This document shows, one piece after another, positions 1-64,000 of a DNA stretch of 64,000 nucleotides. Each line of letters starts with the position of its first letter. Positions within the stretch are counted from its first letter, which is position 1. Made by a program: the position numbers and the translations under genes. The notes below the pieces were generated by a model. It worked only from the letters and a program-made list of their open reading frames with translations, made no database searches and was not told the DNA's origin. The DNA comes from Acidobacteriota bacterium. GTDB lineage: Bacteria > Acidobacteriota > UBA890 > WLXD01. The stretch is taken from NCBI GenBank assembly GCA_965248695.1, contig CBDFKD010000002.1, forward strand, positions 2,176,001 to 2,240,000, in the 5' to 3' direction.

Positions 1-460
1 GATCGTCAACCGGGAGCACCAGCCGGTTCTCGGTCGGTGTCGCGAACGCCGCCACACCCTCCGGCAGGAAGAACGGCAGGATGTGCGTCTGCTCGAAGTC
101 CTGGTGGGTCTGATAAAAGATGATCGGCATGCGCTCCGACAGCTGGTGGTTGAGCTTGCGCGCGACGCGCTGGTACGCATCCTCGGCAAACGCCACCACG
201 TCGTCGAGATGCTGCTCTTCCTCCGGGTAGTAATAGACGTCGAAATGCGGCGCCGTGTACTTCCAGAAATCGAACGACTCGTAGGTGACCTTGTTCCTAC
301 CGAAGTAGCTGCTGTAGGGCGTGTTGATCATCTGCCCGGCAGCCTGTGGAGCGAGCGTGACCAAGAGCCCGAGGGCGATCACCACGATGAGTCTGGTGCG
401 CGCAACGGTCAGCGGCGCAGCGCTCGAGAGAACCTGGACTAGGGCTTTTTGAGTGGGCAT
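1..460 (-). CDS. N-terminal part (truncated by window edge) of a secreted peptidase-MA-like / PD40 / BamA-type outer-membrane protein
   Basis: Not in the ORF track. Hand translation from ATG 460 gives MPTQKALVQ...LIVVIALGLLVTLAPQAAGQ (signal peptide), then YFGRNKVTYESFDFWKYTAPHFDVYYYP...EQTHILPFFLPEGVAAFA, the N-terminal motif of this family. Frame is open to base 1. Confidence 0.7.
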   Translation of the reverse strand, partial: MPTQKALVQVLSSAAPLTVARTRLIVVIALGLLVTLAPQAAGQMINTPYSSYFGRNKVTYESFDFWKYTAPHFDVYYYPEEEQHLDDVVAFAEDAYQRVARKLNHQLSERMPIIFYQTHQDFEQTHILPFFLPEGVAAFATPTENRLVLPVDD

Positions 461-479
461 GGGCGGAGCCTCCCTGGGC

Positions 480-1520
480 TCAATAGATCAAGTAACGGCT
501 CTGCTCCGAGCGTCGGGGCGTGATGGCGTCGAGCAGCTGCGGCAGTAGCTGCTCGAACGTCTCGAATACGGCGTCCGAATTCGACACCGACTCGTCGGCA
601 GGGAAGGAGGTTTCGGCTTCGAGCGTTCCATCAAGCAGTCGAGAGCCGTCCTCGCCGCGGAGCACGAGGTAATCGTAGGTGAGCTTGTAGGCGACGTTGT
701 CCTGGAATCGGGCGACCTCACGTATCTGGCCGTCTGGAGAGCGGATGCGCTCACGCACCATCTCCGAGCGGGGCTCGGAGATCAGCCCGATTGCCCCAGT
801 CAGGACCAGATCCGCCTCGGCAGCCTCGGCACGCCCCACCCAGTAGTCGGCGTCATCGAGAATGCCCGTGCCGCGTTGCGCCCGATCTATCGGCTGCTCC
901 AGCTGGTCCTGGGTCTCGAAGAACGTGCGCTGGGTGATGCGGCGGCGCAGGTAGCGCACCGCCATATCGTTGAGGTTGGCCTCTGAATCGTCGCGCCGCA
1001 CGAAGTTGCCCACCAGGATGCGGTTGTAGCCGGCCAGATTGGGACCCTGATCCGGAACAGAGATCATGATCTCCAGGAAGCCGAGTGTCGGCTCGGCCCC
1101 TTCGTATTCCTGGCTGACGACGCCCGTCGGGTCCTCCGCCGCGAGCTCCTCGGCGATCGCCTCTGCGTCCACCATCTCGTCGGAGTCGATGCGCTCCCAG
1201 ATGGGCAAGAACTGCCGATGGTTGCGCAGGACGTAGAACCGCTCGTCGGGCCCGGCCAGTTCGAGGGCCTGGTCGTAGTAGTCCTTGGCGTCGTCGAACT
1301 CACCCTCACGCTCATGGCGCACGGCGAGGTTGTTGAGGGCGCGTGTGTTCACGCTGGCGACGGCCAGCGCCTTCTGCCAGCGGAATGAGGCCTCTTCCCA
1401 GTAGCCGTTGTCGGCGGCCATGGCCCCTGAGCGGGTCTGGTTATCTGGCCGCTCTACCGTGCCGGCACAGGCGATGCCGACACCCAAGAGCAGAACTGTG
1501 GCGACGGCGCGGGCGCGCAT
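480..1520 (-). CDS. TPR-containing lipoprotein with C-terminal CsgG/FlgO-like alpha/beta domain
   Basis: Start chosen at MRARAVATVLLLGVGIAC (lipobox). TPR motif ALNNLAVRHEREGEFDDAKDYYDQAL; C-terminal ADLVLTG motif. Confidence 0.6.
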   Translation of the reverse strand: MRARAVATVLLLGVGIACAGTVERPDNQTRSGAMAADNGYWEEASFRWQKALAVASVNTRALNNLAVRHEREGEFDDAKDYYDQALELAGPDERFYVLRNHRQFLPIWERIDSDEMVDAEAIAEELAAEDPTGVVSQEYEGAEPTLGFLEIMISVPDQGPNLAGYNRILVGNFVRRDDSEANLNDMAVRYLRRRITQRTFFETQDQLEQPIDRAQRGTGILDDADYWVGRAEAAEADLVLTGAIGLISEPRSEMVRERIRSPDGQIREVARFQDNVAYKLTYDYLVLRGEDGSRLLDGTLEAETSFPADESVSNSDAVFETFEQLLPQLLDAITPRRSEQSRYLIY

Positions 1521-1785
1521 CTCGCCATACGTCGCGGTTGGCCGCCGATGAATAGTCGTCTGGCGATTGGGAGACATATGCCTCCGGCCTGTCGGACGAA
1601 GAGGGCGCGGGCAGGGCTGACTGCCATCGCGGCGAGACGGCCTACCAAGGGGACCCGGAACGAACTGCTGTGTTGACAAGGATTGAGTCTACCGATCCGT
1701 AGCTAGCGCCCGCAAGCGACGCCCGTGGCCAAACCCACACTCTGGCGCCGCGCCTGTCGCCGGTCGGTGTCCGTCCCCTGGTGGC

Positions 1786-2730
1786 ATGAGGCCTGTGCCA
1801 GGGCGCCGGTGCGCCGGCGGCGATGACCCACCAGGGCATCTGCGCGCATCTACTATCCATCGCGGCCACAGTTCCTATCCGGAGCTCCTCGACGCTATCT
1901 TCGATGCACCCGGACAGCTCTTCGTCAGGGGGTGCCTGCCCGTCCGTCCCTGTGTGGCCGTGGTCGGATCACGCGCCTGCTCTGCCTATGGCCGCAAGGT
2001 GGCCACAGCACTGGGAGCGGATCTTGCGCGCGCCGGCTTGGCGGTGGTCTCTGGTCTGGCTCGCGGTATCGACGCCGCCGCCCACCGCGGCTGTCTCGAG
2101 GTCGGGGGCAGCACCGTCGCCGTGCTTCCCGGTGGCTTGTATCCCGTGTACCCGCGACGACATCGGGCGATGGCGCGCCGAATCGCGGCCTCCGGCGCGC
2201 TGGTGGCGGAGCACGAGCCCGGGACGCAGGTCGGCCGCTGGCACTTCCCGAAGCGCAACCGAATCATCGCCGGGTTGTCGTGGGCGACCGTCGTTGTCGA
2301 GGCCGCTGCCCGCAGTGGGGCGCGCATCACCGCCGGGCTGGCGCTCGAGTACGGCCGCGAGGTTCTCATGGTGCCGGGACCGATCACCTCGACGACCTCC
2401 GCCGGCTGCCACGCCCTGCTCGCCGACGGCGCCCACCCATGTACCGGGGTGGCAGATATCCTCGACCATCTGCCCGCAGCAGTGTCCGCCGGGCTGCAAC
2501 TGCCCGCTCCATCCACGCCCGGCGCGCTCGGCCCGGGCGAACGGGAACTGCTCGAGTTGTTACGCTGCCAGGGAAACCTCACCGCTTCGGATGTCTCGCG
2601 GCGGCTTGGAAGTGCAGGCGCTAGTCCGCATACTGCCGGGCGGCAGGATCGAGTCCTGCTAGAATCAGCCGCCGTCCGACGGGCCGTGCGCCCGCCCAGT
2701 GTCGGGCTAGCATCGGAAGAATCACCATGA
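1786..2730 (+). CDS. dprA: DNA-processing protein DprA (no N-terminal SAM domain; C-terminal winged helix apparently frameshifted, natural stop probably 2662)
   Basis: VAVVGSR, VVSGLARGIDAAAH, FPKRNRIIAGLS, VVVEAAARSGARITA motifs; sits upstream of topA. Confidence 0.92.
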   Translation: MRPVPGRRCAGGDDPPGHLRASTIHRGHSSYPELLDAIFDAPGQLFVRGCLPVRPCVAVVGSRACSAYGRKVATALGADLARAGLAVVSGLARGIDAAAHRGCLEVGGSTVAVLPGGLYPVYPRRHRAMARRIAASGALVAEHEPGTQVGRWHFPKRNRIIAGLSWATVVVEAAARSGARITAGLALEYGREVLMVPGPITSTTSAGCHALLADGAHPCTGVADILDHLPAAVSAGLQLPAPSTPGALGPGERELLELLRCQGNLTASDVSRRLGSAGASPHTAGRQDRVLLESAAVRRAVRPPSVGLASEESP

Positions 2731-5387
2731 CCACGCGTCTCGTCATAGTCGAATCGCCGACCAAGGCTAAAACGCTGTCGAAATTCCTCGGCTCCGAGTT
2801 CATCGTCGAGTCGAGCGTCGGGCACATCCGTGACTTGCCTGCCAACGCCGCAGAGATCCCGAAGCAGTACAAGGGAGAGCCGTGGGCGCGGCTTGGCGTA
2901 CAGGTCGAGGAGGCCTTCAAGCCACTCTACGTCGTGCAGCCGGCGAAAAAATCGACCATCGCAGAGCTCAAGCGTGCTCTCAAGAACGCCGACGAGCTGT
3001 TGCTGGCTACGGATGAGGATCGCGAGGGCGAGGCGATCAGCTGGCATCTGATCGAAGTTCTTCAGCCGAAAGTGCCCGTACGTCGCATGGTCTTCCACGA
3101 GATCACGCGGCGGGCCGTCCAGGAATCGCTCGCCCATACCCGTGAGCTCGATCGCAACCTCGTGGAAGCGCAGGAAGCAAGGCGCATCATCGACCGCCTG
3201 TATGGCTATCTGGTGTCACCGGTGCTCTGGCGCAAGGTCGCACCGCGGCTGTCCGCAGGGCGGGTGCAGAGCGTCGCGATCCGCATGCTGGTGGAGCGCG
3301 AGCGCGCCCGCATGCGATTCCGCGCCGCCGAGTACTGGGATCTGACCGCAGAGTTCACCACCGGTGCCGGCGATACGTTCGCAGGTCGACTGCAGACGCT
3401 GGAGGGTGCTCGGCTGGCCCGCAGCAGCAACTTCGATCCCGACACGGGGAAGCTGAAAGACGAGTCCATTCGCATGCTCGATGCGGAGACCGCAGCGACC
3501 CTGGCGACCGAGCTCCGTGGAGAGACATACCGCATCGACGGTATGGAGGAGCAGCCTTTCAAGCGCTCGCCGGCGCCGCCGTTCACCACTTCGACTCTGC
3601 AGCAGGAAGCCAACCGCAAGTTCCGTTTCCACGCCCGCCGCACGATGCGCGCGGCTCAGCGGCTCTACGAGAACGGCTTCATTACCTACATGAGGACCGA
3701 CTCGGTGACCCTGTCGAGCGAGGCGCTCGAGCAGACTCGCGCCAACATCGCTGAAAGGTATGGTGCCGAGTACCTGCCCGATGCGCCACGCGTCTTTCGC
3801 AACAAGGTGAAGAACGCGCAGGAAGCCCACGAGGCGATCCGCCCCGCCGGTAGCCGTCTGGTGCCGGTCGCCGAGGTGCGGGCTGCCCTGAGTGAGGACG
3901 AGGCCCGTCTGTACGACCTGATCTGGAAGCGGACGATGGCGTCACAGATGCCCGACGCCAAGGGACGCCGGATGACGGTGCACGTCGCCGCCACCGGACC
4001 ACGTGAAGCGCGCTTCGTCTCGCACGGCAGCGTGATCGATTTTCCCGGTTTCCTGCGCGCTTACATCGAGGGACGAGCAGATCGCGTAGAGGCCCTGGCG
4101 GATCTCGACCGCCTGCTGCCGCCGATGAGCGTCGATGACGAGGTGCTGGCCGCCCTCAGCACGGAGGACCATCGCACAACACCACCGCGTCGACTGACCG
4201 AGGCCGGGCTGGTCAAAGCGCTGGAAGAGTCCGGCGTCGGGCGACCGAGCACCTACGCATCGATCATCGACACCATCGAGCGGCGTGAGTACACCTTCCG
4301 CAAGGGCAATGCTCTGGTGCCGACGTTCACCGCGTTCGCGGTGGTGAAGCTGATGGAGGACCACCTCGAGCACCTAATCGATATCGAATTCACGGCGCGC
4401 ATGGAGAATCGCCTGGACATGATCTCGCGTGGCGAACGCGAGCCGTTGCCATACCTCAACGAGTTCTATTTCGGCAACGGCATGCCCGGGCTCAAGTCGC
4501 TGATCGAGAACAAGGTCGAGGAGATCGATCCGCGGCAAGTGTGCTCGATTCCTCTCGGCGAGGACGAAGAGGGTCGAGAGATCATCGTCCGCGTCGGCCG
4601 CTACGGCCCTTTCCTGCAGCGCGGCGACCTGACCGCCAACATCCCCGACAAGGTCTGTCCGGACGAGCTCCTGGTCGAGCGCGCCACGGAGCTCATCGAC
4701 GACGCCCAGAAGGGCGACGAGCCAATCGGTCATCACCCCGAATCCGAGCTGCCCGTGTACGTCAAGGTGGGGCGCTACGGGCCCTACGTTCAACTGGGTG
4801 ACCCGGACCCCGATACCAAGACCAAACCCAAGATGGTGTCGCTGCTGAAAGGAATGTCGCCTGCCGAGGTGTCGTTCGACGTCGCTCTCGAGTTGCTGAA
4901 GTTGCCCAAGGTGGTGGGGCAGGACGCCGCGGGGGAGGACATCGTCGTCCATCTCGGTCGCTATGGCCCATATATCAAGCGCGGCACCGATACCCGCAGC
5001 CTGACCGACGACGACAGCGTGCTGAACCTGCCGCTGCAGCGCGCGCTCGAGCTGCTGGCGCAGGAAAAGAGGCGTGGTCGAGCCGCTGCCAAACAGATCA
5101 AGATTTTCGAGAACGTCGAGCAGCTCGACGGCACGAGCGTCAAGTTGCTGGAAGGTCGCTACGGTCCGTACGTCACCGACGGCGAGATCAACGCCTCGCT
5201 GCCGAAGGACATGACCGAGCCCGCCGAGCTGTCGCTCGAGCAGGCGCTCGAGCTCTTGGAAAGACGTCGAGAACGCGGCCCGGCGCGTCGGAAGAAGAAA
5301 GCCAAGCGCAAGGTCAAGAAAAAGACCAAGAAGAAGACCGCCAAGAAGAAGACTGCCAAGAAGAAGACCGCGAAGAAGAAGGCTTGA
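2727..5387 (+). CDS. topA: DNA topoisomerase I with C-terminal (V/E)GRYGPY repeats and Lys-rich tail
   Basis: LVIVESPTKAK, ATDEDREGEAI, SAGRVQS, ITYMRTDS (catalytic Tyr), AQEAHEAIRP; four GRYGP repeats. Confidence 0.98.
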   Translation: MTTRLVIVESPTKAKTLSKFLGSEFIVESSVGHIRDLPANAAEIPKQYKGEPWARLGVQVEEAFKPLYVVQPAKKSTIAELKRALKNADELLLATDEDREGEAISWHLIEVLQPKVPVRRMVFHEITRRAVQESLAHTRELDRNLVEAQEARRIIDRLYGYLVSPVLWRKVAPRLSAGRVQSVAIRMLVERERARMRFRAAEYWDLTAEFTTGAGDTFAGRLQTLEGARLARSSNFDPDTGKLKDESIRMLDAETAATLATELRGETYRIDGMEEQPFKRSPAPPFTTSTLQQEANRKFRFHARRTMRAAQRLYENGFITYMRTDSVTLSSEALEQTRANIAERYGAEYLPDAPRVFRNKVKNAQEAHEAIRPAGSRLVPVAEVRAALSEDEARLYDLIWKRTMASQMPDAKGRRMTVHVAATGPREARFVSHGSVIDFPGFLRAYIEGRADRVEALADLDRLLPPMSVDDEVLAALSTEDHRTTPPRRLTEAGLVKALEESGVGRPSTYASIIDTIERREYTFRKGNALVPTFTAFAVVKLMEDHLEHLIDIEFTARMENRLDMISRGEREPLPYLNEFYFGNGMPGLKSLIENKVEEIDPRQVCSIPLGEDEEGREIIVRVGRYGPFLQRGDLTANIPDKVCPDELLVERATELIDDAQKGDEPIGHHPESELPVYVKVGRYGPYVQLGDPDPDTKTKPKMVSLLKGMSPAEVSFDVALELLKLPKVVGQDAAGEDIVVHLGRYGPYIKRGTDTRSLTDDDSVLNLPLQRALELLAQEKRRGRAAAKQIKIFENVEQLDGTSVKLLEGRYGPYVTDGEINASLPKDMTEPAELSLEQALELLERRRERGPARRKKKAKRKVKKKTKKKTAKKKTAKKKTAKKKA
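5326..5384 (+). repeat. 15-bp tandem repeat encoding the KKKTA tail of TopA
   Basis: aagaagaagac(c/t)gc(c/g) units read directly. Confidence 0.8.
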
Positions 5388-5442
5388 GCCTCCGTTTCGC
5401 CGCCCGTTGCGTGCAGGTTCGTCCCGTTCGGACTTCCGGCCG

Positions 5443-6807
5443 ATGAGCACGGATCACGTGGTCACCGTCGTCGGCGGCGGCATGGCCGGTTCGGAGGCCG
5501 CCTGGCAGCTTGCCCGGCGCGGCATCCGTGTACGCCTACACGAGATGCGGCCTGTCAGGTCTACCCCGGTCCACAAGAGCGACTACCTGGCCGAGATGGT
5601 GTGCAGCAATTCGTTGCGTTCCGACGGCCTCGACAACGCCGTTGGGCTTCTGCACGAGGAGATGCGACATCTGGGGTCGCTTTTCATGGCTGCAGGAGAC
5701 GACAACCGGGTTCCTGCCGGCAAGGCCCTGGCGGTCGATCGCTGGAAGTTCGCCCGCCACATCACCACCTCGCTCGAGGCTGCCGAGGGAGTGGAGATCG
5801 TCCGCGAAGAAGTGCGCCAGATCCCGACCGGGCCGACGATCATCGCGACAGGACCGCTGACATCGGAGTCGCTGGGCGAATCGATCCAAGAATTCGCCGG
5901 CGCTGAGGATCTCTACTTCTACGACGCCGTATCGCCTATTGTTCGCGCCGAATCGGTGGATCGCGAGCGGTCATTCCTCGCCAGCCGTTACGATAAGGGT
6001 GGTGCCGACTACCTGAACTGCCCGATGACGGAAACGGAGTTCGACCGCTTCTATGACGCCCTCATGGCCGCCGACCTCGCACCGCTGCAGGCGTTCGAAG
6101 AGGGGCTCTTCTTCGAGGGTTGCCTACCGGTCGAGGAGCAGGGGCGGCGCGGACGCAAGACCCTCCTGTTCGGCCCCATGAAGCCGGTTGGATTGGTCGA
6201 CCCCAGGACCGGGCAGCGCCCGTTCGCGGTGGTACAGCTCCGGCAGGACGACCTTGCCGCCGAGCACTACTCGCTGGTGGGTTTCCAGACGCGCATGAAA
6301 TGGGGCGAACAGGACCGCGTGTTGCGCCTCATTCCGGCGCTCGAGAACGTCGAGTTCGTGCGTTTCGGCGTGGTGCACCGCAACACCTACATCAACGCTC
6401 CCCGCCTGCTGGCCGAGACACTGCAAACGCGGGCACGCGGCGACCTCTTCTTCGCCGGCCAGGTCGCCGGCACAGAGGGCTATGTCGAATCGGCGGCCGG
6501 CGGCCTGCTGGCAGGAATCTACTGCAGCATGCTGCTGCTCGACGGCGAGATCGAGCCTGTACCGCGGACCACGGCCCTCGGCTCTTTGGCGTTCTATATG
6601 AGCCACGCTAGCGCGGTAAACTATCAGCCGACGAACATAACCTTCGGCATCATGCCGGAGCTCGACGAGCCGACGCGCGGGCGCCGCAATCGTAAACAAC
6701 GCCGTGAGGCACGCTCGCGCCGAGCGCTCGACGAGCTCGACAAGTGGATCGACGGTGTCGGCGACCGGCTGCGGCTCGCCGCAGTCGTCCGGCGCGCGAT
6801 CCGCTGA
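5443..6807 (+). CDS. trmFO: Folate-dependent tRNA (uracil-5-)-methyltransferase TrmFO
   Basis: VVGGGMAGSEAAWQLA, EMVCSNS, FFEGCLPVE, LVGFQTRMK, FGVVHRNTY, AGQVAGTEGYVES. Confidence 0.97.
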   Translation: MSTDHVVTVVGGGMAGSEAAWQLARRGIRVRLHEMRPVRSTPVHKSDYLAEMVCSNSLRSDGLDNAVGLLHEEMRHLGSLFMAAGDDNRVPAGKALAVDRWKFARHITTSLEAAEGVEIVREEVRQIPTGPTIIATGPLTSESLGESIQEFAGAEDLYFYDAVSPIVRAESVDRERSFLASRYDKGGADYLNCPMTETEFDRFYDALMAADLAPLQAFEEGLFFEGCLPVEEQGRRGRKTLLFGPMKPVGLVDPRTGQRPFAVVQLRQDDLAAEHYSLVGFQTRMKWGEQDRVLRLIPALENVEFVRFGVVHRNTYINAPRLLAETLQTRARGDLFFAGQVAGTEGYVESAAGGLLAGIYCSMLLLDGEIEPVPRTTALGSLAFYMSHASAVNYQPTNITFGIMPELDEPTRGRRNRKQRREARSRRALDELDKWIDGVGDRLRLAAVVRRAIR

Positions 6808-6812
6808 CGAGG

Positions 6813-7427
6813 ATGAACATGTCAACGACCGTTCGGCCCGCCGTCCTCATCTTCGCGGTAGGAGCGCTCGCGTTCTCACTGGGCTACGTGGCTTTCCCGC
6901 ACTCAGAGGACGAGCACGTTCCGGGCCTCGGGAGCAACCTCACGCGGCTGACACTCGACCCCGGTGCTACGGCACCGGCTTTCGTCGTGACGCGCCTCGA
7001 CGGTTCGACCCTGGGATCAACGGATCTCGAGGGCAAGATCATCGTCGTCGATTTCTGGGCTACCTGGTGCGCTCCGTGCCTCACCGAGATCCCGCACTAC
7101 AACAGCCTGCACGAGGAGTACGCCGGCCAGGGCGTGGAAATGCTCGGCATCACGCTACAGTCCGGTAGCTCGGAACAGGTCAGCGAGTGGATCTCCCGGC
7201 CGATTCGCGTCGGCACACAGGAGTTCTCGCTCGACTACCCCGTGGTGATGGGTAACGCGGACATCGAAGCCTCCTGGGGGCCGATTTACGGATTTCCGAT
7301 GACCTACCTGGTCGATTCAGAGTGGAAGATCCGCAAGAAGTGGCTGGGCGCGGTGGCGAACAAGAGCGAGCAACTTCGGTATCTGATCGACGAACTTCTC
7401 GCCGAGCGCGCCGACGCCAGCAGCTGA
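6813..7427 (+). CDS. Membrane-anchored TlpA/ResA-family thiol-disulfide oxidoreductase
   Basis: N-terminal TM helix, VDFWATWCAPC, cis-Pro motif GFPMTYLVD. Confidence 0.9.
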   Translation: MNMSTTVRPAVLIFAVGALAFSLGYVAFPHSEDEHVPGLGSNLTRLTLDPGATAPAFVVTRLDGSTLGSTDLEGKIIVVDFWATWCAPCLTEIPHYNSLHEEYAGQGVEMLGITLQSGSSEQVSEWISRPIRVGTQEFSLDYPVVMGNADIEASWGPIYGFPMTYLVDSEWKIRKKWLGAVANKSEQLRYLIDELLAERADASS

Positions 7428-7478
7428 GCGGCGCGTGCCGAAGCGCGAGCGCATGACGCGGCTCGGAGGCAGAGCGGC

Positions 7479-8528
7479 GTGTTGGCGACCGCGGAGCGGC
7501 CCATGAGCGGTGCTTGTCTGGTCGGGCGCGATCAGTTCCTCCAGTCGTTGCACCTGGAGGCCGCCGCTTCCGACCATACGGTGCGCGCGTATCGAACGGA
7601 TCTCGACCAGTTCGCCGCTTTCCTGCAGGCATGGGAGGCCGGAGAAGAGACAGACTATCGCGGCAATCGACCCGAGCGCCAGCACGGAACCCCCTCCCGC
7701 CTGGATGCTGCGGCGATCACCGCCGCATCTGTTCGCGCCTGGGCGGCTCGCATGCACGCGGCGCAGCTGTCGCCGGTCACCGTCGGGCGAAAGCTGGCGG
7801 CGGTACGTTCGTTCACCAGCTACCTGTGTCGCGAGGGCGTGCTGACTGCCAACCCGGCGCGCCTGGTGCACAACCCGAAGGTCGCACAAAGGTCACCGGC
7901 GTTCCTCACCGAGAGCGAGGTCGCCACATTGTTGGAGTTCGACGACGATTCGGCTGTCGGAACCCGCGACCGGGCCGCCCTCGAGCTCCTTTACGCCACC
8001 GGTCTGCGCGCCAGCGAGCTGTCCGGACTCGAGGTCGACGATATCGACGCCAGTGCGCGGTGCCTGCGCGTTGTCGGCAAGGGAGACAAGGAGCGCATTG
8101 TCCCGTTCGGCGAGCCCGCCGCCATGGCTCTGTGCGCCTGGCTCCCGATTCGCCAGCAGTGGCTCGACCGCCCGCCGAAGATCGGACCCACCGCGGCCAC
8201 CGTGCGCACCGACGCCAAGGGGGCGCTGCTGCTGAGTCAACGAGGCCGTCGACTCGACACGCCGGCGTTGCGGCGGATACTGGCACGGCGCCTCGGCGAG
8301 TCAGCGATGACGAAGCGAGTTACCCCGCACGCCCTGCGACATTCGTTCGCTACCCATCTGCTGAATGCTGGCGCTGACCTACGCGCCATACAGGAGCTCC
8401 TGGGTCACGCTTCTCTTGCCACCACGCAGCGCTACACGCACCTGTCGACCCGACAGCTACAGGAGGTGTACCGGAGCTCGCATCCGCGTGCCAAGCGACG
8501 CGATGCCAGCTCTCGGCCGACCCGGTAG
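7479..8528 (+). CDS. xerC: Tyrosine recombinase XerC
   Basis: ELLYATGLRASE, GKGDKER, TPHALRHSFATHLL, LLGHASLATTQRYTH; canonical trmFO-xerC-hslVU order. Start may be ATG 7503. Confidence 0.92.
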   Translation: MLATAERPMSGACLVGRDQFLQSLHLEAAASDHTVRAYRTDLDQFAAFLQAWEAGEETDYRGNRPERQHGTPSRLDAAAITAASVRAWAARMHAAQLSPVTVGRKLAAVRSFTSYLCREGVLTANPARLVHNPKVAQRSPAFLTESEVATLLEFDDDSAVGTRDRAALELLYATGLRASELSGLEVDDIDASARCLRVVGKGDKERIVPFGEPAAMALCAWLPIRQQWLDRPPKIGPTAATVRTDAKGALLLSQRGRRLDTPALRRILARRLGESAMTKRVTPHALRHSFATHLLNAGADLRAIQELLGHASLATTQRYTHLSTRQLQEVYRSSHPRAKRRDASSRPTR

Positions 8529-8564
8529 TTCGCCAGGGGCCGACCCGCAGCCGCCGCGGCCCCT

Positions 8565-8573
8565 TGCTACAAT
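8565..8573 (+). promoter_or_regulatory. Extended -10 promoter (TGcTACAAT) 6 nt before the hslV ATG; probable leaderless transcript
   Basis: TGCTACAAT-cggcac-ATG; no SD sequence. Confidence 0.6.
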
Positions 8574-8579
8574 CGGCAC

Positions 8580-9125
8580 ATGACGAGTCGGTTTCACGGC
8601 ACCACGATCTGCTGCGTTCGAATCGGCAACCACGTGGCTATGGGCGGCGACGGCCAGGTGACGCTGGAGCACACGGTCATGAAGGCCGGCGCCCGCAAGG
8701 TCCGCCGCATGTACAACGACGCCGTGCTAGCAGGCTTCGCCGGCTCAGCCGCCGACGGGTTGGCGCTCTTCACCCGCTTCGAGGCGAAGCTCGAGAGCTT
8801 CAACGGCAACCTGCGCCGTGCCGCTGTGGAGCTGAGCGGCGAGTGGAGGATCGACAAGAGCCTGCGGCACCTTCAGGCCTTGCTTGTGGTCGCCGACGCT
8901 GAAACATCGATCCTGTTGTCAGGCACCGGGGACGTCATCGAGCCAGACGACGGTATCCTCGTGATCGGCTCGGGCGGTTCGGTGGCCCTGGCTGCGGCGC
9001 GCGCGTTGATCGCCCATACCGAGCTCGCCGCCGAACGGATCGTGCGTGAAGCGCTGCTGACCGCCGCCAGCATCGACATCTACACCAACGACAATATCCG
9101 GGTCGAAGTGTTGGAGTCACCGTGA
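8580..9125 (+). CDS. hslV: ATP-dependent protease peptidase subunit HslV
   Basis: HGTTI (N-terminal Thr nucleophile), [18 protein letters not shown]. Confidence 0.98.
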
Positions 9126-9178
9126 CTCCGGCGCGTATCGGCACATCCAGGCGGCCGCGGCCGCGCGCCCAATAGTCC

Positions 9179-10576
9179 ATGGCCATCACACTGCCCGAAA
9201 AGCTCGAGCCCGGTGCGGAGAGCGTCGACGACCTCACGCCAAGGCAGATCGTGGAATTGCTCGATCGGTACGTTATCGGTCAGCGCGCTGCCAAGCGTGC
9301 GGTGGCAATCGCCATCCGCAACCGCTTCCGGCGGCTGCGTCTGCCCGACGACCTGGTCGACGAGGTAGCGCCGAAGAACATATTGATGATCGGTCCAACG
9401 GGCGTCGGCAAGACCGAGATATCCAGGCGCCTGTCGCGTTTGACCGGCTCGCCATTCCTCAAGGTCGAGGCAACCAAGTTCACCGAGGTGGGCTACGTAG
9501 GCCGCGACGTGGAATCGATGGTGCGCGACCTGCTGGACATCGCCATCGACATGGTGCGACAGGAGCATGCGGCCGCCGTAGAGGTCCAGGCCCGACGTCA
9601 GGCGGAGGATCAGCTGCTCGACGTGCTGTTGCCACCGGCGCCCGTGGTCCGGCCGGCGGACGAGGCCGCCGAGCCCGCCGCCACACGCCGTGCCACCCGG
9701 GAGAAGATCCGCGACCAGCTGCTCGCCGGAGCGCTCGACGAGCGGATGGTAGAGGTCGACGTTCCCGATGGCCGGGCGCCGTCGTTCCAGGTGTTCACCG
9801 GTCAGGGTAGCGACACGATGGACGTCAACCTGAAGGACATGTTGCCGGGCATGTTCGGCAGTGGCCGTGGCAACACCAAACGGCGACGGATGTCGGTGCC
9901 CGAAGCGCTCGAGCACCTCACACGCGAGGCCGCCGCGACCCTCATCGATGATGACGAGGTCATCCGCGAGGCGCTCGAGCGAGCCGAATCCTCGGGAATT
10001 ATCTTCCTCGACGAGATCGACAAGATCGCGGGGCGGGAAGGTGCAGGAGGACCGGAAGTTTCACGCGAGGGCGTCCAGCGCGACATCTTGCCTATCGTCG
10101 AGGGTACGGTCGTCAAGACTCGCAACGGCATGATCCGCACTGACCACATCCTCTTCCTCGCCGCCGGTGCTTTTCACGTCTCCAAACCGAGCGATCTCAT
10201 ACCCGAGCTCCAGGGCCGGTTTCCACTGCGCGTCGAGCTCGACGCACTGGGACGCAACGACCTGGTGCGTATTCTCACGGAGCCGGAGAACTCGCTCGTG
10301 CGGCAGTATTGCGCGTTGCTCGCCACCGAGGACGTGCATGTGGAGTTCACCGATGACGCCATCGAGACCATCGCCGAGCTTGCCGAGACGGTAAACGAGC
10401 GCACTGAGAACATCGGGGCGCGCCGACTCCACACGATGATGGAGAAAGTCGTGGAGGAGCTGTCGTTCGAAGCGCCGGAACGCGGCGGAGAGTCCATCAC
10501 CATCGATGCGGAGTACGTCCAGAACGCGCTCGCCGACACCGTCCAGGACGAGGACCTGTCGAGGTACATCCTGTGA
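9179..10576 (+). CDS. hslU: ATP-dependent protease ATPase subunit HslU
   Basis: [34 protein letters not shown]-terminal DLSRYIL. Confidence 0.98.
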
Positions 10577-12759
10577 ACGCACGGGCCGCCGGCGTCGGGG
10601 TGCTCGCCGTCATCGCTGCCGGCTGCGGCGCGCGGGGGGATCCGATGGCGCCTCTGCGAACCGTCCCGCCGTCGCTGCTCAGCGCCGAGATTTCACAGCT
10701 CGGTACGAACGCCCTGGTGGAATTCACTCCATCGGCCGAGATCATCGACATGGGCAACGAGGAGGAGATGACCATCGAGCGCGTGGAGCTCCTGATGCTC
10801 ACCGAGCGATACCCTGCACTCACTGCGTCGATGCTGGCGCAAGGGCTCGATCGAGAGCGGGGTAAGCGCCTCGAGATAGGCCGTCGGGCCATCGAACTGG
10901 CGGCGGAGGGCGCCGAGGCGAGGCGCGTTGCGGAAGAGCGGCTCGCGGCTGAAGAGGCAGCCGCCGCCGCGGGCATCGAGCTACCACCGGAAGTGGAATC
11001 GGACGACGAAGAACCGCTCGAGGAACAGGAGCCCGTTTCTGCCGAGCAGCTCTTACTCGACGGGCTGCCGCGCAACGCCTTGCGCGAATGGAGAGAAGCC
11101 AGCATCCAGGGCGATATCCTCCTGGAGGCAGCGGGGTGGTTCGACGAAGCGGTGGACGACCTGTGGGACCTACTCGGAATGCCCACCGCGATCGTCGACA
11201 CCCGACGGCCGCCGGCGCTACCGCGGCCGTCGCTGGTGGTCGAGAAAGCGGCGCAGCTAGCGCGCACGCACCCGTACGAAGGAGGCCTCGAGATCCCCGA
11301 GTTCCTTACCCGCGCCGCGATCGTTGCCGCTATTCCCTTCGAGAACATCAGCGACTACGTGCTCGACGACAGGGCAAGGATTCACTACAACATCGGCACC
11401 TCTTCGAGCGGCCCGGTGCGGACGCGATACTACTTTGCCGTTCGCGCCGTGGACACCGAGGGGAGAGCGGGCAGCGTCGACACCATCCTCTCTCTCGCAC
11501 CGAGCGGCGTACCCCTGTCCCCGGCGGAGCTGGAGGTCGAGATAACTCCCGAAGGCCCCCGGCTCCGGTGGTCGGCACCGGCGGGCGATGTGTGGGGCAG
11601 CCTCATCGACACCGACGAGATCAGCTACAACATCTACCGTCGGAACGTCGGTGCAGAGATTGCGGCCGTGACGATACTCAACGACGAACCGCTCACTACC
11701 GCCGAGTATCTCGACTCCGGGGCGGAATGGGACGGTAGCTATATATACGAGGTGCGGGCGGTCGCGGCGGCCCCGAGCGACGACGAAACGCTGTTACTGG
11801 TCGAGCCGGATCCTATCCAGGCAGTGCTGGACCCGGCGGACCCGACAGCGCTCGTGACGGACTCTGCGACACCGACTAAGGAAAGCAGCGGCGCGGTGAC
11901 TCCGCCGGTACACGTAGTGGACACGTTCAAGCCGGAGAAGTTGGGCGGTCTGGTGGCGGTGCGCGCGGCGTCGCGAATCACACTGCGTTGGGTGGCGTCG
12001 GCAGTTCCCGATCTGGTGGGCTATCGCGTCTACCGCCGGACGCTGGTGGATGACCCCTGCGACCCACGGTACATGCTCGAGTTCGACGAAGAAGAGGCGG
12101 AGGCGACGACAGACGAAGAGATGGACGACGAGGCGAACGCGGCGGCGGATGACGAAGCGGCGGATGGCGAGGCGGCGGATGGCGAGGCGACGGATGGCGA
12201 GGCGACGGATGGCGAGGCGACGGATGACGAGCCGGATTGCACCGTCGTCGAGGCCGGACCCAATGCCGAAGCACAGCCTTCCGTTGAGGACGAAACGGCC
12301 GGCGACGGGGTCGACACGGGATCCACCGACGCTGATATCGCTGAGGATCAGGCAGGTATTGTGGACGACGCCGGCGCGGCGAACGCCATTGTCGACGCGT
12401 CTGACGACGATCTCGACTCCTCGGCAAATCGCCCGTTGGGCGCCGAGGATGCCGACCTCACCGACGAACCCAGCGCCGAGAACCGCGGCGAAGAGGGCGG
12501 GACGGACGACACACAGGAGGCCGACGACGAAGGCGAACCCGGCCGGGGCAACGCGCGCCGGCGGCGCGGCAATGAACTGGTCACGACCGGATGGGACATG
12601 CTGACCGTGGTGGCGATAAGCGGCGTGCGCTACACGGATCCGACCGCCGACGGGGACGAGGCGTGGGAATACGCCATCGAAGCCGTCGATACCGCCGGCA
12701 ACGTCAGCCCGCCCGCCGTCATCAAGGTGCGGACCGAAGACGCCGCTGACGAGCAATGA
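10573..12759 (+). CDS. Lipoprotein with fibronectin-III-like domains and very acidic low-complexity inserts
   Basis: Lipobox AAGC followed by GARGDP; FN3 strands [31 protein letters not shown]; GTGA-coupled to hslU, ATGA-coupled to dapF. Confidence 0.75.
12148..12231 (+). repeat. 15-bp VNTR (~5.6 copies) encoding D(D/G)EA(A/T)
   Basis: gatggcgaggcgacg units starting at 12148, 12163, 12178, 12193, 12208, 12223. Confidence 0.9.
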
Positions 12760-13709
12760 GCGCTGCGAGCCGTGAACCTCTCGAGTTCAGCCACTACTCC
12801 GGAGCGGGCAATGACTTCATCGTCCTCGACGAACGCTACGGCGCGTCGCCGACCCGCGCCGCCGCCAACGCCAAGGCACTCTGCCGCCGAGGCGTCTCCG
12901 TCGGCGCCGATGGACTCATAATGATCGACCTGAGCGACCTGGAGAACGGCGTCGCGGGACGCATGCATCTGTGGAACTCCGATGGGTCAGCGGCCGAGTT
13001 CTCGGGGAACGCGGCGCGATGCGCGGTGCGCTATCTGGTCGACGAGGGACTGGCGAGCTCACCGATACGATTGGAAACTGCCATCGGAATCGTCGTCGGG
13101 CGCGTCGAGGGCTCGAACGTATCCGTCGACGTGCCCGGTACGGCGGCGGTCTGGCCTCAGCGGCGTATTCGCGTTGAAGGCCGGGACCTCCTGGGAACTT
13201 ATGTCCAGGTAGGTGTTCCTTTCTTCGTCCTCCTCCATGAGGATCCGGACGACCTCCCGGTACGTTACTTGGGGCGCGCCATCCGCAACCATCCTGACCT
13301 CGAGCCGGCGGGCGCGAACGTCGACTTCGCTCGTATCGACGACGAGCAGAACCTCTACTTTCGCGTCTATGAGCGCGGCGTCGAGGCCGAGACGCTGAGC
13401 TCGGGAACCGGCAGTATCGCCGCGGCGCTTGCGGCGGCGGCGAGCGACCGCGCTGCCTCACCGATTGCGTGCCATGCAAGGGGCGGCACGCTCACGGTGC
13501 GCTTCCAACCCCTTGTTCCGCCTGCAGTCGAGGCAACGTCGATCGAGAATCCGCCGCTGCCAGCCGAGCCGCCGGCAGTTGAGCGCCCGCACCGCGCCGA
13601 TCTACCGCGCGTTGCCGAGGGCGCTCCGCTTCGATTCGCAAACATACAGCTGGAGGGCGACACTCGTCAGGTGATGCGCGGGACCGCCTTCGCGGACGCG
13701 CTACGGTAG
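12756..13709 (+). CDS. dapF: Diaminopimelate epimerase homolog with Ser at both catalytic positions
   Basis: GAGNDF, GADG, NSDGSAAEFSGNAARC, GANVDF, RVYERGVEAETLSSGTGS. Confidence 0.85.
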   Translation: MSAASREPLEFSHYSGAGNDFIVLDERYGASPTRAAANAKALCRRGVSVGADGLIMIDLSDLENGVAGRMHLWNSDGSAAEFSGNAARCAVRYLVDEGLASSPIRLETAIGIVVGRVEGSNVSVDVPGTAAVWPQRRIRVEGRDLLGTYVQVGVPFFVLLHEDPDDLPVRYLGRAIRNHPDLEPAGANVDFARIDDEQNLYFRVYERGVEAETLSSGTGSIAAALAAAASDRAASPIACHARGGTLTVRFQPLVPPAVEATSIENPPLPAEPPAVERPHRADLPRVAEGAPLRFANIQLEGDTRQVMRGTAFADALR

Positions 13710-15509
13710 CGACAACGTTTGTTCGGCTGCTGACACCAGACAGCGCGGTACTGGCAGCTCCGCGTCCTCGGCCTCTTCGGTCCAGGCGATCAGGCCACCA
13801 GACGGGTCGAACGTTGCCGATCGGTCACTCCAATCCCAGCGGCTGACGCCCCCTTCGTGCCGCGCCGACGGCTCGCCCCATGCGATGCGTACCTGGCGGT
13901 CGTCCATTTCGAAGTCGAGCTCCTCAGCGAGGATCATGCGGCGCAACTCCGCGTCCAGTTGAGTTCTGGCGAGAGCCCTCCAGGTTGAGGAAAGCTCGGA
14001 TGGATCTCGGTTGCTAATCGCCATGGATGCACGCGTGTACCGCCTCGTCGCCTCGTACAGATCAACGCGCACTCTCCGCAGGGCTACAGGCGCCGGTGAA
14101 AGCTCCGTCGGCCAGTCTCCCGGCACCAGCGTCACGCGATCGAAGATCGCCTGGCCAGCTTCCCCCACGGCGATGCTCCGGTCCGTTGGAAGCAGTCGAA
14201 CGATGATCTCGTCGGCGTCGGCGGGGACGGTGACTACCAGACTGACCGTGGCGGGAATAGCGCCGACCGCGCCGCTCCCGGCCTCACGCAGCTGTCCGGC
14301 CTCGATCTCGAAACCAACGGTTGCAGCTGACGTTGCGCCGCCAGGCCCGGGCGTTGCCCGCGCTACAACCTCTAGCCGAAGCTCGCGCCCGCGAAGGCGC
14401 CGCGCGATCGCCGGTGGCAGCCGCTGCTCGAGGTAAACGGCCTGTCGACGATTGGCGTCTTCGAGCATGACCCCCGTCGGCAACGCGGATGGCGCTACCC
14501 GCCTCGGGGCGGCGAGATCGACGGTCGCCGCGGGCCACAGGCGGGTGGAGAGATCGAAAGAGCCCAGGTATCGATCTTCGTCTCGCCGCGCCCCAGCCAA
14601 CAGACGCTCCGGTGGTGGTGGCGGCACGTCGACCCGGCCAGCCGGCAAGCCGCGCGGATCGAGCCCGCCGACGAGCTGCCAGCACGGCAGGACGAAGCCG
14701 GTTGCCTCGGCGGGCAAATTCGGATCCAGCTGCAGCTGGCTGTTGCTCAGCAAACTGAGTACCGGCAACTCTGCGCGTAGTCGGCCCAGTGACTCCCAGC
14801 CGTGCTCAACCCGACGAAATACCAACGGCAACACCGAGGTCACATGTAGCGCCCCGAAGCTGGCTTCCTGCGGCCATGGGCCCAGACCGTCGCGCCCTCC
14901 TAGCAAGCTGATCGCCTCGTCGACTACCTGCGGCGGTATTGCCCAGGCCGGTACCGACAGCGTCTCTCCGAGAAGACGTACCTCGTCGGCGTCCACCTCC
15001 ACCGTGTTGTGCCACCACTCGAGACTGACCTCCAATGGCTGGCGCAGGGAGGCCAGGTACAGATCGTATGGCGTAAGGCTCACGACGTCCGGATCCACGT
15101 CCTCGGCGGGCTCTTCGTCGAGGTCGGGGCGCTCAGGGGGTACCCCCGGCGCCGGGATCCCCTTGATCAAGGTGACCGGGCCGGACCGGTCACGGAGCTC
15201 ATCGGCGCTCGCCGCGACTACAAACCACTGCCGCTGAAGCGTCCAGCTTTCCGGATCGGCGACCATCTGCCATTCGCGTCCGAAGGCATCGGTCGTGTCG
15301 CCCAGGTAACTGAAAATGGCTCCGGCGTCGAACGCGAACAGGCCGTCCTCGGTTACCTCTGCCGCGGCACGGAGGGATCCGGCTTCGAGCGCGATGGCGT
15401 ACAACGGCTCCTCGACTGGCGCCCGAGCGCCCGGCGGGCTCTGTGCGTAGCTCTCTGCTGTTATGCACACCAGCACGAGAGCGACCCGAGTGAGCGGAAG
15501 ACGCGTCAT
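13701..15509 (-). CDS. Secreted hypothetical protein
   Basis: 602-aa ORF, signal peptide ending ESYA|Q, ATGA-coupled to the upstream hydrolase. Confidence 0.7.
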   Translation of the reverse strand: MTRLPLTRVALVLVCITAESYAQSPPGARAPVEEPLYAIALEAGSLRAAAEVTEDGLFAFDAGAIFSYLGDTTDAFGREWQMVADPESWTLQRQWFVVAASADELRDRSGPVTLIKGIPAPGVPPERPDLDEEPAEDVDPDVVSLTPYDLYLASLRQPLEVSLEWWHNTVEVDADEVRLLGETLSVPAWAIPPQVVDEAISLLGGRDGLGPWPQEASFGALHVTSVLPLVFRRVEHGWESLGRLRAELPVLSLLSNSQLQLDPNLPAEATGFVLPCWQLVGGLDPRGLPAGRVDVPPPPPERLLAGARRDEDRYLGSFDLSTRLWPAATVDLAAPRRVAPSALPTGVMLEDANRRQAVYLEQRLPPAIARRLRGRELRLEVVARATPGPGGATSAATVGFEIEAGQLREAGSGAVGAIPATVSLVVTVPADADEIIVRLLPTDRSIAVGEAGQAIFDRVTLVPGDWPTELSPAPVALRRVRVDLYEATRRYTRASMAISNRDPSELSSTWRALARTQLDAELRRMILAEELDFEMDDRQVRIAWGEPSARHEGGVSRWDWSDRSATFDPSGGLIAWTEEAEDAELPVPRCLVSAAEQTLSLP

Positions 15510-16228
15510 GCGATCGTCTGGCCGGGCTTGATCGACAGCACTTCGATGTCGAGACCGCGCTGTTCGCAGTCCTGGTGAAGCTCCCCGGGCGTTCCTGTCA
15601 GCACTGGCCAGGTTCCATAGTGCATCGGCACCACGCGCCGAACCCCCAGCAACTCACAAGCCTTGGCCGCAGACCGCGGGCCCATGGTGTAGTGATCGCC
15701 AATTGGCAACAGCGCGATGTCCGGTGCGAACAGCTCGGCGATCAGGGCCATGTCGCCAAAGACGTCGGTGTCGCCGGCGTGATAGATGGTCGTCTGGTCG
15801 TCGAACGTGAGGATCAACCCCGCAGACACACCGCCGTAGAGCATCCGGTCGCCATCCTGGATGCCTGCTGAATGTGTCGCCCGCACCATCGTTATCGACA
15901 CCCCGTCGAGTTGCACGGTGCCGCCGATGTTCATCTCCACGATCGCATCTCCCGAAACGCCCTGGGTGCGCAGCCAGGCCGCCACCTCGATGATTGCAAC
16001 AACCGATTTCGGGTCGTTCTCGGCGCAGACTTGAACTACATCGGCAACGTGGTCGAAGTGACCGTGTGTAATAGCGACGACGTCGAGACGTGCAAATGTC
16101 TTCAGGGCTTCCGGACACTGCGGATTGCTCATCACGAACGGATCGATGAGCACCGTGTTGCCGTCCGGCCCGCTTAGCAGGAACGTCGCGTGACCGAGCC
16201 AGGTAATACGAACGCCAGACGCTGACAC
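15506..16228 (-). CDS. Metallo-beta-lactamase-fold hydrolase (UPF0173 type)
   Basis: ITWLGHATF, THGHFDH, YHAGDT, PMHYGTW; GTG start behind GGAGG. Confidence 0.9.
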   Translation of the reverse strand: MSASGVRITWLGHATFLLSGPDGNTVLIDPFVMSNPQCPEALKTFARLDVVAITHGHFDHVADVVQVCAENDPKSVVAIIEVAAWLRTQGVSGDAIVEMNIGGTVQLDGVSITMVRATHSAGIQDGDRMLYGGVSAGLILTFDDQTTIYHAGDTDVFGDMALIAELFAPDIALLPIGDHYTMGPRSAAKACELLGVRRVVPMHYGTWPVLTGTPGELHQDCEQRGLDIEVLSIKPGQTIA

Positions 16229-16272
16229 GCCGACCTCCATGTTGGATTTGAATCGCGAGGTACGTGTCGATT

Positions 16273-17298
16273 CTATGCGCTGACGGGAGCCACACCGAGT
16301 CCGCAACCTGCCTCGAAAGGAAGCCGACAGACCTCGACTTCGGAACCGTCCTCCAACCGCACCGTTGCGCCTGGGTCGGCGTGCTCGCGGCGCACGTATC
16401 CGAGCCCGATGGGGCCGTGGAGATCCGACGTCACGGAACTGGTAACGGAGCCGACGGCTCGCCCGGCGCCGGATAGCGCCGCGCCCGAGCCGGCCGATGC
16501 GACGAAACGCAACCCACTCAGAACGCGGTTGACGTGGCCGCGGTAATGGATACGAGCCACCGTTTCCTGCCCCAGATAGCAGCCCTTCTCGAAGTCGACG
16601 GCGCTTTCCAACCGCGCCTCCTGCGGCAGCTCGTTACCGGTAAGCTCGGCGCCGTGCGCCGGCACCCCGGCCTCTACACGGAGGACCTCGGCCGCTGCCC
16701 GACCGACCGGCAGCACTGGCTGGGACAGCAGCGCTGGCCACAGTTCCCGGACCTCGGACTCGGGCACCGCCAGCTCGATGCCGTCGGGGAGGCGCCGGGT
16801 TCGTAACACGAGCGCCACCGCGTCGACCTCGCTCGCAGCGCTGACGCGCCCGTGGTCCGGCCCGAGCAAAGCAAGCGATATCAGCGGGCTGGGGTCAATG
16901 TGCACTGCGGAACGCAATACGAAGCGTCGCAGCCCGTCGACCACCGCTGCCGCCACGCTGATGTCGGTACCGATGAGCACCGCATCGTCCTCGATCCACA
17001 GATCGAGGCTCGCCTGTACTTTGCCGCGGTTGTCGAGCAGCAAGCTGGCAGCCCCGTCGCCGGGCTGCAGCACCTCGACGTTCGCTGTCAGCAGCCGGTG
17101 AAGAAACGTGAGGCGCTCGTCGCCACCCACCCGGAGATAGGCACGCCACGGCTGCCACAACAGGCCAACGCTCTCGCGTACGGCGCGGAGCTCGGCGGCT
17201 GGGTCACCGTAGGAAGCCGCGTAGGTCAGGCTGCCGGCTTCGCACAATTGCGCGCCGACCGACCGCTGGTCGTCAGCGAAGGCAGCTGCCGGGTTCAT
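16273..17298 (-). CDS. ygfZ: Folate-binding YgfZ/GcvT-family protein
   Basis: YgfZ signature KGCYLGQE. Confidence 0.85.
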   Translation of the reverse strand: MNPAAAFADDQRSVGAQLCEAGSLTYAASYGDPAAELRAVRESVGLLWQPWRAYLRVGGDERLTFLHRLLTANVEVLQPGDGAASLLLDNRGKVQASLDLWIEDDAVLIGTDISVAAAVVDGLRRFVLRSAVHIDPSPLISLALLGPDHGRVSAASEVDAVALVLRTRRLPDGIELAVPESEVRELWPALLSQPVLPVGRAAAEVLRVEAGVPAHGAELTGNELPQEARLESAVDFEKGCYLGQETVARIHYRGHVNRVLSGLRFVASAGSGAALSGAGRAVGSVTSSVTSDLHGPIGLGYVRREHADPGATVRLEDGSEVEVCRLPFEAGCGLGVAPVSA

Positions 17299-17804
17299 TC
17301 GGCCGCAGCGGCCGACGGCCGCAGTACGATGTCGACCGTGCCGCCAACCCGCACCGGACCCGCGCGTCCCTCGAGGTCGCCGTCCTGGCGACTGAATGCA
17401 TCGCCGTCCTGATCGAGCCGAGCGATGATGTCGAGGTCTCCGACCAGTGGCGTGCCGGGGATCATCGAATCCGCCTCGCTGATCGTGAAGCTCATCGGCA
17501 CTTCCGCCGGCAGCGGCTTGACCGCCAACGGCGGGCCGCCGTCGCGTCCCGACACGCGCACGATGATGTACAGGACGCCACCGGGAACCACACCCACTGC
17601 CGGGTCAACGCTTACCGTTCCCTCCACACCCGGGGGCGCTGCCACGGACGCGCGCGCACCCGGCGCCAGCGGCGCCGGCGGCGCCGGGATCGCAGATGCC
17701 TCCTCCCTATCGATGGTCTCGACGTTCCGTGAGACGCACCCGGCCCAGGCCACCACAGCGCTCAGCAGCAGTAGCGGCAGTAGCCGAGGGGGCGCATTGT
17801 TCAT
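17295..17804 (-). CDS. Lipoprotein carrying a stand-alone CcmI/CycH C-terminal-like domain
   Basis: Lipobox WAGC; GPPLAVK...FTISEADSMIPG...IIARLDQDGDA...GDLEG resembles the CcmI Ig-like C-terminus. Confidence 0.65.
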   Translation of the reverse strand: MNNAPPRLLPLLLLSAVVAWAGCVSRNVETIDREEASAIPAPPAPLAPGARASVAAPPGVEGTVSVDPAVGVVPGGVLYIIVRVSGRDGGPPLAVKPLPAEVPMSFTISEADSMIPGTPLVGDLDIIARLDQDGDAFSRQDGDLEGRAGPVRVGGTVDIVLRPSAAAAE

Positions 17805-17926
17805 GGTGGGCGAGCTTCGGGGGAGGCGAACAGGACCTGCGGGTGACCTCAACGCGCCGATCTTATCTCAAAGCCGCACCTCGGCAACGGCCCGACAACT
17901 GGCTCGACAGCCCGTGCGACACAATG

Positions 17927-19248
17927 TCAGCCCTCTCGATGAGCTGCCAGACCGGCGACGCGCGGCGCCACGGCGGTCAACCGATCGATGATCAGCGACC
18001 GCGCCCGATCGCTGGCATTCGAGGGTACGCAATTGCGGTAGACACCACTCCGGAACAGTGCCCAGGTCACCTCGGCGGGGCGACTTGGCGCGCTTCCCGC
18101 TGTACGCGCTCGCTCGAGCGCCGCCTGCACCTCGATCGCGATCGAAGCGGCATCGGAGCAACGACACACCCAGCGCTTGGCCGATTGCTTCAGCCCTTCA
18201 AGGAGCTTGGCATCGTCGAGCAGGGTATCGATCGTGACGAAAAAAGCCTCGCCGAGGCTGCGCCCAGGTGTCAGCCGCGGGGCCACGTCGGGCGGCAGGA
18301 AATCGTAGTGCGGCGCGCCGGCGACCAGTGTCGCGGCGCCTCGGGCAAGCGCTCGACACAGCAGCGCACGCTCATACGCGACGGGCTCGGCGGTCACCGC
18401 GACGACGATATCGGCCGCGTCCGTGACCTCGAGCAGCTGCGACTGGTCCGGCGACAGGTGCCACTCGATCCGTCCGTCGAGCGAGGCTCGCGACGCCGCC
18501 GGACCAGCGACCGCCTGATGAATGATCTCCGGAGTCACGTAGCGAACCGAGAGCTGCGGGCGCTTGTCCAGCAACCGAGCGATTCCCGACATCAGCGGCT
18601 GCGGCCATCGCGAGCTTGCTGAAACGACGCAAATAACGGTCGGTTCTGCCGCCGCGGCAGCCGGGGCGCCGAGAACCCCGGGCCCGAGGGGCAGCTCCAC
18701 ATGGCCCACCTCGACGCCTTGTCGTCGCATCTGCGCCGCGATCGGCTCGGTGGCAGCGAGCATCTGGTGTCGCTGCGACATGCCGCGTACCAGTGGATCG
18801 TAGTGGTCGTACAGCGCCCTCGTGCCCCAGCCTCCCGCGACCGTCGCACCGACGCGAGCACCTGCCCGGGCATTGTCGTCTCGAGCGCTTCGATGTAGGC
18901 ATCCCAGCGTCCGAGCAACCCCAGCCCGCCGAGCAGCATGTGGTGCATGGCCGGGTCGAGGATCCACGCAACGCCGGCAAAACGACCCGCGAGCAGATAG
19001 CTGGGCTCGTAGGGAAGGAAGTCCCTTCCGAGCGGGTAGAGCGCGGTGTTGAAGGCCCGGTGCGCGTGACGCTCGTCGAACCGCAGGTAGTGGAATGCCG
19101 GCGCCGAAAGGCCGCCTTCTCGAAGACGCGTCGATTCGACAAAGACCTCCACATCGAGGCGCTCCGCCAAAGATCGCACTACAGCGTCGAGCTGCTGTGC
19201 CACGAGGGCTTGTGGGTCGATGCTCGGCAGGGTGATCGCAACGCGCAC
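17927..19248 (-). pseudogene. GT-B glycosyltransferase-like gene with a single-base frameshift near 18865
   Basis: 5' half (ORF 18592..19248) and 3' half (ORF 17927..18967) join into ~440 aa that aligns by eye with the paralog at 23446..24720. Confidence 0.7.
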
Positions 19249-19258
19249 GACGAGCGTC

Positions 19259-20314
19259 CTATTCGAGTGTCGACGTCAACGCCGCGATCGCCTTCGGCCA
19301 GCTGACGCGGTCGCGCACCATGGCGCGTCCAGCTCCGCCCAGGCGCTCGCACAGGGCGCGGTCCTCGAACAGCAGGTCGATGCGATCGGCAAGCGCGCGA
19401 GGATCGGGCCTCACGACAAACCCGGTCTCGGCTTCGCGCACGAATTCGAGCACCCCGCCCGAGTCCGTTGTGGTCACCACCGGGCGGCCTGCGAAGAACG
19501 CCTCGAGGGTCGTGAAGCCGTAGTCCTCATCGAGCGGCGTGAGCGCCATCGCGAAGCAGCCGGCCATCAGCTCCAACACGTCGTCGTCAGAGACGAAACC
19601 CAGGAACTCGACCCGGTCTTGGAGACCGAGGTCAACCACCTGCTCTGCAAGCCGCTCATGGTCGGGACCGCGCCCGGCGATGCGCAAGCAGACGGGGTGT
19701 CGTGTGTGGCTCAGTGCCTGGATCGCCAGATCCAGCCGCTTGATGCGATCGAGGCGGCCAACGAAGAACATGTAGTCGCCGTACGGCCCTGCCCGCAGGC
19801 TCTGGTGTAGGGGTGGTGGTGCGTAGAGAGGCGTCGCCTCAACGCCGCAGTATGTCTGCAGGCGACCGGCGGTGTTCTGGCTGTTGGTGAACAACGCCTT
19901 GGTCTCGGACAGTGCCTCCATGTCGAGCTCGAACAGAGCATCGCGAAGCGCCACCTCATCGTCCGCGAGACGGAAGTTCCCGAACGGCGTCGGGTGCAGG
20001 TCATAGACTTCGCGTTGCTGGTGAAATATCCACGCGACCTTGTTGCGGTGTCGAGCCAGATACGACGGGTACTTGGTCGCGATGAGCAAATCCACCTCGC
20101 CCGGCGCGGTTTCTTCGAAGTTCACCAGCCGCCATGCCATCGCCTGCTCGAGCGACGAGATCGTGCCGGTCCAGGTATACGGCAGCGTCACGAGCTCCGC
20201 TTCGTGACCGGCTTCGTTGAGCGCCGCCACTGTGAGCTCTGCGTGGAGCTCCGCACCTCCGCGAAGGAACGGCACCTGCGGTGCAGCTACGATAATCCGG
20301 TGGCTTCGGCTCAC
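19259..20314 (-). CDS. Glycosyltransferase family 4
   Basis: QVPFLRGGAE, VGRLDRIKR, EDYGFTTLEAF (EX7E); GTG start overlaps the methyltransferase stop. Confidence 0.92.
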   Translation of the reverse strand: MSRSHRIIVAAPQVPFLRGGAELHAELTVAALNEAGHEAELVTLPYTWTGTISSLEQAMAWRLVNFEETAPGEVDLLIATKYPSYLARHRNKVAWIFHQQREVYDLHPTPFGNFRLADDEVALRDALFELDMEALSETKALFTNSQNTAGRLQTYCGVEATPLYAPPPLHQSLRAGPYGDYMFFVGRLDRIKRLDLAIQALSHTRHPVCLRIAGRGPDHERLAEQVVDLGLQDRVEFLGFVSDDDVLELMAGCFAMALTPLDEDYGFTTLEAFFAGRPVVTTTDSGGVLEFVREAETGFVVRPDPRALADRIDLLFEDRALCERLGGAGRAMVRDRVSWPKAIAALTSTLE

Positions 20315-21879
20315 GACGCCTTGCCGGACCCGCGCACGCGTGAGGCGATGAGCGCATACTCCTGCGGCGCAGCGTACATCTCGTTGACCTGATCGATGCG
20401 CAGGTTGAGCTCCTGCACGAGCGCCAGGCTCGAAGCGTGTTCGAGGAAGCGTTCCTCGTCCACGCGCGCCACCCGGGCCACTTCCGGAACGTCGGCCTGG
20501 TAGACAATCTCCACATCCGCGAACCCGCTTCGGTGCGCCATGAACGACAGGAGCTGCGGGTGGACCGGGCGGGTGTGGGTGGGGTCGAGAACGTAGGCGC
20601 GAACGAGCGCGAACAAGCTCTCCGGGTTGATGGTCTCGACCACCAACCGTCCGCCCGGAGCAAGGCGCGACACGGCCAGGTCGGTGAGCCGTGACCAGTC
20701 CGGCGGTGGAATGTGCTCGATGACCTGTGCCAGGAAGATTCCTCCGAGCGACCCTTCCTCCCGTTGCAGCAACCAGTCGAATAGATCGGCGCACACTGCC
20801 CGCAGGCCCCGCTCCGTGCAGGATGCGACGTCGGCGGCGTTTATCTCGACGCCGAGGGCGTCGGCGCCGGCGGCTTCCAGCAACTCGAGGAACTCGCCGC
20901 GTCCACACCCCAGATCGGCAACAGGCCCGGGGACGCCTTCGAAGCGCAACACGTGCGTGCGCATCCGACGTGTGATTTCTTCCTCGTCGCCCCGGAAGCG
21001 AAGCTGAAATGCCCGGTAGTCTTCGTCAGCCATCCAAGCGCGCAAGCGCTGCCAGAGCTCGCCGTCGAGCTGCTCGGGCGCAGAGGTACCGGCGCCAGAT
21101 CGCTGCGAATCGGCGGTCGAGACTGCCTGCACCTGGTCAAGCACACGCTTGAGCTGCGTTCGAGTCTCCAGGAGCTCAGCCTCGGCGACGTTGGAGGTGC
21201 GCGACTGCAGCTGCTCGAGGATGCTGTCCTTCTCGTCGAAGCGAGCATCGATCGCCTGGGCGCGCTCGACGAAGCGAACCTCCTGAAAATGCATGCGCTC
21301 CGCGTGCTTGCCGTAGAGGTCGTCCAGCGCCCCCCGCAGCGCCCAGAGCTCCTCCTCCAGCGCGTCGAACAGCACGCTGTGGCGATCCCGCAATGCCTCG
21401 TCGTAGTTGGACAAAGCCGCGTCGAGCCGGGCCTCCAGCTGCCGTGGGTCAGGAGCGAGGTCGAAGAGCGAGTCGTGGGTAGCCACCAGTCGCTGTTCGA
21501 TCGCACTGCCCAGTTGGTTGAGGTGCCGAACCACTTCGGCGTTGAATTTTTCCTGGCGCGCCAGGTACGGGTCCAGAAAAGGCTGCACGAACGGGCGTGC
21601 GATCCGGCGCAAAAGGTTGAGCAACGGTCCGATCACCGGCACGCTCGAGCCGACGTCGATCGGGTCGGTGATCACCGCCAGAGCATTGGCCTCCTCCAGG
21701 TGCTCCGAGTGAGCGACGCTGGATTCGAAGGCCTGCGGCGGTATCTCGGGCGCCGCCAGCTCGGGGCGAGGCGCGGGCGAGGTGTCGGCGGCGATCCGCG
21801 GCGGAGACGAGGCCTTGAGCTCTTCCCGGATCTGATCTCGCACCTGCTCGAGTCTTCGTGCGATCTCGTTCTGGTCCAT
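20311..21879 (-). CDS. Coiled-coil + class I SAM methyltransferase (putative glycan chain terminator)
   Basis: Long heptad-rich N-terminal half; YRAFQLRFRG, DLGCGRGEFL, QVIEH, ETINP, DPTHTRP. Confidence 0.85.
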   Translation of the reverse strand: MDQNEIARRLEQVRDQIREELKASSPPRIAADTSPAPRPELAAPEIPPQAFESSVAHSEHLEEANALAVITDPIDVGSSVPVIGPLLNLLRRIARPFVQPFLDPYLARQEKFNAEVVRHLNQLGSAIEQRLVATHDSLFDLAPDPRQLEARLDAALSNYDEALRDRHSVLFDALEEELWALRGALDDLYGKHAERMHFQEVRFVERAQAIDARFDEKDSILEQLQSRTSNVAEAELLETRTQLKRVLDQVQAVSTADSQRSGAGTSAPEQLDGELWQRLRAWMADEDYRAFQLRFRGDEEEITRRMRTHVLRFEGVPGPVADLGCGRGEFLELLEAAGADALGVEINAADVASCTERGLRAVCADLFDWLLQREEGSLGGIFLAQVIEHIPPPDWSRLTDLAVSRLAPGGRLVVETINPESLFALVRAYVLDPTHTRPVHPQLLSFMAHRSGFADVEIVYQADVPEVARVARVDEERFLEHASSLALVQELNLRIDQVNEMYAAPQEYALIASRVRGSGKAS

Positions 21880-21921
21880 GGCGTGCCCCAGGCCGGACGC
21901 TAAGCGCGCGGCGAGTCGAGC

Positions 21922-23226
21922 CTATCGGCCGACCGAAGTGTAGTCGAACTCCAACTCGCGCATCGTGGCGGGCGCGTAGACGTTCCGGAGATCGACGACC
22001 ACCGGAGCCCGCATGCTGGCACGCATGCGTCCCAGGTCGAGGTTACGGAACTGATTCCACTCCGTGGCGATCACCACGGCGTCGACGTCCGCGCAGGCAT
22101 CGTAGGCATCGTTGCAGTAGGTGACGCGATCTCCCAGCAGCGCTCGCGCAGTGTCCATCGCTGCCGGATCGAACGCCTGGATCCGCGCGCCTTCCGCCAG
22201 AAGCCCTTCGGCAATGGCGACGGCGGGACTTTCGCGTGTGTCATCCGTGTTCGGCTTGAAGGCAAGCCCGAGCAGGCCGACGGTCATGCCGTCGAGGGTG
22301 CCACCAACGGCAGCGCGAATCTTGTCGATCATCAACTCACGCTGCCGGGCATTGGCGGCCAGCGCGGCGCGACCGACCAAGAAGTCGTATCCGACCTCTT
22401 CTGCCGTGGCAACGAGCGCGCTGACGTCCTTGGGAAAGCACGAACCGCCGAAGCCGGGACCAGGATGCAGGAACTTCGCCGAGATCCGACCGTCGAGCCC
22501 CATCGACCGCGCCACGACATGAACGTCGGCGCCCAATTGCTCGCACAGGTTGGCGATCTCGTTGATGTAGCTGATCTTGACGGCAAGAAAGGCGTTGGAT
22601 GCGTACTTGATCATCTCCGCCGTCGGCACCGACGTAATCACGATCGGCGTTTCTATCAGGTAGAGCGGCCTGTAGAGCCCTTCCATCATCTGCGCAGCAC
22701 GCTGCGAGTCCACCCCGATGACGATGCGGTTCGGTCGCATGAAGTCCTCGATGGCTGACCCTTCGCGCAGGAACTCGGGGTTGCTGGCGACGTCGAACTC
22801 GGCGTCGGCGCCGGCATGTTCGCGGATGCGTTCCCGGATCCGATCACCCGTCCGCGGGGGCACGGTGCTCTTCGTCGCGATCACCTTGTAGCGATCGAGG
22901 TTGCGGCCAATCTCGTCGGCCACAGCATCGACATAGCTCAGATCGGTCCTACCGTCGGCAAGCGCCGGTGTGCCTACGGCGATGAACACGACATCGGCGG
23001 AGCGAATCGCGGCGCCGACATCGGTGGTGAACTGCAGTCGTCCGGCAGCAACGTTCTGAACCATCTTCTCGGCCAACCCCGGCTCGTAGAACGGCACGCT
23101 ACCTGCCGATAGCGTGGCGATCTTCGCCGCATCGATATCACAGCAAGTGACCTCGAGGCCGAAATCAGCAAAACAAGTGCCCGACACCAGGCCGACGTAC
23201 CCGGTGCCGATCATGGTGATGTTCAT
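21922..23226 (-). CDS. ugd: UDP-glucose 6-dehydrogenase
   Basis: GTGYVG, KSTVPP, SNPEFLREG, GFGGSCFPKD, AFKPNTDDTRES. Confidence 0.96.
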   Translation of the reverse strand: MNITMIGTGYVGLVSGTCFADFGLEVTCCDIDAAKIATLSAGSVPFYEPGLAEKMVQNVAAGRLQFTTDVGAAIRSADVVFIAVGTPALADGRTDLSYVDAVADEIGRNLDRYKVIATKSTVPPRTGDRIRERIREHAGADAEFDVASNPEFLREGSAIEDFMRPNRIVIGVDSQRAAQMMEGLYRPLYLIETPIVITSVPTAEMIKYASNAFLAVKISYINEIANLCEQLGADVHVVARSMGLDGRISAKFLHPGPGFGGSCFPKDVSALVATAEEVGYDFLVGRAALAANARQRELMIDKIRAAVGGTLDGMTVGLLGLAFKPNTDDTRESPAVAIAEGLLAEGARIQAFDPAAMDTARALLGDRVTYCNDAYDACADVDAVVIATEWNQFRNLDLGRMRASMRAPVVVDLRNVYAPATMRELEFDYTSVGR

Positions 23227-23445
23227 GGGGACCCTCGGCGCGCCTCACGCCTGATCGTGGCCGCATTGGCGCGAGCCGGTAGCTAGCTGGTTTCGTCAGA
23301 GCTGTTCGGTGGCGGTCTACACGCCTACTGAGCTTCTCGGTACAACGCGCGGGCGTCGTCGATCTGCGACGAAAGACATCGTGCCGAGCAGACGTGCCAG
23401 GAGAGAGAGAGGATATCCCAACATCGCCGTGAGCGGCGTGCCGCC

Positions 23446-24720
23446 TCAGTGGCCGGCGCCGGCCACCGCGCGCCCAACCGCACTGACATAGCTAGCGGCC
23501 ATGGCCTCGGGCGTGATCGTCCTCATGGCCCATCGCCGTGCCACCTTTGACGCGTGGCTCCGCGCCGCGGGCTCGGTCAGCAACTCCAGGAGCGCAGCTC
23601 GCAAGGCGGCCGCTTCCTGGCCTGCAGGCCCCGTTGGCACACGTCGAACGGCGCCGTCGGGAATGCCGCGCAGATGGATCAGATCGTGAATCACCATCGG
23701 TGTGCCGAGCTGCAACAGCTGCTGCTGCGTTCCGGACGATGCCCGTGCGGTCGGGTAGCGGAGGTTGACCGCGATGTCTGTCGCACGCATCAAGGCCCCG
23801 AAATCGAGGTCGCTGACGCGCCCGGTCCAGCGTAGCCGTCGCCCGAGGCGACGTGCCGCTGGGAGCTGCGCAAGCTCAGCGTCGGCGGCGCCGACTGCCA
23901 CGAAGACAAACGCGTGATCATCGGCGAGCTCCGCCAGCACATCGAGAATCATCGCCACGCGGTGCTCGGATCCCATGTAGCCGAACGTACCTACCAAGGG
24001 CACGTCGCCCGCCACACCGAGGTCGGTCTTCCAGGACGTCACCAACTCGGCCGGCGGGTCCGGTACGGGCAACCAGTGCACCACCGACTCGATCCGTGCG
24101 TCGTTCATCTGGGCGCGCAGATAGCGCGCCAGTAGTTCGCCGTGCACCACCGTCAGGCGGCTGGCGCCCACGAGGTCCTCGCACATCGGGAAACTCCAGT
24201 AGAGCGCCGGCGTACCGAAGCCGGCGACCGCAAGGCGGCCGACGTCGCCGGCGACATCGGGACGTCCATCAAGCAGCGCCTGGCGGTAGCCATCGAGATC
24301 ATGCGTGCGCAGGTGGTGTGCGACGCGCGACGGGTGCAGCACCGCATCGTGCAGCACCAACAATCCAGGGTGGCGCTTGATCAGCGGCGTCGTGGAGTGA
24401 TGCGCCTCGCTGTTGCCGACGTGATAGATCGCGAGATCGTATGGCCGCATCGCTTGGCGTCGCGGGAACTGCTCCTCGGGAAGAACGCGCTGGCGACGGC
24501 CGGTCCATCTTGCAGTGCGTAGGCGCTCCGGGGCAAAGACGTCGATCTCCCAGTGGGCCGGAAGCACGCTCAGCAGGCCCGCGACATAGTCGGCGATACC
24601 GGTCGGTGCCGGCGGCATGGGCGAGAACATGGCGAGCCGCAGCGAACGGTCGGCGACCGGCGTGGACGCGTCTTCCACACCGGTAGCAGTGGCTCGTGCT
24701 GCTGGCGCCTTCGAGCTCAC
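23446..24720 (-). CDS. GT-B (GT4-like) glycosyltransferase
   Basis: FSPMPPAPTGIADY, YHVGNS..H, VLHD, VNLRYPT; GTGA-coupled to uvrA. Confidence 0.88.
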   Translation of the reverse strand: MSSKAPAARATATGVEDASTPVADRSLRLAMFSPMPPAPTGIADYVAGLLSVLPAHWEIDVFAPERLRTARWTGRRQRVLPEEQFPRRQAMRPYDLAIYHVGNSEAHHSTTPLIKRHPGLLVLHDAVLHPSRVAHHLRTHDLDGYRQALLDGRPDVAGDVGRLAVAGFGTPALYWSFPMCEDLVGASRLTVVHGELLARYLRAQMNDARIESVVHWLPVPDPPAELVTSWKTDLGVAGDVPLVGTFGYMGSEHRVAMILDVLAELADDHAFVFVAVGAADAELAQLPAARRLGRRLRWTGRVSDLDFGALMRATDIAVNLRYPTARASSGTQQQLLQLGTPMVIHDLIHLRGIPDGAVRRVPTGPAGQEAAALRAALLELLTEPAARSHASKVARRWAMRTITPEAMAASYVSAVGRAVAGAGH

Positions 24721-27569
24721 CCGGCTTTCACCGGAGCGCGCTGAAGGACGCTGGCAAGATAGTGGCCGGTTGGTGAGCCGTCGACTCGGGCGACGTCCTC
24801 CGGGGTCCCGGATGCCACCACTCGGCCACCGCCGTCGCCCCCTTCAGGGCCTAGGTCGATGACCCAGTCGGCGTACTTGACGACCTCGAGATTGTGCTCC
24901 ACCACCACCACGGTATTGCCCTGGTCGACGAGGGCATCGAGGACGTGCAGCAGCCGCCGCACGTCGTCGAAGTGGAGGCCGGTGGTGGGCTCGTCGAGCA
25001 GATACAGAGTCGAGCCGGTGGCGCGACGCGACAGCTCTTTGGCGAGCTTGAGTCGTTGCGCTTCCCCTCCGGAGATGGTCGTCGCCGGTTGCCCGAGGCG
25101 CAGATATCCGAGCCCGACTTCCTGCAGCGCCACGAGCTTCTGAGCAATCGTGGGGACGGCGCCGAACTCCTCGGCGGCCTGGTCGATGGTCATCCCGAGG
25201 ACCTCGGCGATATCGTGGCCGCGGTATTTGACCTCCAGCGTCTCGGGGTTATAGCGCCGCCCTGCACAATCGTCGCACACCGTGTAGACGTCGGGGAGAA
25301 AGTGCATCTCGATCTTCTGCAGGCCGGCTCCGCGGCAACCCTCGCACCGCCCGCCGGCGACATTGAACGAGTACCTCCCGGGGCCGAAGCCTCGCACCTT
25401 GCTCTCCGGCAGCGAGGCGAACAGCTGCCGTATCGGTGTGAACGCACCCGAGTACGTCGCCGGGTTGGAGCGTGGCGTGCGCCCGATCGGGTCCTGCGTA
25501 ACATCGATGACCTTGTCGATCGCTTCGATCCCGTCGATCCGGTCATGCGCACCCGGACGCGCCGAGGCACCGTTGAGGTGGTGTGCCAGAGCACGGTAGA
25601 GCGTCTCTTCTACCAGACTGCTCTTCCCCGAGCCGGAGACGCCGGCAACCACGACGAAGCAACCGAGCGGCAACTCGACGTCGACGTTCTGCAGGTTTCG
25701 GTGGCGAGCCCCACGCACGATCAGCCAGCTCGGACCGCCGTCGGCGCGCGGCAAAGGGCGACGCCGGCGCTGGGGAATCTCGATACAGCGGCGACCGGAA
25801 AGGTAGGCACCGGTAGATGATTGCGGATGGTCTGCTACGTCCCCGGGCGGCCCCTCTGCTACCAGGTAGCCGCCGTGCTCACCGGCGCCGGGTCCCAGAT
25901 CGACCACCCAGTCGGCCGAGCGGATGGTCTCCTCATCGTGCTCCACAACGATGACGGTGTTGCCGAGATCCCGAATCGCCTCGAGCGCTTCGATCAACTG
26001 GCGGTTGTCGCGCGCGTGCAAGCCGATGCTCGGCTCGTCGAGTACGTACAGAACGCCGCGCAATCGGGTACCGATCTGGGTCGCCAGCCGGATCCGCTGG
26101 CTCTCGCCACCTGCAAGACTGCGCGCCGGGCGGTCGAGGCTGATGTAGCCCAGGCCGACCTGGCGCAGGAACCCGAGCCGTTCGCCCACTTCCTTCAAGA
26201 TCGGGTCGGCGATCGGGCGCAGGCGTTTGCGAACCTTGATCTGGCCGATAGCGCCTTCTGCTTCGGCGATGGTTAGCGCCGCCAGCCCGGCAATTGACAT
26301 CCCGCCGACCCGCACCGACAGGCTCTCGGGTCGCAGGCGCGTACCGGCGCACGAACCACATACGCCCTCATGGAGATACGGCTCCAGACGCTTCAGGACA
26401 CGGGTGGATTCGGCCGCCTGAAGGGCGCGCTGCAGCCACGGCACCACGCCCCGGAAGCCGCGCGCGAGGCTCTTGTCGAGGTAGTCGCCCTTGAGCTTGA
26501 ACTTGATCAGCTTGCCGTCCCGGCCGTACATCACGAGCTCGCGGAATCTCTGTGGCAGGCGCCGCCATGGCTTGCGGATATCGACTTTCTCCTGGCGCGC
26601 CAGTGCCCGCAGGAAAGCCCGCGGGTAGGCGTCGCCTCGCCATGGAGCGATCGCCTCGTCGAGGAGCCCGAGGTCGACGTCGGGTACGATACGGGCCGGA
26701 TCAAAACGCCGATCCGTTCCCAGGCCATCGCACACCTGACATGCACCGCGGGGGCTATTGAAGGAAAAAGAGCGCGGCTCGAGATCCGGGAGGCTGATCC
26801 CGCAACGAGGGCACGAGAGCTTGTTCGAGAACAGCTGATCCCCCTCTCCGACGACGTTGATGATCACCACGCCGTCGCCGAGCTGTAGCGCGGTATCGAT
26901 GGCCGCGTGCAGTCGATCCCGCACCTTGGAGCGCAACACCAGACGATCGACCACGACTTCGATGTCGTGGAGCTTGTTGCGCTCTAGCCTGATGGGCTCC
27001 GCGCCGAGCTCCCGAATGCGACCATCGATCCGGGCCCGGGCGTAGCCGCTGGTGGCAAGCCGCGCGAGCTCGGCACGATACTCCCCCTTGCGGCCGCGAA
27101 CGATTGGCCCCATGACTTGCAGCTTCGCCCCCTCGGGCAGCGCCATTACGCGCTCGACGATCTGTCGCCCGGACTGCGAGGCGACCGGTCGATCGCACCG
27201 CGGACAGTGCGGTGTTCCGGCGCGCGCATACAGCAGGCGGAGAAAATCGTAGATCTCGGTAACCGTACCGACCGTCGAGCGCGGATTCCGGCTCGTCGTC
27301 TTCTGATCGATAGCTATGGACGGCGACAGGCCCTCGACGAGATCGACATCGGGCCGCTCCATCTGCTCCAGAAACTGCCGTGCATAGGCCGAGAGCGACT
27401 CTACGTAGCGTCGCTGGCCCTCGGCGTAGAGCGTATCGAAGGCCAATGATGACTTGCCCGAACCCGAGGGTCCGGTGACCACGATCATCGAATAACGCGG
27501 CAAGTCGAGATCGAGACCTTTGAGATTGTGCTGCCTCGCGCCGCGTATCTTGATGCGATCAATCCCCAC
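24717..27569 (-). CDS. uvrA: Excinuclease ABC subunit A
   Basis: GARQHNLK, two Walker A GxSGSGKS motifs, zinc-finger CxxC pairs, LDEP motifs. Confidence 0.99.
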   Translation of the reverse strand: MGIDRIKIRGARQHNLKGLDLDLPRYSMIVVTGPSGSGKSSLAFDTLYAEGQRRYVESLSAYARQFLEQMERPDVDLVEGLSPSIAIDQKTTSRNPRSTVGTVTEIYDFLRLLYARAGTPHCPRCDRPVASQSGRQIVERVMALPEGAKLQVMGPIVRGRKGEYRAELARLATSGYARARIDGRIRELGAEPIRLERNKLHDIEVVVDRLVLRSKVRDRLHAAIDTALQLGDGVVIINVVGEGDQLFSNKLSCPRCGISLPDLEPRSFSFNSPRGACQVCDGLGTDRRFDPARIVPDVDLGLLDEAIAPWRGDAYPRAFLRALARQEKVDIRKPWRRLPQRFRELVMYGRDGKLIKFKLKGDYLDKSLARGFRGVVPWLQRALQAAESTRVLKRLEPYLHEGVCGSCAGTRLRPESLSVRVGGMSIAGLAALTIAEAEGAIGQIKVRKRLRPIADPILKEVGERLGFLRQVGLGYISLDRPARSLAGGESQRIRLATQIGTRLRGVLYVLDEPSIGLHARDNRQLIEALEAIRDLGNTVIVVEHDEETIRSADWVVDLGPGAGEHGGYLVAEGPPGDVADHPQSSTGAYLSGRRCIEIPQRRRRPLPRADGGPSWLIVRGARHRNLQNVDVELPLGCFVVVAGVSGSGKSSLVEETLYRALAHHLNGASARPGAHDRIDGIEAIDKVIDVTQDPIGRTPRSNPATYSGAFTPIRQLFASLPESKVRGFGPGRYSFNVAGGRCEGCRGAGLQKIEMHFLPDVYTVCDDCAGRRYNPETLEVKYRGHDIAEVLGMTIDQAAEEFGAVPTIAQKLVALQEVGLGYLRLGQPATTISGGEAQRLKLAKELSRRATGSTLYLLDEPTTGLHFDDVRRLLHVLDALVDQGNTVVVVEHNLEVVKYADWVIDLGPEGGDGGGRVVASGTPEDVARVDGSPTGHYLASVLQRAPVKAG

Positions 27570-27752
27570 TAGATCGTGCCTTATCTAACTGTATCGTTCT
27601 GTATCTGCCGGAATCGAGTAGCCATGGACCGCAGTGGAACCTCGAGAGGCTAACATCCATGCTCGCCGTGCCCGGTCCCCCGTTTAGCTCAGCGCTCCCG
27701 AGACGGACGATTCTCGGCAGGAGCCCAGCTGATCAAATCTAGCAAAGTCGCC

Positions 27753-28682
27753 ATGCAGTCGAAAGCGAGCGCTGGAGCCGGGAACGACATCCAGCCGGGG
27801 ACGCTGTATGTGGTGGCGACGCCCATCGGCAATCTCGGAGACCTGACGCGCCGGGCCGAGCATGTGCTCGCCGGGGCGGACTCCGTGTTGGCGGAGGACA
27901 CTCGGAGGACACGGCGGCTACTGTCGCATCTCGGCATCTCGTCGCGACTCGAGGCCCACCACGAGCACAACGAGGTGCGGGTGGTTCCCCGCCTGATCGA
28001 ACGGCTCCGCAGTGGGGCAGCGCTGGCGCTGGTCAGCGACGCTGGAACCCCCGGCGTTGCCGATCCCGGATACAGGCTGGTTCGCGCCGCAATCGACGAC
28101 GGAATACCGATCGTTCCGGTACCCGGGGCCAGCGCCGTGCTTGCGGCCCTGGTCGGGTCGGGACTGCCGATGGACAGGTTCACCTTCGCTGGTTATCCGC
28201 CCCGCAAGGACGGCGAGCGCCGGCGCTTCCTGCGTCAGCTCGCCGACGCTCCCGGCACATTGGTGCTTCTGGAGTCACCTCGGAGGCTCGCCGCCACGTT
28301 GACGGCGGCGGCGGAAATCCTGGGAGCTCGAAGGGCGGCGCTAGGCAGGGAGCTCACGAAGGTACACGAGGAGTTTCGTCGCGCCTCGCTCGACGAGCTT
28401 GCCGCCACCCTGGAGCCCGAGGTTCGCGGCGAGATCACGCTGTGCATCGCCGCCGCGGAGGCCGTCGATCGGCCGGCACCGAGCGCTTCCGAGCTGCGAC
28501 AAAGGTACGACGACAAGTTGCGCGCCGGCACCGAGCGCGGCGAAGCGCGGCGTCAACTGGTAGCCGAGTCCGGCCTGCGTCGCCGCGACGTCTACGGCGC
28601 ATTACACTTGCAGCCGGCTGAGACCGTCGACGAGGACTGCGCGTCGGCGAACGACAATCCCGACTCCGGAGCCGCAGAATGA
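27753..28682 (+). CDS. rsmI: 16S rRNA C1402 2'-O-methyltransferase
   Basis: LYVVATPIGNLGD, AEDTR, SDAGTPGVADPG, RELTKVHEE. Confidence 0.97.
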   Translation: MQSKASAGAGNDIQPGTLYVVATPIGNLGDLTRRAEHVLAGADSVLAEDTRRTRRLLSHLGISSRLEAHHEHNEVRVVPRLIERLRSGAALALVSDAGTPGVADPGYRLVRAAIDDGIPIVPVPGASAVLAALVGSGLPMDRFTFAGYPPRKDGERRRFLRQLADAPGTLVLLESPRRLAATLTAAAEILGARRAALGRELTKVHEEFRRASLDELAATLEPEVRGEITLCIAAAEAVDRPAPSASELRQRYDDKLRAGTERGEARRQLVAESGLRRRDVYGALHLQPAETVDEDCASANDNPDSGAAE

Positions 28683-29110
28683 ATCGCCTGCTGAGCATCG
28701 TCACCATCGTCCTCGCCACGACAGCCTGCAGCCCGCCCTCCGGCGAGGAGCTCGTTCAGCAGGTCATGCAGCAGCGCAACAGGTACGACGCCACGCCGCA
28801 GTCGTGGATCGTGCGCCCGGACGGGACGATCTACCTCGAGGTGCTGGTGGTCAACAACAACCTCGAGGGCGGCCTGCGGACACTCACTGTCCTGGTCGAG
28901 CAGATCGACACCGACGAGACGGTGCTCAAGAGTGAGCGCGTCCCGATAAACGTCGTGTCCCTCACCGCCGGCCTCGGCAAGAACCTCGGTGTAACCGTCA
29001 TGGCTGTGAAGCCTGACGTGGAGTACGTTCGCCTGATTGTCGAGGTCGCACCCGAGTCCGACAGCTGGCCCGAGTTCCCCGAGTTCAACGCGGTGCGTCC
29101 GCGCACCTAG
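28679..29110 (+). CDS. Hypothetical lipoprotein
   Basis: Lipobox TTAC; ATGA-coupled to rsmI; beta-rich. Confidence 0.7.
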   Translation: MNRLLSIVTIVLATTACSPPSGEELVQQVMQQRNRYDATPQSWIVRPDGTIYLEVLVVNNNLEGGLRTLTVLVEQIDTDETVLKSERVPINVVSLTAGLGKNLGVTVMAVKPDVEYVRLIVEVAPESDSWPEFPEFNAVRPRT

Positions 29111-29117
29111 CGCTGGA

Positions 29118-30236
29118 TCAAGCGAACAGCTGGCGGTGGCCCTCCAGGATCCTCGCCTTCGCGGCTGGGTCAGGCTCCAGCGTCTCCACGCCGCGCTCAT
29201 GTGTTCCGCCGAGCAGGACGCCGTCGGAGCGCGGGAACATGTAAAGATGGCCCTTGATGACGATGTAGTCGACCTCCGGCTGCGGCAGGAGCACGGTGAG
29301 TTGGCCTTTGATCGGTAGCAGCTCGGAATCGCCGAACAGCTCACGAGCACCGAGACCGGAGCAGTTGAACAGCAGGCGCTGCGGCAGGCCCGATAGCTCG
29401 GACGCGTCGCCGAACTCGCGCACCAGGATTCGGCCTCCCGCCTGCTGGAAGTCGCGCGTCAGAGCGTCCAGATAGGTCGGCATTTCCACCAGCATCGTGG
29501 TGAATCGGTAGGCGTGTTGCGTACCGAACGGATGCTCATCAGGCTCCAGCACACGCATGTCGGGATAGAGGTCGTCGAGGGCGCCACGATCGGTCGACTG
29601 CGGCGAATCGCTGGCGACGTAGTTGTCGATCCAACGCACGGCGTAGCGATTGCCGACCATGTTCTGGAAGTATCGATGCGATAGGCGTGCTGCCTGCTCA
29701 AACTGGCTGTCGAAAGCGGCCGTCGTCGCGCCACGGTCAAAAACGCTTGCCGGCGACCATTGCCCGCCGGCGATGTTCGACGTCGTGTGCGGCGGAACGT
29801 CGCGGGCGTAGATGGTCACCCCCCACCCACGGCGCTGCATGATCCTGGCGGTGGCGAGACCGACCGCCCCGCATCCGATCACCGCACACTGGCGGGCATC
29901 GACCGCGGCGGCGAGATCGGCGGCCTGGTGTGCCGTTCCCCACGAGAGCGTGATACCTCCGCCGCCGTGCCCGTAGTTGTGGATCACTACCGTGTCGTCG
30001 CGTCGCTCCACCGCGACGCGGAATCCCGACGGGCGAAAGGGGCGCAGGCCGACAACCGTTCGTATCTCGCGGCGCGGGTCGACCTTGACGGCCGCAAGGC
30101 TACGCGGGTGCGCTCGGCTCCACGGCGGCCTTGTAGCAACAGGCGCCGCCGTGCCGCCGCGGCCCCCGCACCCCGTGCCCAGGCCAGCGAGCGCCGCTGC
30201 GCCTCCGAGTTGCTTCAGTAGCGCGCGACGATCCAT
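29118..30236 (-). CDS. FAD-dependent D-amino acid oxidase family protein with Tat/lipoprotein signal
   Basis: DRRALLK, GTGC, GLRPFR, HNYGHGGGGITLSWG, VIGCGAVG, TTSNIAGG, NCSGLGA. Confidence 0.85.
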   Translation of the reverse strand: MDRRALLKQLGGAAALAGLGTGCGGRGGTAAPVATRPPWSRAHPRSLAAVKVDPRREIRTVVGLRPFRPSGFRVAVERRDDTVVIHNYGHGGGGITLSWGTAHQAADLAAAVDARQCAVIGCGAVGLATARIMQRRGWGVTIYARDVPPHTTSNIAGGQWSPASVFDRGATTAAFDSQFEQAARLSHRYFQNMVGNRYAVRWIDNYVASDSPQSTDRGALDDLYPDMRVLEPDEHPFGTQHAYRFTTMLVEMPTYLDALTRDFQQAGGRILVREFGDASELSGLPQRLLFNCSGLGARELFGDSELLPIKGQLTVLLPQPEVDYIVIKGHLYMFPRSDGVLLGGTHERGVETLEPDPAAKARILEGHRQLFA

Positions 30237-30353
30237 GGCCCTCGATGCGTTCGTGAGCACACGCCCGTAGGGGCACGCTCCAGGCGTCGCTGGCTTCAGC
30301 TCGCTCGGCAGTGCTAACAGCAGCGAGGGTACCGCACCGTACTGCCTGGGTGC

Positions 30354-31151
30354 CTATGCGTCGGCGCAGATGATGTAGACCGTGTATGTACCGACATCGA
30401 CGTTGGCAGTGTCCTTGTTCGTCACAGTCCCCGTCCAGGCGTTGTTACTGCTGGGATAGCTCGCCTGGAGGTCGACTTCGGCTCCAATAGCGTCCGCGTC
30501 AAGGAGAACCCCGCCACCAGTAACTCGATAGCCAGCCGTCGGACACGCAATGGTGCGGCTGTCGGTAGCACCAACGTCGTTCCCAGTGGCATTGGTTCCA
30601 AGGAGGCCTGCGATGTTGACGGTAACTTGGTCCGTTTCGAGCACCAGAGTGCCTGCAGCACCATCGGTGCCATCGGTGCCGGGATCTCCCTGCGGACCCT
30701 GAGAACCGTTCGCTCCGCTATCGCCCTGTGGCCCCTGCTCTCCGGTCTCGCCCTGCGGGCCCTGCGGTCCGGTGGCGCCCTTCGGCCCCTGTTTGCCCGC
30801 CTTCTCGATGTAGACCTCGAACTGCTCCTCCTTGCCGCCGGTGCAACGGATCGAGAGCAGGTGCGACACGCCGAACTCGATGTCGCGGCGATCGAAAGCC
30901 AGGATCATCAGCCGTTCGGCGCTAGAAATCACCGTCAGGGGGTCGCCGCCGAGAAACGCTGCTTTGACCTTTCTCGGGGCGGTGCACAGGCGGCCCCCCC
31001 GAACAACGAGCTGATCGACGGTGAAGTCCACGAACGCGGTCATCACATTCGGTAGATCCTGAGCGCCGCGGGAGTCCTGATGTGCAATCGCCAGACCGGT
31101 CGATAAAGCGAAAACGATCGCCGCGGCGATAATCATCGATCGGGAGAGCAT
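30354..31151 (-). CDS. Secreted collagen-like protein
   Basis: Signal peptide; ~16 Gly-X-Y triplets ([12 protein letters not shown]...GAAG); C-terminal [12 protein letters not shown]...YIIC domain. Confidence 0.85.
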
Positions 31152-31416
31152 GGGTCCTACTCCGTCGGTCGCTGTGCCTTGTCGGGTGGCGGGGTATCAA
31201 GAGCCAGCGTAGGAAGCTTGCCCGCCGAACAAAAGGCACCGACACAGGTCCGCCGGCCAACAGAGGACTGAGCATTGCAGCAGCGACGCCAGAGCCCCAG
31301 AGCGGACTTCACGGCCACCAACGGGAACCTGCGGTCACGGCTGCACGCGCAGCACGTCGCGACCCGGGCGGGCGGGGCGCCAGCCGATCAGCGAACGCGG
31401 CGCGCCGGCACTCCGA

Positions 31417-32421
31417 TCAGTCGTTGTTTCCGGCCGCCACGATTGCTTCGACCGCCTCAACCGCGGCTTCGGAGGTAACCCCGGCTATCGAGTTGAGGCA
31501 GTCGAGCAGGTTGCTGCAATCCGACGACGGGTCGTCGAGCGGGGTCGCAGCGAGCACCTCGGCCGGAATGTCCCGCGCCGCCCGATAGGCGCTGACCATG
31601 CGCTCGAACCAGGCCGGGTCGAGGGTCGAATCCTGTCCGGTCGGATAGTAGACGGCGTTCCCTTCAGTCACCTTCAGGTGCTCGACGGCGTTGGCCAACG
31701 ACTCACGATAGCGCTCGCGATCGGGAGCGCCAACCTGCCCGGCGGTGGCGCGTAGGTAACCGACGGCCCGCTGCCAGACGGCAGGATCCTCTTCCATGCC
31801 GCGCTGACGAGCATACGCCTCCATACGCGACAGCGAGCGTTTCCACTCATCGGGCGAGTACATGCCCGGATGCGGCGGTTGGTGGCACGCCGAGCACGCC
31901 TGCAGATACGCACCGCCGCCCTCGCTGCGCAGGTTCGGAAACTGGCCGTTCTGGGCGTAGTTCCGTACCACCGCGGTGCGGTAGCGACTGTTGACCTGCG
32001 CCGCGATTGCCGCGGGATCGTGAGCGCCGTGCTGTTCGATCAGCTGGCCGGCGACCACGGCTTCCTCGAGACAGGTGGCGCAGGCAGCCGCATGTTGCGA
32101 CCGGTAGCAGTCCACCACGCCGGTGTGACCGTAGAGCTCACAGGGGCAATAGCACGCGATCTTCTCGAGCACTTCCGGGTGGTCGCGGGCAACGCGGTAG
32201 GCGATCAGGATACGCTGCAGGTAGTCGAGCGGCACGAAGTCCTTTCGCGGTGCCGTTGTTGCGGCCGGCGGAGCGCTGCCGGTCTCGTTGGGCGTGCTTG
32301 TCGCTGCCGTGGAACTGCCATCGTCCGCGGCGAGCGTCGAAGAGCTACCGGCGGGTTGACCGCCACACGCCGCCAGGGTGACCACTGCTGCGCCCACGAG
32401 CAGAAACTGCGTTGCCCTCAT
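31417..32421 (-). CDS. Lipoprotein: PCYCGC-like Cys-rich domain + c-type heme domain + degenerate repeat
   Basis: Lipobox LAAC; ACYCPC...GH...DCY...HAAACATC; CSACH; second AYRAARD repeat. Confidence 0.75.
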   Translation of the reverse strand: MRATQFLLVGAAVVTLAACGGQPAGSSSTLAADDGSSTAATSTPNETGSAPPAATTAPRKDFVPLDYLQRILIAYRVARDHPEVLEKIACYCPCELYGHTGVVDCYRSQHAAACATCLEEAVVAGQLIEQHGAHDPAAIAAQVNSRYRTAVVRNYAQNGQFPNLRSEGGGAYLQACSACHQPPHPGMYSPDEWKRSLSRMEAYARQRGMEEDPAVWQRAVGYLRATAGQVGAPDRERYRESLANAVEHLKVTEGNAVYYPTGQDSTLDPAWFERMVSAYRAARDIPAEVLAATPLDDPSSDCSNLLDCLNSIAGVTSEAAVEAVEAIVAAGNND

Positions 32422-32489
32422 GACTCCGTCTCCTCGCATCGACTGCGCCGCCCCGCGCGCACCCTTGCTCTGATCTGTTCCTACGCCGC

Positions 32490-33596
32490 TCAACGCCGCG
32501 GCTGCACCTGCGGTTCGTCCACCTCTCCGCTAGCTTCCCACAACGCGAGGATGCCCCCAAAGCGCGAATCGACGATCTCGATATTAGCGGTCTTGCGTAG
32601 GTTGCGGACGTACTCGTCCATCCGCTCCTGTGACTTGTCCGACGTCAGTCGCTGCCGAATTCCCTCGCGCACATCGCCGAGCTCCGCGATGCTCTCTTCG
32701 CTACGCTCGACTACTTTGACGATCGAATAGCCGAAGGTCGTCTCTACCGGATCCGAAAACGACCCCACGGGCATCGCCGGAACGGCCACTGCCAGGCCCT
32801 CGGTCAGATCACTGACGGCGATGAAGCTGCCGGTATCCGCTACGTGCTGACCGTTGACGTACTTGTCGCCCACAGCACTGGCGTTTTCGCCGGCCCGCAA
32901 CTCGGCCGCGGCGGCGAACGCCTGGTCGCGCAGCGACGCCGGCTCCCCGATGAACACCACCTGTTCGAGCCGTACCTGCTCGGGGGCAGTGAACTCGTCG
33001 TTGTTGTCGCTGTAGAAAGCGTTGATCTCGGTTTCCGAGACGAAGATCTGACGCTGTACCTCGTCGAAGGCCAGGCGCTGCTGGCGTAAGTTGTCGCGTA
33101 ACTGCTCGCGCAACTCGTCCATGGTGAGTCCCATCTGCGCCAACGCCTCGTCGAGCTGCGCCTGCGTCGTAAAACCGTTCGTGTCGCGCAGATTCTGGAT
33201 CTGACGATCCACCATGTTGGCGTCGATCGTGATGCCGACCAGATCGGCACGCTGCAGCATCATCTTTTGATCGACCATCCCGGCCAGCAGCTGCGTGGTC
33301 AGGAAGGGCAGCTGGGCGTCGAGCTCCTCCGCCGGGAACTGTTGCTGTAGAAGCGTGATGCGGTCTTCCAGGACCGTACGTAGGTCGGTCAACAGAATCG
33401 GGTCGCCGTTGACCTTGACGAGCACCATGTTGATGACGTTTTCCGGGACGCGCGGCGTACTCGCCGCCATCGGCGGCATCTCCGGTGCTGCTGCTTCCTG
33501 GGCGCTGGCCGCGAACGGCGTCAGAACGCCGATGGTACCGACCCACAAAGCGCCGAGCGCGGCGATCCGACGGGTCATACCCAGTTTGACGTTCAT
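32490..33596 (-). CDS. surA: SurA/PrsA-type periplasmic peptidyl-prolyl isomerase chaperone
   Basis: Signal peptide, VKVNGDPIL, parvulin-like SDPVETTFGYSIVKV; downstream of mfd. Confidence 0.75.
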   Translation of the reverse strand: MNVKLGMTRRIAALGALWVGTIGVLTPFAASAQEAAAPEMPPMAASTPRVPENVINMVLVKVNGDPILLTDLRTVLEDRITLLQQQFPAEELDAQLPFLTTQLLAGMVDQKMMLQRADLVGITIDANMVDRQIQNLRDTNGFTTQAQLDEALAQMGLTMDELREQLRDNLRQQRLAFDEVQRQIFVSETEINAFYSDNNDEFTAPEQVRLEQVVFIGEPASLRDQAFAAAAELRAGENASAVGDKYVNGQHVADTGSFIAVSDLTEGLAVAVPAMPVGSFSDPVETTFGYSIVKVVERSEESIAELGDVREGIRQRLTSDKSQERMDEYVRNLRKTANIEIVDSRFGGILALWEASGEVDEPQVQPRR

Positions 33597-33822
33597 CTCT
33601 GCTCGACGGTTGTTGGCGGAGCGCTTGTGGGCGGCCCGGTCTCCCCGACCCCGTATGGTGCCGTGGATATGAGAAGGCCGGGAGCGTCTACGGTACGGGG
33701 AAAACGGCGGTCAACACCGTCGATCAGCCTACCACGGAGGGGCCGCGCCCTTCATCCGAAAATCGGCTCCGGGCGCTGCTATGAGTCCGACGTAGAGACT
33801 CCGGCGAGATCGGTACGGAGGC

Positions 33823-36800
33823 TCAGCGGAGCGCATCGAGAACCTCGCGCACCGCGGCCATGAGCCCTGCGGGACTCTGCGACCCGGTAGTCACCACCAG
33901 CCCGTCCGGTGGCGACAGCGCCCAGCTCGGCTCGGATTCCACTTTGGCGATCAGCCGATCCATGGCAATCGGCGCGTCGTCGGATAGTCGGAGCCGCACT
34001 CCGGCCCCCTGGCGCTCGACGGAGCGTACGCCCATCGCCTCGGCCCCCAGTCGTAACGACGCGTAGGAGAACAGCTGCTCGACTTCGGTCGGCACCGCGC
34101 CGTAGCGGTCGCGCAGCTCGGCCTGCAGCTGTTCCAGCTTGTCCTCGGTGCGAGCCGAGGCCAGTCGTTTGCTGACCATCAAGCGCTGCAGCGGGTCCTC
34201 GACGTAGCCGATCGGTATCTGCATATCGATGCCCAGAGTCAGCTGGGCGCGATGTTCCGGCGCCGTTGGCTCCCCCTTGAGCTCGTGTACGGCCTCCTCG
34301 AGCATGCGCGCGTACAGCTCGAAGCCCACCGCCGCGATGTGGCCGTGCTGGCGCTCCCCTAGAAGCGCGCCGGCGCCGCGAATCTCGAGGTCCATGGCCG
34401 CTAGTCGAAAGCCGGATCCGAGCTCGGAGAACTCCTGGATGGCCCGCAGCCGCTTCTTCGCCACCGGCGTCAACGTGTCGACCGGCGGCACCACCAGATA
34501 GGCGTACGCCCGGCGCGTCGATCGGCCTACACGGCCGCGCAGCTGGTACAGCTGCGCCAGGCCGAAGGCGTCGGCGCGATTGATGATGATGGTATTGGCC
34601 ATCGGGATATCGAGACCGTTCTCGATGATCGCCGTGGTGACCAGAACATCGGCCCGCCCCTCGACGAAATCGAGCATCACGCGCTCGAGCTCAGCCTTGG
34701 GTAGCTGACCGTGCGCCACACGGAACTCGGCCTCGGGCACGAACTCCCGAAGCGCCGCGGCGACGCGATAGATCGATTCGACGCGATTGTGCACGAAGAA
34801 CACCTGGCCGCCACGCGACAGTTCCTCGTGGAGCGCGTCGGTGATGATCTCACGGTCGTAGGGGACGATATGCGTGGCGATGGCGTATCGATCCTTCGGC
34901 GGGGTCTCGATGACACTCAGATCGCGTACCCCGAGTAGTGACATCTGCAGGGTGCGAGGAATCGGCGTGGCGGTCATCGCCAGAACGTCAACGCTCCGCT
35001 TGAGCCGCTTGAGCCGCTCCTTCTGCGTCACGCCGAAGCGTTGTTCCTCATCGACCACCAGCAGGCCGAGAACCTTGAATTCGACGTCCTTGCCGAGGAG
35101 CCGGTGGGTCCCCACCGCTATGTCGACGGTGCCGTCCCGGATGGCATTCACGGTGGTGCGGATCTGCGCCGTGGTACGGAACCTCGACAGCATACCGACC
35201 TGCACCGGGAACGCAGCGAAACGAGCCTGGAGGGTACGCCAATGCTGGTACGCCAGGACCGTTGTCGGCGCCAGCACGGCCACCTGCTTGCCTTCCATGA
35301 CGGCCTTGAAAGCGGCCCGCATGGCCACCTCGGTCTTGCCATAGCCGACATCGCCACACAGCAGCCGATCCATGACGATGTTCGACTCCATGTCGCCTTT
35401 GACCTCTTGGATAGCGGTCAGCTGGTCGCCGGTCTCGTCATATTCGAAGCTGTCCTCGAGCTCACGCTGCCATGCCGTGTCCGACCCGAAGGTGTACCCG
35501 ACGGCGGCTTTGCGCGCGGCATAGAGCTCGAGGAGCTCACTCGCCATCTCGCGTAGCGACTCCCGCACGCGGCCCTTTACGTTGCTCCAGCTGGTGCCGC
35601 CCAACTTGTCGATCTTCGGCCGGACCTCATCTCCGGCCTGGTACTTCTGCACCAGATAGAGCTGTTCCAGCGGCAGGTACAAACGATCGCCTTTGCGATA
35701 CTCGATCTCCATGAACTCCGATGTGGAGCCGCCGACCGGGAGCTGCCGAACACCGACGAAGCGACCGATTCCGTGCTCCTCATGGATGACGAAATCGTCC
35801 GGATGCAGGTCGCGGAAATCGCCCCGGAATGCGTCGCCACGAAACCGACGGGTGCGCCCTGGAGGCCGACCACGACCGAAAACCTCGGCATCGGTGCCTA
35901 CCCAGAAGCCGAGGTCCGGCAGTCGGAACCCGACAGACAGCTCGGCGCAGCCGACCTGGCATGTCCCCGGCTTCAGGGCTGCAGCGTCGGCGGTGTCGAC
36001 AGCGTCTTCCAGCTGCAGCGTCACCGGCACTCCGTAGCCCTCGAGAATCTCCGCCAGGCGTTCGGCCTTGCCGGGCTTCGACAACACGAACGCCACCCGT
36101 TCGCCCGCGTCGAGCTCGAGCTTCAGCCCGTGGGCGAGCTCTGCCAGGCGGCCACGAAAGCTGGCAACACTCTGCGCTGTCAGGATCACCTGTTCGCCAA
36201 CCCCCGAAGCAAGCTCGGTGATCTGTATGCGCATGGCACCGGACTGCCGTCGCAACGCGCGGCGCAGGGCGTGCACCAACTCGTCGGGTACGGCTGCGTC
36301 CTGGCCAGCGGCGAGCGCCTGGTGGTAGTGCTCGTCGAGGTAGTCGTGCCAGCGCTCGGCGTTGCGATCGACGACCTCGGGCTCGATCTCCACCCAGGCT
36401 GGCTCCGGCAGATAGTCCACCAGCGCCGCATCGAGCGCAGCGCGGTCGAGCGTCGCCTCGGCCGGATCATCGGCCGCCCGTGACGACGCCGGCGGCAACT
36501 CGAGACCGTCGATCGATCGCATCGAGCGCTGGTCGCGTGGGTTGAACTCACGGATCGACTCGACCTCGTCGCCGAAGAAGTCGAGACGAACCGGATGCTC
36601 GCGCGTAGGTGGAAACACATCGACGATCCCGCCACGAACGGCAAACTCGCCGAGGGACTCCACCAGCGACACGCGACGATACCCGCAGTCGATCAGATGG
36701 CGCGTCAGCCGTATGGGCTCGATCTCGGTGCCGACGTCCAAGCGCAACGATCGCTCGCGGAAGCTCTCAGGCGCCTGGATGCGCTCCATCCAGCAGCGCA

Positions 36801-37170
36801 CCGGCGCCAGTAGGATATCCACCCGCCCGCGGCTGCACCGATCGAGAGTCTGCAGTCGTTCGCGAACAATGTCGTCGTGCGGTGGCACCGCACCGTACGG
36901 GTTGACTTCGAGCGGCGGGAACGCCACCACGGTACCGGCGCGCCGCTCGTGAAAGGACCGCAGATCGAGCAGCAACAGCTCGAGGTCGAGGTCGGCGGGA
37001 ACGGCGACTGCCAGCGGGCGCGCAGCGGCAATCTGCGCCTCGCTCAGGACCGCCGCGAGGTGGCTACCGCTCAACCCCTCCAGGCGCACTTCCCCCCCGG
37101 CGCGCACCGCCGCCAGGGTGGCACCGATCGCGGGACGCTCCCGCAGGGTCGCGAGAATGGCGTCGAGCAT
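33823..37170 (-). CDS. mfd: Transcription-repair coupling factor
   Basis: GEFAVRGGIVD, HGIG, CGDVGYGKTEVA, DEEQRFG, TATPIPRT, QLRGRVGRS. Confidence 0.98.
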   Translation of the reverse strand: MLDAILATLRERPAIGATLAAVRAGGEVRLEGLSGSHLAAVLSEAQIAAARPLAVAVPADLDLELLLLDLRSFHERRAGTVVAFPPLEVNPYGAVPPHDDIVRERLQTLDRCSRGRVDILLAPVRCWMERIQAPESFRERSLRLDVGTEIEPIRLTRHLIDCGYRRVSLVESLGEFAVRGGIVDVFPPTREHPVRLDFFGDEVESIREFNPRDQRSMRSIDGLELPPASSRAADDPAEATLDRAALDAALVDYLPEPAWVEIEPEVVDRNAERWHDYLDEHYHQALAAGQDAAVPDELVHALRRALRRQSGAMRIQITELASGVGEQVILTAQSVASFRGRLAELAHGLKLELDAGERVAFVLSKPGKAERLAEILEGYGVPVTLQLEDAVDTADAAALKPGTCQVGCAELSVGFRLPDLGFWVGTDAEVFGRGRPPGRTRRFRGDAFRGDFRDLHPDDFVIHEEHGIGRFVGVRQLPVGGSTSEFMEIEYRKGDRLYLPLEQLYLVQKYQAGDEVRPKIDKLGGTSWSNVKGRVRESLREMASELLELYAARKAAVGYTFGSDTAWQRELEDSFEYDETGDQLTAIQEVKGDMESNIVMDRLLCGDVGYGKTEVAMRAAFKAVMEGKQVAVLAPTTVLAYQHWRTLQARFAAFPVQVGMLSRFRTTAQIRTTVNAIRDGTVDIAVGTHRLLGKDVEFKVLGLLVVDEEQRFGVTQKERLKRLKRSVDVLAMTATPIPRTLQMSLLGVRDLSVIETPPKDRYAIATHIVPYDREIITDALHEELSRGGQVFFVHNRVESIYRVAAALREFVPEAEFRVAHGQLPKAELERVMLDFVEGRADVLVTTAIIENGLDIPMANTIIINRADAFGLAQLYQLRGRVGRSTRRAYAYLVVPPVDTLTPVAKKRLRAIQEFSELGSGFRLAAMDLEIRGAGALLGERQHGHIAAVGFELYARMLEEAVHELKGEPTAPEHRAQLTLGIDMQIPIGYVEDPLQRLMVSKRLASARTEDKLEQLQAELRDRYGAVPTEVEQLFSYASLRLGAEAMGVRSVERQGAGVRLRLSDDAPIAMDRLIAKVESEPSWALSPPDGLVVTTGSQSPAGLMAAVREVLDALR

Positions 37171-37245
37171 GTCGTGTCGAACCGTCGAGCGGGTGCTTGT
37201 CGAAGTGGCCGCGCTGCCGTGAATGCCCGCTATCTGGCAGGTGGC

Positions 37246-37737
37246 CTAGTCGGCCGGCGTCAACGGTACAGCACGAATGCGGCTGACGATGTCCGTGGTC
37301 GAATAGCCGGGCACCAGCTCGAGGAAGACAACCTCGCCGCCGAGGGCGCGAAACGCGTCCCATTCCGGCATTGGCCGCTGTCGCCAGTCGGCACCTTTTG
37401 CGTAGACGTCCGGACGCAGGCAGGTGATGAGCTCAACCGGGGTGTCGCCGGCGAACGGCAGCACGTAGTCGACCCAGCGGATGGCTCGGAGAAGCTCCAG
37501 GCGCTCCTCGAGGGGCACGATGGGCCGATCCGGTCCCTTCAGTCGGCACACCGACTCATCGTCGTTGACGCCGACCACGAGGCAGTCGCCAAGCGCCCGC
37601 CCCTGTCGCAACCCGTCGAGATGCCCGGGATGGAGCAGGTCGAAGCAACCGTTCGTGAAGACGATGCGCTCGCCGCGCTCTCGGCGTCCGGCCAGCGCTG
37701 TGCGGACATCCGACCACGCGTCTGCCGACTCAGCCAT
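37246..37737 (-). CDS. rfaE2: Heptose-1-phosphate adenylyltransferase-like (HldE domain II) nucleotidyltransferase
   Basis: VFTNGCFDLLHPGH, LKGPDRP, KGADW, STT. Confidence 0.88.
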   Translation of the reverse strand: MAESADAWSDVRTALAGRRERGERIVFTNGCFDLLHPGHLDGLRQGRALGDCLVVGVNDDESVCRLKGPDRPIVPLEERLELLRAIRWVDYVLPFAGDTPVELITCLRPDVYAKGADWRQRPMPEWDAFRALGGEVVFLELVPGYSTTDIVSRIRAVPLTPAD

Positions 37738-39118
37738 CGTCGTCGCCGGCCATCGCGCTCTGATCAATCCCGCCGCGTACCTTCCAGCGCACGCCCGCGT
37801 CAAATTCCCACTCGTGTGGGACTCGCGCGACCCCGACATCGCCGATGTCGGAGTTCAAGCGAAACGAATAGAGGCCGCGATGGTAGTCGTACGGGTTGCC
37901 GTCGCGTCGGTGCACGGCCACGTCGAGGTAGTAGTTGCCGGCCACCAGGTTGATCGCCGGTATGCGTACCCGAATGGTTCCGTCCCCGCCCAGCCCGGCA
38001 GGCTCGAAGCGCTCGATGTCGGTGTTTGTCCCGTAACAGGAGACACCGTTGGCGTTGAAGAGACCGATCCCGAAAACGAAGTCGCCGACCGTTTCGCTGG
38101 CGCTGTAGTCAATCTCGATCGTCATCGGCTCGCCGGTAGAGAACACGTGCCGGACCGCGTCGGCAGCGTCTAGGAACCGGACCGTTTCGATCCGTACCTC
38201 GCCACTGCCCCACCGGCCGGTCTCGTAGGGCGCATCCACCGATGCATCGGACTGTTCCGGCATGCGGTCGGCGCTCTCGAGCTCCTCACCCGCCGCCGCG
38301 ATACGAAAGCGCTCGGCCCGCGTCATCTCGCTTTCTGCCTGTTCGGCCACCCAGTCGAGGTACTGGTCGACCACCCGCACCGGGTCACCGATGGCGGCAA
38401 CACGCCCGTGGTTGATCCACACGGCGCGATCACAGAGCCGGCGAATCGTCTCCATTCCGTGAGTCACCAGCAGGATCGTCTTGCCACGGCGCTTGAACTC
38501 GCCGATCTTGTCGAGGCACTTGTGTACGAACCCCTCGTCGCCGACCGCCAGCACCTCGTCGATGACGAGAATGTCCGGATCGACATGGATCGCCACGGAA
38601 AAACCGAGCCGCATGTACATCCCCGACGAGTAATTCTTCACCGGTGTGTCGATGAATTCCTCGAGCTCCGCAAAGGCGACGATCTCCTCGAAGCGCTCTG
38701 CGATCTCACGCCGCGACAAACCCAGCATGATGCCGTTGATGTACACGTTCTCGCGGCCGGAAATTTCCGGGTGGAAGCCGGCGCCGAGCTCGATCAAGGC
38801 CGACACCTTGCCGTTCAAGCTGACCTTCCCGTCGGTGGGCTTGGTAGTACCGGCAACGATCTTCATGAGCGTGCTCTTGCCTGCACCGTTGGCACCGATA
38901 ACGCCGAACGTCTCGCCGCGGCCTACCTCGAGGCTAACGTCCTCGAGCGCTGTGAAAACCTCGTCGGGCCGCAAGAGCTTGAAGAGGTTGCCACCCACGA
39001 ACGCGCTCTTGAGGGTGAGAAACCGGTGCGATTGGGCGATGCGCCGATAACGCTTCGTGACTTCGTCGACGCGGATTGCAGGGCCCCGCGGCTGGCTGTC
39101 GGACACGGGTTGCTTCAT
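37730..39118 (-). CDS. wzt: Polysaccharide ABC exporter ATPase with C-terminal carbohydrate-binding domain
   Basis: GANGAGKST, YSSGM, DEVLAVGD; RWGSGE-led C-terminal Wzt_C domain. Confidence 0.93.
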   Translation of the reverse strand: MKQPVSDSQPRGPAIRVDEVTKRYRRIAQSHRFLTLKSAFVGGNLFKLLRPDEVFTALEDVSLEVGRGETFGVIGANGAGKSTLMKIVAGTTKPTDGKVSLNGKVSALIELGAGFHPEISGRENVYINGIMLGLSRREIAERFEEIVAFAELEEFIDTPVKNYSSGMYMRLGFSVAIHVDPDILVIDEVLAVGDEGFVHKCLDKIGEFKRRGKTILLVTHGMETIRRLCDRAVWINHGRVAAIGDPVRVVDQYLDWVAEQAESEMTRAERFRIAAAGEELESADRMPEQSDASVDAPYETGRWGSGEVRIETVRFLDAADAVRHVFSTGEPMTIEIDYSASETVGDFVFGIGLFNANGVSCYGTNTDIERFEPAGLGGDGTIRVRIPAINLVAGNYYLDVAVHRRDGNPYDYHRGLYSFRLNSDIGDVGVARVPHEWEFDAGVRWKVRGGIDQSAMAGDDDG

Positions 39119-39119
39119 G

Positions 39120-39926
39120 TCAGACCTCCTCGGCGAAGGAGTCGCGCAGCCGATCGAAGAAGTTGTAGGCGGCGATAAAAAGCACGCCGGAGAGCAGCGC
39201 CGTGATGCCCAACCGCCGCCAGTGAATCAGCTCGCCAGCGAAGATCGCCGCGTGATAGCCCTCGATGATGTGCGTCATAGGGTTCAGCTGCAGTACCAGC
39301 GGCGCCCATCCGCCGGGGTCGTTCTGCTCGGCCAACGACAATGGATAGATAATCGGAGAACCGAAGAACCACAGCGTGAGGATATTGGTCAGCAGATCGC
39401 GCACGTCACGGTAGTGAACAGTCAACGCTGAGAGGAACAGCGCGAACGCGAGTGTGAACAGCATCTGGACCGCGAACACTACGGGCACCCACAAAGCGTG
39501 GACGCTGACGCTCTCCGGTTTGAAGATGAGCCAGAACAGTAGATAGATGGGCAAACCAAGCAAGAAATTGACGGCGTTCGAAAGCACGCTGACCACCGGC
39601 AGCACCTCCGCCGGGAAGATGATCTTCTTGATCAGGCTGCCGCCCATGAGCAGTGAGTTGGTGGCCTCCGCAAGCGCCCCCGAAAACCATGTCCATGGCA
39701 GCAGGCCACAGAACAGGTACAGCGCGTAGGGATCGGTACCCTCGCCGCGCATGGGGGTCAGCACGTACGTAAACACGAAGGTGTACACGCCCAGCAGCAT
39801 GAGCGGGTTGATGAACGACCACAGGAACCCGAGCATCGATCCGCGGTAGCGTGCTTTCAACTCGCGCACGACCAGGGTCTGCACCAGTACCCGGTGCTGC
39901 CACAGACGGCCTAGTGCATGCCACAT
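39120..39926 (-). CDS. wzm: Polysaccharide ABC exporter permease
   Basis: RELKARYRGSMLGFLWS, LIKKIIFP, LNPM. Start could be TTG 39986. Confidence 0.93.
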   Translation of the reverse strand: MWHALGRLWQHRVLVQTLVVRELKARYRGSMLGFLWSFINPLMLLGVYTFVFTYVLTPMRGEGTDPYALYLFCGLLPWTWFSGALAEATNSLLMGGSLIKKIIFPAEVLPVVSVLSNAVNFLLGLPIYLLFWLIFKPESVSVHALWVPVVFAVQMLFTLAFALFLSALTVHYRDVRDLLTNILTLWFFGSPIIYPLSLAEQNDPGGWAPLVLQLNPMTHIIEGYHAAIFAGELIHWRRLGITALLSGVLFIAAYNFFDRLRDSFAEEV

Positions 39927-40037
39927 GGGATGGTGCCCGGTCGGAGCTGATCTGAGCGTCTGCGCAGCGTTCGCTGGAACCGCCAAAGATCCGTGCGGGG
40001 GCCCTTTTGACGCGGAGACGATTCCCGTGCCGACGAC

Positions 40038-41168
40038 TTACTCGATTGCAACCGCGACGCCGTTGCGCAACTCATACACGCGGTGGAACTTGCGAACGTC
40101 GCCCTTTTCATCGAAATCGGTCGCTCCGGTCACCCCCGGGTATGGGTTCATCCCGTTGAGGTAGAACCGCAGTTCTTGTGGGTCGAGGCCGGCTTCCTGG
40201 ATCGCCAGGGCGAGGATGTTTATGGCATCGTACGCGTGCGCCGCGTAAACATCCGGCTCCAGCCCATACAGTTCATAGAACGCCGCAACGAACCGGCGTA
40301 CGTGCTCGTCCGTGCTCTCCGGGTCCCAGGACGGCAACGGGAACCGGAAACCCTCGAGCCCCGCAAAGTCCTCTGCCTTCAGCTCGGCCGGCAGGAACGC
40401 TCCGGTACCGAACAACGCAGCGTCGCTGCCAGCGTTGCGCAACGCCCTCGCGACGGCGGCCGTATCGACCGTGTACCCAGCGATGTACACTGCCGGTGGG
40501 TTTAGTGCTTCGATCGAGCTGGCAATGCGCGCGTAGTCCTCGGCGCTGGCATCCGCCGGGTAGCTCTCTTGCCCGATCTCGCGACCACCAAGGGTGCGGA
40601 AGCGCTGGATGAACGCCGTTTTCTGCCCGAGGCCGAACTCGCTCTGCTGGGCGACTACCGCGGCTTCGCGCAAGCTGACTTTGTTAAAGATGTGATCGGC
40701 GGTGTTGAGTGCCTCGAGATCGTCGCTCGGTATATTCCGATAGATGAAATCGCCTGCGTCGCTGAGCTTCGGGGCGGTGGAGGACGGTGACATCAGGACG
40801 ACGTTGGCTTCCTGGAACAGCGGTGCGATCGCCAGCGTGACATCGCTGACGTCCGATCCGATCGCCGCATTCAGACCGCTGGCAAGAATCTCGCGGGCGG
40901 CCTGAACCCCGACCTGTCGGTCGCTCTGGACGTCGCGGCTGATCAGAGTAACCGGCTTCTGCCCACTTTCGAACACCTGCATGCCGCCGGCCGCGTTGAT
41001 CTCACCGACCGCAAGATCGATGCCTCGCTGGATCGAGTTGCCGTAAGGCGTACCGGATCCGGTGCGTGATACGAGGACGCCGATCCGTATGTCCGGACTC
41101 TCTTCGGCGCACGCAATGCTACCCGCGGCTAACAACACGATTGACGCAAGGATCGAGAATCGCTTCAT
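40038..41168 (-). CDS. LivK-family periplasmic binding lipoprotein (orphan)
   Basis: Lipobox SIAC; LAVGEINAAGG, AAHAYDA, GVTGATDFDEKGD. Confidence 0.85.
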   Translation of the reverse strand: MKRFSILASIVLLAAGSIACAEESPDIRIGVLVSRTGSGTPYGNSIQRGIDLAVGEINAAGGMQVFESGQKPVTLISRDVQSDRQVGVQAAREILASGLNAAIGSDVSDVTLAIAPLFQEANVVLMSPSSTAPKLSDAGDFIYRNIPSDDLEALNTADHIFNKVSLREAAVVAQQSEFGLGQKTAFIQRFRTLGGREIGQESYPADASAEDYARIASSIEALNPPAVYIAGYTVDTAAVARALRNAGSDAALFGTGAFLPAELKAEDFAGLEGFRFPLPSWDPESTDEHVRRFVAAFYELYGLEPDVYAAHAYDAINILALAIQEAGLDPQELRFYLNGMNPYPGVTGATDFDEKGDVRKFHRVYELRNGVAVAIE

Positions 41169-41184
41169 GACGGACCTCCTCGAG

Positions 41185-41664
41185 TCAGTCTTCGGCCGAC
41201 CGCTCGCCGGGTATCGGCATCTCGGTCGTCTGGATGGCGCTCCGAGTCGGCTTGATACCTCGCGCCTTGGCGACGCGCAACCGGGCAAGGGAACGCTCGA
41301 GGGCGAAACCGGCACGACCGGAATCCGTTTCTTCGTCTGGCGTCGCCAGTCGTGCCTGCGCCCGCTGGACCGCTGCCTCGGCGCGCGCGATATCGATTTT
41401 CTCAGCTTCCTCGGCAGTTTGAGCCAAGACGCTGACCCCGGTCGGGCCGACCTCGGCGAATCCTCCGGCAACCGCAAGCAGGCCATCCTGGCCACTGACG
41501 GTCACGTAATGAAGCTCGCCAGCGCCGAGCGCCGTCATGTACCTGGCATGCCGTGGGAGCACGCCGAACTCTCCGTCGATACCGGGAGCGGTCAGCTCCA
41601 CGACCTCTTCGTCGAGAACGGCGCCCTGCGGCGTCACCACCTCGAGATGAAAGTGTTCAGCCAT
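41185..41664 (-). CDS. atpC: ATP synthase epsilon subunit
   Basis: LEVVTP, GEFGVLPRH, GGFAEV. Confidence 0.96.
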   Translation of the reverse strand: MAEHFHLEVVTPQGAVLDEEVVELTAPGIDGEFGVLPRHARYMTALGAGELHYVTVSGQDGLLAVAGGFAEVGPTGVSVLAQTAEEAEKIDIARAEAAVQRAQARLATPDEETDSGRAGFALERSLARLRVAKARGIKPTRSAIQTTEMPIPGERSAED

Positions 41665-41681
41665 CGCTGTTGCCGGCGAGA

Positions 41682-44175
<2,494 letters not shown>

Positions 44176-44182
44176 CGTTCGC

Positions 44183-46301
<2,119 letters not shown>

Positions 46302-46335
46302 TGATCGAGGGTCTTGCAGCCGCGTGGCTGATGGG

Positions 46336-47076
46336 TCAAGAGACCGTTTCTCCCAGGCTGTCGAGGTGCTCACGCACCAACCGTGTCTGGTCGGCGGCGC
46401 TGAAGTTGTCTTGCAGAATTCGTTTGGCGACGGCAACGGCCTGGTCGGCGACGTACGTCTGAAGCGCTCGGCGCGAGCGGGCCACTTGTGCATCGAGGTC
46501 GCGATTAGCGGAATCTCGAATGATCTCGGCATCGACGGCTGCGGCCGCGACGAGACGTTTTTTGTCACGCTGGGCGCCCTTGCGTGCATCGGTAAGCAGC
46601 GCGGCTTCTTCCTGTTCCACCCGCTCCAGTCGCGTCGCTGACTCCGCCAGACGCGACGCTGCGCTCGCCTGCTGTTGTTGCGCCAGATCTCGCGCCTCCA
46701 ACACCTGCTGGCTGCGCGCGCCCAGGATTTCGCGGAGGCCGTTGAATTCGAAATTCTCGCGCACGAACGACGGCGCCACCACCAGAGCCCAGTACAGCAA
46801 CAGGCCCAGGAGAAAGAAGTTGATCCACTTGAATGCGTACTCGCCCCAGGTCGGCCCGCCGTGCTCCTCGGTGGCGTGCTCGTCACCATGCTCCTGAGTG
46901 GCGGCGTGCTCCTGGTCCGATTCAGCAGAACCCTCCGTTGCGGCGTGGCTCTCGCCCGCCTCGGTTCCTGCGTACGGCTCCTGCGATCCCGCCGCAGCCC
47001 CGGCCCCGAAAAGCACCACGACTGCAGCAAGGCCCGCCATGACTAGCCAGCCCGAGGACTTTCTGTAGCTGATCAA
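46336..47076 (-). CDS. atpF: ATP synthase b subunit with signal-peptide-like and His/Glu-rich N-terminal extension
   Basis: KWINF TM helix followed by coiled coil; position in operon. Confidence 0.85.
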   Translation of the reverse strand: MISYRKSSGWLVMAGLAAVVVLFGAGAAAGSQEPYAGTEAGESHAATEGSAESDQEHAATQEHGDEHATEEHGGPTWGEYAFKWINFFLLGLLLYWALVVAPSFVRENFEFNGLREILGARSQQVLEARDLAQQQQASAASRLAESATRLERVEQEEAALLTDARKGAQRDKKRLVAAAAVDAEIIRDSANRDLDAQVARSRRALQTYVADQAVAVAKRILQDNFSAADQTRLVREHLDSLGETVS

Positions 47077-47525
47077 CCGTCGGTGCTCCTGCTGCCGACG
47101 GGCCGCTCCAGGAGCCTCTCGGCGATGCGCTCGGCGAGATCGTCGGCGTCGGTCGCGAGCTGCCGCCGGGCCGCCTCGATCTGAGCGTCGATCTCCGCTT
47201 TCGCCGTTTCGACTTTGAGTGCCGCCTCGGCGCGCGCTTCGCCCAGCACCCGATCACGATCGGCGCGCGCTTCGGTGTGCGCCTGCTCGCGAATCGCGTA
47301 GGCCTCCTTACGCGCCTTGGAAACTCGCTCTTCCACCTCGGCGAGTCGTTGCTCCTGCGCCCGGATCGCGTCGGCGAAAGCCGCGCTGGCGTCGTCGATC
47401 TCGGCTTGCCGCTGCGCCAAGATGGCGTTGAGCGGGCCAAACAGCCAGCGGTTGGCGATGAAGATCAGCGCCACGACCGCGGCAGCAACCAGGGCGATCG
47501 TTGGCAGGTGTGGAAAGTTGTCCAT
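47073..47525 (-). CDS. atpF2: ATP synthase b' subunit
   Basis: TM helix, LFGPL...RQ, Ala-rich coiled coil. Confidence 0.88.
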   Translation of the reverse strand: MDNFPHLPTIALVAAAVVALIFIANRWLFGPLNAILAQRQAEIDDASAAFADAIRAQEQRLAEVEERVSKARKEAYAIREQAHTEARADRDRVLGEARAEAALKVETAKAEIDAQIEAARRQLATDADDLAERIAERLLERPVGSRSTDG

Positions 47526-47669
47526 CGAGGTTCTCGGCCTCAGCTGCCGGTTATCTGCGGCCCTGTCGCTTGGAGGCAGGTGGGCGCGGTCTGCAGAATT
47601 CGAGCGAACACAGAACAGGTAAGCCCGGTTGCCGCGAGAGGCGGCTGAGGAACAAAATGGCCGCCCGTG

Positions 47670-48050
47670 TCACTCGAGCTTAGTGATCATGCGGCTGAGT
47701 TCTCGCGCCACCGAAGAGCGGCACGATGCGTCGGCCACAGATTCTATCAGCCGCGTCGAAAGGTCGGCAAGCAACCGAGTCACCGCTTCCGTCACGATCG
47801 CTTCGACCTCGACCGTGAACGTATCAACCGCCACCGTAAGCTGTGCTTCCCACTTTTCCCCCGCCGTGTCGTCGAGCCTCAGAGTGACGACCGCAGCGTC
47901 GCTCCGGTAGTCGTAAAGGTGCGGACCGGTCAAGCCGGAAGCGCCGACCTCGAGGTGGTAGCCGCGGCGCTCGAGAACGGTTGCAAACGAGTCGCGAAGC
48001 CTATCGACGAAGCTCTCGGTGCCGAGATAGGAGCATGCCGTCGGCATCAA
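47670..48050 (-). CDS. Hypothetical soluble protein at the end of the mrp operon
   Basis: 126-aa ORF starting 6 nt after the mrpD3 stop; plausible codon usage. Confidence 0.6.
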   Translation of the reverse strand: MMPTACSYLGTESFVDRLRDSFATVLERRGYHLEVGASGLTGPHLYDYRSDAAVVTLRLDDTAGEKWEAQLTVAVDTFTVEVEAIVTEAVTRLLADLSTRLIESVADASCRSSVARELSRMITKLE

Positions 48051-48056
48051 CTGACC

Positions 48057-49748
48057 TCAAAAGAAATAGAGCAGCAGCAAAGTCGCCAGGAGGACGGCGA
48101 CCCACAGCGCCATGCTGCCGGTCGGCCAGGTACGCTCGAGGATCCCCTCCGGTCCGTGATGACGGTGGACCGTTTGCACCGTGGCTGTAATGCGCCGCCC
48201 CGCTCTGTCCAGCGCACGGGCCCACAGGCGGGCGCCGCCGCGCACAACGGGCCCGAGCGTGCTCGGCACGAGGCGTCGGTAGATCCAATCCGTATCGAGG
48301 TTGACCGATCTCAGCTCCGGCGGATACAGCCCTACCCAGTTCAGCCACGCGAACGCGACCGCGGACCAGAACAGGAGCTGAAGCTGCGAGATCACATGGG
48401 TCGCTGTGTACGGCTCGTACTCGACCGGGAACGGCAGCACGTCGTAGAGCAGTGTCGGAAAAACGCCGATTCCGATGCACAGCGAAGCCGCCAGCCCCAT
48501 GGCGATCAACATATTGCGCGGCGCTTCCTTGCAGCGGATTCCCGAGTCGTGTGCAAAGAAGGCGAAATACGGAATCTTGATGCCGGAGTGGTGAAAGACG
48601 CCCGCCGATGCGAACAGCAGCACGAAGTAAACGAAGGTGTAGTGATTCTCGGCGGTCGCGGAAATGATCAATGACTTGGTTGCGAAGCCGCTGAAGAGCG
48701 GGAACGCCGAGATCGAAGCGGCGCCGACGATGCAAAAGCCGGTCGTCCACGGCATCGATCTGTAGAGTCCGCCGAGCTCGGAACCCTTTATCGTCCCGGT
48801 GCGCAGCAGCACCGCCCCCATCGACATGAAAAGCACGCCCTTGAAGAGAATGTCGGCGAACGCGTGGGCGGCAGCACCGTTGAGGGCCATCTCGGTACCG
48901 ATACCGATACCGACCACCATGAACCCGAGCTGGTTGTTCATGCTGTAAGTAAGCACCCGCCGGAGATCGTTGACGATCACCGCGAAGAAGATCGGGAAGG
49001 CGGTCATCGCGGCGCCGATCCAGACCAGCATCTCGGTTCCAGGGAAACCGCGCGCAAGGGCGTAGACCGCCAGCTTGGTGGTGAAGGCGCTCAGAAACAC
49101 CGTCCCGGTCACGGTGGCCTCCGGATAGGCGTCCTCGAGCCAGTTGTGCAACAGCGGGAACGCACACTTGATGCCGAAGGCGATGAAAATGAGACCACCG
49201 CCGAGGCCGCCGAGCCCGAGATAATCAAATGCCAGCGATCCGGTTTCGTGAACGTGCGCCAGGACTCCGGCGAGGAGCAGCACGCCGGACGTGATCTGGA
49301 AGATCAGGTACCGCATGCCGGCCCGATACGATCGCTCGCTGCGGCGCGCCCAGATCAAGAAGACGGAGGAGACCGCGGCCAGCTCCCAGTAGACGAAGAG
49401 CGTGATCAGGTCGCCCGCGAACACCGCGCCGATGGCGCTGCCGGCGTAGACGAAGGCGGCAACGTGTTGCCCGGTGTCCTTTACCCGCAGGGCGAAGATC
49501 ATGCCGAGGAACGCCGCGATGTGGAAGATGTAGCCGAACACGAGGCTCAGCCGATCGACGCGGACGGGCGTTAGCGAGTAGTCGAAGATGGAGACCTGCA
49601 GGAGCTCCCCGTGTGAGATCGCCAGCAGCTGGAGGAAGCCCAGCGCCGGGACGAGGAGCATGTAGGCCGACCGTCCGCGCCCTCGCAGAAGCGGGACCAG
49701 CAACCCCCCGAAGATCAGGAGCCAGCCGGGCGGAAGGCTATCGATCAT
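48057..49748 (-). CDS. mrpD: Mrp antiporter MrpD/NuoL-like subunit (D3)
   Basis: YWE, IKCAFPLLHNWL, TTK, ILFKG; start MIDSLPPG. Confidence 0.88.
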   Translation of the reverse strand: MIDSLPPGWLLIFGGLLVPLLRGRGRSAYMLLVPALGFLQLLAISHGELLQVSIFDYSLTPVRVDRLSLVFGYIFHIAAFLGMIFALRVKDTGQHVAAFVYAGSAIGAVFAGDLITLFVYWELAAVSSVFLIWARRSERSYRAGMRYLIFQITSGVLLLAGVLAHVHETGSLAFDYLGLGGLGGGLIFIAFGIKCAFPLLHNWLEDAYPEATVTGTVFLSAFTTKLAVYALARGFPGTEMLVWIGAAMTAFPIFFAVIVNDLRRVLTYSMNNQLGFMVVGIGIGTEMALNGAAAHAFADILFKGVLFMSMGAVLLRTGTIKGSELGGLYRSMPWTTGFCIVGAASISAFPLFSGFATKSLIISATAENHYTFVYFVLLFASAGVFHHSGIKIPYFAFFAHDSGIRCKEAPRNMLIAMGLAASLCIGIGVFPTLLYDVLPFPVEYEPYTATHVISQLQLLFWSAVAFAWLNWVGLYPPELRSVNLDTDWIYRRLVPSTLGPVVRGGARLWARALDRAGRRITATVQTVHRHHGPEGILERTWPTGSMALWVAVLLATLLLLYFF

Positions 49749-50049
49749 AGTAGTCCTCGCCCCGACCGACGATCTTGCGCAGCTGCTTCGCAGCCAGAAC
49801 GAGCAATACACACGAGACAAACCCGTAGAAGCCGAAGAAGCCGAAGATGTATTCGATCGGGAACTCGACGTGTTTCTCGTACAGAAGGTCAGCCGCAACG
49901 AGAAGGGCACAGACGATCCAGAGGGCGCGGTAGATCTTGCCGACGTTCCCCATGTCGTCGATCCAGTACTTCTTCTCGCCCGCTGGCGACTCGGTCACAT
50001 TGTCGTGCGAGGGCTTGGCGTGGCTGTCGATGCTGTTGTCGTCGTGCAT
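49738..50049 (-). CDS. Small two-TM membrane protein of the mrp operon
   Basis: WIDD...FGFFGFYGFVSCV...EDYYD; overlaps the D3 start. Confidence 0.75.
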   Translation of the reverse strand: MHDDNSIDSHAKPSHDNVTESPAGEKKYWIDDMGNVGKIYRALWIVCALLVAADLLYEKHVEFPIEYIFGFFGFYGFVSCVLLVLAAKQLRKIVGRGEDYYDR

Positions 50050-50055
50050 GGCAGG

Positions 50056-51573
50056 CTACGGACTCACGATCGGGAGAAGCAGCCGATAGACCTCATCGGC
50101 ACAGAAGAACAGGACCAGACAACCTACGGCGGTTGTACAGAGCGCCACCAGGCAGAGCGTTGGTGCTTCCTTGATCGACGATCCGCCGTTTGCCCCCGGC
50201 GCCGTACCCTGGACCGCGCCGGCGGCACCATCCCCGATGACCGCTGACTCCGGCGGAGCGACGAAGAATGCCCGCGCCACAATCGACAGCAAATAGGCGA
50301 CGTTCAGAAGCGAGCTGATCATCAGAACGGCAACGAAGATGACCTTCTCCGCTTCGAGAGCACCGAGCGCCAGGAACCACTTGCTCCATGCGCCGCCGAA
50401 CGGCGGCAGACCGATAACGCTGAGCGAGCCGATGAAGAAGGCCGTCATGGTGATCGGCATGGTGCGACCGATGCCGTCCATGTCGCTGATCTCGGTCTTG
50501 TGTGCCGCCACGTAGATGGCGCCGGCACAGAAAAAGAGCGTGATCTTGCCGAAGGCGTGCATGGCGATGTGCATGCTGCCGCCCAGCACAGCGCAGCTGG
50601 TCGCCAACGCGGCGCCCAGCACGCTGTACGCGAGCTGGCTCACCGTCGAGTAAGCCAGGCGCGCCTTCAGGTTGTCTTTCGTCAGGGCGACGAGTGAAGC
50701 CGCCAAGATCGTGAACGCGGCGACGTACATGAGCCAGGTGCTCAACCCTGTGTCCATGAGCAGCTCGAGCCCGAAGACGTAGATGACGATCTTCATCACC
50801 GTGAACACGCCGACCTTGACCACAGCAACGGCGTGGAGAAGCGCGCTCACCGGTGTGGGGGCCACCATCGCCGCCGGCAGCCAGCGATGGAACGGCATCA
50901 GCGCCGCCTTGCCCGTGCCGAAGGCGAAGAGTCCCAGCAGCACGGCGAGGGTAGCCTCGTCGGCGGTCCCGGCGAGAATGCCGCCGGGACGGAAATCGAG
51001 AGTCCCCGCCAGGTACCACGTCCAGATAATGGCGAACAACAGAAACGCCACCGACGTGCTCAGCAGGATTCCGAGATAAAGCCTGCCTCCCTGTCTCGCA
51101 GCTTCGGTTCGATGGTGGGTAACGAGAGGGTAGGTCGAGAACGTCAACACCTCGTAGAAAATGAACAGGGTCAGCAGGTTTGCGGCGAACGCGACGCCTA
51201 TTGCGGCCGAGATCGCGATCGCGAAACAGGCGTAGAAACGCGTCTGGTCGCTCTCCTGGTGCCCACGCATGTAGCCGATCGAATACACCGTGGTAAGGAT
51301 CCACAGCCCCGAGGCCACCAGGGCGAAGAGCATCCCGAGCGGCTCGACCTTGAACGCCATCCACAGGCCGGCCATCACCTCCACTGCGTTGGCCTCCGGG
51401 CGACCCCCGGCCTGCACCACAGGCAGCAGCGTGTACACCACCGCGAGTAGCGCGCCGCCGGTGGTCAGGCTGGCCGCCTCGCGCAAATTCGGCCAGCGTC
51501 GCAGCGCAACAACAAGCCCGGCGCCGACCAGCGGCAGGCCGACCGCGACGTAGATGGCCAGTTGCGGGCTCAC
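50056..51573 (-). CDS. mrpD: Mrp antiporter MrpD/NuoL-like subunit (D2)
   Basis: FYE, GKAALMPFHRWLPAAMVAPTPVSALLHAVAVVK, HAFGK; GTGA-coupled. Confidence 0.9.
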   Translation of the reverse strand: MSPQLAIYVAVGLPLVGAGLVVALRRWPNLREAASLTTGGALLAVVYTLLPVVQAGGRPEANAVEVMAGLWMAFKVEPLGMLFALVASGLWILTTVYSIGYMRGHQESDQTRFYACFAIAISAAIGVAFAANLLTLFIFYEVLTFSTYPLVTHHRTEAARQGGRLYLGILLSTSVAFLLFAIIWTWYLAGTLDFRPGGILAGTADEATLAVLLGLFAFGTGKAALMPFHRWLPAAMVAPTPVSALLHAVAVVKVGVFTVMKIVIYVFGLELLMDTGLSTWLMYVAAFTILAASLVALTKDNLKARLAYSTVSQLAYSVLGAALATSCAVLGGSMHIAMHAFGKITLFFCAGAIYVAAHKTEISDMDGIGRTMPITMTAFFIGSLSVIGLPPFGGAWSKWFLALGALEAEKVIFVAVLMISSLLNVAYLLSIVARAFFVAPPESAVIGDGAAGAVQGTAPGANGGSSIKEAPTLCLVALCTTAVGCLVLFFCADEVYRLLLPIVSP

Positions 51574-53060
51574 GGCGAGATCCCCAACAGAGACTCCGCC
51601 GCCATCCGGGCAATGCCGGCCGTCACGTCGGTGCGGGTGCCGAAGTAGAAGATGGCGATGACCAGCGCCCACATGGGCAGCAGAAGAGAAAGTGGTGCCT
51701 CGGTGACGGCGCCCTCACCGTCGCCCGCCTGTGGCTCGTCGAAGTAGGCGACCTCGACGACCCTCCAGACATAAACGGCGGCCAGCAGCGAGCTGAGCAG
51801 CACCAGCGCAGCGACCGGCCAGAGGCCCTGCTCGAGGGCGGCCAGCACCAGGTACCACTTGGAGACGAAGCCCACCGTGAGCGGCACGCCGATGAGGCTG
51901 AGGCCTCCGGCAACGAAGGCGGCCATCGTCCACGGCATACGGCGGCCCAGGCCCCGCAACTCGTCGATGTGAACCGAGCCGCAGCGCATGACGATACAGC
52001 CCATGGCCAGAAACAGGGCGCATTTCATCAAGCCGTGGTTGAAGAGGTGGACGATGCCTCCGGTCAGCCCGTTGACCGACGCGAAGCTGATGCCGAGAAC
52101 CATGTAGCCGATCTGGGCCACGCTCGAGTACGCCAGCATGCGCTTGATGTTGTTCTGGAAGATCGCCACCAGCGATGCGGTGACGATGCCGATCAGGGCG
52201 AGGGGCATCAGAAATATCCAAAGCCGCATCGATTCGAAGGTGAATTGGTATCCGAAGACGGTGAAAAAGAAGCGCAGCAGGATGTAGACGGATACCTTCG
52301 TCGCCGTAGCGGCAAGGAAAGCCGTCACGACCGACGGGGCGTAGGCGTAGGCGTTGGGGAGCCACAGATGCAACGGGAAGAGCGCCATCTTCGCGCTGAT
52401 GCCGACGACGAAGAACCCGAAGGCAACCAGCACCGTGCGGGTGTCGCGCACGCTCTCGAGCTGCACCGCCATGTCGGCCATGTTCAGCGTTCCCGTCATC
52501 GTGTAGAGCAGGCCGATGCCGATCAGGATGAACGTGGCGCCGATCGTGCCCATGATGAGGTACTGGTAGGCCGACGTGAGCGCCCGCCGATCCTGTCCCA
52601 TGCTGATCAGCACGTAGGACGACAGCGCCGATATCTCCAGGAACACGAACACGTTGAACAGGTCGCCAGTGGCGGCGATGCCGAGCAGGCCGGTCAGGCA
52701 CAGAAGGTAGGCTGTATAGAAGAGGTAGTGACGCTGGTAGCGTGGCAGCTCCACCGAGATGCTCGCCGGCGACCAGGTGGCGACGATCGCACCGATGCCG
52801 GCCACCAGAATGAGCACGAAGGCGTTGAGCAGGTCGATCCGATACTCGATGCCCCAGGGCGGCGGCCAGCCCCCGAGCTCATAGGAAATGACGCCCTGAT
52901 CGAGGACGCGGAGCATCAACAACACCGAGATCCCGAAGGTCAGCCAGGTGACCGCGATGGCGAAGCCGGTCGCCAAGGCGCGGTGCCGCAGCAGCAGGCA
53001 CACGGGCGCTGCCAGCAACGGTACGAGAACGACCAGGATGGGTAGATGGCCCTCCATCAA
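51570..53060 (-). CDS. mrpD: Mrp antiporter subunit D (D1)
   Basis: GDLFNVFVFLE, KMALFPLHLWLP, KRMLAYSS. Confidence 0.93.
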   Translation of the reverse strand: MMEGHLPILVVLVPLLAAPVCLLLRHRALATGFAIAVTWLTFGISVLLMLRVLDQGVISYELGGWPPPWGIEYRIDLLNAFVLILVAGIGAIVATWSPASISVELPRYQRHYLFYTAYLLCLTGLLGIAATGDLFNVFVFLEISALSSYVLISMGQDRRALTSAYQYLIMGTIGATFILIGIGLLYTMTGTLNMADMAVQLESVRDTRTVLVAFGFFVVGISAKMALFPLHLWLPNAYAYAPSVVTAFLAATATKVSVYILLRFFFTVFGYQFTFESMRLWIFLMPLALIGIVTASLVAIFQNNIKRMLAYSSVAQIGYMVLGISFASVNGLTGGIVHLFNHGLMKCALFLAMGCIVMRCGSVHIDELRGLGRRMPWTMAAFVAGGLSLIGVPLTVGFVSKWYLVLAALEQGLWPVAALVLLSSLLAAVYVWRVVEVAYFDEPQAGDGEGAVTEAPLSLLLPMWALVIAIFYFGTRTDVTAGIARMAAESLLGISP

Positions 53061-53413
53061 GCCTCTACGTCCTGAACGTGAATCTCGGGTTCCTCGATCG
53101 TCCCGTACTCTTCGTGGATGCGGACGACGAGCCCCAAGGCCACGGCAGTCGTGGCCACGCCAACGACAATGGCGGTGAGGATGAGAACCCCTGGAAGCGG
53201 GTTGGAGTAGATCTCGAAGCCCTCGGCGATGATCGGCGCCGTGCCACCTTCCACCTTGCCTACAGTGATGAATAGAAGGAATACGGAGGTCTGGAAAATA
53301 CTCAGCCCGATGACCTTCTTGATGAGATTGTCGCGTGCCACGACGATGTAGAAGCCGGTCATCATCAACACGACGACCACCCAGTAGTTGTATAGCCCCA
53401 GCAGCTCGACCAT
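53057..53413 (-). CDS. mrpC: Mrp antiporter subunit C
   Basis: NLIKKVIG, NPLPGVLILTAIVVG. Confidence 0.93.
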   Translation of the reverse strand: MVELLGLYNYWVVVVLMMTGFYIVVARDNLIKKVIGLSIFQTSVFLLFITVGKVEGGTAPIIAEGFEIYSNPLPGVLILTAIVVGVATTAVALGLVVRIHEEYGTIEEPEIHVQDVEA

Positions 53414-53832
53414 CAGCTACGCACCGTCTCGCCGAAGGCGTAGAAGATCGAAATCATCACTCCGGCGACCGTCGTTCCCACGCCGAGCTCGACAAGCAAG
53501 ATTCCGAGGTGTTGGCCGTGCACCGGATCGTGCTCGAGCACGCTGTAGTTCAAAAAAGCGCCGCCCTTGAGCATGGCGACCACACCGACGGCGATATAGA
53601 GCAAGAGTCCGAGTGGAATCAGCCGGTGGACGATCCGCGGGCTCAACGCTCGCTGACAGGCGCGCAGGTCGAAGACGATCGCGTAGAGGATGACGCCGGC
53701 AGCGAAGATCACCCCGGCCTGGAAGCCGCCCCCGGGGCCATAATCGCCGTGCCATTGGACGTAGAGGGCGTACAGGAGTATGTACGGAATCAGCAGCTTG
53801 GCAGCCACGCGGGGAACGCTCTGGCGTTTCAT
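53413..53832 (-). CDS. mrpB: Mrp antiporter subunit B (MnhB domain)
   Basis: HGDYGPGGGFQAG, ELGVG. Confidence 0.92.
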   Translation of the reverse strand: MKRQSVPRVAAKLLIPYILLYALYVQWHGDYGPGGGFQAGVIFAAGVILYAIVFDLRACQRALSPRIVHRLIPLGLLLYIAVGVVAMLKGGAFLNYSVLEHDPVHGQHLGILLVELGVGTTVAGVMISIFYAFGETVRS

Positions 53833-54383
53833 TCGTCGTCCTCGCCGTCCAGCCAACGTCGCCGCCGGGCGCCTCCCAGCAAGATGAGGACCCCGATGCC
53901 GGCGGTGAAGATCACCGCGGTCTCACCCAACGTGTCGTAGCCGCGATAGCTGGCCAGCACCGCAGTCACCAGGTTCGGCACCTCCACCTCGTGCGGCGAC
54001 TCGTGGATGTAGCGAGGCGCCACGTGGCGGTGCACCTGGGCGTCCGGATCGCCGAGTCGCGGCAGGTCCATGGTGCCGTATATGAGCGCCGCGCCAGTGA
54101 TCAGGATGACGATCAACGGCAGCAACGGAGTGTGCTTGGACTCCTTCTCCTCGGAGGTCGTCAGCGACAAGGTGACGAGAATGAGGACCGTCGAGATTCC
54201 CGCCCCGACCGATGCCTCCGTAAACGCCACGTCGGGTTGGTCCAGCACGCTCATCCAGCAAGCGCCCAACAGACTGTAGATTCCGGCAACGATCGCCGTC
54301 GAGAACAGCCCGCGGAGCCGCGCAATGCGCACCGCCGTCGCCACCAGCAACGCCAGCAGGACTAGGTCAATGATGGCGTTGAT
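53829..54383 (-). CDS. Mrp DUF4040 / MrpB N-terminal subunit
   Basis: PDVAFTEASVG, PNLVTAVLASYRGYDTLGE. Start uncertain (ATC 54383 or TTG 54350). Confidence 0.85.
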   Translation of the reverse strand: MNAIIDLVLLALLVATAVRIARLRGLFSTAIVAGIYSLLGACWMSVLDQPDVAFTEASVGAGISTVLILVTLSLTTSEEKESKHTPLLPLIVILITGAALIYGTMDLPRLGDPDAQVHRHVAPRYIHESPHEVEVPNLVTAVLASYRGYDTLGETAVIFTAGIGVLILLGGARRRRWLDGEDDE

Positions 54384-54706
54384 GTCTCACCGTCCCTTTC
54401 GTCTGCTCCATCCAGCAGCGGCTCCAATCCGCGGTCGTGAGCCGCCTGGGCGATCGAATGGGTCGCCGTCGGACTGGTTATGTAAATGAAAAAGAGGATG
54501 AAGACGAGCTTCGCGGTCACCAGCGAGATCCCCGCCTGCAGCATCAGCGCGATGAGAATGAGCGAGGTGCCCAGCGTGTCGATAACACCGGCGCCGTGCA
54601 GCCGAGTGTAGAAATCCGGCAACCGGCAAAGTCCTAGCGCCCCTGCAACGCAGAAGAAAGACCCGCCCAGGAGCAGCGCCCAGCTGAGCATGTCGATGGC
54701 GTTCAT
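54362..54706 (-). CDS. mrpG: Mrp antiporter subunit G
   Basis: RLPDFYTRLH, TSPTATH. Confidence 0.93.
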   Translation of the reverse strand: MNAIDMLSWALLLGGSFFCVAGALGLCRLPDFYTRLHGAGVIDTLGTSLILIALMLQAGISLVTAKLVFILFFIYITSPTATHSIAQAAHDRGLEPLLDGADERDGETSTPSLT

Positions 54707-54713
54707 CAGCCCG

Positions 54714-55010
54714 CTACGCTCCGTCGGCGTCGGTCGGCTCTGGCTCGGTTACTTCGGCCAGGTCGCCGTATTTGAAGTACTTGAGCACCGCGAGCGTGCC
54801 GATGAAGTTGATCAGCGCATACACCAGCGCGAGGTCGAGAAAATCGGGGCGGCCGTTGAGGAACCCGAGCACAGCGATAAACAAGACCGTGGCGGTGCCG
54901 AAGCTATTCACGGCCATCACCCGGTCGTAGACGGTCGGACCGAGCGCGGCGCGAAGCAACGCCAGGCTCATCGTGATCAGGATCGCGACCATCGTCATCG
55001 CGAACATCAA
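54714..55010 (-). CDS. mrpF: Mrp antiporter subunit F
   Basis: GPTVYDRV, DLALVYALINFIG. Confidence 0.93.
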   Translation of the reverse strand: MMFAMTMVAILITMSLALLRAALGPTVYDRVMAVNSFGTATVLFIAVLGFLNGRPDFLDLALVYALINFIGTLAVLKYFKYGDLAEVTEPEPTDADGA

Positions 55011-55507
55011 CCAGCATCCTCCAGGCGCGTGACTCGCCGATCCATCTCCCCGGTCTCCACGCCCGCGGCCGCCTCGCGACTCAGCGCGTGCACGGTGATC
55101 GTGGATGCATCGACCACCACAGAAACCGTTCCGGGCGTGAGCGTAATCGAATTGGCGTACACCACCTGGCCGAGCTCGCTGCTTTGGCTGGCTGCGACCT
55201 GGATGACGTTGGGGCTGATCGGCAACCTCGGGTCCAGGATTCGCTTCACGACGTCAACGTTCGCCTTGACGATCTCCCAGGCCAGCCAGGGGATGTACAG
55301 CAGCACGCGAAGGTTGACAAACTCGACTGGGGCGCCCTCCGCATCGACGACGTTCATGCGCGCGGCGATGAGCACGACAAGCGCCGTGGAAACGACGCCC
55401 ATCACAAGCAGCAGCGGCTCGTAGTGCGGGCCCCACGGGAATGACATCCCCGACCACAGCTGCCAGACGGCGAATAGGAGCAGCCCGAGCGTGGCGGAGC
55501 GTTTCAT
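55007..55507 (-). CDS. mrpE: Mrp antiporter subunit E
   Basis: KANVDV, ANSITLTPGT, VHAL. Confidence 0.93.
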   Translation of the reverse strand: MKRSATLGLLLFAVWQLWSGMSFPWGPHYEPLLLVMGVVSTALVVLIAARMNVVDAEGAPVEFVNLRVLLYIPWLAWEIVKANVDVVKRILDPRLPISPNVIQVAASQSSELGQVVYANSITLTPGTVSVVVDASTITVHALSREAAAGVETGEMDRRVTRLEDAG

Positions 55508-55684
55508 CTGGGGTTCCCGTTGCTGATTCGAGCGTCGCGCCGAAGGCGGCTACGGTGCCGCAGCAGCGTGCGCCGTATACTCGCATCGGTTCGCGTGGTG
55601 CTCAACCTCGCGATCGGCCATTCGCTTTGCGACGCCGCCGAGTACCACCGTCGCACGCAGGGTCCGCCCAAGCTGTATCGACAG

Positions 55685-55709
55685 CAAGTCGTTATTACAC
55701 AATAACTTA
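55685..55709. promoter_or_regulatory. AT-rich palindrome upstream of the mrp operon (possible IHF-like or regulator site)
   Basis: CAAGTCGTTATTACACAATAACTTA contains GTTATT-N4-AATAAC. Confidence 0.35.
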
Positions 55710-55711
55710 GA

Positions 55712-56128
55712 CTATTTCGACGAACCTGGAGAGGCGGCCACAGGGACGGCAGGGTCGGGCACCGCCGGCGTCGGTGTCGCCTCGGTGGCGGCGGGCTTGC
55801 CGCGGCGCATCTCACAGCGCCCACGAAAGTAACCGCCAGGCTCGATGACCAGCTTGTCAGTGTCGAGATCGGCTTCGACGCGGCCGCTGGCGTGTATCGT
55901 CACTCGTTCGGCGGCTCGCACCTGGCCGGTGATTGCACCGTGTACGGCGAGCTCGCCGACCTCTACCTCGCCCTGCAGCACTGCCCGCGGACCGAGGATC
56001 AGAGTCGCAGGCGAGAACACCTTGCCCGAGAACTTGCCGTCTATACGTACCGACCCCTTGAACTGCAACGTGCCGTCGATCTCGGTGCCTTCTCCCAGAT
56101 GGCCGTCCAGGTTGCCTGTGGTGCTCAT
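55712..56128 (-). CDS. Bactofilin (polymer-forming cytoskeletal protein)
   Basis: GTEIDGTLQF, VRIDGKFSG, LVIEPGGYFRGRCEM. Confidence 0.92.
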   Translation of the reverse strand: MSTTGNLDGHLGEGTEIDGTLQFKGSVRIDGKFSGKVFSPATLILGPRAVLQGEVEVGELAVHGAITGQVRAAERVTIHASGRVEADLDTDKLVIEPGGYFRGRCEMRRGKPAATEATPTPAVPDPAVPVAASPGSSK

Positions 56129-56138
56129 GAGCGTTTCC

Positions 56139-56990
56139 TCAGTCGATAGTCGTCAGTAGGTCGTAGATTCGATTCAGCTCTTCCAGCGACGTGAAGGTTA
56201 TTTCGACCTTCCCGCGTTCCTTGCCACGAATGGCAACTGGCGTGCCCAGCGACTTCGCCAGCCGTTCTTCCGCGGCCGCTACGTCGGGATCGCGCGGAGG
56301 CGGGTTGGTCGCCTCGTTCCGTGGGCTGTTCTCTGTGCGGACGCGTGCTTCAGTCTGGCGAACGGTCAGACCGCGTGCGACGATTTGCGACGCGACGCGA
56401 AGCTGTGCCGCTGCCGATGAAAGCCCGAGCAGAGCGCGAGCGTGCCCCATCGTCAGGTCTCCGTCAACGAGTTGCTGCTGGATCGTCTCCGGTAGCGATA
56501 GAAGGCGAAGATAGTTCGCCACCGTCGAGCGCTCCTTGCCAACCCGAGCCGCGGTCTTCTCCTGCGTCAAGCCCATCTCATCGACCAGGAGGTGGTAGGC
56601 GCGCGCTTGTTCGATCGCGTTGAGGTCCTCGCGCTGGAGGTTCTCGATCAGCGCCAGCTCGAGCGACTGGCGCGGTGTGGCCTCTCGAACGACCGCTGGG
56701 ATGCGGTCAAGGCCGGCCCGCTGCGCGCCACGCCAGCGCCGCTCTCCGGCAATCAACTCGAAGCCGTTCTCCGATTCGCGCACGACGATCGGTTGCAATA
56801 CACCGTGCGCCTTCAACGAGTTGGCCATCGACTCGATGCTTTTGTCGTCAAAGCTCTCCCGCGGCTGCTGTGGGTTGGGCCGGATGAGATCGATCTCCAG
56901 CTCGAGTAGCCGCGCGCCCGTCGGACCGGCCGCCGCCACTTCAGCCGGTATCAACGCGTCAAGGCCGCGCCCGAGTACCTTCCGTGCCAT
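56139..56990 (-). CDS. parB: Chromosome partitioning protein ParB
   Basis: LGRGLDAL, NPQQPR, IAGERRWR, ENLQREDL. Confidence 0.98.
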   Translation of the reverse strand: MARKVLGRGLDALIPAEVAAAGPTGARLLELEIDLIRPNPQQPRESFDDKSIESMANSLKAHGVLQPIVVRESENGFELIAGERRWRGAQRAGLDRIPAVVREATPRQSLELALIENLQREDLNAIEQARAYHLLVDEMGLTQEKTAARVGKERSTVANYLRLLSLPETIQQQLVDGDLTMGHARALLGLSSAAAQLRVASQIVARGLTVRQTEARVRTENSPRNEATNPPPRDPDVAAAEERLAKSLGTPVAIRGKERGKVEITFTSLEELNRIYDLLTTID

Positions 56991-57765
56991 TCCGTACCAC
57001 CTCGCGCATCAGTTTCAGGTAGGCCTGCGCCCCAGCAGAACGCAGATCGTACAGGATGATGGGTTTGCCGAAGCTCGGCGCCTCACCGAGACGCACGTTT
57101 CGTGGTACCTCGGCGGCAAACACGTCGTCGGGGAAATGGCGACGCACGTCAGTGATCACCTGCCGGGTGAGGTTCATTCGGGGGTCGACCATCGTCAACA
57201 GGATACCCTCGAGCCGGAGCTCGGGGTTCAGTCCGCGGCGCACTCTGTCGACGGTCTCCAGCATGCGGCTGAGACCCTCCAGCGCCAGATACTCGCACTG
57301 GATGGGGACGATCACGCTATCGGCCGCAACTAGGGCGTTGAGCGAGAGCAATCCGAGTGCGGGCGGACAATCGATAACGATGAACCTATAATCGGGCCGT
57401 ATCGGGACAAGCGCCTTTCGCAAGCGCGTGGCACGGTCGGTGGCGTCAACGAGCTCGAGCTCGGCGCCCACTAGAGCTGGCGCCGCAGGCGAAACCACCA
57501 GGCGATCGAGAGCGGCGGGTAGCACCGTCTCGGCCAGGGTCGCGGAGCCGCTCAGAACGGAGTAGGTGGTCGGGTGGCCGTCTGGCACGGCAACGCCAAG
57601 GCCGCTGGTGGCGTTAGCTTGTGGATCGATGTCGACCAGCAACGTCGGCAGGTCGGCCGCCGCCAGGCAGGCGGCCAGGTTGATCGAAGTGGTGGTCTTG
57701 CCGACTCCGCCCTTCTGGTTGGTGACGGCAATCACTCGTGTTATGCCGTTTCCCGTGCCCACCAC
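56959..57765 (-). CDS. parA: Chromosome partitioning ATPase ParA/Soj
   Basis: NQKGGVGKTT, DIDPQANAT, DCPPALG; GTG start behind GGGAGGT. Confidence 0.97.
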   Translation of the reverse strand: MVGTGNGITRVIAVTNQKGGVGKTTTSINLAACLAAADLPTLLVDIDPQANATSGLGVAVPDGHPTTYSVLSGSATLAETVLPAALDRLVVSPAAPALVGAELELVDATDRATRLRKALVPIRPDYRFIVIDCPPALGLLSLNALVAADSVIVPIQCEYLALEGLSRMLETVDRVRRGLNPELRLEGILLTMVDPRMNLTRQVITDVRRHFPDDVFAAEVPRNVRLGEAPSFGKPIILYDLRSAGAQAYLKLMREVVRNGTEGTRARP

Positions 57766-57870
57766 GGCGGCACTAACCTCCCTCGACCCTTCGTTGTGAT
57801 TGACGCAGTAACGCTGCTCGCCATCGCGAGCACCGGAGCCTACCACAGCGACACTGGCCATCCGCTTACT

Positions 57871-57886
57871 CGTTCCACGTGGAACA
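57871..57886. promoter_or_regulatory. parS: parS centromere site 1
   Basis: CGTTCCACGTGGAACA matches the TGTTNCACGTGNAACA palindrome. Confidence 0.93.
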
Positions 57887-57896
57887 CGGGTGCGCT

Positions 57897-57912
57897 TGTT
57901 CCACGTGGAACC
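57897..57912. promoter_or_regulatory. parS: parS centromere site 2
   Basis: TGTTCCACGTGGAACC. Confidence 0.93.
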
Positions 57913-57945
57913 CACCCGCGACCCCGCAGGTTTCCTGCTAGTCGG

Positions 57946-58650
57946 CTAGGTGTGGAGCTCGAGCGACACCAGGTAGCCGCGGTCGAGGTGGGGCAATGGG
58001 GCTGCTTTCTTTATCGCCCAGCCGGCCCGGGCAGCTCGACGCCAGCTCCGGTCGCTCGCCTTGCCCATCGACCCACCGGCCGACAGGTTGCGGCGCAGCG
58101 CCCGCAAGGTCTCCTCGCCAACGAACAACAGGCCCCGGCCACCGGGCGCCATGACCGGGGCGACCCGCCCCAGCATCGTGCCCCATTCGGTCCAGGCGCG
58201 CGCCGTAACCACATGCACTGGCGTCCCGACGGTGCCCGCGTCGATCGCGTCCCCGAGTCGCTCGTTGACGATCGAGACACCTTCCAGACCGAGGGCGTCG
58301 ACGACCTCCATAAGGAACGTCGCCTTCTTGGCGTTGGCTTCCACCAACACGCTATCGCGGTCCGGGTCCAGGAGCTTCAAGGGCAGTCCCGGAATCCCGG
58401 CACCGGAGCCGACATCCAACACCACCGGTCCGGCGCCCGCCAGATACCGGAGTGCCATCGCCGGCTCAACGAAGTGTCGCAAGACGGCTGTGTCTCGATC
58501 GCGGATGGCCGTCAGGTTAATGCGCTTGTTCCAGCGCTCGAGCAGCTGTAGGTAGAGGGCGAATTGCTCGACTTGCTCGGTACCGATGTGGAAGCGGAAG
58601 CGCTCGAATCCATCCCGAATCGCCTGTGCGGTACCGTCGGCGTCCGGCAC
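57946..58650 (-). CDS. rsmG: 16S rRNA m7G527 methyltransferase (GidB)
   Basis: WNKRINLTAI, LDVGSGAGIPG, VTARA. Confidence 0.94.
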   Translation of the reverse strand: MPDADGTAQAIRDGFERFRFHIGTEQVEQFALYLQLLERWNKRINLTAIRDRDTAVLRHFVEPAMALRYLAGAGPVVLDVGSGAGIPGLPLKLLDPDRDSVLVEANAKKATFLMEVVDALGLEGVSIVNERLGDAIDAGTVGTPVHVVTARAWTEWGTMLGRVAPVMAPGGRGLLFVGEETLRALRRNLSAGGSMGKASDRSWRRAARAGWAIKKAAPLPHLDRGYLVSLELHT

Positions 58651-58651
58651 G

Positions 58652-59701
58652 TCAGCGCCGGTGGCCTCCGTCGGTAGGAATCACGTTGACCGCTTTCTGG
58701 AATCCATTGCCAATACTACGCGTCTTGACCTTGGGGTCTTCTGCCAAGGTGAGATGCACGATGCGGCGCTCGTACGGATTCAACGGCCCCGTCTGTTGCG
58801 GCGAGCTCGTCTCTTTCGCCTGATGTGCCACCTGGTACGCCATATCGCGGATCTCGTCGTCGAGCTGAGACCTGAAGTCGCCGGCGTCGACACGCACCCG
58901 CCGGTGGGCGCGGTCGGGGCGGTGCCGGAACGCGTGATTCAAGATGAGCTCCAGCGCTGACAGGCCACGTCCGCGGCCATCCAGCAAGTACTGGTTATCG
59001 TCGCCAGTGATCGCGATCTGCAGTGTCTCCCCGTCGAGCCTCGCTTCGGCCTCGCAATCGAAATCGATGGTCTCGAAGATCGTGTCGAGGAGTGCGATGG
59101 CCTCGCCGGAAACGTCGGTGCCGCCCTCGCCGTCCGCGCCCGGGCTGCGAGATTGGTCGCCTTCGGGGGGTGGCGCTTCGGCCGTGGTACCGGTGGATGA
59201 GACGTCCTCCGATGCCGCTAGGTCGTCGCTGACAGCCTCGTCGGCCGGCACCGCGGGGGCGGCTTGCTCCGAGGCGACACTGGACGCCTGAAAGAAATCC
59301 GGCACTCCGTCGGCATCTTCCGCGGCAGGCTGGGCCGACTCCGGAACATCAGGGTCCGGCTGCTGATCGTCCACCTCGGGCGGCTCAGCGTCGCTTGCGT
59401 CGGAAGACTTGGCGTCGGGCGTGTCGGAAGAATCGGCATCGGCCGCGTCAGAAGGCTCGGCATCGGCTTCTTGGACGGGCGTCTCTGCCACCGCGGCCTC
59501 TTCCTCGGGTTGCTCCGGGTCGGGCGCTTCACCGCGCCGCCAAGCGCGCACCGAGTAGACCGTATCGCCCAGGCCCCAGAAGTCGCCGGCCTTCTCATCC
59601 ACCAGCTCGTGCTCGAGTTCGTCGACCGCAACCCCCAACGCGGCCGCCGCCTGTTCGAGGGCAGCCTCCAACGACTTGGCTTCGAATACCTGTGCGCTCA
59701 T
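58652..59701 (-). CDS. jag: RNA-binding protein Jag/EloR/KhpB with long acidic linker
   Basis: Jag_N AKSLEAAL; KH domain; R3H motif NPYERRIVH. Confidence 0.92.
   Translation of the reverse strand: MSAQVFEAKSLEAALEQAAAALGVAVDELEHELVDEKAGDFWGLGDTVYSVRAWRRGEAPDPEQPEEEAAVAETPVQEADAEPSDAADADSSDTPDAKSSDASDAEPPEVDDQQPDPDVPESAQPAAEDADGVPDFFQASSVASEQAAPAVPADEAVSDDLAASEDVSSTGTTAEAPPPEGDQSRSPGADGEGGTDVSGEAIALLDTIFETIDFDCEAEARLDGETLQIAITGDDNQYLLDGRGRGLSALELILNHAFRHRPDRAHRRVRVDAGDFRSQLDDEIRDMAYQVAHQAKETSSPQQTGPLNPYERRIVHLTLAEDPKVKTRSIGNGFQKAVNVIPTDGGHRR
59390..59466 (-). repeat. Degenerate 24-bp tandem repeat in the jag linker (DAxxSDxx)
   Basis: About three copies: DAEPSDAA / DADSSDTP / DAKSSDAS. Confidence 0.6.
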
Positions 59702-61452
59702 CGCTTGCCTCTCCGGCGTTTCTTGGCTTTGGGAAGAGCCTTCTCCGCCGCAAGCTCCGCGTCCATCTTGTTGTTGACGTAGAGCTGTTGCGCGATTCCG
59801 AGAAGGTTGTTCACCAACCAGTACAGAACTAGTCCGCTAGGTACGTATAGGAAAAGTACGGTGAAGATCACCGGCATGAACTTGAACATTCGCGCCTGCA
59901 TCGGGTCTGCGCCCGGCGATGGCGTCATTCGTTGCTGCGCCAGCATGCTGCCGCCCATCAACAAAGGCAGCACGAGGTACGGGTCATAGTCCGACAAGTC
60001 CTGCACCCATAGGGCGAACGGCGCCTGCCGGAGCTCTACCGCGACCGACAGCAGCCGATAAAACGCGAACAGGATCGGAAGCTGCGCCAGCATCGGCAGG
60101 CAGCCACCGAATGGTGACACCCCCTCGCGCCGATACAGCTCCATTACCTCCTCGTTCATCTTCTGGCGCTGTTCGAGCTCCTTGGACCCCTTGTACTTGC
60201 CACGAATCGCTGCCATCTGCGGCTGTAGGCGCTGCATGCGCCGCATGGAGACCATGGATTTGTGGTTCAGCGGCAAGAAAACGAGCCGCAGCAGCACCGT
60301 CAGCAGGATGATGGCGACGCCGTAGTTGCCGACAAACGAGTGGATCCAAACAAGCAGAGCCAAGAGGGGGCGAGCGAGGATTCCCATCCAACCGAAGTCC
60401 ACCGCCAGACCAATCTCGTACCCCTGCTGAAGCAGGTAGTCGTATTTCTTCGGACCGAGATAAATGCCCGCGGTCAGCCCTTCGTCCGGCACCGCCGTTG
60501 CAACGCTTGCCAGCGCCACCAGGGGCTCGGCGGCGGCGGCGATACTCGACACCTCCCGGCTCGAGATTCGAACTTCCCTCGGCTCATCGAACAGGAAGGC
60601 TCCCAGAAAATAGTGGCTCTCCGTGCCCACCCAACGGACCGGACCGGAGGCGCTGACCGCCGGATCGGGCTCGGGCGGTACCCAGCGCTCCACGTCCTCG
60701 GCCACGAGCGCCAAGGCGCCGGCACCGAGGAAAACGTTGCGCGACCCGGCTGCAACCTCGTCCAGCCCGGCACCCAAGGAAAGGAACGGGTCGGACGCAC
60801 CGGTGGTGGCCTCCACCCGAACACGCAGCTGGTTGCCGGCAGCCGGAAACTCGATTCGCTTGGACACCGATGCACCGCCACCGTCCGCCCAGCGAAGTGT
60901 GACGATCACCGGGTCACCCGGTCGCGGCGTGCGCTCGCCGCCCCGCTCGACCCCACCGCTGGTCTCCATTACGAAGAGCGCTGCATTCACCGCCTCGCCG
61001 ATGGCGGGGTTGCTCGGGGTCGAGAGGCCGAGCGGCAGCACGTCCGCCGCGGCGGCGGCGGGATGGACGAGATCCAGAGGCGAGCGCTCGGCAGATTCGT
61101 ATTGGTTCAGCACGAAAGCCTGCAACCGCCCGCCGCGATTGGTAACCGTCGCGGTGTAGTTGTCGGCCCGTATCCGCAGGGTTGTTTCCTGTTGCGCCAC
61201 TATCGCGGCCGCCGCCTCATCCGCACCGAAAGCCGCTGCCGCCGGTCCGGTCTCGAGCGGAGCCGGCGGTGCGGGCTCGCCGTCTGCTGCGGGCGTCGCC
61301 TCTCCGCCAGCGTCTGTCGGTCCGGGTGGTGGCAGCAGCGGTGCGTCGACCGCGGGAACGAAGTAGTGCTGGTACAGCGCCAGCACCGCCATCGACAGCA
61401 CGATCGCGAGCAGCGCCCGCGATTCCATTCTCGGTTCCTGGTCGTTATTCAT
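59698..61452 (-). CDS. yidC: Membrane protein insertase YidC
   Basis: [38 protein letters not shown]. Confidence 0.97.
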
Positions 61453-61669
61453 GCACCGTCGGGACCGGGTCGTGGCCCCCCTGACTAAACGGATGGCACC
61501 TGAGGATCCGGCGCGCCGACAGCCACACCCCTCTGAGAGCACCGTGCTGCGCGACGCTCTGATGCGCGTACTCGGAGCAAGTCGGGTGGAACCGACAGTG
61601 CCCCCCGAGTGCCGACGACAGCGTCAGCTGGTAAAGCCGGATCAAACCGAGCAGGCTGCGCGTGATCAT
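61445..61669 (-). CDS. yidD: Membrane protein insertion efficiency factor
   Basis: [24 protein letters not shown]. Confidence 0.96.
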
Positions 61670-62019
61670 GTCGGCGACTCGGTTGCGCGGGCGGCGACCG
61701 CAATCAGCTCCGGGAGTAGATCGTCGGGGCTGCTGTGGGGCGCATCTTTCCGCGCCACGACGACATAGTCGTAGCCGGCGCGAAAACCGTCTCGGCGCCG
61801 GCGATACGCCTCCCGGAACACGCGCCTCGCACGGTTCCGCACCACGGCGTTGCCAATTCGGCGGGTGGCGGTGAAGCCGATACGTGGGTGCTCCAGACCG
61901 TTGGGGCGAGCGAACAAGACAAACCTCGGCGCTACGTGCTTCGTGCCCTCTGCGTACACCCGCTCGAACTCCGAGCGTTTGCGCAGGCGGTGGGCTCGCG
62001 GGAACCCTTCCGGTCGCAC
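61666..62019 (-). CDS. rnpA: Ribonuclease P protein component
   Basis: [19 protein letters not shown]. Confidence 0.96.
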
Positions 62020-62049
62020 AGCAGGGTATCGGCAGCGGCGGGGGTCAGA

Positions 62050-62187
62050 TCAGGACGGGGCCAACCGCTTGCGACCCTTGCGGCGGCGACGACGAATTAC
62101 GGCGCGCCCGGAACGCGTCCGCATCCGGAGCCTGAAACCATGTACTTTACGCCGGCGGCGGCGGTTGGGCTGAAAGGTGCGCTTCAT
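62050..62187 (-). CDS. rpmH: 50S ribosomal protein L34
   Basis: Not in the ORF track. Hand translation: [45 protein letters not shown]. Confidence 0.97.
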
Positions 62188-62303
62188 GGTTTTCGGGGTT
62201 GCTCGCCGTGCACGACCCGCGAGAGAGCGGAAACCGTCCGTGCCGCGAAGGCGCCTGAGGGGGCAATCGACAGGTGGCCCCCTGTTTCGTACAGAACCAA
62301 ACG

Positions 62304-62332
62304 AGATTATCCGCTGGATACGAGACCGTCAA
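62304..62332 (-). promoter_or_regulatory. Sigma70 promoter of the rpmH operon
   Basis: TTGACG-17nt-TAATCT on the minus strand. Confidence 0.65.
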
Positions 62333-62571
62333 CTCCGCGTCGACTGCGGGTAGTGGGTCAGTTTCAAGTAATTGGAGCGGACGACGGAAAATACCGGTCA
62401 ATCAGTCGGTGAAAACAACGGACAACCGTGGCCACGGCTACTTTGCTTGTATAATGCAACGAGCCCGATCAGCTCGTAACTGATCAGGCTCGGGCGAAAG
62501 CATATGTGGGATTTTTTAGCCGGACTGGTGGGACCGGCGGGGGAGGCGTTTTGCGCCTCAGCTGTGGGAGA

Positions 62572-62601
62572 AGTGTATTCCCGACCGCACCGCGCCGTCA
62601 A
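62572..62601 (-). promoter_or_regulatory. Sigma70 promoter firing leftwards over a hairpin-rich non-coding segment
   Basis: TTGACG-18nt-TACACT on the minus strand. Confidence 0.6.
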
Positions 62602-62652
62602 CCGCACCGGCTTCGTCTATCTGAGAGGAGAAGTTTGGGGCGGGAACAGCTA

Positions 62653-62726
62653 GGCGACGTAGTGTAGCCAGGTAAGCACACTCCCCTGGAAAGGGGGTAT
62701 CGCGGGTTCAACTCCCGGCGTCGCCT
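62653..62726 (+). tRNA. Non-canonical tRNA: anticodon GGA (Ser) on a type-I, U73, tRNA-Cys-like body; CCA not encoded
   Basis: Acceptor GGCGACG/CGTCGCC; D-arm GTGT-AGCCAGGTAA-GCAC; anticodon arm CTCCC-CTGGAAA-GGGGG; variable loop TATC; T-arm GCGGG-TTCAACT-CCCGG; discriminator T. Confidence 0.85.
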
Positions 62727-62968
62727 CTCTTTATTTCCCGCCCCAATTCTCCGTCTCGGGTAAGCGCACTTCACCACTACTCTCAGAGTGTGGGGAATTC
62801 ACTAGCGCGACATCAACCGGATAATCATCCGGGCGTTGCGACGAGTAAATCCAATGCGCTCCAATGGTCTCGGTCCCCTACGTCGTCCGTGTGGGCGGCA
62901 CGACCCGTGCCATTGCGACACTCTAATCCTACTATAAGACATGTGCCATGTGGCATGTAGGCGTTGTG

Positions 62969-63811
62969 CTACGCCGCTGCTTCGTGCCTCTCTAGCAACC
63001 GCACGATGTCTTCGATCTCGTAGATACGGTTCGCAACGCCGGCTTCCATCGCAGGCGTGACGCGCAGCGTCCGGTGAACGCGACAGAAGTTGTAGTACAT
63101 GAAGTGCAGCGCGACGGCGTGAGTCAAGTTCTCCACCTTCTTGCTGAATCCGTTGGTGAGTCGCGTGAAGCGGCGCATGCTCATTCGCATGGTTAGGTTC
63201 TGTCGCTCCACGTAACTTGTGCTCACCAACGCCCGGTCGGGGTGGCCGGTCACGAATCGTTTTCGAACCCCGAGGCACCTAGCGGGCGAATACCGCTTCT
63301 CGGCCTCGGGGTCAGATCCATACACCTTGTGCAGCATGGCGAAGTCAACGTCCGCCATGAAAGCGGCGGGCACCGCGTCGAGATACATCGTGTGCCCGTC
63401 CGTAGTGATCTGTGCGCGGTGGGCAAGTCGTGACGCTAAGTCGCTCATGAAGGCAAACGCGGTGTCTGCGTTGCGGTAGCCGAACCACCACGCCGGCACG
63501 ATCTTGGTGTCAGCACAGATGGATGTGAACGTCCAGACATCGCCGTATCCGAACTGGCCGCGCTTCTCCGGCGGAACGTTCTTTTCCTTCGCGTAGCAGA
63601 ACGCCCAAATCTCGTCGGCTTCCAAGCGGCGGCACGGAAGATCGCGCAGCACGCGGTCTTGGAAGTCGGAACACACCTGGCCGATCTCGGCCAGGAGCTT
63701 GGTGACCGTGTTCTTCGCCGCGCCGGTCATACGGCAAGTCGCACGCATGGAGTTGCCCTCGACCAAGGCCGCAACGATCTCTGTTCGCTTCTCTGTGCTC
63801 AACTGGTTCAT
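62969..63811 (-). CDS. IS1-family single-ORF DDE transposase
   Basis: N-terminal HTH LVEGNSMRATCRMTG; EADEIW (D), TTDG (D), STSYVERQNLTMR (E), RRFTRLTNGFSKK, TPAMEAG. Confidence 0.92.
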   Translation of the reverse strand: MNQLSTEKRTEIVAALVEGNSMRATCRMTGAAKNTVTKLLAEIGQVCSDFQDRVLRDLPCRRLEADEIWAFCYAKEKNVPPEKRGQFGYGDVWTFTSICADTKIVPAWWFGYRNADTAFAFMSDLASRLAHRAQITTDGHTMYLDAVPAAFMADVDFAMLHKVYGSDPEAEKRYSPARCLGVRKRFVTGHPDRALVSTSYVERQNLTMRMSMRRFTRLTNGFSKKVENLTHAVALHFMYYNFCRVHRTLRVTPAMEAGVANRIYEIEDIVRLLERHEAAA

Positions 63812-63818
63812 AGGAGTA

Positions 63819-63847
63819 ATTGTACATGACCGGTCAAGCATAGACAA
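63819..63847 (-). promoter_or_regulatory. Transposase promoter with palindromic spacer; probably leaderless
   Basis: TTGTCT-ATGCTTGACCGGTCATG(17)-TACAAT-7nt-ATG. Confidence 0.7.
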
Positions 63848-63884
63848 GGTGAAACAGCGCCCCCTTCACGACGGCTTGGTCTAG

Positions 63885-63998
63885 CTAGGGCTTGATCACG
63901 CCTTGGTCGATTGCCCGTCTCACGCCTTCGCGTACAAGCGCGAGAGCAACCCCTGTGGGGGTCTTCTCGTACAGGTCCGTTTCCGCTAAACGCACGAG
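63885..63998 (-). CDS. 3' end of a small protein, possibly ribbon-helix-helix (truncated by window edge)
   Basis: Hand translation ...LVRLAETDLYEKTPTGVALALVREGVRRAIDQGVIKP*. Confidence 0.4.
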   Translation of the reverse strand, partial: LVRLAETDLYEKTPTGVALALVREGVRRAIDQGVIKP

Positions 63999-64000
63999 GT

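What the first reader, a model, noticed from the sequence alone, without database searches (positions are those of the whole stretch)
62349..63811. IS1-family 'transporter' element whose cargo appears to be non-coding RNA
Seen: the transposase stop is at 62969, but an IS1-like end (GGTAGTGGGTCAGTTTCAA) lies 620 bp further on, at 62349. The intervening DNA has no convincing protein gene but holds the odd tRNA, long stems and promoters. Established: IS1 IRs begin GGT(A/G)ATG, and transporter IS elements carry passengers, usually proteins. From recall (unverified), this single-ORF subgroup often ends TCAAACTGACCCACTACC right after the transposase stop. Inference: a mobile unit that disseminates a non-canonical tRNA/ncRNA cassette. 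This is the best candidate for an undescribed system in the window.
Basis: partly seen in the sequence, partly recalled or inferred. Interest (0 to 1): 0.8.

Follow-up and report, generated by a model that had tools for sequence, protein, structure and literature searches.

The report
Mobile IS1-type element carrying odd tRNA
A complete 3.2-kb jumping gene of the IS1 family sits just upstream of the rpmH promoter and carries, besides a few protein genes, a non-standard tRNA gene, which turns out to be a recurrent kind of passenger in this widespread family of elements.

Summary
The IS1-like end at 62349 is real. Its partner lies 1.5 kb beyond the window end (extrapolated 65490-65508, 18 of 19 bases complementary). 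Both ends are flanked by the 8-bp duplication CGACTGCG. The element is 3160 bp. It is absent from the rpmH-dnaA spacer of 4 of 4 congeners. An empty-site allele exists in the source sample.

The cargo is not only RNA. One arm is 601 nt of structured, ORF-poor DNA. It holds a 74-nt tRNA (anticodon GGA, short variable arm, U73, 4-bp T stem) on top of a 32-bp helix. The other arm has a 67-aa ORF, a frameshifted DUF3800 gene and a conserved 83-aa ORF.

I delimited 96 relatives with the same inverted repeat and 8-bp duplication. Of these, 20 carry tRNAs inside. Half of the 22 internal tRNAs are irregular: Ser anticodons on short-arm bodies, or Ile/stop/Pro/Ala anticodons on long-arm bodies. This recalls the published allo-/irregular tRNAs.

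The family also inserts with its end exactly 15 bp from a TTGAC (-35-like) motif. Here the motif is the rpmH promoter, at 16 bp.

The function of this tRNA is not shown. There are no RNA data and no homologue of the cassette. My verdict is a new variant of a known kind, of moderate to high interest.

The parts
62304..62332 (-). rpmH promoter next to the insertion. The -35 TTGACG is at 62332-62327, the spacer is 17 nt, and the -10 TAATCT is at 62309-62304.
   Evidence: Read. The hexamers are conserved in 4 of 4 congeners (alignment). Eight nt separate the -35 from the target duplication.
62341..62348 (.). Left copy of the 8-bp target-site duplication CGACTGCG. The right copy lies beyond the window end at L006 3510-3517 (extrapolated 65509-65516).
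   Evidence: The empty-site contig in run X4 has a single copy.
62349..62367 (+). Terminal inverted repeat GGTAGTGGGTCAGTTTCAA. This is the end nearest the transposase 3' end. Its partner TTCAAACTGACCCACTACC lies beyond the window end at L006 3491-3509 (extrapolated 65490-65508).
   Evidence: pair I3 (21-nt arms, 95% complementary). The family consensus is GGTAGTGGGTCAGTTTGA.
62368..62968 (+). 601-nt non-coding cargo arm, strongly structured.
   Evidence: z = -5.6; no Pfam hit for 6 small ORFs; no homologue in about 170 fetched loci or elsewhere in the genome.
62614..62649 (+). 5' arm of the long helix that encloses the tRNA.
   Evidence: 32 pairs with 62729-62766. pair I10: perfect 12-bp core, 62635-62646 with 62735-62746.
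62653..62726 (+). Non-canonical tRNA. The anticodon is GGA (loop CUGGAAA), the variable loop is 4 nt, position 73 is U, and no CCA is encoded. The T stem has 4 Watson-Crick pairs plus a G.G mismatch. A(-1) at 62652 can pair with U73.
   Evidence: (mismatch flagged). The genome's canonical tRNA-Ser(GGA) is 90 nt and lies elsewhere.
62729..62766 (+). 3' arm of the long helix.
62969..63811 (-). Single-ORF IS1-family DDE transposase, 280 aa from ATG 63811. The listed TTG start at 63847 would overlap the promoter.
   Evidence: NCBIfam IS1 E = 1.7e-13, below cut-off. Pfam DDE_Tnp_IS1 21.9 bits against a cut-off of 24.1. Plasmid homologues of 52-57% identity are annotated as IS1 family transposase. 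The family start ATGAAC is conserved.
63819..63847 (-). Transposase promoter and operator. The -35 TTGTCT is at 63847-63842, the palindrome GCTTGACCGGTCATG is at 63839-63825, and the -10 TACAAT is at 63824-63819. Seven nt separate the -10 from the ATG.
   Evidence: The same TTGACA - GCTTGAsCGsTCAAGC - ATAAT layout precedes the transposase start in most of the listed relatives.
63885..64000 (-). 3' part of a 67-aa ORF upstream of the transposase. The ORF is cut by the window end; in full it is L001 3186-3389, extrapolated to 63885-64088. The rest of the element lies beyond the window:
- a perfect 33-bp palindrome at extrapolated 64101-64133;
- a DUF3800 gene split into two frames at extrapolated 64261-65131 (minus strand);
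- a conserved 83-aa ORF at extrapolated 65199-65450 (plus strand);
- the partner IR at 65490-65508;
- the right duplication copy at 65509-65516.
   Evidence: - One search lists the ORFs.
- pair I7 gives the palindrome.
- One search finds no Pfam hit for the 67-aa and 83-aa ORFs, and places the N- and C-terminal halves of PF12686 (DUF3800) in separate frames.
- links the 83-aa ORF by BLASTP to 21 ORFs of relatives.
- One search shows the same sequence in contigs of 3 runs of the source sample.
- One search gives the partner IR and the duplication.

Best explanation
The locus is a complete, recently mobile 3160-bp transporter insertion sequence of the IS1 family, of the single-ORF type. A DDE transposase acts on two 19-bp terminal inverted repeats and makes an 8-bp staggered cut in the target. 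In this family the cut is placed so that the element end lies 15 bp from a TTGAC motif. Here the motif is the -35 hexamer of the rpmH promoter, 16 bp away, and the promoter is left intact.

Everything between the repeats travels as passenger. That includes the 601-nt structured arm with the non-canonical tRNA(GGA).

I infer that the tRNA is a functional RNA gene of the 'irregular / allo-like tRNA' kind that this IS family repeatedly carries. It has a body that seryl-tRNA synthetase should not recognise (no long variable arm, U73) joined to a serine anticodon.

The most likely working, none of it shown:
1. The tRNA is transcribed inside the element.
2. It is released from the 32-bp helix, which is an RNase III-type substrate, and then processed by the tRNA-processing enzymes.
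3. It acts either as a minor decoder that puts a non-serine residue at UCC/UCU, or as an uncharged regulatory or decoy tRNA. The second role would fit the defence and toxin-antitoxin genes that dominate the family's cargo.

Shown: element borders, duplication, empty sites, tRNA fold, family-wide recurrence and irregularity of the tRNAs, and the target motif. Inferred: expression, processing, charging and role.
For: Borders and mobility:
- The IR pair and 8-bp duplication are present.
- The IR 16-mer is unique to the two ends.
- The element is absent in 4 of 4 congeners.
- An empty-site contig carries a single CGACTGCG.

Family:
- 581 relatives were found in genome contigs and 592 in metagenome contigs. 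The best 80 of each were kept.
- 54 of 80 and 42 of 80 have the same IR plus an 8-bp duplication, giving 96 distinct elements. In the 54 genome-contig elements, sizes run from 1.3 to 5.0 kb with a median of 3.1 kb.

tRNA as recurrent cargo:
- 22 tRNAs lie in 20 of the 96 elements, or 1 per 13 kb. The flanks have 10 in 477 kb, and the host genome has 59 in 5.89 Mb.
- 11 of the 22 internal tRNAs are irregular, against 0 of 10 flanking ones.
- The 400 nt upstream of the transposase hold a tRNA in 18 of 142 loci, always on its strand. The transposase coding sequence holds one in 0 of 160, and a segment further upstream in 1 of 119.
- In the host genome all 4 short-arm 'Ser' tRNAs lie by IS1-like transposase genes or fragments.

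This tRNA:
- Rfam scores it at 52.6 bits.
- U8, A14, G18G19, A21, U33, G53, T54, T55, C56, A58 and C61 can all be read from the sequence.
- It is at most 71% identical to any host tRNA, so it is not a recent duplicate.

Cargo context:
- Of 150 cargo ORFs scanned, Pfam hits included Xre-type HTH (9), SDH protease (7), P63C (6), M78 (4), GmrSD (3) and Panacea antitoxin (3).

Published parallel:
- Allo- and irregular tRNAs, including a U73/GCU species, were reported near toxin-antitoxin and transposon-related genes (PMC5389517, section 16 read).
Against: - No expression data exist. No RNA run holds the stretch.
- No sigma-70-like promoter is predicted upstream of the tRNA on its strand.
- No second copy or homologue of the 601-nt cassette was found in 41 genomes searched (the window's own plus 40 relatives), in about 170 fetched loci, or elsewhere in the host genome. 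Covariation and selection therefore cannot be tested.
- The closest relative (L013, 75% identical transposase) has no tRNA and carries different cargo.
- This element departs from the commonest family layout, which is a tRNA 81-179 nt upstream of the transposase on the same strand. Here the tRNA is downstream and convergent, as in only one other locus, L072.
- The tRNA trait is scattered on the transposase tree: 18 changes for 19 carriers, against a shuffled mean of 18.2. It is therefore exchangeable cargo, not a core part.
- Both ends of the tRNA are buried in a long helix and no CCA is encoded. Either feature could equally mark a non-tRNA role or a dead gene.
- Mukai et al. found that several such tRNAs were not charged or not used in E. 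coli (PMC5389517, section 16).
Confidence: 0.72

Rival explanations
1. The tRNA is a decaying, functionless passenger. It would be a relic picked up with neighbouring DNA, and the element is otherwise an ordinary cargo-carrying IS.
For: - The T stem has a G.G mismatch, no CCA is encoded, and no promoter is predicted.
- The cassette is unique.
- The DUF3800 gene in the same element is already frameshifted.
- The family often lands next to tRNA genes. Flanking host tRNAs lie 48-96 bp beyond the IR in 8 loci (L018, L025, L027, L081, L128, L141, L174; L057 with a weaker IR pair). Capture of a neighbouring tRNA is therefore conceivable.
Against: - All tertiary-interaction positions are intact and the Rfam score is high.
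- The tRNA is not close to any host tRNA, at most 71% identical.
- Capture by read-through past the promoter-side IR would place the tRNA on the transposase strand. Here it is on the opposite strand.
- The 32-bp flanking helix, with a perfect 12-bp core, is not expected around a relic.
- A second, unrelated IS-linked tRNA in the same genome has the same GGA anticodon, the same CUGGAAA loop and U73.
Confidence: 0.17
2. The 601 nt encode one large structured RNA that serves the element itself, with the tRNA-like fold as one domain. It might act as an antisense or cis regulator of the convergent transposase mRNA, or as a cofactor of transposition. This would be analogous to the RNAs of IS110 or IS200/IS605 elements.
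For: - The whole arm folds far better than shuffles, z = -5.6, with a long-range closing helix.
- It is convergent with the transposase gene, with no terminator predicted between them.
- No ORF has a family hit.
Against: - No family in Rfam other than tRNA matches at E <= 1.
- The arm has no counterpart in 160 family loci. In 21 of 54 delimited elements the transposase stop lies within 76 bp of the IR, so no such RNA is needed for transposition.
- The family's target motif is constant (TTGAC), which argues against a programmable guide.
Confidence: 0.08
3. The IR at 62349 and the one at 65490 belong to two different or nested elements. On this view the tRNA arm is host DNA trapped between them, that is, a composite.
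For: Other IS1-like copies and fragments exist in the genome. Contigs in the sample join the same IRs to other contents (joints 369->3490).
Against: - There is only one transposase gene and only one IR pair inside 8 kb.
- An identical 8-bp duplication flanks exactly these two IRs.
- Congeners and the empty-site contig lack the whole 3160 bp at once.
Confidence: 0.03

Closest known systems
IS1 family, single-ORF / passenger-carrying ('transporter IS') members. The ISMhu11-type subgroup name comes from my recall of ISfinder. No paper with that name was found.
   Same: - It has a DDE transposase with the IS1-type C-terminal ERxNLxxR...FSK motif.
- Its IRs begin GGT.
- It makes an 8-bp duplication.
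- It carries passengers between the IRs.
- Homologues are annotated as IS1 family.
   Different: - It has a single ORF instead of InsA/InsAB' made by frameshift.
- Scores fall below the curated IS1 cut-offs.
- The IR consensus GGTAGTGGGTCAGTTTGA is highly conserved.
- tRNA genes are recurrent cargo.
- There is a fixed-distance TTGAC target motif, which I did not find described.
Allo-tRNAs and 'irregular tRNAs' of Acidobacteria and soil metagenomes (Mukai et al. 2017, PMC5389517; review PMC7609411, passages read).
   Same: - Body and anticodon do not match.
- U73 species with Ser-type anticodons are reported.
- A shortened T stem and a possible 8/4 branch occur.
- They lie near toxin-antitoxin or transposon-related genes.
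- The relatives surveyed here carry UAU, UUA, UAG and CAA long-arm tRNAs like theirs.
   Different: - The window's tRNA has a short variable arm and an ordinary D arm, so it is not an allo-tRNA by their definition.
- It is enclosed by a 32-bp helix.
- The papers suggest, but do not define, a transposon vehicle.
tRNA genes carried by phages, ICEs and plasmids.
   Same: A mobile element carries tRNA genes as accessory cargo.
   Different: - Those are mostly canonical tRNAs matching the element's codon use.
- Here the vehicle is a 2-5 kb DDE insertion sequence.
- Half of the tRNAs are structurally mismatched to their anticodon.
Ty3 and Dictyostelium TRE5-A retrotransposons (works-like comparison only, recalled).
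   Same: They insert at a fixed short distance upstream of the promoters or starts of highly expressed genes, often tRNA genes. This leaves the gene intact.
   Different: - Those are eukaryotic retroelements guided by Pol III factors.
- Here a bacterial DDE transposon sits 15 bp from a TTGAC hexamer.
- Whether RNA polymerase or the transposase itself reads the motif is unknown.
RNA-guided insertion sequences (IS110 bridge RNA, IS200/IS605 omega RNA; recalled).
   Same: An insertion sequence has a structured non-coding RNA region inside its ends.
   Different: - There is no evidence of guiding here.
- The RNA arm is not conserved in the family, and the target motif does not vary.

Membership tests
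IS1 family insertion sequence | DDE transposase of the IS1 type | tested here: inconclusive
   NCBIfam transpos_IS1 gives E = 1.7e-13 but 50.9 bits against a cut-off of 100. Pfam DDE_Tnp_IS1 gives 21.9 bits against 24.1. Plasmid homologues of 52-57% identity are annotated 'IS1 family transposase'. Candidate D66, D138 and E202 are invariant in the 3 paralogues. Their role as the catalytic triad is my inference.
IS1 family insertion sequence | Terminal inverted repeats beginning GGT | tested here: met
   GGTAGTGGGTCAGTTTCAA at 62349 and its complement at L006 3491-3509. The same start is seen in 96 delimited relatives.
IS1 family insertion sequence | Target duplication of 8-9 bp | tested here: met
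   8 bp, CGACTGCG. An 8-bp duplication is also present in 96 of 160 relatives' loci.
IS1 family insertion sequence (classical IS1 type) | Two ORFs (insA, insB') joined by programmed frameshift | tested here: not met
   One uninterrupted 280-292 aa ORF. It therefore belongs to the single-ORF type, not classical IS1.
Transporter IS (tIS) | Passenger genes unrelated to transposition lie between the IS's own IRs | tested here: met
   The tRNA, the DUF3800 gene, the 67-aa ORF and the 83-aa ORF all lie between the IRs.
tRNA (Rfam RF00005) | Cloverleaf scoring above the gathering threshold | tested here: met
   52.6 bits against 29. ARAGORN also calls it.
Bacterial tRNA-Ser | Long variable arm and G73 | tested here: not met
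   The variable loop is 4 nt and position 73 is U. The host's four canonical Ser tRNAs are 90-97 nt.
Allo-tRNA (Mukai et al. 2017) | 12-bp acceptor branch in 8/4 or 9/3 form | tested here: inconclusive
   The T stem has 4 Watson-Crick pairs plus a G.G mismatch. A(-1):U73 pairs in the minimum-energy fold. An energy model cannot decide between 7/4 and 8/4.
Allo-tRNA (Mukai et al. 2017) | Long variable arm and Sec-like long D stem with tetraloop | tested here: not met
   The variable loop is short, the D stem is 4 bp and the D loop is 10 nt.
RNA-guided IS (IS110 / IS605 type) | A conserved element-encoded RNA whose variable part matches the target | tested here: not met
   The RNA arm is not conserved among 160 family loci. 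The target motif is constant.

The most novel reading that the evidence does not exclude
A widespread, cross-phylum IS1-type transporter family with IR GGTAGTGGGTCAGTTTGA may be the natural vehicle that spreads 'recoding-type' tRNAs. These are Ser-bodied tRNAs with Leu, Ile or stop anticodons, and non-Ser bodies with Ser anticodons such as the window's tRNA(GGA). They travel together with defence and toxin-antitoxin genes. The element parks itself at a fixed 15-bp distance upstream of -35 hexamers of strong promoters (tRNA genes, rpmH), which would be a bacterial counterpart of tRNA-gene-targeted retrotransposons. On this reading the tRNAs are active parts of a mobile module, such as mistranslation, a decoy against tRNA-directed toxins, or abortive infection. 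In many elements they are paired with a coiled-coil plus winged-helix protein.
Probability: 0.35. Interest if true: 0.8.

Novelty: new variant of a known kind. Interest (0 to 1): 0.6.

Why it matters
- It gives the puzzling allo- and irregular tRNAs of soil bacteria a defined, testable vehicle. The borders, the transposase, its operator and its target motif can now all be named. It also shows that these tRNAs move between phyla inside 2-5 kb insertion sequences.
- If the tRNAs are active, this is a route for horizontal spread of codon reassignment or deliberate mistranslation.
- The fixed-distance TTGAC targeting would be a new kind of target choice for a bacterial DDE transposon, if the transposase or RNA polymerase reads the motif. 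It could be used as a promoter-proximal insertion tool.
- For this genome, the practical point is annotation. The rpmH-dnaA spacer holds a 3.2-kb mobile insertion, and 'tRNA-Ser(GGA)' at this place should not be counted as a serine tRNA.

Tried and rejected
- Expression: the look-up of sequencing runs listed 4 runs of one sample and study, with no RNA holder listed. Expression therefore could not be examined.
- Homologue search: I looked for homologues of the 601-nt arm by blastn against all fetched loci and the whole genome. The only hit was a 64-nt, 75% match to the host tRNA-Asp. The 41-genome search gave only a weak 85-nt hit in G005, which I did not follow up.
- Closer relatives in metagenomes: the best was 68% identical. 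The closest overall is L013 at 75%, with different cargo and no tRNA.
- Relaxed ARAGORN thresholds: at -ps80 the control segments hit as often as the test segments (37 of 160 and 29 of 119 against 40 of 142). I used only the default and -ps90 results.
- Internal second IR next to the tRNAs (nested minimal IS): no systematic IR-like site at 4 or fewer mismatches of 16 lies beside the tRNAs. A 13-nt match at 62774-62786 (pair I15) is within chance expectation, and I dropped it.
- Second GGA-tRNA locus (C2:5.22 Mb): no IR pair or duplication was found, only one IRR-like site. That tRNA is 'adjacent to', not shown 'inside', an element.
- G007 copy (99-100% identical pieces of the cargo): it is a 378-bp remnant without IRs, transposase or tRNA.
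- Rfam at E <= 1 gave nothing besides tRNA. YrlA-like and other large-RNA readings therefore have no support.
- Literature: 'ISMhu11' gave 0 papers. The searches gave nothing on tRNA cargo or promoter targeting of IS1-type elements. Supplements of PMC5389517 (its figures S5-S7 and sequence lists) could not be seen and may already show some of these loci.
- The capped protein searches, structure prediction and complex prediction were not used. None would have changed the verdict.
Full report
**Setting.** The window is G000:C2:2176001-2240000. Its right end holds yidC, yidD, rnpA and rpmH on the minus strand. dnaA and dnaN follow about 3.9 kb further on the plus strand, beyond the window end. 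The finding lies in the rpmH-dnaA spacer.

**The observation.** The 19-mer GGTAGTGGGTCAGTTTCAA is at 62349-62367. The transposase stop is at 62969-62971, leaving 601 nt between them.

I fetched the DNA beyond the window.
- The partner repeat TTCAAACTGACCCACTACC lies at L006 3491-3509, extrapolated to window 65490-65508. The pair, with one flanking base, shows 21-nt arms at 95% complementarity.
- Each repeat is flanked by CGACTGCG (62341-62348 and L006 3510-3517).
- The element is therefore 3160 bp with an 8-bp target duplication.
- The exact 16-mer of the repeat occurs only at these two places in 5.89 Mb.

**Mobility.** All 4 same-genus genomes searched have rpmH and dnaA joined by a short spacer without the 3.16 kb. 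ARAGORN finds no tRNA in those four loci. In one run of the source sample, a contig of a slightly different strain (2 differences in 350 nt) joins position 350 to 3532 of L006. It carries a single CGACTGCG, so it is an empty-site allele.

**Contents.**
- The transposase is 280 aa from ATG 63811. It is a single ORF with sub-threshold IS1 hits. It has 52-57% identical plasmid homologues annotated as IS1 family transposase.
- Directly upstream is a promoter-operator layout conserved in the family: TTGACA, then the palindrome GCTTGAsCGsTCAAGC, then ATAAT about 7 nt before the ATG. Here it reads TTGTCT / GCTTGACCGGTCATG / TACAAT.
- Further upstream, beyond the window end, lie three features. The first is a 67-aa ORF preceded by a perfect 33-bp palindrome. 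The second is a DUF3800 gene split into two frames. The third is an 83-aa basic ORF. The 83-aa ORF is homologous to a small ORF that sits about 65 nt inside the left repeat of many relatives. In this element it lies on the strand opposite to the transposase.
- So the cargo is not RNA only.

**The RNA arm (62368-62968).**
- Six small ORFs have no Pfam hit at E <= 0.1.
- The region folds with z = -5.6.
- The tRNA is at 62653-62726: Rfam 52.6 bits, ARAGORN anticodon GGA.
- Its conserved tertiary positions are intact.
- Its variable loop is 4 nt, position 73 is U, and no CCA is encoded.
- Its T stem has four Watson-Crick pairs and a G.G mismatch.
- A(-1) can pair with U73, so an 8/4-like branch is possible but not decided.
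- It sits on a flanking helix of 32 pairs, 62614-62649 with 62729-62766 (z = -6.4).
- The genome has canonical Ser tRNAs of 90-97 nt for GGA, CGA, TGA and GCT.
- The nearest host tRNA is only 71% identical.
- No promoter-like site precedes the tRNA on its strand.

**The family.**
- A three-sequence alignment of the host's paralogues found 581 relatives in genome contigs. The single protein found 592 in metagenome contigs. The best 80 of each were examined.
- They come from Acidobacteriota, Deltaproteobacteria, Chloroflexota, Actinomycetota, Nitrospirota, Planctomycetota and others.
- 54 of 80 and 42 of 80 loci have an IR pair of the same kind (consensus GGTAGTGGGTCAGTTTGA, at least 14 of 18 matching) with an 8-bp duplication. 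This gives 96 distinct elements. In the 54 genome-contig elements, sizes run from 1336 to 4969 bp with a median of 3.1 kb.
- Most of the other loci are cut by contig ends or lack the duplication.
- Of 175 cargo ORFs of at least 75 aa in the genome set, I scanned the first 149 plus the window's 83-aa ORF. The commonest families were Xre-type HTH, SDH protease, P63C, M78 peptidase, GmrSD and Panacea antitoxin. This is a defence and toxin-antitoxin flavour.

**tRNAs in the family.**
- ARAGORN at default settings finds 22 tRNAs inside 20 of the 96 delimited elements (292 kb). It finds 10 in their flanks (477 kb).
- Eleven of the 22 internal ones are irregular. Four are short-arm bodies with Ser anticodons. 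Five are long-arm bodies with Ile, Pro, Ala or ochre anticodons. Two have odd anticodon loops. All 10 flanking tRNAs fit their class.
- Nineteen tRNAs lie within 400 nt upstream of the transposase start, all on its strand, and 17 of them at 81-179 nt.
- By segment scan, the upstream 400 nt hold a tRNA in 18 of 142 loci. The transposase coding sequence holds one in 0 of 160, and a more distant segment in 1 of 119.
- These tRNAs sit upstream of the transposase's own promoter and are often preceded by a hairpin.
- On a FastTree of 160 transposases the trait needs 18 changes for 19 carriers, no fewer than shuffled labels. The tree used 157 loci plus 3 host copies; 3 loci with stops or short matches were dropped. 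The tRNAs are therefore exchangeable cargo.
- In the host genome, all 4 short-arm 'Ser' tRNAs lie by IS1-like transposase genes or fragments. Two of these are identical copies. One, with anticodon cga, has a poor anticodon stem and lies about 800 bp from a transposase fragment.
- The other GGA tRNA differs in sequence from the window's but shares the CUGGAAA loop and U73.
- The window's arrangement, downstream and convergent, is shared only with L072.

**Target choice.**
- Reading outward from the repeat nearest the transposase 3' end, TTGAC starts at offset 15, which is 7 nt after the duplication. This holds in 21 of 95 elements, and TTG in 33 of 95. At the other end it holds in 8 of 96, and TTG in 15 of 96. 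The mean TTG count per offset is 1.9.
- Many sites continue with a -10-like hexamer after 17 nt.
- Eight are followed within 48-96 bp by a canonical host tRNA gene.
- In the window the same end abuts the conserved rpmH promoter (TTGACG, 17 nt, TAATCT), with the hexamer at offset 16.
- Whether the transposase or the polymerase complex reads the motif is open. The transposase's own operator and repeat contain TTGA-type half-sites.

**Comparison with the literature.**
- Mukai et al. 2017 (PMC5389517; abstract, matched passages and section 16 read) described allo-tRNAs and polycistronic irregular tRNAs of Acidobacteria and soil metagenomes. UAU was the commonest type, and a U73/GCU species was included.
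- They found these often near toxin-antitoxin genes, and once overlapping a 'transposon-related protein'. They suggested an association with transposable elements.
- Several of the tRNAs were charged or active in E. coli, and others were not.
- The review PMC7609411 (passages read) repeats this.
- I found no paper that names the IS1-type vehicle, its repeats or its target motif.

**Verdict.** The element and its borders are established. That irregular tRNAs are a recurrent passenger of this family is well supported. What the window's tRNA does is inferred only. I file it as a new variant of a known kind: a transporter IS of the IS1 family with a non-canonical tRNA passenger. The family-level findings deserve follow-up.

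Noticed in passing
96 delimited relatives (L013-L184); in the window 62327-62348: The family inserts with its end exactly 15 bp from a TTGAC, which looks like a -35 hexamer. This holds in 21 of 95 flanks on the transposase-3' side and 8 of 96 on the other side. The site is often a full promoter, and 8 times it lies just upstream of a host tRNA gene. In the window the motif is the rpmH promoter, at offset 16.
   Followed up: partly
L105, L106, L110, L125, L128, L156, L174, L026, L077; host locus L010 538-1140: In many tRNA-bearing relatives the gene just upstream of the tRNA, on the same strand, encodes a 113-200 aa protein. It has an N-terminal coiled coil and a C-terminal winged-helix-like domain. 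HARE-HTH hits are sub-threshold in 2 of 10 (best E = 4.7e-5), and only 3 weak pairwise BLAST links were found, two of them within this group. This may be a protein-tRNA module. The window's own element lacks it.
   Followed up: partly
Upstream of the transposase start in most family loci; window 63819-63847: A conserved promoter with a palindromic operator (TTGACA, GCTTGAsCGsTCAAGC, ATAAT) lies only about 7 nt before the ATG. This suggests a leaderless, autoregulated transposase mRNA. A TGTCAA motif often lies 45-60 nt further upstream.
   Followed up: no
G000 C2:1586595, C2:5218723 (87-nt 'Ala' tgc), C2:3177552 (94-nt 'Cys' aca), C2:4157204 (98-nt 'Pro' ggg), and two tRNA-SeC calls: ARAGORN lists further long-arm tRNAs with non-Ser/Leu/Tyr anticodons in the host genome. 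Only C2:5218723 lies by an IS1-like transposase fragment. Irregular tRNAs are therefore not confined to these elements.
   Followed up: no
L099 (G007:C2:518435-518808) and joints 2113->3192 and 3216->3253: A genome of another genus in the same family holds a 378-bp remnant that is 97-100% identical to pieces of this element's protein-cargo arm, with the DUF3800 gene deleted. The same deleted form occurs in contigs of the source sample. This points to recent exchange between genera.
   Followed up: partly
Just beyond the window end: L006 2102-2134 (extrapolated 64101-64133): A perfect 33-bp AT-rich palindrome, TCAATTACTAATTAGT-A-ACTAATTAGTAATTGA, lies just upstream of the 67-aa ORF. It is probably an operator.
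   Followed up: no
G000 C1:1-3241 versus C2:5219252-5223064: The start of the small contig C1 repeats, in reverse, the IS1-like transposase plus tRNA(GGA) region of C2. The transposase scores and the tRNA sequences are identical. This is probably where the assembly broke at a repeat.
   Followed up: no
L026 4780-4845 and L022 480-546: Just upstream of the called tRNA lies the 3' part of a second tRNA-like sequence, with a T arm and acceptor strand. Neither ARAGORN nor Rfam at gathering score reports it. This hints at tandem irregular tRNAs like the published 'polycistrons'.
   Followed up: no

What the first reader, a model, noticed from the sequence alone, without database searches (positions are those of the whole stretch)
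62653..62726. Identity-mismatched tRNA: serine anticodon GGA on a short-variable-loop, U73, cysteine-like body
Seen: a complete cloverleaf with U8, A14, G18G19, U33, TTCAA T-loop and a G15:C48 pair. The anticodon is GGA (62688-62690), but the variable loop is only 4 nt (TATC), the discriminator is T, the acceptor starts GGC, there is a G49.G65 mismatch, and CCA is not encoded. Established: bacterial SerRS needs the long variable arm and tRNA-Ser normally has G73. A GGC start, U73, a short variable loop and a CTGCAAA loop describe tRNA-Cys, and this loop (CTGGAAA) differs from it by one base. The 49-65 pair tunes EF-Tu binding. Inference: it could be a natural mistranslator (Cys or another residue at UCC/UCU), a non-translational or decoy tRNA (e.g. 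against anticodon nucleases), or a decayed/mis-sequenced tRNA-Cys. An 8/4 refold using U8.G65 is possible but leaves only a 1-nt connector.
Basis: partly seen in the sequence, partly recalled or inferred. Interest (0 to 1): 0.85.

Follow-up and report, generated by a model that had tools for sequence, protein, structure and literature searches.

The report
Odd tRNA carried by a transposon
A well-folded tRNA gene whose serine anticodon does not match its cysteine-type charging signals rides inside an IS1-family jumping gene, and relatives of that jumping gene in many bacteria carry similarly mismatched or stop-reading tRNAs.

Summary
Window 62653-62726 (+) is a high-scoring tRNA (Rfam 52.6 bits; ARAGORN) with anticodon GGA, a 4-nt variable loop, U73, a GGC start, a G49.G65 mismatch and no encoded CCA.

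It is not a one-off or an assembly slip. The same genome has a second, very divergent tRNA in two identical copies with the same GGA loop, GGC start, U73 and 4-nt loop. Three more were found in metagenomes. Across these five, 15 of 21 stem pairs show changes on both sides.

The window's copy lies inside a 3,160-bp IS1-family transposon with conserved terminal inverted repeats and an exact 8-bp target duplication. This element sits between rpmH and dnaA. The other genomic copy and one metagenomic copy sit next to homologous transposases (40-43% identity).

Of 104 related elements from other genomes with both ends found, 15 carry tRNA-like genes. These include GCU on an arginine-like body and UUA (ochre) on long-arm bodies.

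A model of the GGA class ranks canonical tRNA-Cys first among normal tRNAs.

My best reading is a selected, mobile, non-serine tRNA, probably weakly charged with cysteine. Its function is inferred, not shown.

The parts
62342..62349 (.). Left copy of the 8-bp target-site duplication (CGACTGCG). The right copy lies just past the right end of the element, at genome C2:2241509-2241516, beyond the window.
   Evidence: sequence; exact 8-bp match at both element borders.
62350..62368 (+). Left terminal inverted repeat of the IS1-family element (GGTAGTGGGTCAGTTTCAA). Its partner ends at L003:5509, which is C2:2241508, 1,508 bp beyond the window end. The element is 3,160 bp long.
   Evidence: this repeat motif flanks the transposase in nearly all of the 84 loci. 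In run X3 the contigs break at 62348/62349.
62621..62647 (+). 5' arm of a long leader/trailer stem that clamps the tRNA. It includes the perfect 12-mer TTGGGGCGGGAA at 62636-62647.
   Evidence: repeat I10: 12 nt, 100% complementary. (141-nt fold -77.7 kcal/mol, z -7.18, 0 of 200 shuffles as good). (both arms are unique in the genome).
62653..62726 (+). Non-canonical class-I tRNA gene: anticodon GGA (62688-62690), 4-nt variable loop, U73, G1-C72 / G2-C71 / C3-G70, G49.G65 mismatch, no encoded CCA.
   Evidence: class membership.
62736..62759 (+). 3' arm of the leader/trailer stem (TTCCCGCCCCAA followed by further pairing).
62969..63847 (-). Single-ORF IS1-family DDE transposase (292 aa from a TTG start; the conserved part starts at the Met at 63814). 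It is convergent with the tRNA.
   Evidence: Pfam DDE_Tnp_IS1 21.9 bits, below its cut-off of 24.1. NCBIfam IS1 50.9 bits, below its cut-off of 100. Homologs on plasmids with 50-57% identity are annotated 'IS1 family transposase'. At least 581 relatives in genome contigs.
63848..64000 (.). Start of the remaining cargo of the element, which continues beyond the window to C2:2241508. That cargo holds a 67-aa ORF beside a 16+16-nt palindrome, a DUF3800 gene split over two frames, and an 83-aa basic ORF.
   Evidence: (repeat I2).

Best explanation
This is a structurally intact, non-canonical tRNA gene that travels as cargo of an IS1-family transposon.

Shown:
- The gene lies about 300 bp inside the left end of a 3,160-bp element. 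The element has 19-nt terminal inverted repeats and an exact 8-bp target duplication, so the tRNA moved with the transposon.
- It belongs to a recurrent class with a CUGGAAA loop, G1-C72 / G2-C71 / C3-G70, U73 and a 4-nt variable loop. The stems of this class have turned over by compensatory change while these positions stayed fixed.
- Three of the five class members sit next to transposases of this same family.

Inferred:
- The RNA is made as a long hairpin precursor, with a leader/trailer stem of about 26 bp that would suit RNase III. It is then trimmed by RNase P and 3' nucleases and given CCA.
- SerRS should not charge it, because it has no long arm and no G73.
- The acceptor end is the cysteine signature, so the single CysRS probably charges it. 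Charging should be poor, because C35 of the GCA anticodon is G here.
- My committed mechanism is therefore low-level delivery of a non-serine residue, most likely Cys, to UCC/UCU codons, that is, a mobile missense suppressor.

My sub-odds:
- a functional RNA under selection and mobile as cargo: about 0.85
- not serylated: about 0.9
- actually decodes on the ribosome with a non-Ser residue: about 0.45
For: A second class member is present as two identical copies (C1 c1975-2050 and C2 5220443-5220518) in the unbiased whole-genome ARAGORN list of 59 tRNAs. It is only 46-47 of about 74 positions identical to the window's copy, yet shares the loop, the GGC start, U73 and the 4-nt variable loop.

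In the metagenome pattern scan, 3 of the 80 returned loci held the pattern inside a tRNA fold.

Covariation on the 5 members: 95.2% of cells are paired, 15 of 21 pairs have changes on both sides, 0 of 500 shuffles reach this, and slid controls give at most 9 pairs.

Exact 8-bp duplications bound 11 of the 14 tRNA-carrying elements examined.

Transposase links:
- The window's copy lies inside the element.
- The second genomic copy lies 198 bp upstream of a transposase that is 43% identical.
- L146 was found through the tRNA pattern alone. Its tRNA lies 404 bp upstream, on the same strand, of a transposase that is 40-43% identical.

Census of relatives: 14 of 104 external elements with both ends found carry a tRNA-like gene. 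One more, L033, was assigned by hand.

Cys-like signature: the class model gives 75.5-75.8 bits to members, then 70.2 bits to canonical tRNA-Cys and 65.1 bits to tRNA-Asp. The top hit is tRNA-Cys in 18 of the 25 other genomes of the order.

Identity rules, from passages read in PMC9976931: U73 and GCA are the major Cys determinants, U73 alone gives Cys identity to minihelices, and Ser identity rests on the variable arm. From passages read in PMC5389517: some CysRS forms charge tRNA-Cys with a UCA anticodon.

U8, A14, G18G19, G15:C48, U33, A37, G53, T54-C56, A58 and C61 are all present.
Against: No expression, processing or charging data exist. No RNA run was listed for this sequence.

G35 replaces a major CysRS determinant, and the genome has only one CysRS and no synthetase in or near the element.

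The carriers' own transposases use the target codons at conserved serines. The window's copy has TCC at a column that is Ser in 66 of 69 sequences, and the second copy has TCC at a column that is Ser in 67 of 69. GCU-carrying relatives use AGC/AGT at columns that are Ser in 69 of 69. Efficient mistranslation would therefore damage the element itself.

In passages read from Mukai et al. 2017, comparable irregular acidobacterial tRNAs were charged but not used in translation in E. coli, or were inactive.

By overall identity this copy is closest to tRNA-Asp, not tRNA-Cys.

The three metagenomic members were selected by a pattern that fixed GGA, the spacing and GCCT. They therefore cannot test conservation of those positions.

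Some IS-borne tRNA-likes are visibly degenerate, with 6-nt loops or broken anticodon stems (L082, L064, L004).

The window's copy has a G49.G65 mismatch.
Confidence: 0.45

Rival explanations
1. It is a tRNA-shaped RNA that works for the transposon without decoding. Possible roles are a processing or stability signal for IS transcripts, an antisense or regulatory RNA for the transposase, or an anticodon-loop decoy or partner for a tRNA-targeting protein such as a toxin or nuclease. In this reading it is uncharged, or charged but kept off the ribosome.
For: In most carriers the tRNA-like gene lies 81-404 bp upstream of the transposase on the same strand, at distances that are conserved between related elements: 177 and 179 bp in L033 and L044, 81 and 81 bp in L014 and L018.

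In the window (and in L064) it is convergent with the transposase, so read-through would be antisense to the 3' end of the transposase gene.

Long leader/trailer stems are present: about 26 bp here, about 14 bp in L082, and 6 bp in L033 and L044.

The elements use the cognate codons at invariant serines.

Passages read from Mukai et al. 2017 report irregular tRNAs that were charged but not translated, and an association with transposable elements and toxin-antitoxin loci.

Small ORFs beside palindromes lie in the cargo regions.
Against: A pure processing signal would not need a fixed anticodon loop. Yet CUGGAAA is identical in the two unbiased members although 4 of the 5 anticodon-stem pairs differ between them. 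GCU is kept in four Arg-like carriers whose anticodon stems differ.

The position and orientation of the tRNA within the element are not conserved across the class.

No tRNA-targeting toxin domain was found in the cargo.
Confidence: 0.3
2. It is a captured host or phage tRNA gene that is redundant on a mobile element and drifting neutrally towards a pseudogene. In this reading the anticodon/identity mismatch is an accident.
For: Ends of this IS family abut ordinary tRNA genes within 100 bp in 7 of the 104 elements with both ends found (L017, L019, L051, L073, L285, L286, L342). In L033 and L044 an internal end-like sequence lies 54 bp past the tRNA, which fits capture of a neighbouring tRNA.

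Several IS-borne tRNA-likes are degenerate.

This copy has a G49.G65 mismatch and resembles the host tRNA-Asp in its D and T arms.
Against: All universal tertiary positions are intact.

Two unbiased members share four rare features at once: GGA, U73, a GGC start and a 4-nt variable loop. I estimate the joint chance at well under 1e-3.

95% of stem cells remain paired, with 15 of 21 pairs changed on both sides.

The same class occurs with three transposases that are only 40-43% identical.
Confidence: 0.12
3. It is a genuine serine isoacceptor that the host SerRS charges despite the short variable loop.
For: Only the anticodon supports this. G2:C71 is present.
Against: It lacks the long arm and has U73. 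[quoted passage not shown]

A canonical 90-nt tRNA-Ser(GGA) already exists in the genome. The class model ranks Cys, Asp and Thr tRNAs, not Ser, after the members.
Confidence: 0.03
4. It is a sequencing or assembly error in a tRNA-Cys gene.
For: The loop differs from the host tRNA-Cys loop CTGCAAA by one base.
Against: Contigs from 4 runs cover it with 0 differences, although all come from one sample.

The genome has its own canonical tRNA-Cys beside tRNA-Gly and CysRS. The rest of the molecule is only 49 of 74 positions identical to that gene.
Confidence: 0.01

Closest known systems
Irregular and allo-tRNAs of Acidobacteria (Mukai et al. 2017, Nucleic Acids Res., PMC5389517; passages and section 16 read)
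   Same: They come from soil bacteria of the same phylum. They are tRNAs whose anticodon disagrees with their charging elements. They include a U73 species with a GCU anticodon and GGU species that HisRS charges. The authors suggested a link with transposable elements and toxin-antitoxin loci, and found them in metatranscriptomes.
   Different: Allo-tRNAs have 8/4 or 9/3 acceptor branches and long variable arms, whereas this one is 7/5 with a 4-nt loop. 'GGA' does not occur in their main text. They reported one pseudogene overlapping a transposon-related ORF, not tRNAs as defined cargo between IS ends with target duplications. Their supplementary figures, which list the irregular tRNAs, could not be read and may contain this class.
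selC* tRNA-Cys(UCA) with or without CysRS* (Mukai et al. 2017; reviews PMC7609411 and PMC11415595, passages read)
   Same: A U73 cysteine-type tRNA carries a non-GCA anticodon, so Cys goes to a non-Cys codon.
   Different: Those tRNAs mimic tRNA-Sec (8/4 structure, long arm), read UGA, and in some genomes have a dedicated CysRS lacking the anticodon-binding domain. Here the body is ordinary class I, the codons are sense (UCC/UCU), and there is a single CysRS.
tRNA-ProX / ProRSx deliberate mistranslation in Streptomyces (review PMC11415595, passages read)
   Same: These are genetically encoded bacterial tRNAs with dual identity, combining the body of one isotype with the anticodon of another.
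   Different: Those come with a dedicated synthetase paralog. None is in or near this element. They are not reported as IS cargo in the passages read.
IS1 family insertion sequences
   Same: The DDE transposase is homologous to IS1 transposases. The terminal inverted repeats start GGTAGTG, and the target duplications are 8 bp. My recollection, not from any call, is that IS1 ends start GGT and that IS1 makes 8-9-bp duplications.
   Different: The transposase is a single ORF of about 275-310 aa rather than a frameshifted insA/insB' pair. It scores below the curated cut-offs of both Pfam and NCBIfam. The elements have a median length of 3.1 kb and carry cargo. I recall an ISfinder subgroup of long IS1 relatives with passenger genes (ISMhu11), but a search for that name found 0 papers.
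Phage-encoded tRNAs and suppressor tRNAs (recalled, no paper read here)
   Same: These are tRNA genes carried by mobile DNA, sometimes with stop-reading anticodons. In viral contigs, 164 relatives of this transposase were found, and some carry UUA tRNAs.
   Different: Here the carrier is a DDE transposon, and the tRNA lies between its inverted repeats.

Membership tests
tRNA (Rfam RF00005) | Cloverleaf match at or above the family's gathering score | tested here: met
   52.6 bits against a gathering score of 29, full length, + strand only. ARAGORN agrees.
tRNA (Rfam RF00005) | Universal tertiary nucleotides (U8, A14, G18G19, R15:Y48, U33, R37, G53, T54-Psi55-C56, A58, C61) | tested here: met
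   All can be read directly in the sequence.
Bacterial tRNA-Ser | Long variable arm (class II) | tested here: not met
   The variable loop is 4 nt (TATC). The genome's four canonical tRNA-Ser genes are 90-97 nt long.
Bacterial tRNA-Ser | G73 discriminator | tested here: not met
   T at 62726.
Bacterial tRNA-Ser | Serine anticodon | tested here: met
   GGA at 62688-62690. The anticodon is not a SerRS determinant (PMC9976931).
Bacterial tRNA-Cys | U73 discriminator and G1:C72 | tested here: met
   Read in the sequence. Both are invariant in all 5 class members.
Bacterial tRNA-Cys | GCA anticodon | tested here: not met
   The anticodon is GGA: G34 and A36 are kept, C35 is replaced by G.
Bacterial tRNA-Cys | Best isotype by profile scoring | tested here: inconclusive
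   The class model ranks canonical tRNA-Cys first among normal tRNAs (70.2 bits, against 65.1 for Asp). However, this copy alone is nearest to tRNA-Asp by identity (54 against 49 of 74). No tRNAscan-SE isotype models were available.
Bacterial tRNA-Cys | Charged by CysRS | not testable with these tools
   This needs an aminoacylation assay.
Bacterial tRNA-Asp | G73, GUC anticodon, C38 | tested here: not met
   It has U73, GGA and A38. Only the D and T arms resemble the host tRNA-Asp.
Allo-tRNA and 8/4 or 9/3 tRNAs (Mukai 2017) | Acceptor stem of 8 or 9 bp with a T stem of 4 or 3 bp, plus a long variable arm | tested here: not met
   The fold is 7/5 in Rfam and in both models built here. Pair 49:65 is a standard pair in 4 of 5 class members. 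The variable loop is short.
Dedicated mistranslation pair (tRNA plus synthetase paralog, such as tRNA-ProX/ProRSx or selC*/CysRS*) | A second, specialised synthetase gene, usually adjacent | tested here: not met
   One full CysRS match in the genome, plus one weak match lying in a 578-aa frame. Five class-II core matches, none near the element. No synthetase among the element's ORFs.
IS1-family transposon | Transposase homologous to IS1 DDE transposases | tested here: inconclusive
   IS1 is the best family in both libraries but scores below their curated cut-offs: Pfam 21.9 against 24.1, NCBIfam 50.9 against 100. Plasmid homologs with 50-57% identity are annotated 'IS1 family transposase'.
IS1-family transposon | Terminal inverted repeats flanked by a short target duplication | tested here: met
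   The ends are GGTAGTGGGTCAGTTTCAA and GGTAGTGGGTCAGTTTGAA with the duplication CGACTGCG. Of 104 related elements with both ends found, 72 show an exact 8-bp duplication.

The most novel reading that the evidence does not exclude
A widespread lineage of IS1-family transposons acts as a vehicle for suppressor tRNAs. This would make them mobile modifiers of decoding that spread across bacterial phyla and phages. The suppressors include missense types (GGA on a Cys-type frame, GCU on an Arg-type frame that keeps A20, C35 and U36, UGG and UGC on Leu-type long-arm frames) and a nonsense type (UUA, ochre). The same lineage also tends to land beside ordinary tRNA genes, which is how it would acquire them. 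The window's tRNA would be one working example, inserting Cys at UCC/UCU.
Probability: 0.3. Interest if true: 0.85.

Novelty: new variant of a known kind. Interest (0 to 1): 0.74.

Why it matters
Natural tRNAs that break the anticodon-identity rule are rare, and each case tests how much ambiguity cells tolerate.

This work shows that such genes are not isolated oddities of one genome. They are recurrent cargo of a defined transposon family, with clear ends and target duplications, found in at least ten phyla and in viral contigs. That gives them a route for horizontal spread and a reason to persist independently of host benefit.

It also gives experimenters compact natural units to test for charging, decoding and effects on transposition. 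One element of 1,323 bp contains only the ends, a UUA tRNA and the transposase.

If the tRNAs decode, they are candidate orthogonal or mistranslating tRNAs for synthetic biology. They would also be a caveat for automated annotation, which labels them tRNA-Ser, tRNA-Pro or tRNA-Stop.

If they do not decode, they point to an unknown use of a tRNA shape by a DNA transposon.

Tried and rejected
Recoding lock. I tested whether the transposon needs its own tRNA to read 'wrong' codons in its transposase. In an alignment of 69 transposases, the 5 TCC/TCT codons of the window's copy and the 6 of the second copy never fall at a Cys-consensus column. Two fall at conserved Ser columns. The AGC/AGT codons of three GCU carriers fall at columns that are Ser in 68-69 of 69 sequences, and none falls at a column whose commonest residue is Arg. 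The two UUA carriers have transposase frames without in-frame stops. Rejected.

Dedicated synthetase. None was found.

8/4 refold. It is not supported by the class.

Mirror tRNA on the minus strand (loop UUUCCAG, anticodon UCC). No tool calls a tRNA on that strand.

Expression. No RNA holder was listed for the stretch, so nothing can be said about expression.

Close homologs of this copy. A DNA search of 401 genomes of the phylum found only tRNA-Asp and short generic matches. A class-model search of all 26 genomes held for the order found members only in this genome. The class was not found in the genomes searched.

IS ends. Within-locus repeat searches did not reveal them. They appeared only on comparing loci. 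Ends were not found for L146, or for the left side of the second genomic copy, so 'inside the element' is shown only for the window's copy. The second copy lies in a 2,559-bp segment, identical in two places, whose right border is the IS end.

Clamp arms as a repeat family. Both arms are unique in the genome.

MAFFT alignment A5. It placed gaps in the acceptor stem and was not used. A6, aligned to the model, replaced it. Its pair counts therefore lean towards the structure.

Transposase tree. The tree (132 rows, quick method) places the GGA, GCU and UUA carriers in separate places. However, the transposases of the second copy and of L146 are long branches joined with support of only 16. I use the tree only as a hint of cargo exchange or repeated gain.

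Literature. Searches found no paper describing suppressor or mismatched tRNAs as IS cargo. That is a statement about those searches only.

Tools and files not available. 
Full report
**Observation.** The feature is real and is as described. ARAGORN finds a single tRNA in the window, at 62653-62727 (+), anticodon gga. Rfam's tRNA model matches 62653-62726 end to end at 52.6 bits, against a gathering score of 29. The sequence shows:
- a 7/5 cloverleaf with acceptor GGCGACG / CGTCGCC
- U8 and A14
- G15 with C48
- G18G19
- anticodon loop CTGGAAA, with GGA at 62688-62690
- a 4-nt variable loop TATC
- T arm GCGGG-TTCAACT-CCCGG, with a G49.G65 mismatch
- discriminator T, and no encoded CCA

The fold is better than all 200 shuffles. 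Contigs assembled from four sequencing runs cover the gene without a single difference. All four runs come from one sample, which may be the window's source. The anticodon is therefore not an assembly slip.

**Not a one-off.** The window is G000:C2:2176001-2240000, in a 5.89-Mb genome with 65% G+C. ARAGORN on the whole genome lists 59 tRNAs. These include canonical long-arm tRNA-Ser genes for GGA, CGA, TGA and GCT, and a canonical tRNA-Cys(GCA). The list also holds a second short 'Ser GGA' tRNA in two identical copies (C1 c1975-2050 and C2 5220443-5220518). That tRNA is only 46-47 of about 74 positions identical to the window's copy, no more than to unrelated tRNAs. Yet it has the same CTGGAAA loop, the same GGC start, U73 and a 4-nt variable loop, while most of its stem pairs differ from the window's copy, many of them compensatorily.

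A metagenome scan used a pattern that fixed this loop, the spacing, the T loop and GCCT. In 3 of the 80 (L182, L162, L146) the match lies in a good tRNA fold. On the five members, 95.2% of stem cells pair and 15 of 21 pairs show changes on both sides. No shuffle out of 500 reaches this, and slid controls give at most 9 pairs. Two caveats apply. The alignment is fitted to the model. The three metagenomic members were selected for the fixed positions, so only the two genomic members test those positions without bias.

**The gene is transposon cargo.** The ORF next to the tRNA (62969-63847, minus strand) is a single-ORF DDE transposase. Its best family in Pfam and in NCBIfam is IS1, though below both curated cut-offs. 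Plasmid homologs are annotated 'IS1 family transposase'. The second GGA tRNA is followed by a homolog that is 43% identical. A third homolog in the genome has a tRNA-Sec/allo-tRNA-like structure beside it.

Relatives of the transposase are very common. There are at least 581 in one-genome-per-species contigs from many phyla and 164 in viral contigs, and 80 loci were returned from each collection. Comparing these loci exposed highly conserved terminal inverted repeats with consensus GGTAGTGGGTCAGTTTGAA. In the window's locus the repeats lie at window 62350 and at C2:2241508, which is 1,508 bp past the window end. They delimit a 3,160-bp element flanked by an exact 8-bp duplication, CGACTGCG.

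The tRNA is inside this element, about 300 bp from the left end and convergent with the transposase. The rest of the cargo is a 67-aa ORF beside a palindrome, a DUF3800 gene split over two frames, and an 83-aa basic ORF. The element sits in the rpmH-dnaA intergenic region. In one run the contigs break exactly at the left end.

**The association is general.** I took a census of the 160 external loci.
- 137 have a recognisable transposase frame.
- 104 have both ends.
- 72 of those 104 have an exact 8-bp duplication.
- The median element length is 3.1 kb.

A tRNA model built from nine of these tRNA-likes (R1) finds a tRNA-like gene between the ends in 14 of the 104 loci. Four of those loci hold the same element. 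One more, L033, was assigned by hand. Exact 8-bp duplications bound 11 of the 14 tRNA-carrying elements that I checked individually.

The cargo tRNAs are mostly mismatched or odd:
- GCU on a body that starts GCCCC and keeps A20, C35 and U36 (L011, L033, L044, L265). These are the arginine determinants according to PMC9976931.
- UUA on long-arm bodies with A73 (L269-272, L315).
- UGG on a long-arm body (L047).
- CGU, CGG, CUG and AGU species.
- Glycine-type loops with irregular stems (L018, L298, L299).
- Several with 6-nt loops or broken stems (L082, L064, L004).

L315 is a minimal element of 1,323 bp that contains only the ends, the UUA tRNA and the transposase.

L146 was retrieved through the tRNA pattern alone. 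Its GGA tRNA lies 404 bp upstream of a transposase of this same family that is 40-43% identical to the two in the genome. So 3 of the 5 GGA-class members are linked to this IS family. A fourth, L182, lies in tandem with a long-arm UGG tRNA, beside an ImmA/IrrE peptidase gene and a phage-domain ORF.

On a quick transposase tree, the GGA, GCU and UUA carriers are each scattered. This would fit cargo exchange or repeated gain, but two of the GGA carriers are long branches, so I give the tree little weight.

In 7 of the 104 elements, ordinary tRNA genes lie within 100 bp outside an IS end. In L033 and L044 an internal end-like sequence lies 54 bp past the tRNA. Both observations suggest that the family lands beside tRNA genes and sometimes captures them.

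**What charges it?** SerRS is very unlikely, because the long arm and G73 are missing (PMC9976931). The fixed acceptor features are G1:C72, G2:C71, C3:G70 and U73. Together with G34 and A36 they form the cysteine signature. A model of the five members (R2) scores the members at 75.5-75.8 bits. The next hits are the genome's canonical tRNA-Cys at 70.2 bits and tRNA-Asp at 65.1 bits. In 18 of the 25 other genomes of the order, its best hit is the canonical tRNA-Cys.

Part of that ranking comes from the loop and end positions themselves. By plain identity the window's copy is closest to the host tRNA-Asp (54 of 74 positions), sharing the D arm and the T arm.

The genome has one CysRS and no synthetase in or near the element. 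U73 alone confers Cys identity on minihelices (PMC9976931), and some CysRS forms accept a UCA anticodon (PMC5389517). Weak cysteinylation is therefore plausible, but it is untested.

**Precursor structure.** The tRNA is clamped by a leader/trailer stem of about 26 bp. The 141-nt fold gives -77.7 kcal/mol, z -7.18. The arms are unique in the genome. Shorter extensions occur in relatives. I infer processing from a hairpin precursor, possibly by RNase III, but this is not shown.

**Evidence against strong mistranslation.** The elements' own transposases use the target codons at conserved or invariant serines, and never at positions where the family has Cys or Arg. In passages read from Mukai et al. 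[quoted passage not shown] No RNA data were available for this locus.

**Verdict.** The gene is a selected, mobile, non-serine tRNA of a recurrent class, carried by an IS1-family transposon.

I commit to a low-level missense suppressor (probably Cys at UCC/UCU) as the most likely mechanism, at about 0.45. The main rival is a non-decoding role for the transposon, at about 0.3. Neutral decay of a captured tRNA comes third, at about 0.12.

Compared with known systems, it works most like the irregular tRNAs of Acidobacteria and like selC* tRNA-Cys. It fails the defining structural tests of allo-tRNAs. It has no dedicated synthetase, unlike tRNA-ProX or selC*/CysRS*. My six literature searches on this point found no description of mismatched or suppressor tRNAs as cargo of an insertion sequence.

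Noticed in passing
G000 C2:1268414-1270599 (L001:4415-6600); tRNA-like at L001:5369-5460 (+): A third IS1-family element in the same genome (2,186 bp, 8-bp duplication AGGTCCCG) carries an allo-tRNA/tRNA-Sec-like structure. It has an acceptor stem of about 9 bp and a long variable arm (Rfam tRNA-Sec 28.8 bits, E 0.083). ARAGORN does not call it. In the minimum-energy fold the 7-nt loop reads GUUUACA, which would be a UUA (ochre) anticodon, but this reading is tentative.
   Followed up: partly
L315:2521-3843; L269:1224-4938 (the same element also in L270-L272): IS1-family elements in viral contigs carry long-arm tRNAs with A73 and a UUA anticodon (ARAGORN labels them 'tRNA-Stop') just upstream of the transposase. 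L315 is a minimal 1,323-bp element with the tRNA as its only cargo and an exact 8-bp duplication. The transposase frames have no in-frame stops.
   Followed up: partly
L011:967-1039, L033:2250-2323, L044:2249-2321, L265:2798-2870: Four IS-borne short-arm tRNAs have a GCU anticodon on a body that starts GCCCC and keeps A20, C35 and U36, which are the ArgRS determinants. They occur in two well-separated transposase clades. If charged by ArgRS, they would read the serine codons AGC/AGU as Arg.
   Followed up: partly
G000 C2:1586595-1586681 and C2:5218723-5218809: Two identical 87-nt long-arm tRNAs (Rfam 58.2 bits) have a TGC (Ala) anticodon and A73, on a body typical of class II tRNAs. This is another identity mismatch. 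One lies 1.6 kb upstream of the second GGA tRNA, near a 72-nt 'Arg cct' call at C2:5217564.
   Followed up: no
L047:4125-4209 and L182:1212-1295: These are long-arm bodies with A73 and a UGG (Pro) anticodon. One is inside an IS1-family element. The other is in tandem, 4 nt after a GGA/U73 tRNA.
   Followed up: no
L005:1561-4666 (Acidobacteriota genome contig) compared with window 62350 onward: The closest transposase relative (75% identity) also sits between the rpmH-side flank and the dnaA-side flank. It is in the opposite orientation, has no tRNA, and has a different 8-bp duplication (CCGCCACC). This points to an independent insertion into the same origin-proximal intergenic region.
   Followed up: partly
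L017, L019, L051, L073, L285, L286, L342: Ends of this IS family lie 49-95 bp from ordinary tRNA genes (Met, Ala, His, Gly, Ile, and an array of Leu genes). The end consensus contains TCAGTT, as tRNA D arms do, and one tRNA-Gly matched the end motif with 3 mismatches. This may reflect a target preference for tRNA genes.
   Followed up: no
G000 C1:2565-2884 and more than 50 places in C2: A repeat of about 316 bp occurs at 100% identity in more than 50 copies across the genome (a MITE-like element). One copy abuts the duplicated segment that holds the second GGA tRNA.
   Followed up: no
G000 C2:4678307-4678404 and C2 c5559422-5559519: Two tRNA-Sec calls share an identical 3' part of about 75 nt but differ in the 5' part. 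This looks like the duplicated attachment site of an element integrated in selC.
   Followed up: no
L003:4262-5120 (C2:2240261-2241119), minus strand: The DUF3800 gene in the element's cargo is split between two overlapping frames (Pfam 23.4 and 22.1 bits for the two pieces). It is probably frameshifted.
   Followed up: partly
window 56139-62187, minus strand: This is an ordinary origin-region gene string: parB, parA, rsmG (GidB), jag, yidC, rnpA, rpmH. dnaA and dnaN lie on the far side of the transposon.
   Followed up: yes
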